Virus record (IMG/VR): IMGVR_UViG_3300020161_000951
Span: 1 to 35,171 of that record
Length of the DNA: 35,171 nucleotides
Reading direction: 5' to 3' (one strand)
DNA from: a virus
Lineage: Duplodnaviria; Caudoviricetes
Shown here piece by piece: positions 1 to 35,171 of the stretch; within the stretch, counting starts at the first letter, position 1, and every line of letters begins with the position of its first letter. Under the pieces are notes generated by a model. The model ran no database searches. It was not told the DNA's origin and was given only the letters and a program-made list of their open reading frames with translations. The translations under genes and the position numbers were made by a program.

Positions 1-90
1 AACACCATCTGGATTAGCATCTAAGTCATAGATATCAACTGAGGTAGATGCATTACCACAAACTGATTTTAGATTTACAAAAGTGCTCAT
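1..90 (-). CDS. small hypothetical phage protein, 3' end runs off the window (MSTFVNLKSVCGNASTSVDIYDL...)
   Basis: Hand-translated; ATG at 90 directly abuts the TAA of the upstream gene; open to the window edge. Confidence 0.6.
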   Translation of the reverse strand, partial: MSTFVNLKSVCGNASTSVDIYDLDANPDGV

Positions 91-195
91 TTATTCCCAG
101 CAATCTGAACAAGTGTATTTGTTCTCATAGAATTCGGATTCTGAGATAGCAAACATTTTACTATCGCAGATTAAACATTTAGCGAAATAACTCAT
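91..195 (-). CDS. 34-aa CxxC...CxxC zinc-ribbon-like peptide (MSYFAKCLICDSK...YTCSDCWE)
   Basis: Hand-translated; TAATG overlap with the upstream gene; two CxxC motifs. Confidence 0.65.
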   Translation of the reverse strand: MSYFAKCLICDSKMFAISESEFYENKYTCSDCWE

Positions 196-371
196 TAGTT
201 ATCACCATACCAATTTGACCAACGACCTAAGCGGTCGCTTTCAGCGTCAATATAGAATGAGTGGATATTAGTATCACACTCAGTGCATAGGGTATATGCA
301 TAGTCATTATGGAATGAGATAGCACTCTCAAGAGGTGTGTGCTTAGCGCACTTGATAATTGTTGAATTCAT
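195..371 (-). CDS. 58-aa hypothetical protein with C-x2-H and CxxC motifs (MNSTIIKCAKHTP...LCTECDT...)
   Basis: Hand-translated; strong RBS AGAAAGGA upstream; promoter at 422-430. Confidence 0.7.
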   Translation of the reverse strand: MNSTIIKCAKHTPLESAISFHNDYAYTLCTECDTNIHSFYIDAESDRLGRWSNWYGDN

Positions 372-421
372 TTGAATTCCTTTCTAGTTTGAGAACCTTT
401 CTCAACTTTCTTTATACTGTA

Positions 422-460
422 AGTCTAACACCTACCACTGACATTTTCTCGGCGTGTCGC
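422..460 (-). promoter_or_regulatory. leftward promoter: extended -10 TGTTAGACT (430-422) with a nearby CGGCGTGTCGC element (450-460)
   Basis: Same -10 and leader sequence as the rightward promoters at 605-645 and 845-886. Confidence 0.65.
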
Positions 461-469
461 AGGATTTGA

Positions 470-524
470 AGATGAACAACAGATGAACAACAATCCACAG
501 CATAAGGCATCACCCTGTGGATAA
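470..524. repeat. AGATGAACAAC x2 direct repeat, plus inverted repeat ATCCACAG/CTGTGGAT containing a perfect DnaA box (TGTGGATAA, 516-524)
   Basis: Read directly; the DnaA box consensus is TTATCCACA. Confidence 0.6.
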
Positions 525-568
525 CCCCCGGTAAATTAGACAAAAGATCTAAAAATGTCAAGCTATTA

Positions 569-645
569 TGTGGTGTATATCACTAATTACAATCGTGTCA
601 TTCACGGCGTGTCGCCTTGACTTTTTGACATTTCTATGTTATACT
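569..645 (+). promoter_or_regulatory. rightward promoter 1: CRP-like site (TGTGG-N6-TCACT, 569-584), CGGCGTGTCGCC, -35 TTGACT (617-622), 17 bp, -10 TATACT (640-645)
   Basis: Canonical housekeeping-sigma spacing; extended -10 TG present. Confidence 0.8.
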
Positions 646-693
646 TGCAGTATTAGAAAGTTAGAGAAGGTCTCTAAACTAGAAAGGACTAAA

Positions 694-825
694 ATGTTAG
701 TCAATAAATGTTCAAAATGCGGGTGGCAAACACCCGAATTGCAGGATAGTATCTGTCCTGTTTGCTCAGATATGAGCGTCTTCCCTCGTCTCTTCGTTCG
801 ATTGGAACAAGACGTTAGGGTGTGA
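694..825 (+). CDS. 43-aa zinc-ribbon protein (CSKC...CPVC)
   Basis: RBS AGAAAGGA before ATG 694; the longer ORF start at 568 lies inside the promoter. Confidence 0.7.
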   Translation: MLVNKCSKCGWQTPELQDSICPVCSDMSVFPRLFVRLEQDVRV

Positions 826-886
826 GATAACTCACACAACTCCTACGGCGTGTCGCCTTGACTTTTCAGGGTAGATATGTTAGACT
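821..886 (+). promoter_or_regulatory. rightward promoter 2: perfect CRP/GlxR-type site TGTGA-N6-TCACA (821-836), ACGGCGTGTCGCC, -35 TTGACT (858-863), 17 bp, -10 TAGACT (881-886)
   Basis: A 22-nt block, ACGGCGTGTCGCCTTGACTTTT, is identical to promoter 1. Confidence 0.8.
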
Positions 887-1006
887 TACGGAGTAAGAAA
901 AACTAAATAAAGGAAATTCCTAGATGAGCCCTACTAAGTAGGCAAATAATTCTAGGCAAGGAAAAGATAACACAAGGTTATCGCATTAAAGAAAGGTTCA
1001 CTAAAT

Positions 1007-1189
1007 ATGAACACTATATATAACGAAATAGCAGAAGAGTTTGGTTCTTCTGCGCTATCATCTAATAACCCTATCCCTAGTTATACACTAAGCGTTAAAC
1101 AATGCCTAGTGCTAAATAACAAATACGGGTTTGATAAGGCTAGCGTTATCGCTAAGCGTTACTACTCATTAGCAAGAAAGGCTAACTAA
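1007..1189 (+). CDS. hypothetical protein, 60 aa
   Basis: ORF track; RBS AGAAAGG. Confidence 0.7.
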   Translation: MNTIYNEIAEEFGSSALSSNNPIPSYTLSVKQCLVLNNKYGFDKASVIAKRYYSLARKAN

Positions 1190-1191
1190 CT

Positions 1192-1344
1192 ATGACTATT
1201 ACATATTCAATTTGGCAAGGTTCAAGTCTACTAAGTGTAGGCAATACTGCTAGCAAGCCAGAAGAAATTCTTGCGGTTATGGCAGAACTAAATAAATTAG
1301 GAAAAGGTTTCTCCTATATTATTAGAGAGGTAGTTACTAAGTGA
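1192..1344 (+). CDS. hypothetical protein, 50 aa (MTITYSIWQGSSLLSVG...)
   Basis: Hand-translated; RBS AGAAAGG; fills the gap between neighbours. Confidence 0.7.
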   Translation: MTITYSIWQGSSLLSVGNTASKPEEILAVMAELNKLGKGFSYIIREVVTK

Positions 1345-1445
1345 ATAGACTACTAACAAGCATAGTGCAATTAGCACTACTAGCAGTAACTATCCCTATG
1401 GTAGTTGCTATGGTTAAAGACTTTAAGAATGGAGGGCTAGAATGA
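1341..1445 (+). CDS. 34-aa single-TM membrane peptide (MNRLLTSIVQLALLAVTIPMVVAMVK...)
   Basis: GTGA overlap upstream, ATGA overlap downstream, RBS GAGAGG. Confidence 0.65.
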   Translation: MNRLLTSIVQLALLAVTIPMVVAMVKDFKNGGLE

Positions 1446-1624
1446 TAGTTACACTCACAAGTTTCAACGGTAACGTTAAAAAAATTAACTTACCTAACGC
1501 TGAGTCAGTAAAAACTTTCCTAGTAGAGTTACCTAAGAATACTCCTATGCATACACGATTAAATTTTAATTGTGATGTGTTAGGGTTTCAAGGTTTCATT
1601 ACAGGAACTAAGCTAGATAAGTAG
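1442..1624 (+). CDS. hypothetical protein, 60 aa
   Basis: ORF track; RBS GGAGG; ATGA coupling. Confidence 0.7.
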   Translation: MIVTLTSFNGNVKKINLPNAESVKTFLVELPKNTPMHTRLNFNCDVLGFQGFITGTKLDK

Positions 1625-1625
1625 C

Positions 1626-1680
1626 CTAGGGGGATCACTCCCCTAGTGTGCTCACTAATTATTTTATATTTTATTTTTAA
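1626..1680 (+). terminator. probable terminator closing the early-type operon
   Basis: Stem CTAGGGG(G)A-TCAC-TCCCCTAG followed by AT/T-rich sequence. Confidence 0.45.
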
Positions 1681-1770
1681 TTTTATGTATCATACATCTG
1701 ACAAAAATATTCAGATTTTCTCAAAATAGAAATTTTTTCAGATTTCCAGGGAATAGGGTATAATTAACCT

Positions 1771-1917
1771 ATGGCCATATTAGACAATCTAGAAAACTCA
1801 GAATCTTCCTGGGATCAAGAATTTGCATTTGAACATCAAAATCTGGCGGTAAAGATATTTGAAGACACATGTTGCAATAGCTGTAGCTGTAAATCCGATT
1901 CTGATCATAATAAGTGA
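1771..1917 (+). CDS. 48-aa acidic peptide with CCxxCxC motif (…EDTCCNSCSCKSDSDHNK)
   Basis: Hand-translated; TATAAT at 1759-1764 lies 6 nt before the ATG (leaderless). Confidence 0.6.
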   Translation: MAILDNLENSESSWDQEFAFEHQNLAVKIFEDTCCNSCSCKSDSDHNK

Positions 1918-1929
1918 TATAATATATCC

Positions 1930-2022
1930 ATGACTGAAGAAACCACTACACCACAAGAGGGACTATGCTGCTCTGGCTGCATTTGCGTAGAGTCCCATTC
2001 ATCAAAACCATTTGCTGAATAA
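1930..2022 (+). CDS. 30-aa peptide with CCxxCxC motif (MTEETTTPQEGLCCSGCICVESHSSKPFAE)
   Basis: Hand-translated; TGATATAAT at 1915-1923 lies 6 nt before the ATG. Confidence 0.6.
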   Translation: MTEETTTPQEGLCCSGCICVESHSSKPFAE

Positions 2023-2023
2023 T

Positions 2024-2209
2024 TTATACTAGTAAATTCTTTTCTTTCAATTTATTGTATAGATTTCCTACCATAAGCTCTAGCGCTGGTGCGCTTTCTT
2101 TTATCGACTTTTCAATTTGATCTTCAGGCATATTACCTCTTCGACAAATTTCACGATTATCATTATTAATACTTTCTAGCATAAATTTCATAACTTCTTC
2201 TTTTGTCAT
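2024..2209 (-). CDS. hypothetical protein, 61 aa
   Basis: ORF track; RBS AGGGAG; minus-strand TGATATACT at 2245-2237. Confidence 0.75.
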   Translation of the reverse strand: MTKEEVMKFMLESINNDNREICRRGNMPEDQIEKSIKESAPALELMVGNLYNKLKEKNLLV

Positions 2210-2266
2210 TTTATTCTCCCTAGTTGGTTTATATTAAGTATATCAAAAACATTTTGGTTTTGCAAG

Positions 2267-2461
2267 TTACCATTTACCAATTGGACATTTTGCTTTTTCC
2301 AAAGTAGTTTTAAGTTTCATAAAACATCCACACTTCTTACATGTTTGGGTTTTAGGTCTAAACCATTCACAGGTTTTACAAATTTCGAGGCGGGATATAG
2401 AAATTTCTTCTGGCGTCTTATCTCCATTAATTAAATCCCAAGGCTTAACATCATCTGACAT
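2267..2461 (-). CDS. 64-aa Cys-rich zinc-binding protein (CxxC...CxxCGC...CPxxKW; DUF6171-like pattern)
   Basis: Start moved to MSDDVKPW because TATACT lies 6 nt upstream; Cys pattern read directly. Confidence 0.75.
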   Translation of the reverse strand: MSDDVKPWDLINGDKTPEEISISRLEICKTCEWFRPKTQTCKKCGCFMKLKTTLEKAKCPIGKW

Positions 2462-2698
2462 ATACAAAGTATATCCTATATGACGATATAAGACTATTGA
2501 CGTATATTCCCATAGTGGACTTTGGCTTATACTTAAATACCCCCGCAAATCAGGGATATAACCGTTATTAGACATATTGGAAGTTTCTTCCATAGTTGTC
2601 TATGGGAAGGTTTGTATAACCTCTATTTCGGCGCCGTTTTAATTTCCGCCAAATTGAAAATTAATTATATTATCTCAAATACTGGTATAATATATTTT

Positions 2699-2914
2699 AT
2701 GACTCCACAAGACTGGGCAGCCCTAATTTTATCTATAGCTTCTATTTTTGCAATTGTTGCTGGTGGAATCAAATGGCTCGTAAAACATTATTTAAATGAA
2801 CTTAAACCTAATTCTGGATCCAGCCTAAAAGATTCTGTTAATCGGCTCGAAGAAAAAACTGATAAGATGTTTGATCTATTAATTGAACATATTTCAGATC
2901 ATAATAAAAAGTAA
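2699..2914 (+). CDS. 71-aa membrane protein (N-terminal TM helix plus coiled coil; possibly holin-like)
   Basis: WAALILSIASIFAIVAGGIKW hydrophobic helix; TGGTATAAT at 2683-2691 lies 7 nt before ATG 2699. Confidence 0.7.
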   Translation: MTPQDWAALILSIASIFAIVAGGIKWLVKHYLNELKPNSGSSLKDSVNRLEEKTDKMFDLLIEHISDHNKK

Positions 2915-2922
2915 CATTAGTC

Positions 2923-3579
2923 ATGATCCCAAAAATTATTTGGCAAACATATGAGCTAGATTATGATGATTTGCGGTATGACTATAGAATGGCCTCACTA
3001 ACCTGGAAAAATTTAAATCCAGACTGGGAATATAGGTATTGTAATGCAGAAGCAAGAAAAATACACGTAAAAGAATATAGCGATGAGCTTTACTACTATT
3101 ATGAATATTTAAGCCCAATAAACAAGGCAGATATTTGGAGATTATGCGTTTTATACACATACGGTGGCCTATATACTGATATGGACTCTGTTTGTCAAAA
3201 CCCCATTGATCAGGTTTTTAGGAATAACATTAAAAGTAATAATTTTATACTTGGCCCTCAAATAAAAGATGGCATGGCGCCTAATGGGACAATGGCTTCT
3301 TTAGGACAATCTGATACAATAAAAAAAATAATTGATGATTTGCTAATAAGAATAAAAGATGAGTTTGTAAGAAATGGCAATGTAGTAAATGTTACTTTTT
3401 TTGAATTTGCTGCTATAGTTAAAAAATATAACGAAGAAATTGATTTTAATTTATTATCAGCATTGCACGGATATCATGAAAGAGACTGCTACTCATACAC
3501 TTCAGATTTTGATGTTTATTGGAATAACGAATATATAAAATATTCTGATTTAGCAAAACAAAATAATTGGATTTTCTAA
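2923..3579 (+). CDS. GT32/OCH1-like glycosyltransferase (DXD sugar-binding family)
   Basis: MIPKIIWQT N-terminus and DIWRLCVLYTYGGLYTDMD signature. Confidence 0.9.
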   Translation: MIPKIIWQTYELDYDDLRYDYRMASLTWKNLNPDWEYRYCNAEARKIHVKEYSDELYYYYEYLSPINKADIWRLCVLYTYGGLYTDMDSVCQNPIDQVFRNNIKSNNFILGPQIKDGMAPNGTMASLGQSDTIKKIIDDLLIRIKDEFVRNGNVVNVTFFEFAAIVKKYNEEIDFNLLSALHGYHERDCYSYTSDFDVYWNNEYIKYSDLAKQNNWIF

Positions 3580-3820
3580 CTATATATAATATATAAAGAT
3601 ATATTAAAAACTTATTTACAGTATATTCTTTTCTTTATATATTTTAAGTATACACTATAGATTATTTGGTTTCAACTTTAAATACCCTGGACTTTATAAC
3701 GATTTGATAACAATTCAAAAATACCCTGGATTTTATACTTTTTGAATATTCTTGTCTAAACCTTTAGTTATAACTTTTTGTTATAAAAACATATATTCTG
3801 GAGTTTTTTCAAAAATATAA
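3580..3820. repeat. very AT-rich non-coding region with direct repeats AAATACCCTGGA(C/T)TTTATA (3680-3698, 3719-3737)
   Basis: Read directly; no ORF. Confidence 0.6.
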
Positions 3821-3834
3821 GATATAATCTAGTT

Positions 3835-3892
3835 AGACTCTTCCCAAGGTTGCCACCCCCACCCCACAGCGCCTTGGGATTAGTCCTTTTTT
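3835..3892 (+). ncRNA. candidate ~58-nt hairpin small RNA with a C-rich loop
   Basis: TATAAT at 3823-3828; stems GACT/AGTC and TCCCAAGG/CCTTGGGA; loop CACCCCCACCCCACA; T6 tail. Confidence 0.45.
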
Positions 3893-3910
3893 ATGGTATA
3901 ATCAATTATT

Positions 3911-4312
3911 ATGTGTGCTCCTACAATAGAAAAACATGGCGCTTCGCCAGCAAATATTAAATGGTCTGTTGTCCGTGGAGATACCGCAACTCTAAAAGTT
4001 GAATTTTTTGAAGATGATGAAATTACAGCATATGATACCTCAGAATGGACATATAAAGCTACAGCTTATGATTCTACTGGAGATATTTTAGATGAATTGA
4101 CAGCTACTAGCGGTGAAGGATATGTTGAGATCTTGGCTCCAGCTAGCATTACTGAAAATTGGGGTAGTGCAAAATACCGCTCAGTTGTTGCAGAGTTACA
4201 GTTTGACTTGCAAGTAGTAATTGAAGGCGGTAGTGGTCAAAACGTAGACACCGTATGGACTCCAGTAATTGGAACTATATGCGTATTAGGCGATGTAACT
4301 CCAGGTCTATAA
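3911..4312 (+). CDS. Ig-like virion adaptor protein (GDTA family, paralog 1)
   Basis: WSVVRGDTA motif shared with 5156 and 15137; TGGTATAAT at 3894-3902. Confidence 0.7.
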   Translation: MCAPTIEKHGASPANIKWSVVRGDTATLKVEFFEDDEITAYDTSEWTYKATAYDSTGDILDELTATSGEGYVEILAPASITENWGSAKYRSVVAELQFDLQVVIEGGSGQNVDTVWTPVIGTICVLGDVTPGL

Positions 4313-4398
4313 TGCCAATAGTAAAAGTAACAGCCAAAAAAGATAATCTTCCTCCAATTATTAAAATTGGAACAAAAATATTTAAAGTAAAGAAATGA
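4312..4398 (+). CDS. 28-aa basic peptide (MPIVKVTAKKDNLPPIIKIGTKIFKVKK)
   Basis: TAATG coupling; fills the intergenic gap. Confidence 0.55.
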   Translation: MPIVKVTAKKDNLPPIIKIGTKIFKVKK

Positions 4399-4405
4399 TT
4401 TTTCC

Positions 4406-5131
4406 ATGGCTAAAAGCATGGACTTCCCAGATGTTTCAAAAAAGAAAAAATATTCAGACACTGTAAAAGAAGTAGTAAATACAGAATATATTGCTGTTCC
4501 AGGTGTTCAGGGTGAACGTGGCGATACGGGCCCCGCAGGACCACAAGGAATTGAAGGACCAAAAGGTGATAAGGGTGATCCTGGAAAACAAGGACCCCAA
4601 GGACCAAAAGGTGAACGTGGAGAGCCAGGTAAAGGTGGCCAGGGATACGATAGTCCATCTGGACAATACCCAGGATGGGCTTACTATAAAAATCTAACCA
4701 ATGATAAAACAAGGATTGGTCCAGAAAGAGGCGATGATGGATGGGTCTCTGTTTTTTTAAATATAGATAAAGACCAAAGTATTGAAAAATATCTTCCAAA
4801 CAAGTCTGTATCTCTTTTAAACGAGACAGCCAATAAAATTAATTTCAGAGCATTACAGCAAGGGTCTAAGGTTGATATTAGGTATGATCTAGAAATAGAA
4901 ACCTATAATAACAATACAGAACTATGGATTAGAACATTTTCTGTAGATGAACAAAACTCTGTAGTAGGATATCTAGGAAACTTGAAATATCAATACTCCT
5001 ATGACTTTTCTTTTTGCCAAACCGTTTTTGTAGAAAACAAAGAGGTTAAGGCTTTTGGTGGTATACTACAAGTTAGGTCTGACAATGAAGGGTCTGCTAT
5101 GCTAAAAGGAATATATATATCAGTTTCCTAA
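4406..5131 (+). CDS. collagen triple-helix repeat protein with C-terminal globular domain
   Basis: About 16 consecutive Gly-X-Y triplets (approx. 4502-4645). Confidence 0.9.
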   Translation: MAKSMDFPDVSKKKKYSDTVKEVVNTEYIAVPGVQGERGDTGPAGPQGIEGPKGDKGDPGKQGPQGPKGERGEPGKGGQGYDSPSGQYPGWAYYKNLTNDKTRIGPERGDDGWVSVFLNIDKDQSIEKYLPNKSVSLLNETANKINFRALQQGSKVDIRYDLEIETYNNNTELWIRTFSVDEQNSVVGYLGNLKYQYSYDFSFCQTVFVENKEVKAFGGILQVRSDNEGSAMLKGIYISVS

Positions 5132-5155
5132 TGGTATAATATTATAGGAGGAACA

Positions 5156-5509
5156 ATGGCATTTCCAGGAACATATAATTTTAACTACTACCGTGGCGAC
5201 ACTGCAGAGTTTGTAATCCGTCCAAAAACATCAAATGGGTCTGCTTATGATTTAACCAATTACACCGCAACTTTCACTATTGCTAACAGACGTGGATCAA
5301 CAGGAACTCAATATGTTGCAGCAGCAGTAGCAAATGCTACAACAGATATTATTACTTGCACAATTACACCAGCCGTTGGAAGAACACTTGCTGCAGGAAC
5401 ATATGTTTATGATGTTCAAATTACTGATGCCACCCCAAACCCAGATGTTATTTTAACTATTCTAACTGGATCAATAACCGTAACTGATGATATCACTGGT
5501 GCTGTGTAA
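5156..5509 (+). CDS. Ig-like virion adaptor protein (GDTA family, paralog 2)
   Basis: YYRGDTA and GTYVYDVQI motifs; RBS GGAGG; TGGTATAAT at 5132-5140. Confidence 0.75.
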   Translation: MAFPGTYNFNYYRGDTAEFVIRPKTSNGSAYDLTNYTATFTIANRRGSTGTQYVAAAVANATTDIITCTITPAVGRTLAAGTYVYDVQITDATPNPDVILTILTGSITVTDDITGAV

Positions 5510-6117
5510 TGCCAGATGTATTATTAAGTAATGATGATGTTACCGTTTTAGGTCCCCCAAATACTGTTGAAGTATTAGTTGACATTGGTCCAACAGGAAC
5601 TCGTGGTAGCCAAGTTTTTGCGGGTATTGGAGATCCAAATGATATTGAGATTGGACAAACCCCAATACTAAATGATTTATATATAAACGCTTCACCAGGA
5701 GATGGCTATGCGTATATGTATCAATATGTATCTCAGCCTGGTGGAAACACATGGATTCCATTGTTATCCGTTAATCCAACAATTTATTCAGAAAATCATT
5801 TAACTACATTTACAGCTGGGGCAGCAGAAATAGTTATACCAGTTGCAAATATTATTGATATTACTGGAACTCCTTTGTCTGCAGATAACTTTAGTGTTCA
5901 GTATAGTATTGCTCATGATAATCCACTAGCATCTTCTATGACTATTCCAGCTCTTGAAATTGATTCTGGTGCAGGCGGAGATAATCTTGTAATTAATTTA
6001 AAAGCAGTAGAGTTTAGAAGCAATGTAGATTCTGGCCCATATGGAGATTGGGCACTTCTAAATGCTGAAGTCGTAACTCACATTTTTATATCAATTTTAG
6101 AAGTTGCAGGGTCTTAA
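5509..6117 (+). CDS. putative virion structural protein
   Basis: TAATG coupling; GPTGTRGS...G.GDP...DLYIN...W motif typical of fibre N-termini. Confidence 0.7.
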   Translation: MPDVLLSNDDVTVLGPPNTVEVLVDIGPTGTRGSQVFAGIGDPNDIEIGQTPILNDLYINASPGDGYAYMYQYVSQPGGNTWIPLLSVNPTIYSENHLTTFTAGAAEIVIPVANIIDITGTPLSADNFSVQYSIAHDNPLASSMTIPALEIDSGAGGDNLVINLKAVEFRSNVDSGPYGDWALLNAEVVTHIFISILEVAGS

Positions 6118-6155
6118 TATGTATACTTATGATATAATTTCCAAAGAGGTGATTT

Positions 6156-6944
6156 ATGGCAGTTGAGAGTATTGGAACCCTAGTTCCAACAAAAATTCCA
6201 GGGTATACAGATGCCGCTGATATTCAAGCAGCACTACGTGCCTATCACTATGGGTCATATACATTTGATACCGCAGAAACCAATAAAGCAAACTTAATTA
6301 ACCCATCTATAGCATATACACTCAATAGTCTTCAAGATCAGATTACAGCAGTTGACATTACTACAGCAGTTGCAAAGTCTGCTTTTAATGCTAAGGGAGA
6401 TCTTCTTAGCGCATCTGCAAACGATACACCACTTATATTAACTGCAGGCGCAAATGGAAGAATATTAACTACAAATAGCGCCACAGCAACAGGACTTGAA
6501 TGGTCAGATTCTTTAACATCTCCAAACCTAACATTATCTACAACATCTTCTACAACAGATGCAAGAATTTCCTGGGATACAACAAATAAAAAGATTCAAG
6601 TAGGAAATGGAACGGCAGCAATAGATTTTGCCACATCAACATTAGTTATAAATGCTCAAGCAGCATCTTACACTTTAGTATTAACAGATAAAGATAAATT
6701 AGTAGAAATAAGCAATGCTTCTGCTAACAACTTAACTGTCCCATTAAACTCATCAGTTGCATATCCAATTGGATCTCAAATTAATATTTTACAAACTGGT
6801 GTTGGTCAAACAACCGTTGTGGCAACTGGTGGGGTAACTATAAATGCAACACCAGGACTAAAATTAAGAGCACAATGGTCATCTGCTACATTAATTAAAC
6901 GTGCAGAAAATACTTGGGTTCTTATTGGAGATTTGATTGCATAA
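6156..6944 (+). CDS. tail-fibre-like protein
   Basis: Thr/Ala/Ser-rich; AKGDLL module shared with 16339; C-terminal ...WVLIGDL domain; RBS GAGGTG; TGATATAAT at 6130-6138. Confidence 0.75.
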   Translation: MAVESIGTLVPTKIPGYTDAADIQAALRAYHYGSYTFDTAETNKANLINPSIAYTLNSLQDQITAVDITTAVAKSAFNAKGDLLSASANDTPLILTAGANGRILTTNSATATGLEWSDSLTSPNLTLSTTSSTTDARISWDTTNKKIQVGNGTAAIDFATSTLVINAQAASYTLVLTDKDKLVEISNASANNLTVPLNSSVAYPIGSQINILQTGVGQTTVVATGGVTINATPGLKLRAQWSSATLIKRAENTWVLIGDLIA

Positions 6945-7408
6945 TGCCAATAATTCCAGGGGTATCAGCATCGTCTGATGGACGTCAACCGACAGCTCCA
7001 ACAATAGGAACTGCAACTGCTGGCAACGCTTCTGCAAGTGTTCCTTTTACAAATCCATCATATTTAGGAAAGCCATCAACCAATAATATATATGTAGCAA
7101 TTTCTTCTCCAGGATCAGTTACAGCTTCTTCTGCTACTTCTCCAATATCTGTTACAGGATTAACAAATGGAACTGCCTATACATTTACAGTAACAGCACA
7201 AACAAGAAATACTGACAATAGTGTCATTGCAACATCAGCAGCATCATCAGCATCTGATTCTGTTACTCCAGTAGCCCCACCATTCTTCCCATTCTTCCCA
7301 CCTTCATTCCCATTCTTCCCACCATTCTTCCCATTCTTCCCGTTCTTCCCGTTCTTCCCATTTTTCCCACCGTTCTTCCCATACTTTGCACCATTCTTTG
7401 GATTCTAA
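6944..7408 (+). CDS. fibronectin type III protein with a 43-aa C-terminal Pro/Phe repeat tail
   Basis: Start MPIIPG by TAATG coupling; VTGLTNGTAYTFTVTA FN3 motif; (P)PFF repeats ending FFGF. Confidence 0.85.
   Translation: MPIIPGVSASSDGRQPTAPTIGTATAGNASASVPFTNPSYLGKPSTNNIYVAISSPGSVTASSATSPISVTGLTNGTAYTFTVTAQTRNTDNSVIATSAASSASDSVTPVAPPFFPFFPPSFPFFPPFFPFFPFFPFFPFFPPFFPYFAPFFGF
7277..7405 (+). repeat. coding tandem repeat, 9/12-nt units CCRTTCTTC / CCACCRTTCTTC
   Basis: Encodes 16 Pro and 23 Phe in 43 codons. Confidence 0.95.
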
Positions 7409-7459
7409 AAACTTTATTAAATTTTAGGTTTGTGGTATGATTATACAAAGGGGGTATTT

Positions 7460-8176
7460 ATGAATGATGAAAATTCAAATCACTGGTTTACAAAGGATAG
7501 ATCTGAAACATCAAGCAATAGAATAGTTAAAAAGTCACTAGACAATGGGGTATTGGTTGAAAATTTAGCATTAGGTGTCAATGCTTATCAAAATGTATTT
7601 TCATTAGAAGATTCTAAAAGATATATAAATACTCTTGAGTCAAATTTAAGCCAAGACAAAAAATATAATTGGTCGGAAGCACAAGTGACAAACTCTACAA
7701 CTCCAATTAAAAAAGCAAGAGACTGTGTAGATTTTAAATATAAACAAGAAAATTTAGGACCAAGGGATGAAAATAATTCAGAGCTTATAGATCTTCATCA
7801 AGAAATATATGAAAAACTAAAATATTGCGTAGATGACTATGCTGCATATTGGGGAATAAATGTAATATATTACGAAGCATTTAATTTTGTTAAATATGAG
7901 GGGGAAGGTTCTCACTTCAATATTCATGCAGACCATGGGCCAGCATATAATTGCACCGTATCAGCCGTAGTCTATATTAACGATGACTACGAAGGCGGAG
8001 AGTTAAAATTTCCAAGGTTAGATAATCTTGTCTATAAGCCAAAAGTTGGAGACATAGTGCTTTGCCCTTCAAATTATATCTATGAACATGCATCACTGCC
8101 AATAAAATCAGGAACAAAGTATTGTGTTGTAATAATGACAGATATAAATGAATTAGGTCATAAACATAATGGTTAA
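7460..8176 (+). CDS. 2OG-Fe(II) dioxygenase, prolyl-4-hydroxylase-like (1)
   Basis: HAD...YINDDYEGGE...YEH...GTKY; start moved to ATG 7460 (RBS AGGGGG, TGGTATGAT at 7433-7441). Confidence 0.9.
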   Translation: MNDENSNHWFTKDRSETSSNRIVKKSLDNGVLVENLALGVNAYQNVFSLEDSKRYINTLESNLSQDKKYNWSEAQVTNSTTPIKKARDCVDFKYKQENLGPRDENNSELIDLHQEIYEKLKYCVDDYAAYWGINVIYYEAFNFVKYEGEGSHFNIHADHGPAYNCTVSAVVYINDDYEGGELKFPRLDNLVYKPKVGDIVLCPSNYIYEHASLPIKSGTKYCVVIMTDINELGHKHNG

Positions 8177-8960
8177 TAAGTCTGATGTATCTTTAAATTT
8201 AATTAAATTTATATCTTATAGGCCATGGCTAAATAAAGAAAGTGTATCGGCTCCAAGTCCAACTAAAAATTCTATTCCTGAATGGTATAAAAAGGCCGAT
8301 AGGTTTGCCAAAAATCCTATTACAAATGAATACTGGAATGCTCCATCAACAATATGTCCATTTCCGAAAGAGGGAACAGAAAATGATTATGGAAAGATCC
8401 CAACTTGGAAAGCGTGTCCAGCTATTTTGGATGGGTTTACAAGTGGATATATATTAAAAACACCCTGTGACATTACTTTTTTTAAAAATGATAGTGGAAC
8501 TATTGATGTTAAAATATTAGATTCCAGATATCAAGATTTTTGTGGAAAAAGACCTCCAATGCCCCAATTTGAACATCCATATGGATTCTATAAAGATCAT
8601 TTTGCCTGGTATCCAGATTGGGCTATAGATTTACCAAAAGGATATAGTGCTATTTTTATGTCTCCAATGAATAGGTTTGATCTTCCATTTTTAAATACAA
8701 CTGGTGTTGTTGATGTAGATAGCGTTAACTTGTTAGGAACATTTCCATTCTTTATTCCAGAAGGTTGGGAAGGAACTATTCCTGCAGGAACACCATATAT
8801 GCAAATCTTGCCTTTTAAAAGAGAAAATTGGCAACAAGAAATACATATTCAACAAGAAAAAGAAATTTATGATAAAATGGTAGAGAACATGAAGTTTTAT
8901 CGTCAACCAGACGGCGGTATCTATAAAAATAAAGTTTGGTCTAAAAGAGATTACAACTAG
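8169..8960 (+). CDS. uncharacterised DUF6065/dUTPase-fold-like protein (1)
   Basis: WKACPAILD...GY and IPAGTPYMQILP motifs parallel those in 9648. Confidence 0.6.
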   Translation: MVNKSDVSLNLIKFISYRPWLNKESVSAPSPTKNSIPEWYKKADRFAKNPITNEYWNAPSTICPFPKEGTENDYGKIPTWKACPAILDGFTSGYILKTPCDITFFKNDSGTIDVKILDSRYQDFCGKRPPMPQFEHPYGFYKDHFAWYPDWAIDLPKGYSAIFMSPMNRFDLPFLNTTGVVDVDSVNLLGTFPFFIPEGWEGTIPAGTPYMQILPFKRENWQQEIHIQQEKEIYDKMVENMKFYRQPDGGIYKNKVWSKRDYN

Positions 8961-8970
8961 GGGGAACAAA

Positions 8971-9648
8971 ATGCAAACTTGGACAGAAAAAAAAGATTTA
9001 GGTAATGGAATTTTTTTATACAAAAATGTTATAAAAAAAGAATTTGATGTTATAAATAGATTAGAAAATACTTTAGGAGAACTTGCCCCAGTTGGAGAAT
9101 TATCCAAAGATGGAAATAAATACCACTGGATGCCAGCATATGTAGGATATAAAGAACTTATGCCACTATACAGAGACTGCTCCGATTTTAAATTTAAAAA
9201 GACTGATATACAACAAGATTCAGATCCAGCCTCTATAGCTCTTCAAGCACTTTGGCAAGATGTTTATGATGCACAATTCCACGCAGTTGAAGATTATAGA
9301 GCACAGCATAACATTATGGATTTAAAATATTGGGAAGCTTTTAATTTTATTAAATATGGTCCAGGACAACATTTCCAAGAACATCATGATCATGGATTTT
9401 CATATAATTGCACAGTTTCGTTAGTAGCTTATGTAAATGATGACTATGAGGGTGGAGAGCTGTATTTTAGACTTCAAAATTTAAGTGTTAAACCAGAGGC
9501 TGGGGACTTGTTTATCTTTCCTTCCAATTTTATGTATCCACATAGAGCAATGCCAGTTCATTCTGGAACAAAATATTCTATTGTCACTATGTTAGATTAT
9601 AATAAAAAATTTCACACTCCAGAAATGTATCGTGAAGACGAAGACTAA
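8971..9648 (+). CDS. 2OG-Fe(II) dioxygenase, prolyl-4-hydroxylase-like (2)
   Basis: HHD...YVNDDYEGGE...YPH...GTKY; close paralog of 7460. Confidence 0.9.
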   Translation: MQTWTEKKDLGNGIFLYKNVIKKEFDVINRLENTLGELAPVGELSKDGNKYHWMPAYVGYKELMPLYRDCSDFKFKKTDIQQDSDPASIALQALWQDVYDAQFHAVEDYRAQHNIMDLKYWEAFNFIKYGPGQHFQEHHDHGFSYNCTVSLVAYVNDDYEGGELYFRLQNLSVKPEAGDLFIFPSNFMYPHRAMPVHSGTKYSIVTMLDYNKKFHTPEMYREDED

Positions 9649-10376
9649 TGCTTAATATATCAATTGAAAAAAAACCAGAGTCTGTAATAAATATATCTCC
9701 AATGTCTATAAAAAGAGATTGGATGGATTTAACTCCAGAAAAACATGCCTATAGGTGTTTTCCAGTTACTCAAGCCAATATGATTGGCTGGAGTTTATCT
9801 TGCACAGAAGACATAGAGTTTGTTTGGAACGGAGTAAATGATACAGGTTCTGAAAATATTAATATTCTTAGTAAAAAAGATTTCTTATATACAGGAAGAG
9901 GTCAGGCAACAGTAAGCATAGTTACTGGATTAATATTTAGAACTGATGAAAATATCAGTATGTTTACTATAACTCCTGTTAACTATTTTGATGACAATTT
10001 TGAGGTTGTGTCATCTTTGATTAGCACTTCTTGGCTTGATACTGATTTTCCATTAGCAATAAAAGCAAAAACTGCAAACAAAAATATTTTAATTAAAGCT
10101 AACACTCCTATTGCACAGGTTGTTCCAATATCGCTTACTCAAATGAACAATACTTCAATTGATATTATTGATTTTTCTGATCCAGGACAAAAAAGACAAG
10201 AAAGCATAAAGTCTTATGGAGAAGAAGCACAAAAAATAAATTCAAAAGGAGAATGGACAGACTGGTATAGAGATGCTGTAAATGAAAAAAGAGAAACTGT
10301 TGGAAAGCATGAAGCAAAGGTTTTAAAACTTTCTGTTACAGATAATACTAAAAATGGAACCAATGGTATAATTTAA
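9648..10376 (+). CDS. DUF6065-like protein (2)
   Basis: RDWMD...HAYRCFPVTQAN..GW motif; IKANTPIAQVVP. Confidence 0.7.
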   Translation: MLNISIEKKPESVINISPMSIKRDWMDLTPEKHAYRCFPVTQANMIGWSLSCTEDIEFVWNGVNDTGSENINILSKKDFLYTGRGQATVSIVTGLIFRTDENISMFTITPVNYFDDNFEVVSSLISTSWLDTDFPLAIKAKTANKNILIKANTPIAQVVPISLTQMNNTSIDIIDFSDPGQKRQESIKSYGEEAQKINSKGEWTDWYRDAVNEKRETVGKHEAKVLKLSVTDNTKNGTNGII

Positions 10377-10378
10377 TT

Positions 10379-11050
10379 ATGGCTGACTTAGATAATGTTG
10401 TAACTAGAAAACCTTCCAAAACACCTTCTGGCTGGTTTGGTAGTGGAAAAGAAATGATTGTTGAGTTAGAGAATTTTATGACTCAAGATGAAATAGACTT
10501 TTTAGAAAAAGCTGCAAAATCTATAACAATTTGGGATGTAACAGAAAGTCATGTTAATGAAAATGGAACAGTCATATATGATTCAGACTATTGGAAAGAT
10601 AGAGTTGCTACTACTCCAAGTTTAAATAAAAATGATCCAAAAATAGCACCAGTTATTGCAAATTTATTTAAAAGACTAGAACCAATCATTGAAGATTTTT
10701 ATAAAGTTAAAGTTATTCCAACTGGAGCAACAATAGTAAAATGGCTTCCAGGACAGTATCAGCACCCTCACGCAGATAAAGAACTACATGAAGGTCCAGA
10801 TGCTGGATTGCCGAATGATTTTCCAAACTATGATCTTTCAAGTTTATTCTATTTAAATGAAGACTATGAAGGTGGAGAGCTGTATTTTCCAAATCAAGGT
10901 GTTCAATTTAAACCAAAAGTAGGTGCTGCTTACTTTTTCCCAGGTGATATGCATTATATTCATGGAGTGACTGAAATAAAAAGTGGTATAAGATTTACTT
11001 GCCCATTCTTCTGGGAAATTACAGAGCATACTGGAGATAAAAAACCATGA
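10379..11050 (+). CDS. 2OG-Fe(II) dioxygenase (3)
   Basis: HAD...YLNEDYEGGE...YIHGV...GIRF; leaderless promoter TGGTATAAT at 10364-10372. Confidence 0.9.
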   Translation: MADLDNVVTRKPSKTPSGWFGSGKEMIVELENFMTQDEIDFLEKAAKSITIWDVTESHVNENGTVIYDSDYWKDRVATTPSLNKNDPKIAPVIANLFKRLEPIIEDFYKVKVIPTGATIVKWLPGQYQHPHADKELHEGPDAGLPNDFPNYDLSSLFYLNEDYEGGELYFPNQGVQFKPKVGAAYFFPGDMHYIHGVTEIKSGIRFTCPFFWEITEHTGDKKP

Positions 11051-11796
11051 ATCTAAATAATAAAAAAAGAATTAATGAAGATTTGGTTGTCTACGAAAAT
11101 TTTTTAACTGCCGAAGAGTCAGCTAAAATTATTTTAGCATTAGAAAAACAAGCAGAAAATCAAAAGATTTCATGGACCCCTATATCTTTTTACGAATCAT
11201 ATTCTTCAGTATTGCCACAAGATAATGATCCAGAACTAGAAGAATTTGGATTAACTCCAACTATATTTTCAGATATTAAAAGTGGAATAATTAAAGCTGT
11301 AGCATCTGTCCATGACACCCCTGAAGAAAAAATTTCTCAAATAGGATATCATACACAAAAATGGGAACCAGGAGCTTTTGCCCGAATTCATTCAGATAAC
11401 ACAGATGAGCATGGAAATTTTGGAGCATTTGAAAGAAGTAGATATGCTGCATTTTTATATTTAAATGATGATTTTGATGGCGGACTATTAAAGTTTCCAG
11501 ATAGGGATGTTGAATTATCTCCAAAGGTTGGAATGCTGGCAGCATTTAACGGTAGCCACAACAACATGCATGAGGTAAGTATAATAACTAAAGGCATTAG
11601 GTATACATTGGGATCTTTTTGGGATGATAGAGAAGAGTCAGACTATCCAGAAGAGTTGAGAACTGCATGGAAAGAAGAGATGGACAAAGTTAGGGCTGCT
11701 CAAAAAATTGAAAAAGAAGAATGGCAAAATCTTCTTAAAGAAGGATATAAGTTGGATGAAAATGGAAATAAATATAGCATAGAAGAGTTAAAATAA
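11047..11796 (+). CDS. 2OG-Fe(II) dioxygenase (4)
   Basis: HSD...YLNDDFDGG...NMHEV...GIRY. Confidence 0.9.
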   Translation: MNLNNKKRINEDLVVYENFLTAEESAKIILALEKQAENQKISWTPISFYESYSSVLPQDNDPELEEFGLTPTIFSDIKSGIIKAVASVHDTPEEKISQIGYHTQKWEPGAFARIHSDNTDEHGNFGAFERSRYAAFLYLNDDFDGGLLKFPDRDVELSPKVGMLAAFNGSHNNMHEVSIITKGIRYTLGSFWDDREESDYPEELRTAWKEEMDKVRAAQKIEKEEWQNLLKEGYKLDENGNKYSIEELK

Positions 11797-11797
11797 T

Positions 11798-12457
11798 ATG
11801 GGTGCTTTTTTAGAAAAAGAACTAAATGAAAACAATTTTGAAATAAAAAAAATAGATGACAATATTATATTGGTAGAAAATTTTATTTCTAAAGAAGAAA
11901 TAGAAGATATTTTTAGCCTTATAAATAGTATTGGCGAAGAAGATTGGCGTATAGAATATTTAGGAAATTTAAAAAACTTTTGTCTTGAAAAATTTGGAAG
12001 AGATGATGTTGAAAATTTAGTAGCAGAAGGTAAATTTGAAATTACTCAAAACTGGGAAGATAAAAATTTTAACATACTTAATACTGAAATTCAACTCAAA
12101 ATTTATAAAAGATTGGGAGATCTTGTAAAAAACGCAGATCAGTCATTAGATCTTAGTGGTTTTGCAACTATTCAAAGAATGCAAGAAGGGGTAGAGCTAA
12201 AACCACATACCGACCAAGATACAGACCCATCCATTAGACATGCTGCAATTCTTTATTTAAATGAAGACTATTCAAAAGGAGAGATTTTCTTTTCTAACCA
12301 CAACATAGAATTAAGACCAAAACCAGGATCACTTCTTTTATTTCCAGGAACAAAAGACTATAATCACGGAGTAAGGCATGTTGGTCCAGGACCAATTAGA
12401 TATGTTCTGGTAGGTTTTATAAAGGTTAAGAATTTTTATGAAAACAATAAATACTAA
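11798..12457 (+). CDS. 2OG-Fe(II) dioxygenase (5)
   Basis: HTD...YLNEDYSKGE...YNHGV...PIRY. Confidence 0.9.
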   Translation: MGAFLEKELNENNFEIKKIDDNIILVENFISKEEIEDIFSLINSIGEEDWRIEYLGNLKNFCLEKFGRDDVENLVAEGKFEITQNWEDKNFNILNTEIQLKIYKRLGDLVKNADQSLDLSGFATIQRMQEGVELKPHTDQDTDPSIRHAAILYLNEDYSKGEIFFSNHNIELRPKPGSLLLFPGTKDYNHGVRHVGPGPIRYVLVGFIKVKNFYENNKY

Positions 12458-12469
12458 AGAGGAGATAAA

Positions 12470-13174
12470 ATGAACAAAGAGATCCTAGAAGAAAAAGTAT
12501 ACTATTATCCAGATGGCGTAAAAAATTTTACAGAACTAATGTCAACTATAGACCAAGTTGATTTAATTGAAAATGAAAGCCAATCTTCTTTATGGTTAGA
12601 CTGGACAGCATCTAACGATAAAAGTTTTATTTATGGTGTAACCAAAACGTTTGATCTAAATCAAATTAATACTTTAGAAGAGCCTTTAAAAAGCAAAATG
12701 GCTTTTATTTATAATACAGTTACAGAATCTTTTTATGACGTATGTAAAGACTATGCAGAGGCAATGGGAGATAACGATGAGCCAAAACTTTTTCCTACCT
12801 TTAATATTAAAAAATATCAAGCGGGAATTGGAATGGGATCACATTATGATCAACTAGATGGAGATAAAACTTTGCGATATTCTTTAGTTATGTATCTTAA
12901 TGATGATTTTGAGGGGGGAGAAATTTCTTTTGTTATGTCTCCATATGAAGATGTTCGTTCAGCGCCATCCCCAAGTCTTGATTATGATATAGCCTTGGCT
13001 AATAATGAAATTGCATTTGGTGTTAAACCAAAAGCTGGAAGTATAATTATATTTCCTTCTTCCGCACCTTATTATCATACTGCACACATTGTAAAAACAG
13101 GATTTAAATATATGGTTCCAGGTCATTGGATACATAATGATATGTCATGGAATAACAAACAAGAAACAATGTAA
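12470..13174 (+). CDS. 2OG-Fe(II) dioxygenase (6)
   Basis: HYD...YLNDDFEGGE...YYHTA...GFKY; RBS GAGGAG. Confidence 0.9.
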   Translation: MNKEILEEKVYYYPDGVKNFTELMSTIDQVDLIENESQSSLWLDWTASNDKSFIYGVTKTFDLNQINTLEEPLKSKMAFIYNTVTESFYDVCKDYAEAMGDNDEPKLFPTFNIKKYQAGIGMGSHYDQLDGDKTLRYSLVMYLNDDFEGGEISFVMSPYEDVRSAPSPSLDYDIALANNEIAFGVKPKAGSIIIFPSSAPYYHTAHIVKTGFKYMVPGHWIHNDMSWNNKQETM

Positions 13175-13177
13175 ATA

Positions 13178-13846
13178 GTGAAAACTGCCATAGTAACTGG
13201 AGCAAGTAAAGGCGTTGGACATGCTACAGTAAAGTTTTTATCTGAAAATGGATATAGGGTTATTGCTGTTTCTAGAAATTTATCTAAATTAAAAGAATTA
13301 ATATCGGATAATGTTGAAACATATCAACTAGACATTACAAATGAAAACCAAATAAAATCTTTTTTTGAAAAATATAAAGACATTACGCTAGACCTTTTAG
13401 TTAATAATGCTGGTGGTGGTTCAAACCCTAAAAATATTATACAAGAAACTATGGAAAATTTTAGGATTGCTTATGATATTAATGTTTCGGGACCAATGTA
13501 TCTTTCTCAACTTTTTGTTCCATGTATGCAAAGATCAGTATCACCAACAATTATTTTTGTAACTTCTATAGGTGGCAATGTCCCATATCCTGGGGGAGGT
13601 AATTATACAAATGCCAAAAGAGGTGAAATTGGGTTATTAGAAACTATGAGAATAGAGTTTCCATCATACAACATAAAAATTACTGAAATTTGTCCTGGAA
13701 CAATTGATACTCAATCAGAAAAAAAGGACAATGCATTGACGGCAGAAGATCTTGCTCAGTCTATTCTTTGGGTATCTTCATTGCCAAGTCATTTTAATGT
13801 AAATAGCATAAATGTTAGTCATATAAATAATTCTACATTTAGATAA
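13178..13846 (+). CDS. short-chain dehydrogenase/reductase (classical SDR)
   Basis: TGASKGVG, NNAG, catalytic S...YTNAK, PG motif; GTG start. Confidence 0.9.
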   Translation: MKTAIVTGASKGVGHATVKFLSENGYRVIAVSRNLSKLKELISDNVETYQLDITNENQIKSFFEKYKDITLDLLVNNAGGGSNPKNIIQETMENFRIAYDINVSGPMYLSQLFVPCMQRSVSPTIIFVTSIGGNVPYPGGGNYTNAKRGEIGLLETMRIEFPSYNIKITEICPGTIDTQSEKKDNALTAEDLAQSILWVSSLPSHFNVNSINVSHINNSTFR

Positions 13847-13853
13847 AAATAAA

Positions 13854-13875
13854 ACCCCCTAAATAAATAGGGGGT
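13854..13875. terminator. hairpin terminator between convergent genes
   Basis: ACCCCCTA-AATAAA-TAGGGGGT flanked by A/T tracts. Confidence 0.75.
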
Positions 13876-13891
13876 AATATTAATATTTTAT

Positions 13892-14467
13892 TTAAGCATA
13901 TTTGTTAGGAAACTTTGCTAACCATTTCTTAACAGGCGGAGTCTTGGCATATTTCCAAGATTTCCAATTTGTTCCACCTTGAGTCATAGCGTAAACAATT
14001 TCAGCATTTCTTACGGGGCTCATTAATTCTCCGTGATACTTAATGCCATACTTTTCTCTACGGTCTGGTCCAAGTTCCCCAATCATATTAATTTGAAATA
14101 ACCCATAGGAGTTATCACCAGTTTTAATGTTTCCGTTATATCTAATTGGTTGCCCATTAGATTCAGCCTTAGCTACCGCCCAAGCGGTCTTTAATCCATT
14201 ACCTCTAAAACCAACAGCCTTTAATAGATCAACTAGTTGACGATCAGTTAGTCTGTCTGCATTTTGATATTTTTTTAGTGCTATTTGATTTCTAACCTTA
14301 GAAACCAAAAATGCCCCTTTGGGGGCAGGATCAACAGATTTAACCGACGGTTTACTTAGTAAATTATTTTCAACTGTAACACTTATAGCATTAGCAGAAT
14401 TACTTATAGGTGCGAGCAATCCAACTATAGATAGGATTCCAATCCAAGCTTTCTTGTCTCTTCTCAT
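13892..14467 (-). CDS. secreted lysozyme-like / SLT-domain lytic transglycosylase
   Basis: Signal-peptide-like N-terminus; catalytic AES motif; SYGLFQINM; RBS GGAGG; minus-strand TGTTATACT at 14525-14517. Confidence 0.85.
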   Translation of the reverse strand: MRRDKKAWIGILSIVGLLAPISNSANAISVTVENNLLSKPSVKSVDPAPKGAFLVSKVRNQIALKKYQNADRLTDRQLVDLLKAVGFRGNGLKTAWAVAKAESNGQPIRYNGNIKTGDNSYGLFQINMIGELGPDRREKYGIKYHGELMSPVRNAEIVYAMTQGGTNWKSWKYAKTPPVKKWLAKFPNKYA

Positions 14468-14606
14468 AATAATAACCTCCTAGAGAACAATTGCTACCAG
14501 TTGGTAGCATGATATAAGTATAACATGAATTCTAGGTAAAAAGCAAGTTTTTGTAACATTTTTATAAATTAATAAAATAATATTTGACAGGTGGTATAAT
14601 AGATAA

Positions 14607-15137
14607 ATGGCTTCAGGAGAGACTATTACCTATGATTTACCGTATCCAATATTAACAGATCCTGTTAATGTTCACGAAGATATTCAGTCATTGGCTGAAG
14701 CAATTGATGCAATCTTGCCAACTATTGGAGTTGCATATCATACATTAGAAGTTAGAAATGTTAGTGGAGCATCAATTACAAAAGGTGATCCAGTATATAT
14801 TTCGGGGTATTCAACTAAACCAACAATTGCAAAAGCAAATGCATCTACTATAGGAACATTTCCAGTAGTAGGACTAGCTCAAACAAATATTGGAAATTCT
14901 ACTGATGGCGTTATTATTGTTTCTGGAATTTTTAGCGATATCAATACTAATTCATATACCGCTGGAAATGTGTTATATGTTGCAGCTGGTGGAGGGCTAA
15001 CCGCTACAAAGCCAACATCAAATGCTGTTTCAGTAGGTATTGTTGGAAAATCTAATTCAACAACTGGAATTATTATTGTTACATCTCCTAAGTCAGTAGC
15101 AGCTACTTGGGGAGCACTTAAGGAAGGTTTATTATAA
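14607..15137 (+). CDS. putative virion decoration/fibre protein
   Basis: YDLPYP N-terminus and NVSGASITKGDPVYI motif; leaderless TGGTATAAT at 14592-14600. Confidence 0.7.
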   Translation: MASGETITYDLPYPILTDPVNVHEDIQSLAEAIDAILPTIGVAYHTLEVRNVSGASITKGDPVYISGYSTKPTIAKANASTIGTFPVVGLAQTNIGNSTDGVIIVSGIFSDINTNSYTAGNVLYVAAGGGLTATKPTSNAVSVGIVGKSNSTTGIIIVTSPKSVAATWGALKEGLL

Positions 15138-15550
15138 TGGCAACATATAGAACTACAGGGCAGGATTCTTTTTCTGTTGGATCAAAACCACCAACAGTTA
15201 CTTGGACAGTTGTAAAAGGTGATACAGCAGCATTTAGGGTATATGTGACAGATGATAATCAAGATCCATTAGTGATTGCTGACTGGGATATTGAAATGGA
15301 AATTAAAAGACCAACTGTAGCAGGGGACATAGATAGTAATACTGCAGCACATGTAAGAACAATTTTTCCAGCAGCAGCAGCAGGGGATAGTGTAGGAGAA
15401 TTTACAGTATCTCTAACATCTGCCGAATCAAGAAGTTTAAATACTGGAGATATATTTGATATTGAATTAAGAGATGCAACCCGTGTATGGACAGTTGCTC
15501 GGGGATCAATGATTATAGTTGAGGATATTACAAATAACGAGGAATCATAA
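15137..15550 (+). CDS. Ig-like virion adaptor protein (GDTA family, paralog 3)
   Basis: WTVVKGDTA motif; TAATG coupling. Confidence 0.7.
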   Translation: MATYRTTGQDSFSVGSKPPTVTWTVVKGDTAAFRVYVTDDNQDPLVIADWDIEMEIKRPTVAGDIDSNTAAHVRTIFPAAAAGDSVGEFTVSLTSAESRSLNTGDIFDIELRDATRVWTVARGSMIIVEDITNNEES

Positions 15551-15855
15551 TGGCATCAGTCGCTATAAGTGATAAAGGTTTTATACCTTCCAATATAAAG
15601 TCAAAAAGTTATCCATTAACAGAATTAAATGACCTTAGTAATTTAACAACAGTTACAGATGTCAAACCTTTTTTTGCATCTATAGAATTAACAGACTATC
15701 CAGAATTAAATGTTATTGCAAACGAAAAAACCTCTATTGCTATTGAAGTTCTTCCATTTAGGGTTAGATTTACAACCATTGGACTCTTGGGAGCAAATGC
15801 TGGAATTCCAGGTATTGGACTTCAAATAATCGGTGTCAATAACTATATACTTTGA
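15550..15855 (+). CDS. hypothetical structural protein
   Basis: ORF track; TAATG coupling. Confidence 0.7.
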   Translation: MASVAISDKGFIPSNIKSKSYPLTELNDLSNLTTVTDVKPFFASIELTDYPELNVIANEKTSIAIEVLPFRVRFTTIGLLGANAGIPGIGLQIIGVNNYIL

Positions 15856-15876
15856 AATATATGATATAATTCCATT

Positions 15877-16323
15877 ATGGCGAAAATATCAATATCAAGC
15901 GTAAAGGCTCTCTTTCAAACTGGAGACCGCCCAACACAGGAAAACTATGAAGACCTAATTGATAGTGCTTCTGCTAGGTCCACTGATCTTGGATCAGATG
16001 GCAATAATGAATTAACAATCAATGGTATTGAAAATTCAACAGTATTTGATAATTTTTTAGCAAGTGAGTTTAGATCAATGAAGTATGTGATCTCTCTTAA
16101 ATATGTAGCTGGTGGTGGAAATAAGTATTTCACTACATCAATGGATATTCTGGTTGACGGAACAGATGTTAGCGTCAGTCAGTATGGAACAATAGATAAT
16201 GATGGGAATATTGGCACCATCTCTGTTTCACGGGCTGGAGATACAGTTTCACTAACTGTTGTCCCAGTAGGGGGAATAACACCTATAACTTTGCGCTATA
16301 TGCGTATGGGGTTAAAGGCCTAA
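15877..16323 (+). CDS. putative fibre-associated structural protein
   Basis: FQTGDRPTQENYEDLIDS motif; C-terminal beta domain resembles the C-terminus of 16339; leaderless TGATATAAT at 15862-15870. Confidence 0.7.
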   Translation: MAKISISSVKALFQTGDRPTQENYEDLIDSASARSTDLGSDGNNELTINGIENSTVFDNFLASEFRSMKYVISLKYVAGGGNKYFTTSMDILVDGTDVSVSQYGTIDNDGNIGTISVSRAGDTVSLTVVPVGGITPITLRYMRMGLKA

Positions 16324-16338
16324 CCAAGGAGATATAAG

Positions 16339-18147
16339 ATGGCAACAGTAGTAAAAGATTTTAGAGTAAAAGCGGGACTGGTAGTTGAAGGATCAACTGC
16401 GACCGTTAATGGAAAAAATATTATCACAGCAGGCACAGTTGATGCTAAGGGTGATTTACTAGTAGGTAGCGCAGATGATACCGTTATTCGTTTAGCCGTT
16501 GGTGGAACCAATGGACACGTTTTAACAGTAGATAGTTCAACCGCATCAGGATTAGCCTATGCAGCCCCAGCAGCAGTTGGTGTATTTAATGAAAGCATTG
16601 TATTTGAAGGTGCTACAGCAAATGATTTTGAAACAACAGTTGCAGTAACTGACCCAACAGCAGACCGCACTATCACTTTCCCAGACGCAACTGGAACAGT
16701 CGCACTCACTTCAGATATTACAGTAACAGCATCATCAACAACTACATTTACTAACAAGACATTAACATCACCAAAGATTAACGAAGATGTTGTTATGTCT
16801 GCAAGTTCTACAGAACTTAATATTCTTGATGGAGCAACACTATCTACAACAGAGCTTAACTATGTTGATGGTGTTACATCAGCAATTCAAACTCAACTAG
16901 ATGATAAGTCAACTGCAAGCAAAACTGAAACATTAACAAACAAGTCAATTTCTCTTGGTTCAAATACAGTTACTTCAACTCTTGCTCAGCTAAACACTGC
17001 AGTTTCTGATGCCGATGTAGCTTCTCTTGCTGGAGCAGAAACCCTTACAAATAAGACACTTACAAGCCCAGTAGTTTCAGGACTTACACTTTCAGACGGT
17101 TCAATCGTTCTTGAAGGTGCAACCGCTGATGCTCATGAGACGACTCTTACAGTAACTGATCCAACAGCAGACCGCACAATAACTTTCCCAGATGCTACAG
17201 GAACTGTTGCTCTTACAAATAATAAGTTAAACGCATTTGCTGCAACATCTTCATCAGAACTTGCTGGAATTATTTCAGATGAGACTGGCACTGGAGCTCT
17301 TGTTTTTGCTAATACTCCAACACTTGTAACACCAAACATTGGTGCTGCAACTGGAACATCTTTGGTTCTTTCAGGGGACCTAACAGTTAACGGAACAACA
17401 ACTACAATTAACTCAACAGAAATTACAGTTGATGATAAGAATCTTACACTTGGTTCAGTAGCAACTCCAACTGATGCAGGTGCAGACGGTGGTGGTATTA
17501 CTCTTAAAGGTGCTACAGACAAGACTCTTAGCTGGGTAGATGCAACTGATTCTTGGACATCTTCTGAGCACTTTGATCTTGCTTCTGGCAAGGTATTAAA
17601 GGTTAACGGAACCCAAGTTCTTTCAGCAACAGAATACACTGGAAATGCTGCAACAGTAACAAATGGTGTTTATACAACAAGTAAGATTTCAGCACTTGCT
17701 GCAACATCATCTTCAGAACTAGCAGGAGTCATATCAGATGAAACAGGAACTGGCGCATTAGTATTTGCTAACACACCAACTCTTGTTACTCCAAACATTG
17801 GCGCAGCAACAGCAACATCTATCACACTGACAGATGCTTTGCTTGGAACTGCTACAGCAACCGCATCAACTTCAGCAACAACAATTGACACATGGTCAGC
17901 AACAACTTATTCATCTGCAAAGTATATTGTTCAAATGAAAAAGGGCACTGACATTGAAGTAATTGAACTACTTGTTACAGTTGATGGCTCAAATAACGTT
18001 TACTTAACAGAGTATGCAGATGTAATCAGTAATACCCAACTAGGAACAACAGATGCTGTTTATAGCAGCGGAAACGTTCTTCTACAGGTTACTGGCGCAG
18101 CAATAGATACTGTTGTTAAAGTTAACAAAGTTTATATCGAAGCATAA
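16339..18147 (+). CDS. long modular tail-fibre protein
   Basis: Repeated ETLTNKTL, DPTADRTITFPDATGT and SDETGTGALVFANTPTL modules; RBS AAGGAG. Confidence 0.85.
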   Translation: MATVVKDFRVKAGLVVEGSTATVNGKNIITAGTVDAKGDLLVGSADDTVIRLAVGGTNGHVLTVDSSTASGLAYAAPAAVGVFNESIVFEGATANDFETTVAVTDPTADRTITFPDATGTVALTSDITVTASSTTTFTNKTLTSPKINEDVVMSASSTELNILDGATLSTTELNYVDGVTSAIQTQLDDKSTASKTETLTNKSISLGSNTVTSTLAQLNTAVSDADVASLAGAETLTNKTLTSPVVSGLTLSDGSIVLEGATADAHETTLTVTDPTADRTITFPDATGTVALTNNKLNAFAATSSSELAGIISDETGTGALVFANTPTLVTPNIGAATGTSLVLSGDLTVNGTTTTINSTEITVDDKNLTLGSVATPTDAGADGGGITLKGATDKTLSWVDATDSWTSSEHFDLASGKVLKVNGTQVLSATEYTGNAATVTNGVYTTSKISALAATSSSELAGVISDETGTGALVFANTPTLVTPNIGAATATSITLTDALLGTATATASTSATTIDTWSATTYSSAKYIVQMKKGTDIEVIELLVTVDGSNNVYLTEYADVISNTQLGTTDAVYSSGNVLLQVTGAAIDTVVKVNKVYIEA

Positions 18148-18164
18148 TTAGAAAGAGGTAGATT

Positions 18165-18617
18165 GTGGCAACAGTAAATAAGGACTTTAGAGTAAAGCAC
18201 GGCATTGCAGTAGCCGAAGGCGGAACTTTTGGAGGAACTGTTACAGTTGCCACTCCTACTGAAAATACACATGCAGCAACAAAGCTTTATGTAGATTCAG
18301 CTGTAGGAACACCAACAATTGGAACTACACAACCAGCATCTCCAGTAAATGGAAATTTATGGTTTGATACGTTAACAGAGCGTGTTCATATTTATTATGA
18401 TTCTGAATGGGTAGCAATTGCAACCCTTCAAGACGCAGAAACGCTACAAGACCATATACATGATACTGCTATTGATGGTAGTGGGCTAATTGTTAGCACA
18501 TTTATTAGTGGTGGAGCATATAATGAACCAGGAGTTTTAGTAAGTGCTGGTTTATACAATACCGCAAGTTTTGAAGCAACATACGATGGCGGAGTAGCAA
18601 CTGATAATTTTAACTAA
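18165..18617 (+). CDS. short fibre-like protein sharing the MATVxKDFRVK N-terminus with 16339
   Basis: GTG start with RBS AGAGG; AATKLYVD and GNLWFDT fibre motifs. Confidence 0.75.
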   Translation: MATVNKDFRVKHGIAVAEGGTFGGTVTVATPTENTHAATKLYVDSAVGTPTIGTTQPASPVNGNLWFDTLTERVHIYYDSEWVAIATLQDAETLQDHIHDTAIDGSGLIVSTFISGGAYNEPGVLVSAGLYNTASFEATYDGGVATDNFN

Positions 18618-18660
18618 TTATCTGATATAATATAAACAGGGGACACAGAAGGAGTTTTAA

Positions 18661-20451
18661 ATGGCAACAAGAATGCAACAGCGTAGAGGAACCGCCTCTC
18701 AGTGGACTTCTGCAAACCCAGTATTAAATGCTGGTGAAATGGGTTGGGAATCTGATACTAATAAATTTAAAATTGGTGATGGAACAAACCACTGGGCTGA
18801 TCTAGACTATTTTTCTGACATTAACTCCACAGTAAATCCTGCTTTTGGAACTAGCATTACTTTTGAAGGTGCTACCGCCGATTCATATGAAACTACTATT
18901 CAAGTAACAGACCCTACCGCAGACCGCACAATTACAATTCCTAACGTAACAGGAACAGTTATTACAACTGGAAACCTCTCAGATATTACAGACATTGGTG
19001 TATTTACTTCAACAATTACAATGGAAGGTTCTACTGCAGATTCTTTTGAGCTAACACTTTCAGCAGGAGACCCAACAGCAGATCGCACATTAACATTTCC
19101 TGATGCAACAGATACATTAGTTGGTAGAGCAACAACAGATACACTTACAAACAAGTCAATTTCACTTGGTTCAAATACAGTTACTTCAACTCTTGCTCAG
19201 TTAAACACTGCAGTTTCTGATGCCGATGTAGCTTCACTTGCTGGAACTGAAACCCTTACAAATAAAACAGTTGCTCTTGGCTCAAACACAGTATCAGGAA
19301 CAATTGCACAATTTAATACAGCAGTTACTGATGCAGACCTTGCTACACTTGCAGGAACAGAAACTTTAACAAATAAAACTTTAACAAGCCCTAAGATTAA
19401 TGAAGATGTTGCAGTAACTGCCACCGCTACAGAATTAAACTATGTAGATGGCGTAACTTCTGCAATTCAGACTCAACTAGATGCTAAGGCTCCTCTTGCA
19501 GCACCAGCATTTACAGGAACTGCAACAGCAGTTAACTTAACAATTTCTGGGGATTTGACAGTAAACGGAACTACAACAAATATTAACTCAACTAGCCTTG
19601 TAGTAGAAGACAAGAACGTTGTTCTTGGTGATGTTGCAACACCTACAGATATAACTGCCGATGGTGGCGGTATCACATTAAAGGGCGCAACCGATAAAAC
19701 AATTAACTGGATAGATGCTACAGATGCTTGGACATCTTCAGAAGATTTTAACCTAGTAACAGGAAAAGTTTATGAAATTAATGGAACATCAGTTCTTTCT
19801 GGTTCAACACTTGGCTCTGGAGTTACAGGATCTTCACTTACATCCGTAGGAACAATCACATCTGGAACTTGGAACGGAACAACAATTGCAGTAGCAAATG
19901 GTGGAACAGGAATTACATCATTCGGAACAGGTGTTGCTACATTCCTTGGAACTCCTTCATCTGCAAACTTAGCAGCAGCCGTAACAGGTGAAACTGGATC
20001 AGGTTCCCTAGTATTTTCTCAGACACCAACATTAACAAATGCAGTATTATCAAATGCAATTTTACAAGGACCAGAAGAGCGTTTATCTGTATCTGCAACT
20101 GCAGCAACTGGAACAATTCCTTTAGATGTTTTAACAAGTGGTATTTTATACTATACTTCAAATGCAAGCGCTAACTGGACACTAAATGTTCGTGGAAGCT
20201 CAGGAACTACTCTTAATGATAGCTTAACTACAAATGACTCAATTACAGTTGTTTTCTTTGTTACAAATGGCGAAACTCCATATTATCAAACAGGATTCCA
20301 AATTGATGGTTCTGCTGTAACTCCAAAGTGGCAAAATGGAACTGCTCCAGCAGCAGGAAATGCAAACAGCATTGATATTTATTCATACACTATAGTAAAA
20401 ACAGGAAATGCTGCCTTTACAGCATTTGGATCACAGACAAAGTTCGCATAA
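18661..20451 (+). CDS. tail-fibre protein with Mtd_N/hyaluronidase-like N-terminal domain
   Basis: QRRGTASQWTSANPVLNAGEMGWESDTNKFKIGDG..W..L.Y signature; modules shared with 16339; RBS AAGGAG; TGATATAAT at 18623-18631. Confidence 0.85.
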   Translation: MATRMQQRRGTASQWTSANPVLNAGEMGWESDTNKFKIGDGTNHWADLDYFSDINSTVNPAFGTSITFEGATADSYETTIQVTDPTADRTITIPNVTGTVITTGNLSDITDIGVFTSTITMEGSTADSFELTLSAGDPTADRTLTFPDATDTLVGRATTDTLTNKSISLGSNTVTSTLAQLNTAVSDADVASLAGTETLTNKTVALGSNTVSGTIAQFNTAVTDADLATLAGTETLTNKTLTSPKINEDVAVTATATELNYVDGVTSAIQTQLDAKAPLAAPAFTGTATAVNLTISGDLTVNGTTTNINSTSLVVEDKNVVLGDVATPTDITADGGGITLKGATDKTINWIDATDAWTSSEDFNLVTGKVYEINGTSVLSGSTLGSGVTGSSLTSVGTITSGTWNGTTIAVANGGTGITSFGTGVATFLGTPSSANLAAAVTGETGSGSLVFSQTPTLTNAVLSNAILQGPEERLSVSATAATGTIPLDVLTSGILYYTSNASANWTLNVRGSSGTTLNDSLTTNDSITVVFFVTNGETPYYQTGFQIDGSAVTPKWQNGTAPAAGNANSIDIYSYTIVKTGNAAFTAFGSQTKFA

Positions 20452-20465
20452 GGGGGGAATAGCAG

Positions 20466-21245
20466 ATGCCTATTATTGGTGGTAGAGGAGCTGGTGTAAG
20501 AGGTCTTGGATTTCAGGGTGCAGGAAAGCCTAACGCTCCAGTAAGCGTATCTGCAACAGATGCTGGAACTGGACGTGCATTCAATAATGGATCAGCAAGT
20601 GTATCTTTCTCATCAGGTGGATCAAATGGTGCACCGATTACATCCTTTACAGTTATTTCTTCTCCTGGATCCTATACAGCATCTGGTGCAACATCACCAT
20701 TAACTGTAACAGGATTACAATCTAATACTGCCTATACCTTTACAGTAACAGCAACAAACTCAGTTGGAACTTCAGATGCCTCTAGTGCATCTAGTTCTAT
20801 AACAGCAACCACTGTTCCAGCAACTCCAGCAGCTCCAACCGTAACAACAGCAGCTCTTGCAGATACTGTTACTTGGGTTGCTCCAGCAACTGGTGGAAGC
20901 GCTATTACTGGATACACATGGGCTTCTTCTGATAGTAAAACTGGAACAGTTAGCGGAGCAACTCTATCTGTTGTTGTTACTCAAGAAGCAAACACTTCAC
21001 AAACATATACTGTTTATGCTACCAATGCTAATGGTAATTCTGTAACTTCATCTGCTTCTGGCAGTGTTACAACACCACCGTTCTTCCCACCGTTCTTCCC
21101 ATTCTTTCCACCGTTCTTTCCACCGTTCTTCCCATTCTTTCCATTCTTCCCGTTCTTCCCGTTCTTCCCACCTTCATTCCCGTTCTTCCCACCGTTCTTC
21201 CCACCTTCATTCCCGTTCTTCCCACCTAGATTTGGTGGATTCTAA
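20466..21245 (+). CDS. two-FN3-domain protein with a 56-aa C-terminal Pro/Phe repeat tail
   Basis: MPIIGG start; two FN3 repeats (GGSAITGY, YTFTVTATN); tail ending RFGGF. Confidence 0.85.
   Translation: MPIIGGRGAGVRGLGFQGAGKPNAPVSVSATDAGTGRAFNNGSASVSFSSGGSNGAPITSFTVISSPGSYTASGATSPLTVTGLQSNTAYTFTVTATNSVGTSDASSASSSITATTVPATPAAPTVTTAALADTVTWVAPATGGSAITGYTWASSDSKTGTVSGATLSVVVTQEANTSQTYTVYATNANGNSVTSSASGSVTTPPFFPPFFPFFPPFFPPFFPFFPFFPFFPFFPPSFPFFPPFFPPSFPFFPPRFGGF
21075..21242 (+). repeat. coding tandem repeat, 9/12-nt PFF/PPFF/PPSF units
   Basis: Encodes 23 Pro and 28 Phe in 56 codons. Confidence 0.95.
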
Positions 21246-21304
21246 AAACTATTAACTTAATAGTAAATTAAAAAGAACAAAGCTCTAACCCTAAAGTATA
21301 GATT

Positions 21305-21336
21305 AACACGTCTTAAACAGGCGTGTTTTTCTTTTT
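21305..21336 (+). terminator. intrinsic terminator
   Basis: AACACGTCT-TAAAC-AGGCGTGTT followed by TTTCTTTTT. Confidence 0.75.
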
Positions 21337-21409
21337 AAAATCATGATATACTAAGAGAACTTCCAAAAAAGAGAAGTCCTCAATCAAATACTTGAAAGGT
21401 ATAATATAA

Positions 21410-23440
21410 ATGTCAGAAGTTTTTTCGTTTCGTCTATCAGAAGATTTTGTAAATAAATATAATAATATCCCAGCACCATTTGGATTTTCAGATGCAGGAT
21501 CTAACTCGTTGGGAGAAATTACTTTTATTAGAACATATTCTCGCATGAAAGAGGATGGAACAAAAGAGCGTTGGCATGAAGTTTGTCGCCGTGTAATTGA
21601 GGGTATGTATTCAGTTCAAAAAAATCATGCTAAAGATAATCGTTTACCTTGGAATGATAACAAAGCACAGAAGTCTGCTCAAGAAGCTTTTCAAAGAATG
21701 TTTGAATTAAAATGGACACCTCCAGGACGTGGGCTATGGGCATTTGGAACTCCTATGACTATGGAAAAGCGCAACTCCGCATCCCTTCAAAATTGTGCAA
21801 TGGTATCCACTCGTGATATTGATCGTAATGATCCAGGAGCCCTTTTTGCTTGGGTAATGGATGCTTTAATGTTAGGTATAGGTGTAGGGTTTGATACTAT
21901 TGGGCAAGATAAAAATATGCCTATTTATGGACCTACAGAACCAGAAAATGTTTGGGATATTCCAGATACCCGTGAGGGCTGGGTAGATTCAGTTAGAATG
22001 CTACTTAATTCATACCTACGTCCAAACCAATCTATTCAAAAGTTTAACTATGACCTTATCCGTCCACTAGGAGCCCCCATTAAGGGCTTTGGTGGCATTG
22101 CTAGCGGTCCAGCACCTTTGATTGCACTACATGACAAGATCAATAATGTAGTAGGCGCTAGAGCTGGAGAAACACTTGATTCTAGAGCTATTGTCGATAT
22201 CGTAAATCTTATTGGAACATGTGTTGTTTCTGGAAATGTTCGTCGTTCTGCTACCCTGGCACTTGGCTCTCCAGGAGATGATACTTTTATCAATCTTAAA
22301 AATCCTGAAGTATTCCCAGAAAGAAATTCATATGATCCAGATAAACCAGGATGGGCATGGATGAGTAACAACTCTATTGCTGCTGAGGTTGGAACAAAAT
22401 ATGAAGACTATGTAGATTTAATTGCAGATAATGGTGAGCCAGGTTTTATTTGGCTTGATGTTGCTAGAAACTTTGGTCGTCTTGCAGATCCTGCAGATGG
22501 AAAAGACTCTAGAGTTATGGGATTTAATCCTTGTGCAGAGCAGCCATTAGAGTCATACGAATTATGCACACTTGTAGAAGTTCATTTAAATCGCCATGAA
22601 TCTAAGGAAGATTTTCTTAAGACATTAAAGTTTGCATACCTATATGGTAAAACTGTAACTCTTCTTCCAACACATTGGCAACAGACAAACGGTATTATGC
22701 AACGTAACCGTAGAATTGGAACATCACTTACTGGTATTGCATCATTTGCAGATGAGAATGGTTTGCCAACTGTTCGTGAATGGATGGATGAAGGATATCA
22801 AAAGATTCGTCACTACGATCATGAATATTCTGAGTGGCTATGTGTTCGTGAATCAATTCGTGTAACAACAGTAAAGCCATCAGGCTCTGTCTCACTTCTT
22901 TCTGGTGCGACTCCTGGAGTTCACTGGGGTCCTGGAGGAGAGTTTTATCTCCGTGCTATTCGTTTTGGTAATACTGATCCTATGCTTTATTTATTTAAAG
23001 CAGCGGGATATAAAATTGAAGATGACTTAGTATCAGCAAATACTTCAGTAATATATTTTCCAATAGCATCAGGACATAAACGTTCTGAAAAAGAAGTTAG
23101 CCTATTTGAAAAGATTGGTCTAGCAGCAACTGCTCAAAAGTATTGGTCAGATAATGGTGTCTCTGTAACTCTTTCATTTGACAAAGAAGAAGAGACTAAA
23201 TTTATTGCTCCAGCTCTTAATATGTATGAGGGACAACTAAAGGCAGTTTCATTCCTTCCAATGGGCAATAAAACTTATCCACAACAACCTTATACCGAGA
23301 TTACTCGTGAAGAGTATAATTCTCATGTAGGTAAAATTGGTAAGATTGACTGGTCTGCTATTTATGATGGAGTAGAAAATCTTGAGGCTGCTGGAGAAGC
23401 ATATTGCTCTACAGATGCCTGTGAAATTAAATTATATTAA
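21410..23440 (+). CDS. nrdJ: class II adenosylcobalamin-dependent ribonucleotide reductase (monomeric RTPR type)
   Basis: PPGRGL, LQNC, GNVRRSA, NPCAEQ thiyl-radical loop, TTVKPSG, C-terminal CSTDAC redox pair. Confidence 0.95.
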   Translation: MSEVFSFRLSEDFVNKYNNIPAPFGFSDAGSNSLGEITFIRTYSRMKEDGTKERWHEVCRRVIEGMYSVQKNHAKDNRLPWNDNKAQKSAQEAFQRMFELKWTPPGRGLWAFGTPMTMEKRNSASLQNCAMVSTRDIDRNDPGALFAWVMDALMLGIGVGFDTIGQDKNMPIYGPTEPENVWDIPDTREGWVDSVRMLLNSYLRPNQSIQKFNYDLIRPLGAPIKGFGGIASGPAPLIALHDKINNVVGARAGETLDSRAIVDIVNLIGTCVVSGNVRRSATLALGSPGDDTFINLKNPEVFPERNSYDPDKPGWAWMSNNSIAAEVGTKYEDYVDLIADNGEPGFIWLDVARNFGRLADPADGKDSRVMGFNPCAEQPLESYELCTLVEVHLNRHESKEDFLKTLKFAYLYGKTVTLLPTHWQQTNGIMQRNRRIGTSLTGIASFADENGLPTVREWMDEGYQKIRHYDHEYSEWLCVRESIRVTTVKPSGSVSLLSGATPGVHWGPGGEFYLRAIRFGNTDPMLYLFKAAGYKIEDDLVSANTSVIYFPIASGHKRSEKEVSLFEKIGLAATAQKYWSDNGVSVTLSFDKEEETKFIAPALNMYEGQLKAVSFLPMGNKTYPQQPYTEITREEYNSHVGKIGKIDWSAIYDGVENLEAAGEAYCSTDACEIKLY

Positions 23441-23467
23441 TCTCCATCCTGCTATAATAGGGTTATC

Positions 23468-26400
23468 ATGTCTAACCCATCAAATCTATATGCAGAAAAG
23501 ATATATTCAGAGCACCCATTGGTGCTTTGGGCATTAGATGATGCGTCTGACTATATTAGCCTTATTTCAGAAACTCAGCGGAATATACAAACTCAATGGA
23601 CTACTACAGGTGGAACATCACTAGTATCAACTATAGATAATGAACCATTTCCAGATAGCATAACAACAAGGCTAAGGGGAACTGTTCCAGTTGGTGCTAC
23701 TGGAAGTGTAACTTCTATCAGTTCCGATCTTGTTAATTTTTCTGATCTAAATTCAGAGCTTGCTACATTTTGTGTTGGTTCATATTTTTATTCAAATAGC
23801 GCATATATTAAATCTATATCTATTGGATATGAATATACAGATACAACCACTTCCCAAATTGTTCAAAAACTAGAAACATTTGAAACAACCCTATTTCAAA
23901 ATTGGGCATTTATTTCAAAAACATTTGAAACTCCAAATGAATATACAAACCTACGTGCAGTAATTAAAATAACATATTTAACTGGTGGAGCTAGCTCAAC
24001 AGACTATGAATTTTATTTAAATGGAATTACTTTAGGACAGTGGTCAGAAGAATTTAATACTACATCTCTTGGTGTAACTCCATCAGTATTTCCATCTGAC
24101 ATAGCTATAACTACTACAGACAAAGTAATTCCAGCATCAGCTTATGGTATTTCTTCAGATCAAGGATATTACTTAGTAAACAATAATGCGTTGCTTGCAA
24201 AAAATACTAGTATACCTTTAGTCTATGGTGCATCAGGAGTTACAAAACTAATACCTAATACATCTGGGAAGCCTTCTTTAATAGTTCCTGGTAAAGGATT
24301 TTTAAATGAAGTTGGAAGATATAAAGAATATACCGTAGAGTTTTGGGCAAGAATAAATTCTGATACAGTAGAGCCTAAAAGAATATTTGGTCCAATTGTT
24401 GGATCTAATGGACTTTATGTAGAGTCTGGATTTTTAACTTTAGTTCTTGGTGATAGTTTTGCTTCGCATTTTGTTGGCGAATGGGTAAGGCCAATGCTTA
24501 TTCAAATTCGTATAATTAATAATTCTGCAACAATGATACTGAATGGTGAAGAAGTAATATCTTTAACAATAGATACTGCTAATATGGAATTGCCAAGTGA
24601 AATTGTTAATGGAGATTCACAAGATTGGCTTGGTTTTTATGCATATGAAAATGTTTCTCCAATAGAAATAGATTGTGTTGCCATATATTCATACCAAGTT
24701 CCAATAACGGTTGCTAAAAGACGATGGGTCTATGGCCAAGGAGTTCTTTCTCCTGAAGGAATTAACTCTGCTTACGGAGGAACTTCTGCATTTATAGATT
24801 ATCCATTTGCAGATTATACGGCTAACTATAACTATCCAGGTTTTGCACAATGGCAACAGGGGGCCTTTGATAATTTAGTTACAACGTCTACGGTATTAAC
24901 AACTCCAGAATATTCACTACCCGAAATTTCAACAGGATCAAAAACATTAAATGAGCTTTATTTAGATAATCAAGAAATCCAAGAGGTTGCTTCTGGGCTT
25001 ACAGTGCCAAACAAGTTTATTACATTTAGACCAAATAATACTTGGAATTCAAAACAATGTTATTTTAATTTTCCACAATTCAATCTTTTAAAAGATCAGG
25101 TTAGGTCTGTCTATGCAGTTTTTAATACAACTGATATTGGGCCAGAATCTGGAACAATACAGCCACAAACACTTCTTAAAATATATAACTCTATAAATGG
25201 TGATTTTTTTATTATTAGACAAGAAGAAGATTTGATTAAATATGTTTTAAGTTCTAACGGAGTAGAAGAGTTACTTTACACAACGGCCAATCTTCAATCA
25301 GGCCAGTTGTTTTCGGTAGGCATAAACCTTGAAACAATAACAAATAAATTTGGAGAAAACCTTTCATCCTTTTTTGGAACTCAAAATTCATTAAAGCTAT
25401 ATGTGGGAGGAGATGAAGGAGAAGAAAATACGTTTACTGGTAAAATTTATTCTGTTGGACTATCTACTGCATCTAATGCAGCTGAAATAGAAAATTACTT
25501 TGACGAATCTGGTTTTGTATTGTTTGATGATTTATCAGAAAGCGGAACAACTGCAGAAACTTCTACAGAATTAATTAATCACACAGCAAGCTATACATTA
25601 CTACCAACAGAAGCATATGATAAATTCTTTTTGGATATTGGAGTATCTGGATACTGGCAAGATTATTTACCTTTGTCATACTTTGCACAATTTGTAACAA
25701 ATGATGTTGGCAATGAGTTTTATGATTTAGATTTTTTACAATTTAATATTGGATACCCTTCCCCAGATAAATTGTTAGAGTCAGAATCAATTGTAGAAAA
25801 CTGGACTTATTCTGATTTAAAGAATGAATATAAAAATCCAGTTCAAAAAACATATGAGCAACTAGGTAATATATTATATACTGGCTGGGCAGACTATGAA
25901 GACATGCTACAAAAATCTGCAAAATATTATGAATATGATACAACAAGTGCTTCAATTAGAAGCTATCTAACATTCCAGTATGTTGCTGACGGAGCAAATG
26001 CTTTACAAGATTCTTTTACTATAACAGAAACTCCAAAAAGTAATAAAATAATAGACATGGATGAACATGCACAGTGGGCTAATACTAAATTTGAAATTAT
26101 TGATAACACTTTAATATACCCCACAAAAACTGTTGATTTTAATGATTTAGCTGTTGTATTTCATTTAGAGTTTAATTTAAGGAATACGCTAACAAAGCCA
26201 ATTAAACTTAGCAGGCTAGAGTTTGCTTCACAAGCACTAAGTGAAAATTCTTTTAATCCAATTGGAACTCGTTTTGGACTTAACCTATTTCCGTATAAAC
26301 GATCTGGAATATATTATGACTATAAATCTAAAAATCCATTTAGTATATATAAAGGAAGCACACCATATTTATACTTAGATAGAAAAAGTGGAATACAGGT

Positions 26401-27118
26401 TCGTGGTGAATTTGATAAACAGATAAGTAGGGGTATTGCTGTTCCAATAAATCAAGAATTAGCATCAAATTATCGTGTCAGTGCTGCACAGCTTTGGATG
26501 AGATATGATGAAGAAAATTTTCCACTAGTTCCAACTGAGTTATTTGAGATTAATTATAAAAACGATAAGATTAAATTTTATATGGTTGCGGATAGCGAAA
26601 AAGGAAATAGAGCAAGAATCTATGCAAAAAGCCAAAACACTGGCTTAGACTTCAATGGGTTGTCATATTTTTGGAATGGATCATTAGTTAGAGAGCCAGT
26701 CATAACTGTTAAAGAGTGGGGGGTTCTTGGAATAGCATTTTCTAATGCCCTAAATCTTGACCTATATCTAGGGGGAATTAATTTAACTGGACCAATGCTA
26801 TTTAATAACGTTGGATATTATCAAGCCAACAACTTGCAACAGATCCAAAGCACACTGGTTAGACCTTGGCTAAAGGTTAAGACTGATGGTATAACTAACT
26901 TTAACTGGCAATACTGGATAAACAACTTTACTTGGCAGGGCGTTTTAGTAATTGGAACCTCCAGCTTATATGGTGTAAACCCCGATGCTGTTTATAAAAC
27001 CTACCTTGGAACTAATAAGATTATTATTGATGACTCAGAAGGAATGATTTTTGATGCAGATAAGATAAAAATCTATACAGACACATCTTGGCAGACATCT
27101 GTCAAGGTTCCTGTCTAA
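23468..27118 (+). CDS. 1216-aa putative virion structural protein (beta-rich, LamG-like segments)
   Basis: Long ORF; HPLVLWALDD and YTVEFW motifs; lies upstream of the head genes; TGCTATAAT at 23450-23458. Confidence 0.65.
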   Translation: MSNPSNLYAEKIYSEHPLVLWALDDASDYISLISETQRNIQTQWTTTGGTSLVSTIDNEPFPDSITTRLRGTVPVGATGSVTSISSDLVNFSDLNSELATFCVGSYFYSNSAYIKSISIGYEYTDTTTSQIVQKLETFETTLFQNWAFISKTFETPNEYTNLRAVIKITYLTGGASSTDYEFYLNGITLGQWSEEFNTTSLGVTPSVFPSDIAITTTDKVIPASAYGISSDQGYYLVNNNALLAKNTSIPLVYGASGVTKLIPNTSGKPSLIVPGKGFLNEVGRYKEYTVEFWARINSDTVEPKRIFGPIVGSNGLYVESGFLTLVLGDSFASHFVGEWVRPMLIQIRIINNSATMILNGEEVISLTIDTANMELPSEIVNGDSQDWLGFYAYENVSPIEIDCVAIYSYQVPITVAKRRWVYGQGVLSPEGINSAYGGTSAFIDYPFADYTANYNYPGFAQWQQGAFDNLVTTSTVLTTPEYSLPEISTGSKTLNELYLDNQEIQEVASGLTVPNKFITFRPNNTWNSKQCYFNFPQFNLLKDQVRSVYAVFNTTDIGPESGTIQPQTLLKIYNSINGDFFIIRQEEDLIKYVLSSNGVEELLYTTANLQSGQLFSVGINLETITNKFGENLSSFFGTQNSLKLYVGGDEGEENTFTGKIYSVGLSTASNAAEIENYFDESGFVLFDDLSESGTTAETSTELINHTASYTLLPTEAYDKFFLDIGVSGYWQDYLPLSYFAQFVTNDVGNEFYDLDFLQFNIGYPSPDKLLESESIVENWTYSDLKNEYKNPVQKTYEQLGNILYTGWADYEDMLQKSAKYYEYDTTSASIRSYLTFQYVADGANALQDSFTITETPKSNKIIDMDEHAQWANTKFEIIDNTLIYPTKTVDFNDLAVVFHLEFNLRNTLTKPIKLSRLEFASQALSENSFNPIGTRFGLNLFPYKRSGIYYDYKSKNPFSIYKGSTPYLYLDRKSGIQVRGEFDKQISRGIAVPINQELASNYRVSAAQLWMRYDEENFPLVPTELFEINYKNDKIKFYMVADSEKGNRARIYAKSQNTGLDFNGLSYFWNGSLVREPVITVKEWGVLGIAFSNALNLDLYLGGINLTGPMLFNNVGYYQANNLQQIQSTLVRPWLKVKTDGITNFNWQYWINNFTWQGVLVIGTSSLYGVNPDAVYKTYLGTNKIIIDDSEGMIFDADKIKIYTDTSWQTSVKVPV

Positions 27119-27136
27119 TATGCTATACTTATGGTT

Positions 27137-27508
27137 ATGGATAATGAGATTCTTAAAAAAGTTGGCAATGTCCGACGCAAAGTAATTGAAAAAGACTACA
27201 ATTGGGGTCTTTACGTATACAAAAAGTCTAATGGTTCTTGGTTTACAGATGGCGAAGGAAGCATTCTAAATATAGAATCAATGCGTGGAGATATATCTAA
27301 AATATCAGAATTAAAAAAGGTTGCAATGCACTACGGTGATGATGGGGAAGGAAAGTGTGTTTTTGTTCCAGGACTTACCAGAATTAGTGAAGAAGAGTAT
27401 TCAGAACAACTAGATAGAATGAAAAATGGCTTAATCCCTTCTATGAATGATCATGGAGCTTGGGTTGCAGCACGACAAACTTATGATAAGTATGGTAGCG
27501 ATGAATAA
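27137..27508 (+). CDS. hypothetical protein preceding the portal
   Basis: ORF track; TGCTATACT at 27121-27129 favours ATG 27137. Confidence 0.7.
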   Translation: MDNEILKKVGNVRRKVIEKDYNWGLYVYKKSNGSWFTDGEGSILNIESMRGDISKISELKKVAMHYGDDGEGKCVFVPGLTRISEEEYSEQLDRMKNGLIPSMNDHGAWVAARQTYDKYGSDE

Positions 27509-29099
27509 TGAATATGTAAGTGTTGGACTCAACACTCAAGAAAAAGATGAAAACATTTTTGCTTCTCAAGATCCATTTAATAAATCTTGGGATAATTTAA
27601 AAGACTATTCAGGTCTTAATCAAAACTTCCGCAGAAAAACTGCACGGAATGTAACAAAGGCAATTAATACTGCAACAAATGCATATCTAGATTCAGCTAA
27701 TGCAACACCAACAGGGGTAGATGCTTCTTCAAAAGCTATTAATCCTGGAACGGTATATCGTAATGGTTATGGTTTGTTTGATGTTATTACTCCACCATAC
27801 AACATGTATGAATTAGCTAACTTTTATGATACATCTTTTGCCAATCATGCTGCTATTGATGCAAAGGTAGAAAACGTTGTTGGCCTTGGATATTCATTTG
27901 AATTAGCAGATAAAACAATGCTTAGGTTTGAAATGAATGATGACCAGGCAGCAGTTGATCGTGCTCGTCGTAGAATTGAAAGAATGAAACTTGAGCTTAA
28001 AGACTGGATAGAAAATCTAAACGATGATGATTCATTTACAAAAACAATGGAAAAGTTTTACACAGATGTTCAAGCTACAGGAAATGGATTCCTAGAAATA
28101 GGAAGAACAATAACTGGAGAAATTGGATATCTTGGCCACATTCCAGCAACCACAGTTCGTGTGCGTCGTCTTCACGATGGCTTTGTTCAAATTATTGGAA
28201 ACTCCGTAGTTTACTTTAGAAATTTTGGGGCTAAAAATCCAAATCCAATGACAGCAGATGCTCGTCCAAATGAAATCATTCATTATAAAGAATATTCTCC
28301 ATTAAACACATACTATGGAATTCCAGACATTATTGCTGCCCTTCCGTCCTTGATCGGTGATCAACTTGCATCTCAATACAACATTGATTATTTTGAAAAC
28401 AAAGCAGTTCCAAGATATGTTGTAACTCTTAAAGGCGCAAAGTTATCTTCTGACGGTGAGGATAAGATGTTTAGATTCCTTCAAACTGGTTTAAAATCTC
28501 AGTCACATAGAACTCTCTACATTCCTCTTCCTGGGGATACCGATCAAAACAAAGTTGAGTTTAAGATGGAAGCTGTTGAAAATGGCATTCAAGACGGTTC
28601 ATTTAAAGAGTATCGTAAACAAAATCGTGATGATATTTTTATTGCCCATCAGATGCCTATGTCTAAAATTGGTGGATCTGAAAGCTCTGGCGTTGCTGCA
28701 GCTATTTCCCAAGATAGAACATTTAAAGAACAAGTTTGCCGTCCAGCACAAAGCCATATTGCCAAGGTAGTAAATAAGATTATTAAAGAAAAGACGGATA
28801 TTCTTGAGCTTAAGTTTAATGAATTCACTCTAACTGATGAGATTGCTCAATCACAAATTCTTGAACGTTACGTTAAGACTCAAGTTATGACTCCAAATGA
28901 GGCTAGAATTAAACTAGATCTTCCACAAAGAGCAGATGGGGATGAGCCTTTTGTAATGTCTGCACGTCAGGCAACTGACGCAGCAGCAAATCTTGCAGGT
29001 AACAGGCAACGTGATTCTGAAAGAACAAATAATAATTCAGACTCTACTACAACTGTTTCTGGAAGAAATGCACAGGGCGAAGGGAGAGCATCTCAGTAA
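27501..29099 (+). CDS. phage portal protein
   Basis: ATGNGFLE, YYGIP, YFENKAVP and MTPNEAR motifs; position before protease and capsid; start uncertain (27447/27501). Confidence 0.9.
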   Translation: MNNEYVSVGLNTQEKDENIFASQDPFNKSWDNLKDYSGLNQNFRRKTARNVTKAINTATNAYLDSANATPTGVDASSKAINPGTVYRNGYGLFDVITPPYNMYELANFYDTSFANHAAIDAKVENVVGLGYSFELADKTMLRFEMNDDQAAVDRARRRIERMKLELKDWIENLNDDDSFTKTMEKFYTDVQATGNGFLEIGRTITGEIGYLGHIPATTVRVRRLHDGFVQIIGNSVVYFRNFGAKNPNPMTADARPNEIIHYKEYSPLNTYYGIPDIIAALPSLIGDQLASQYNIDYFENKAVPRYVVTLKGAKLSSDGEDKMFRFLQTGLKSQSHRTLYIPLPGDTDQNKVEFKMEAVENGIQDGSFKEYRKQNRDDIFIAHQMPMSKIGGSESSGVAAAISQDRTFKEQVCRPAQSHIAKVVNKIIKEKTDILELKFNEFTLTDEIAQSQILERYVKTQVMTPNEARIKLDLPQRADGDEPFVMSARQATDAAANLAGNRQRDSERTNNNSDSTTTVSGRNAQGEGRASQ

Positions 29100-29138
29100 T
29101 TGAGATATGTTGAAAATGTTTGGTATAATAGATAAGCT

Positions 29139-30458
29139 ATGAATATAAATAAAGGACATTGGGTAACTGATGGCGACAATGTTCGTCTTTCAATGCCTAT
29201 TGGAAAAGTAGATATTGAACGCCGTATGGTGTCAGGTTTTGCTACCCTTGACAATATTGATAAGCAAGGTGACATTGTAACAACCGAATCAAGTATTGAA
29301 GCATTTAAGAATTTCCGTGGGAATCTAAGAGAAATGCACCAACCATCAGCAGTTGGAAAGATAGTCTCATTTAAAGAAGATAGATACTTTGATCCAAATG
29401 ATAAGAAGTTTTATAGCGGAGTTTATGTATCTGCATACGTTTCAAAGGGTGCCCAAAATGCCTGGGAAAAAGTATTAGACGGAACATACACAGGTTTCTC
29501 AATTGGTGGAAACATTAAGTCTTGGGATGATGCCTACAATGAAGATATGGATAAGACAATCCGTGTAATTAAAGATTATGATCTTTTTGAATTATCTTTG
29601 GTAGATTCTCCAGCAAATCAATTTGCCAATATTGTTTCTATAGAGAAGAAAGATGGTCATAATGTGATTGACGGAATGCTTTCAAAAGTTGAAACAGAAA
29701 ATATTTTTTATGATGCAGAAACAGGAATGGTTATGGTTTCAGATTCCGAAATAGCAATGCATCCAGTAACACAAAAGCAAATGCAAAATATAGGGTTTGT
29801 TGAAAAGAATGATAACGAAAAAGTAAATATGATAAAGTTCTTAGTTGATAGTGCCAAAGGCATTAGCACAATTAAGATTACAAAGGAGGTTAGTCCTATG
29901 ACAGAAGCAACAGGAGCAGTATTAGATACTGTAGTTGAAGATGTTCAGGTCGCTCCAGAGGCACAACCAGTAGTAGCTCAAGAAGCTATTGCAGTCGTTG
30001 AGGAAGCAGCAGCAGTTGAAGAACTTGCAGTTGCTAAATCAGATGATGGTAGTGCAGATTCTTCTATTGAAAAATCAGAAGAGGGAGAAAAGGTTGCAGA
30101 CGTAAATGATGTAACTAAATCTGATGAAGTAATTGTTGAGGCAGTTACTGAAATCAAGAATTCTCTTACAAATGCCTTTGGCGATCTTGCAGCAACAGTA
30201 AAGTCACTACATGACCAAATTGCTGCACTAAGTAAATCTATTGACACTGTATCTGGTGAGGTTAAAGCCGTATCTGGAGAAGTTAACAATGTTAAGGGTG
30301 TCTTTAATGAGTTTGGTAAGCGAGTAGATGCCGTAGAGCAAGATACCGCTTTCCGCAAGTCTGGCGATCTAGGCGAGATCGTGCAGTTTGAGCCTACCAA
30401 GGCCCAAAAATCCCTATGGGGCGGTCGTTTCCTCAAATCAACCGACCTATTCAACTAA
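29139..30458 (+). CDS. HK97-type prohead protease fused to an acidic coiled-coil scaffold domain
   Basis: VSGFA...DKQGDIV, EMH, GFSIGG, ELSLVDSPAN; TGGTATAAT at 29121-29129. Confidence 0.9.
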   Translation: MNINKGHWVTDGDNVRLSMPIGKVDIERRMVSGFATLDNIDKQGDIVTTESSIEAFKNFRGNLREMHQPSAVGKIVSFKEDRYFDPNDKKFYSGVYVSAYVSKGAQNAWEKVLDGTYTGFSIGGNIKSWDDAYNEDMDKTIRVIKDYDLFELSLVDSPANQFANIVSIEKKDGHNVIDGMLSKVETENIFYDAETGMVMVSDSEIAMHPVTQKQMQNIGFVEKNDNEKVNMIKFLVDSAKGISTIKITKEVSPMTEATGAVLDTVVEDVQVAPEAQPVVAQEAIAVVEEAAAVEELAVAKSDDGSADSSIEKSEEGEKVADVNDVTKSDEVIVEAVTEIKNSLTNAFGDLAATVKSLHDQIAALSKSIDTVSGEVKAVSGEVNNVKGVFNEFGKRVDAVEQDTAFRKSGDLGEIVQFEPTKAQKSLWGGRFLKSTDLFN

Positions 30459-30486
30459 GATATAAAATCACTAGGAGGTGAACAAT

Positions 30487-31638
30487 ATGTCGGAACAAAA
30501 TAACAATCTAGAAAAGAACTACCCTGGATCAGGCGGAGCAGGCAATGAGATTAACTCTCAAGGCGGTTTCGTATCTGGTGGTGTTGGTAGCGCAACTGGT
30601 TTGGACTCTGCAGCAGCGTCTGTAGGATCACAACTCGGTAACACAGCAACTGCAGCTTTCGGTTCAACAACTGGAGCAAACGCAGTTAACCCAACAGGCG
30701 CAGCAGGTGGTATTCTAGCACCAGAACAAGCTCGTCGCTTCATCGACTATGTGTGGGATGCAACAGTTCTCGCCAAAGATGGACGTAGAGTTACAATGCG
30801 AGCAAACACAATGGAGATCGAAAAGGTCAACGTTGGAGAGCGTGTAATCCGTGCTGCTGCTCAAGGAGCACCAGACTACACAAACGCAGGTGCAACATTC
30901 ACAAAGGTAGAATTGACAACCAAAAAGATTCGTCTTGACTGGGAAGTCTCTACTGAAGCACTTGAAGACAATATTGAAGGCGGAGCACTTGAAGATCATC
31001 TAGTTCGCTTGATGACTAATGCATTTGCTAACGACATCGAAGACCTTGCCATTAATGGTGTAGGTTCAGGTGCAGACGCATTCCTTTCAATTATGCCTGG
31101 ATTCGTAAAGCAAACTCGTGGAACAGTCGGAAACGATGCTCACGAATATGCTGCAACAGTTACAGACGATAACTACACAACATCAGTAATGCAGGGCTTG
31201 CTTTTAGCAATGCCACGCAAGTATCGTGCACTTAAGTCAAACCTTAAGTTCTACGCAGGAACTGATGCATTCGCTGGTATTGTCCGTAACAACGGAACAC
31301 TAGCAGACGCTATTTCAGCAGCTTTCTCAGATCGCACTGGTAGCACACAAGCAAACCGTCAAGAATTTCTTGATGGAACTGCACAAACACTTGGCAATAC
31401 ACGCACAACCCGTGTGCTTGGTGTAGATGTTCTTGAAGTTCCTTATTACCCTGCAGGATATGTCGACTTGACATTCCCTCAGAACCGTGTATGGGGCTTC
31501 CAACGTGATATCACAGTAAATCGTGAATATCGTGCAAAGAAGGACACAATCGAATACACAGTATTCGTTCGCTTTGGTATCCAATGGGAAGAGCTAGATG
31601 CAGTCGCTTATGTCGACTCAGATAGTGCTGATTCCTAA
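30487..31638 (+). CDS. major capsid protein (HK97 fold)
   Basis: GGILAPEQARRFID and VSTEALEDNIEG motifs; RBS AGGAGGTG; high-expression codon bias; terminator follows. Confidence 0.9.
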   Translation: MSEQNNNLEKNYPGSGGAGNEINSQGGFVSGGVGSATGLDSAAASVGSQLGNTATAAFGSTTGANAVNPTGAAGGILAPEQARRFIDYVWDATVLAKDGRRVTMRANTMEIEKVNVGERVIRAAAQGAPDYTNAGATFTKVELTTKKIRLDWEVSTEALEDNIEGGALEDHLVRLMTNAFANDIEDLAINGVGSGADAFLSIMPGFVKQTRGTVGNDAHEYAATVTDDNYTTSVMQGLLLAMPRKYRALKSNLKFYAGTDAFAGIVRNNGTLADAISAAFSDRTGSTQANRQEFLDGTAQTLGNTRTTRVLGVDVLEVPYYPAGYVDLTFPQNRVWGFQRDITVNREYRAKKDTIEYTVFVRFGIQWEELDAVAYVDSDSADS

Positions 31639-31660
31639 GATTTAACCAATAAGTAATATG

Positions 31661-31696
31661 GCGGGTAGCGTAAAAACTACCCGCTTTATTCTTTTC
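31661..31696 (+). terminator. intrinsic terminator after the capsid gene
   Basis: GCGGGTAG-CGTAAAAA-CTACCCGC followed by TTTATTCTTTT. Confidence 0.85.
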
Positions 31697-31727
31697 TGGT
31701 ATAATTACAAATGAGCACTGGAGAATT

Positions 31728-32087
31728 ATGAGTCTAACAATAGAAGAGTTATCAACAAAGACCGTAATGGCATTAAAGGCATATGCCAAAAAAAATAATA
31801 TTGAATTGTTTGATGCAAAGACTAAACTTGAAATTTTAGAAATTTTAGCTAGCTGGATTCCACCAAAGCAAAAAGAAAAAATAGAAGAAGTAGAAGAAGT
31901 AGAAAAAACAAAAACTTTAATTAATAAGGTAGCCCTATATTCAGAAAGAAACCTACATATGGATAATTTAGGTGCTTTAAAGGTAGGTTACAATATAGTC
32001 TCAAAGGAGGCATCGGAAAAGTGGTTAACACACAGGTTGGTTAGAATTGCACCACCTGAAGAGGTATCCGCATACTACGGTAAATAA
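31728..32087 (+). CDS. small protein with Rho-N/HeH-like N-terminus
   Basis: ELSTKTVMALKAYAKKNNI pattern; RBS GGAG; TGGTATAAT at 31697-31705. Confidence 0.65.
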   Translation: MSLTIEELSTKTVMALKAYAKKNNIELFDAKTKLEILEILASWIPPKQKEKIEEVEEVEKTKTLINKVALYSERNLHMDNLGALKVGYNIVSKEASEKWLTHRLVRIAPPEEVSAYYGK

Positions 32088-32089
32088 TT

Positions 32090-33100
32090 ATGTCAACAAT
32101 TCTTCGCACCCCACCATATCCACTCTCTGTAACCTATTCAGTTCCAGATGAGTCCGCAGACTATATTCTTGTTATTGAAGATGTAGCAGAGCAAACAGAA
32201 CTTGAAGTGTTTATTAGCGGAGAGTCTGGACAAACATCTTCTTCAGAAGGAAAAATTGTATATTCTTTAACTGGAGATTTTGTAAAATATGATAAGTCTT
32301 ATGCCATAAGTATTTATGAAGATGCTGGATCATCTGGAGTAGACCTTGTGCGTGGAGATATTGTTGTTGAGGATAATTTAGAAATTGTTAGACCATATGT
32401 AAACCCAGCTACACTTGCTACCTCTGGAACAGCATCAGATATTGCCGCTTATACAGAATATGAAAATTTAGCAAGAATGATAATTGATTCTATAACTGGT
32501 GGATTTTATTATAATAGAACATACTTAGAAGTTGTTGGACAAGGAACTGACTATATACCGCTTTGGAAAAAAACACATAAAATTTTGAAGGCATATGAAA
32601 ATGCAGAGTTAGTTTACGACCTTACTGATACCGTAAATGGTCCAGCATTAAAAGAATACAATTACATTATTACTAAAGATAAAACTGCAATTACAAAAGA
32701 TCCAGTAGCATTTGTTGATTCTTTAAGCCGTGCAGAAAGAAAATATCCAAGAATACCTGTTGCACCTTCAGACTCAATTAGTTTATTTGATACAGAAGAT
32801 AGTGGCAACGTTCAGACTATTTTCCCAAGTGCAGCTTTTCCAGAAGGACTTGACTGCATATTTTTACTAGAAACTGGATATAAAGTAGTTCCAGTAGATA
32901 TTACCGATGCAACCAAAATGTTAATTGAAGATATTAAATGTGGCAAGCTAGACTATTACAAGCGGTATGTTAAGAACTATAGCACAGATCAATTTAAAAT
33001 TGAATATGATAAAAGAATGATAGAAGGCACTGGCAATATCATGGTAGATAAAATTCTTAACAAATACGTAGAAACGATTATCCGCCCAGGAGTCTTGTAA
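32090..33100 (+). CDS. putative head-to-tail adaptor
   Basis: Synteny; GYKVVPVDI and TGNIMVDKIL..Y adaptor-like motifs. Confidence 0.7.
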   Translation: MSTILRTPPYPLSVTYSVPDESADYILVIEDVAEQTELEVFISGESGQTSSSEGKIVYSLTGDFVKYDKSYAISIYEDAGSSGVDLVRGDIVVEDNLEIVRPYVNPATLATSGTASDIAAYTEYENLARMIIDSITGGFYYNRTYLEVVGQGTDYIPLWKKTHKILKAYENAELVYDLTDTVNGPALKEYNYIITKDKTAITKDPVAFVDSLSRAERKYPRIPVAPSDSISLFDTEDSGNVQTIFPSAAFPEGLDCIFLLETGYKVVPVDITDATKMLIEDIKCGKLDYYKRYVKNYSTDQFKIEYDKRMIEGTGNIMVDKILNKYVETIIRPGVL

Positions 33101-33549
33101 TGGATTCTTGCGAACAAACAGATTTCATGTATCCAATGAAGGCTGATATATATTATCCTATTATTAATCAAACACAGTATGGACAAGCAACTAAAACTTG
33201 GGTTTTTGATAGAACAATAATATGCAATGCCACAAGTGTTGGCGGTGCAGGAACTGAAGACATTAAGCCAGAAACATTTCTTCAATATGAGAATAAGCTT
33301 ATTGCTAGAACTAAGACTGATCCAAGAACATCTTCTAACAATTCTGAAAATGCTATAACTAATATTTTAGTAACTAATATTCGTAATGCTTATGACGAGA
33401 TGATTTATAAAGAAACAGCAGGTCCAAGATCTGGCAAAGGAACCATATACGAAATGGCAACCGTAGAACCATTTACTGGACCTTTTGGATCAGTAGAATA
33501 CTTTAAGATGCTCTGGCGTAGAACAGAGAATCAAACAGTGAGTGACTGA
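33100..33549 (+). CDS. putative head-to-tail stopper / head closure protein
   Basis: Synteny, size and TAATG coupling. Confidence 0.6.
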   Translation: MDSCEQTDFMYPMKADIYYPIINQTQYGQATKTWVFDRTIICNATSVGGAGTEDIKPETFLQYENKLIARTKTDPRTSSNNSENAITNILVTNIRNAYDEMIYKETAGPRSGKGTIYEMATVEPFTGPFGSVEYFKMLWRRTENQTVSD

Positions 33550-34226
33550 TGATAGCAAGAACTAATACAAAACAATTTGAAAAACAAATGACAAACATTG
33601 TCAATTATTCTATAGGCTTTCTAGACGGTATTCAAAAAGGAAAAGCTTTATTTTTAAAAAATCTTGGTGAAGGAGTTATTGAAGCTTTAGCATCTTATAT
33701 AGATGTTTCTGCAAGGGGTAATCCAAATGCGTTGCATCATGTTTATGAATGGTATAAGGTAGGCAGTCCATCAGCCAGACTGTTTGATTTACAGTATAAA
33801 GTTAGCAACTCAGGACTAAGAATTAATTCAAGTTTTAGGCAGTCTAGAACATTACAAGAAGATGCTAATACCCCATTTTATAATAAAGCAAGAATTATGG
33901 AAGAGGGTCTTTCAGTTACAATATCACCTAAAAAATCATCAGTCTTAGTATTTAATGAAGGTGGCAAAACTGTTTTTACAAAAGGCTCAATCACTGTGAG
34001 AAACCCTGGTGGAGATTATGTTGAGGGATCGTTTGAAAATGTTATGGATGAGTTTATGCTAAAATATTTTAAACAATCATTTCTTAGAGCCTGTGGCCTT
34101 TATGACTATATCCAAAAGCCTACAGTATTTAAGAAAAATATTAAAGCGGGATCTAAAGCAGGTAAAAACAAGGGTATTGATACTGGATATAAATGGATAA
34201 TTAATGCAAAGATTGGTGTAGAATAG
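33549..34226 (+). CDS. putative neck / tail-completion protein
   Basis: Synteny; basic protein; TGATG coupling. Confidence 0.55.
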   Translation: MIARTNTKQFEKQMTNIVNYSIGFLDGIQKGKALFLKNLGEGVIEALASYIDVSARGNPNALHHVYEWYKVGSPSARLFDLQYKVSNSGLRINSSFRQSRTLQEDANTPFYNKARIMEEGLSVTISPKKSSVLVFNEGGKTVFTKGSITVRNPGGDYVEGSFENVMDEFMLKYFKQSFLRACGLYDYIQKPTVFKKNIKAGSKAGKNKGIDTGYKWIINAKIGVE

Positions 34227-34230
34227 ACAT

Positions 34231-34803
34231 ATGGCTTCTAACGTTAATTTAAATACTGGCTTCCCGCCAACCTTTCTTAATGCTTATATAAATAGTGAGC
34301 TTAAAGAGTTTGGCCTGGTTCCAGACGGACCTAATCCATTTCAACCTTTTTTCCCAGCACAAAGCCCAATAAATATAGAGGATATCTATAACGATAGTGT
34401 GTATATTAGAAATAACCCTAATGCCACTGTAATCATGTTTGATAGATTAATTAGATTTAGACCTAATGCTTTTTATAGAAATAAGCGTGAGCAGCTAGTC
34501 TATTTTATATATGCCCCAGATCTGACTAACTTGTTTGATGTAACCAGAGTAATCATTGAGTGTTTAGACAGAGAAGACTCTTCAGCTCAAGACATGAACC
34601 TGTGGCTTGCATCAAATGATATTTTAGACGAAAATGGTAATGTCATTACCCCTAACGTATATTTCCATAATACTAAGGTTTACCAGGCAGATGAATCACG
34701 GGATATAGCAGAGCTGGCCTCAGCCAGGACACTATTTCTAAATAAGCTGGTCATTGAGTATGACTATCACACCACAGATGCGGTCAACGCCAGATATACA
34801 TAA
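34231..34803 (+). CDS. putative tail terminator
   Basis: Acidic ~190-aa protein directly before the major tail gene. Confidence 0.55.
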   Translation: MASNVNLNTGFPPTFLNAYINSELKEFGLVPDGPNPFQPFFPAQSPINIEDIYNDSVYIRNNPNATVIMFDRLIRFRPNAFYRNKREQLVYFIYAPDLTNLFDVTRVIIECLDREDSSAQDMNLWLASNDILDENGNVITPNVYFHNTKVYQADESRDIAELASARTLFLNKLVIEYDYHTTDAVNARYT

Positions 34804-34877
34804 AATGGTGTTATAATTAAGTTGAGGAAACAAACGCCAAAAACTTAATATCTATTTTTACAGAAAGAGGTGAATAA

Positions 34878-35171
34878 ATGGCATATAGTCGTGGAACGTC
34901 GTCCAACATTATCGTTGGTGCAGCAGCACTTTTCGTTGCAGACACAACCCTAGCTCCAAATACATTGGAGACTTTTAGCACTGAGGTATCATTCCGAGAG
35001 ACACTTTCAAATGATGCAGCATATACTAACGTAGGTTATACCATGAACGGTCTAGAAATGCAGTTCCAACCAGACTTCGGTGAAGTTCAAGTTGACCAAA
35101 TTCTTGACGTTGCAAAGCTTTACAAGCAAGGTATGCAAGTTAATCTTGCAACTGCTTTTGCTGAAGCTACC
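34878..35171 (+). CDS. major tail (tube) protein, truncated at the window end (MAYSRGTSSNIIVGAAALFV...VGYTMNGLEMQFQPDFGEVQVDQ...)
   Basis: Hand-translated; RBS AGAGGTG; TGTTATAAT at 34809-34817; GYTxxG siphovirus tube motif. Confidence 0.8.
   Translation, partial: MAYSRGTSSNIIVGAAALFVADTTLAPNTLETFSTEVSFRETLSNDAAYTNVGYTMNGLEMQFQPDFGEVQVDQILDVAKLYKQGMQVNLATAFAEAT

What the first reader, a model, noticed from the sequence alone, without database searches (positions are those of the whole stretch)
6944..13846. Candidate phage post-translational modification system: PFF-repeat substrate gene followed by six 2OG-Fe(II) hydroxylases, two DUF6065-like proteins and an SDR
Seen: an FN3 gene whose last 43 residues are 16 Pro plus 23 Phe is followed within 52 nt by nine tightly packed co-directional enzyme genes closed by a terminator. 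All six dioxygenases keep the HxD...H iron triad and the YLNDDYEGGE-type motif. Three have Lys and three Arg at the putative 2OG-binding position, which suggests different specificities. Established: this family includes peptidyl-prolyl hydroxylases, and a repetitive core peptide next to a row of tailoring enzymes is the layout of RiPP gene clusters. Inference: the cluster is not a set of metabolic auxiliary genes. It may instead hydroxylate or further oxidise Pro/Phe in the tail of a virion-displayed protein, with the SDR doing a subsequent redox step, giving a chemically tailored adhesin tip or a released peptide.
Basis: partly seen in the sequence, partly recalled or inferred. Interest (0 to 1): 0.92.

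Follow-up and report, generated by a model that had tools for sequence, protein, structure and literature searches.

The report
Phage Pro-Phe fibre with oxygenase battery
An uncultured lake phage encodes two fibre-region proteins ending in almost pure proline-phenylalanine repeats, plus six iron oxygenases that come and go with such repeats across related phages, so the enzymes likely decorate the phage's own fibres chemically, though no chemistry has been shown.

Summary
Observation confirmed: an FN3 gene with a 43-residue Pro/Phe tail precedes six intact 2OG-Fe(II) oxygenases, two dUTPase-fold (DUF6065-type) proteins and an SDR in a freshwater tailed phage. In 50 contigs sampled by an unrelated core gene, repeat and cassette co-occur (20 both, 20 neither; the 10 mismatches are repeat variants or cut contigs; 6 of 6 independent pairs agree after my exclusions). 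The cassette has changed genomic slot at least six times, staying behind such a repeat. Sister phages pair other proline repeats with oxygenases (21 of 21 slots; 6 of 56 without repeat), often with a GlcNAc-transferase of the hydroxyproline/mucin type. The repeat is usually an internal stalk before a variable tip, so it is not a RiPP core. Best reading (0.62): oxidative tailoring of fibre stalks, probably starting at proline. Against: two canonical prolyl-4-hydroxylase residues are missing, linkage explains part of the pattern, and no chemistry exists. The array type was described in 2010 without this substrate. This scan found the module before on other DNA.

The parts
6156..6944 (+). virion/minor tail-type gene overlapping the FN3 gene's start by 1 nt (context, slot 1)
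   Evidence: PHROG 8780 minor tail protein E 2e-22, PHROG 18179 virion structural protein; gap -1
6944..7408 (+). FN3a: one FN3 domain plus Pro/Phe run; candidate substrate
   Evidence: ESM Atlas nearest clusters are viral fn3 proteins
7277..7405 (+). 43-codon (P)PFF run, 16 Pro + 23 Phe; 20 of 23 Phe codons TTC
7433..7441 (+). TGGTATGAT promoter-like motif (extended -10 type, label recalled) 27 nt before OX1; same class precedes structural genes
   Evidence: 12 of 27 plus-strand matches lie 10-40 nt before a start; 0.86 expected; present near OX1 in 72 of 123 relatives
7460..8176 (+). OX1: P4H-like 2OG-Fe(II) oxygenase, H156-D158-H210, K220; paralogue of OX2
   Evidence: dN/dS 0.05-0.08
8169..8960 (+). 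DUFa: dUTPase-fold protein (PHROG 7084) with invariant Trp39, Lys81, Cys83, Asp182, Asp184
8971..9648 (+). OX2: P4H-like oxygenase, H138-D140-H191, K201; nearest solved relatives are bacterial and chlorovirus prolyl 4-hydroxylases
9648..10376 (+). DUFb: DUF6065 protein, dUTPase fold, invariant Cys37; acidic residues at the dUTPase motif-III position replaced by Ser/Thr
10364..10372 (+). TGGTATAAT promoter-like motif 15 nt before OX3
   Evidence: near OX3 in 124 of 143 relatives
10379..11050 (+). OX3: oxygenase, H131-D133-H195, R205; in 61 of 61 closed cassettes
11047..11796 (+). OX4: oxygenase, H115-D117-H175, R185; weak hit to RiPP oxygenase model YhhC (25 bits, cut-off 150)
11798..12457 (+). 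OX5: oxygenase, H137-D139-H190, R201
12470..13174 (+). OX6: oxygenase, H125-D127-H203, K213
13178..13846 (+). classical short-chain dehydrogenase, S130-Y143-K147 invariant in 55 relatives; optional member
13854..13875 (.). hairpin between the cassette and the convergent lysozyme-like gene; called as minus-strand terminator
20466..21245 (+). FN3b: second FN3 protein with a 56-residue Pro/Phe tail (21075-21242), behind tail-fibre-like genes, no cassette behind it; candidate substrate in trans

Best explanation
The Pro/Phe run is a conserved, protein-selected segment of fibre-region proteins, and the cassette is likely a dedicated tailoring system that would oxidise it before or during virion assembly. 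Shown: the anatomy, intact active sites, strict PFF/PPFF grammar, tight co-occurrence, movement of the cassette between repeat-bearing genes, and a shared promoter-like motif with structural genes. Inferred steps: (1) FN3a and FN3b are virion-displayed, the run forming an extended stalk that ends the fibre or carries a variable tip; (2) unit A (OX1, DUFa, OX2, DUFb), whose relatives also serve other proline repeats, hydroxylates prolines, with the dUTPase-fold Cys proteins as helper subunits; (3) unit B (OX3-OX6, optional SDR), seen as a set only with Pro/Phe repeats, makes further oxidations, plausibly on Phe or on the first products, taking the place that glycosyltransferases take in sister modules; (4) the result is a stiffer, less hydrophobic or receptor-tuned fibre stalk. 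The enzymes would act in trans on every such run in the genome.
For: Co-occurrence: 67 of 80 loci fetched by the repeat alone have OX1/OX2 within 3.5 kb downstream, 7 are too short, 6 not adjacent; 57 of 80 loci fetched by DUFb have the repeat upstream, 21 are cut, 2 show none in the 1.5-1.7 kb seen. 50 contigs sampled through core gene 15877: 20 both, 20 neither, 4 repeat only, 6 cassette only; independent pairs 6 of 6 concordant, p 0.031 after dropping 9 cut contigs and counting 5 repeat variants as repeats; with all 50 rows and the strict pattern a mean 6.7 same, 0 opposite, 3.3 no difference of 10 pairs. Beyond linkage: at least 6 slot changes and 5 gene orders on the cassette's tree of 54 rows; the sister phage L159 keeps both FN3 genes (93% and 80% identical) but has its cassette behind the other one; runs inside unrelated long fibre proteins sit in contigs whose cassette lies over 30 kb away. 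Generality: slot 1 holds an oxygenase in 21 of 21 cases with another proline repeat, 6 of 56 without; OX1+OX2 form a 98-support clade with oxygenases behind (FPPP)n, (PNF)n and (PGFAVD)n, and a 95-support clade behind (PT)n/(PVT)n/(PAV)n lies in the same unresolved 92-support group; PF11397 GlcNAc-transferases follow several; in L216 the repeat has no Ser/Thr, and GT60 Gnt1 needs hydroxyproline (PMC6939170 passage). Protein-level selection: aromatic runs of length 3 occur 2 times in 189 runs versus 856 after shuffling. Nearest solved relatives of OX1/OX2 are peptidyl-prolyl hydroxylases (E 4.5e-10; chlorovirus P4H 9e-6). Purifying selection, dN/dS 0.03-0.16 against L081.
Against: No chemistry, expression or virion data. 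OX1/OX2 keep the P4H Glu (H-16), Tyr (H-9) and Lys but carry Phe for the H-3 Tyr, Cys/Ala for the Arg that binds the target proline's carbonyl and Met for the Trp; none of the six has that Arg or Trp in register (against PMC7948501 section 6). Hydroxyproline was not detected in PBCV-1 virions although that virus has a P4H (PMC7019647 passage). Physical linkage and recombination through the repeat DNA can produce much of the adjacency. GT60 also acts on Thr (PMC8724618 passage) and L502 has a Thr-rich fibre with the transferase and no oxygenase in the slot. DUFa-like genes occur alone in repeat-free relatives. One 38-kb contig of another phage group (L267, 26% complete) has a run and no cassette. 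Counts include near-identical contigs; fragments cannot prove absence; my exclusions were made after seeing the data. Six oxygenases for a two-residue repeat are more than proline hydroxylation needs.
Confidence: 0.62

Rival explanations
1. The cassette is a host-directed or metabolic island (secondary metabolite, host-surface or 2OG-balance functions) that rides in the hypervariable fibre slots; the repeat DNA is merely the crossover point by which tips and cassettes are exchanged.
For: Iyer et al. proposed secondary-metabolite synthesis for the Syn9 array (PMC2938197 section 12); cyanophage oxygenases are usually read as metabolic genes (PMC9602691 passages). The slots also hold IMPDH, radical SAM, sulfotransferase, methyltransferase and epimerase genes. 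The cassette has its own promoter-like motifs.
Against: Loss of either part should leave the other behind, yet no contig with both slots visible has the run without the cassette. Repeats with different DNA (PT, PVT, PNF, FPPP) pair with oxygenases too. The run obeys a protein-level grammar.
Confidence: 0.15
2. The cassette helps to make the repeat protein rather than decorate it: it acts on translation components (tRNA, elongation factors, ribosome) or on nucleotides, or chaperones the hydrophobic run.
For: Both DUF proteins have the dUTPase fold and DUFa keeps two invariant Asp at the motif-III position. The run is rich in Pro-Pro and uses TTC for 5692 of 6298 Phe codons against 11 of 109 in the cassette genes. 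A bacterial DUF6065 follows a polyproline autotransporter.
Against: Oxygenases also follow (PT)n and (AVTP)n repeats that lack Pro-Pro; transferases of a protein-glycosylating family follow them; DUFb has lost the acidic motif-III residues; TTC bias is explained by avoiding U runs (inference).
Confidence: 0.12
3. RiPP-like system: FN3 is a leader and the modified Pro/Phe peptide (or its Cys-rich tip) is cut off and released.
For: Precursor-then-enzymes layout; 69 of 186 tips are short Cys-rich peptides, 19 Hint-like and 13 begin like an S74 chaperone (Hint hits below cut-off; S74 label recalled); OX4 has a weak hit to YhhC.
Against: No protease or exporter in the window's cassette nor a recurring unlabelled gene in relatives' maps; no conserved cleavage-like motif before the run; run embedded in proteins up to 1561 aa and followed by FN3-type domains; Hint/S74 cleavage would leave the run on the fibre.
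Confidence: 0.07
4. The run is a Phe/Pro-sensing leader (attenuator) that controls the downstream genes.
For: Phe-rich run ends 51 nt before OX1.
Against: Often separated from the next gene by hundreds of codons of tip; no stable structure in the gap (z +1.1); a promoter-like motif lies in the gap; orphan copies exist.
Confidence: 0.02

Closest known systems
Tandem dioxygenase array of Synechococcus phage Syn9 (Iyer, Abhiman, de Souza, Aravind 2010, PMC2938197; passages and section 12 read)
   Same: Phage array of several distinct 2OG-Fe(II) dioxygenases with a dUTPase-fold protein bearing a conserved Cys (here).
   Different: Syn9 has a JmjC gene and two halogenases, none here; the paper proposes secondary metabolites for the phage array and names no fibre substrate; it proposes collagen-like and tail-collar proteins as substrates only for bacterial beta-hydroxylase/sulfotransferase operons. 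Its supplement was not read.
Chlorovirus PBCV-1 prolyl 4-hydroxylase (PDB 5c5t) and Bacillus P4H (PDB 3itq/5hv0)
   Same: Nearest solved relatives of OX1/OX2; same iron triad and Lys; viral P4H acts on Pro-containing peptides (PMC7019647 passage).
   Different: One enzyme versus six; Arg and Trp of the peptide groove not kept here; hydroxyproline was not found in PBCV-1 virions.
Skp1 PhyA + Gnt1 (CAZy GT60) hydroxyproline glycosylation of Dictyostelium/Toxoplasma (PMC6939170, PMC8724618; passages read)
   Same: Sister phage modules place a P4H-like gene and a PF11397 GlcNAc-transferase behind a proline-repeat gene. Equating PF11397 with GT60 is recalled, not tested.
   Different: The window's cassette has no such transferase; the protist target is one proline of a cytoplasmic protein.
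Modified virion proteins of mycobacteriophages: capsid glycans of Che8/Rita (as cited in PMC11256854, passages) and host-made tail methylation (PMC13445384, abstract)
   Same: Actinobacteriophage virion proteins can be modified, and a tail modification can decide adsorption.
   Different: Glycosylation or methylation, not oxidation; no repeat substrate; the methylase is a host enzyme.

Membership tests
2OG-Fe(II) dioxygenase, PF13640 | Pfam hit above cut-off; HxD...H triad; basic 2OG-binding residue | tested here: met
   all six, 34.8-56.8 bits vs 27; triad and Lys/Arg kept in 116-117 of 117, 129/129, 129/129, 96/96, 84/84, 60/60 orthologues
Canonical peptidyl prolyl 4-hydroxylase | Lys for 2OG, Glu at H-16, Tyr at H-9 | tested here: met
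   met in OX1 and OX2 only (OX1 offsets shifted by a one-residue insertion)
Canonical peptidyl prolyl 4-hydroxylase | Tyr at H-3, Arg binding the target proline carbonyl, Trp six residues after the Lys | tested here: not met
   OX1/OX2 have Phe, Cys(Ala), Met; OX3-OX6 lack all three in register
Canonical peptidyl prolyl 4-hydroxylase | forms 4-hydroxyproline in peptides | not testable with these tools
   needs an assay
Trimeric dUTPase | beta-clip dUTPase fold | tested here: met
   models pLDDT 94; all top Foldseek hits are dUTPases, best E 7e-5 (DUFb) and 4e-4 (DUFa), 9-16% identity
Trimeric dUTPase | five catalytic sequence motifs (motif definitions recalled) | tested here: not met
   no sequence hit below E 0.1 to solved dUTPases; DUFb has Ser/Thr at the motif-III acids; P-x-N replaces the motif-II Arg-Ser; DUFa keeps two Asp
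Trimeric dUTPase | trimer and dUTP hydrolysis | not tested
   no complex prediction could be run; activity needs an assay
RiPP biosynthetic gene cluster | precursor gene next to tailoring enzymes | tested here: met
RiPP biosynthetic gene cluster | short precursor with conserved leader/cleavage site, and a protease or exporter | tested here: not met
Syn9-type phage tandem dioxygenase array | tandem distinct dioxygenases plus dUTPase-fold Cys protein | tested here: met
Syn9-type phage tandem dioxygenase array | JmjC member and tryptophan halogenases | tested here: not met
   none among the window's scanned proteins

The most novel reading that the evidence does not exclude
Freshwater phages run a combinatorial post-translational system on low-complexity fibre stalks: a proline-repeat code (PFF, FPPP, PNF, PT, PVT) read by matched oxygenase sets, in which the Pro/Phe version converts a designed PFF/PPFF polymer into a multiply oxidised (hydroxyproline plus oxidised or cross-linked Phe) material, with DUF6065 as a new class of oxygenase partner; many phage 'auxiliary metabolic' 2OG oxygenases would then be virion-tailoring enzymes.
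Probability: 0.35. Interest if true: 0.9.

Novelty: new variant of a known kind. Interest (0 to 1): 0.74.

Why it matters
2OG-Fe(II) oxygenases are among the commonest accessory genes of aquatic phages and are counted as metabolic genes although their function has not been tested (PMC9602691 passages). This module names a concrete, genetically tied candidate substrate of 154 residues, so one co-expression and mass-spectrometry experiment can test the question. The module is common: about 700 stored stretches of IMG/VR hold the repeat pattern (estimate) and 1375 DUFb relatives were found. If true it gives a new class of virion modification, a first function for DUF6065, and enzymes that oxidise Pro/Phe polymers.

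Tried and rejected
Complex prediction of OX2 with DUFb could not be run: the queue was full; binding is untested. No RNA holder listed among 20 runs; the six runs holding half or more of the words are freshwater/lake metagenomes of 2 studies. No cultured phage holds a DUFb relative; DUFa relatives in haloarchaeal viruses and S-RIM4 have no annotated oxygenase within 6-7 kb in the two records opened. In 185,579 prokaryote genomes the repeat pattern gave 5 short contigs, 4 of them visibly carrying the phage cassette: not a cellular system. Bacterial DUF6065: 16 of 199 sampled genomes (leaving out the phage contig and one unpublished genome); 3 of 16 loci examined had a proline-repeat secreted protein within 6 kb, 13 did not; a polyproline DNA pattern in 13 of 16 positive versus 15 of 32 negative genomes is confounded by size, GC and poly-Gly on the other strand: inconclusive. 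A both-slots-closed table (29 of 240 loci) was rejected as biased against long cassettes. No Rfam match in the window. Sigma-70 promoter and terminator counts are at shuffle level. Literature: DUF6065, 0 papers; phage + prolyl hydroxylase + tail fibre, 1 unrelated listing; searches listed nothing on this module; PPFFP gave 48 papers, of the 15 listed none on phages; one search did not retrieve a residue-level paper on the Bacillus enzyme. Only listings were seen for these; the library lacks most subscription journals.

Full report
Setting. The window is a whole 35,171-nt virus record of a tailed phage: portal 27447, prohead protease 29139, major capsid protein 30478, class II ribonucleotide reductase 21410. 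The capsid protein's best cultured matches are Streptomyces phages such as BillNye at 43%, which suggests an actinobacterial host (inference). The runs that hold half or more of the cassette's words are freshwater or lake metagenomes of two studies. The finding lies among tail and fibre-type genes (collagen-repeat gene 4406, minor-tail-like gene 6156, fibre-like genes 16339 and 18661).

Observation. Four corrections: only one DUF gene hits DUF6065 directly, the other is related by profile; the closing hairpin is called for the opposite strand; a second Pro/Phe-tail gene lies at 20466-21245; and a TG-N-TATAAT-like motif, which precedes many structural genes (12 of 27 matches lie 10-40 nt before a start, 0.86 expected), stands before OX1 and before OX3 (124 of 143 OX3 relatives, 72 of 123 OX1 relatives). 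The cassette is therefore probably two units expressed like virion genes (inference).

The repeat. In 189 distinct runs (median 55 residues, 17-153) Phe and Pro make up 97%; aromatic runs are 2 long in 3132 of 3266 cases and 3 long twice (856 after shuffling); Pro runs are 1 or 2 long, 3 long seven times (507 after shuffling) (runs were picked by a PFF-type pattern, which favours but does not force this). DNA slippage of TTC would make FFF, so the grammar is kept at protein level (inference). The run is often internal: of 186 distinct ends, 50 stop within 15 residues, 69 carry a Cys-rich tip, 19 a Hint-like domain, 13 an S74-chaperone-like start, 35 other sequence (Hint hits are below cut-off; the S74 label is recalled). 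It also sits in 959-, 1561- and 326-aa fibre-like proteins. It behaves as a stalk module, not a RiPP core.

Co-occurrence. Fetched by repeat alone (first 80 of 122 loci, the ones with flanks): 67 have OX1/OX2 within 3.5 kb downstream, 7 are too short, 6 are not adjacent; of these six, two have the cassette over 30 kb away in the same contig, one is a second window on a contig whose other locus is adjacent, two are short contigs lacking the other slot, and one (L267, 26% complete, another phage group) has none. Fetched by DUFb (80 of 518): 57 repeat upstream, 21 cut, 2 without in the little that is seen. For a sample blind to both traits I fetched 240 loci through core gene 15877, picked 55 contigs of about 27 kb or more by eye and searched 50 whole (five short or duplicate ones dropped): 20 have both, 20 neither, 4 only the pattern, 6 only the cassette (cassette = OX2-type and DUFb-type match below 1e-80). 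The four pattern-only contigs end inside or before a slot; four cassette-only contigs are one phage with (FPPP)n, one has a Tyr-rich variant, one starts inside the cassette. On a core-gene tree, 6 of 6 independent pairs agree (p 0.031) after dropping 9 cut contigs and scoring the 5 variants as repeats, choices made after seeing the data; with all 50 and the strict pattern a mean of 6.7 of 10 pairs agree, none oppose (median p 0.016). All records are fragments or linear contigs, so absence is not proven.

Is it only linkage? The cassette ends at the reductase gene in 34, at the lysozyme-like gene in 22 and elsewhere in 5 of 61 closed cases. On its own tree (54 of 139 rows after de-replication) the slot changes at least 6 times and the first five genes occur in five orders. 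L159 keeps FN3a (93%) and FN3b (80%) with their runs but has the cassette behind FN3b, the window behind FN3a. Orphan runs were seen only in contigs that hold a cassette or are cut. This fits action in trans. Recombination through the repeat DNA could also place cassettes behind runs, so the rival stays alive.

Sister modules. In slot 1 of the blind sample (90 distinct closed slots), other proline repeats have an oxygenase behind them in 21 of 21 cases, slots without a repeat in 6 of 56 (one of the six has an (AVTP)n repeat under my threshold), and PFF slots in 7 of 13, the rest being orphans; these rows are related, so the Fisher value overstates. Seven of the 21 also hold a PF11397 GlcNAc-transferase. 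In L216 the repeat is (PNF)n/(PPPNF)n without Ser or Thr and is followed by an OX1-like gene (41%), DUF6065, the transferase and a DUFa-like gene. GT60 Gnt1 transfers GlcNAc to hydroxyproline and depends on the prolyl hydroxylase (PMC6939170 passage); other GT60 enzymes start mucin-type chains on Ser/Thr (PMC8724618 passage), and L502, a Thr-rich fibre, has the transferase without an oxygenase. That PF11397 is GT60 is recalled. On a tree of 133 oxygenases (from 1313), OX1 and OX2 group (98) with the L216, L068 and (FPPP)n enzymes; the enzymes behind (PT)n/(PVT)n/(PAV)n form a 95 clade within the same open 92-support group. Proline is the one residue these repeats share.

The enzymes. Active sites are invariant in orthologues and dN/dS is 0.03-0.16. 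OX1, OX2, OX3 are in 61 of 61 closed cassettes (the first two by definition of the set), DUFa 59, DUFb 58, OX4 58, OX5 56, OX6 56, SDR 42; cassettes hold 5-10 oxygenases. The OX1/OX2 profile's best solved relatives are the Bacillus and chlorovirus prolyl 4-hydroxylases, then PKHD-type enzymes, P3H1 and lysyl hydroxylases. Against the residue list of PMC7948501 section 6, OX1/OX2 keep Glu, Tyr and Lys but have Phe for one Tyr, Cys for the proline-binding Arg and Met for the Trp; OX3-OX6 differ more, each with its own conserved residues. They are P4H-like, not canonical P4Hs. Lys versus Arg separates collagen-type from HIF-type enzymes in that paper, both of which act on proline, so it does not tell substrates apart. 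DUFa and DUFb fold as dUTPases (pLDDT 94) with an invariant Cys and without the usual motif set (motifs recalled). One bacterial DUF6065 is fused to a JmjC domain and one follows a polyproline autotransporter, but 13 of 16 bacterial loci show no proline repeat nearby, and lone DUFa-like genes follow repeat-free fibre genes. Their role is a guess.

Mechanism and comparison. I commit to oxidative tailoring of the fibre stalk, first at proline by unit A, then further by unit B (0.62). Shown are the anatomy and the genetic ties; virion location, substrate, products and benefit are inferred. Iyer et al. 2010 described the array type, with the dUTPase-fold Cys protein, in phage Syn9 and assigned it to secondary metabolism; for bacterial operons they predicted hydroxylation of collagen-like and tail-collar proteins (supplement not read, it may list further neighbourhoods). 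PBCV-1 is the viral precedent and the warning: its P4H works on peptides but hydroxyproline was not found in virions. My ten searches found no paper that links a Pro/Phe repeat to such a cassette. Earlier notes of this scan report the PFF module and the transferase variants on other genomes; they gave me the Syn9 and PBCV-1 leads, which I checked, and are not independent support. Verdict: real, new variant of a known kind, interest 0.74.

Noticed in passing
   Followed up: yes
window 3894, 5132, 6130, 14592, 15862, 18623, 23450, 27121, 29121, 31697: TG-N-TATAAT-like motif 10-40 nt before structural genes; likely the phage's main promoter class.
   Followed up: partly
window 13892-14467 (-): Lysozyme-like (PF18896) gene with an N-terminal signal-like stretch, convergent to the cassette and conserved between the two fibre slots.
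   Followed up: no
window 2923-3579: DXD glycosyltransferase (PF04488) upstream of the fibre genes; patchy in relatives.
   Followed up: no
window 21410-23440: Class II (B12-dependent) ribonucleotide reductase inside the virion gene block, conserved as the right border of slot 2.
   Followed up: no
L216 2326-6730; L068 9356-13412: (PNF)n or (PGFAVD)n fibre followed by OX1-like, DUF6065, PF11397 GlcNAc-transferase; cleanest test case for hydroxyproline-type glycosylation.
   Followed up: partly
L003 1871-2788, L078 9968-11266, L109 3068-4390, L141 3973-5286: Hint-like domains after the PFF run, some ending HNK, some lacking the terminal His-Asn; possible self-cleaving tips.
   Followed up: partly
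L024 5768-6193, L033 1731-2069, L216 2925-3314: Small 110-145 aa genes of no Pfam family (two of the three scanned) between Cys-rich-tipped fibre genes and the enzymes; possible tip partners or chaperones.
   Followed up: no
L442 3687-4253, L448 6644-7204, L024 7734-8282: A second ~190-aa family with HxD...H and no Pfam hit, frequent behind proline-repeat fibres; probably an unannotated 2OG oxygenase family.
   Followed up: partly
L009 11656-16273; L003 2820-4604: TylF-type methyltransferases, radical SAM/SPASM, sulfotransferase and IMPDH/GMP-reductase genes in the same slot behind PFF genes.
   Followed up: no
L237 7652-10531; L291 9691-14376; L267 5085-6065: PFF runs inserted in unrelated long fibre-like proteins at a third genomic site or in another phage group.
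   Followed up: partly
L517 6409-9690; L539 3446-9024: Bacterial DUF6065 directly behind a polyproline autotransporter (Sinorhizobium) and fused to a JmjC domain beside a (PT)n TPS protein.
   Followed up: partly
L033 1046-1689; L034; L060 3357-4300: FN3-PFF gene split by a frameshift in these contigs; assembly error or real break not examined.
   Followed up: no
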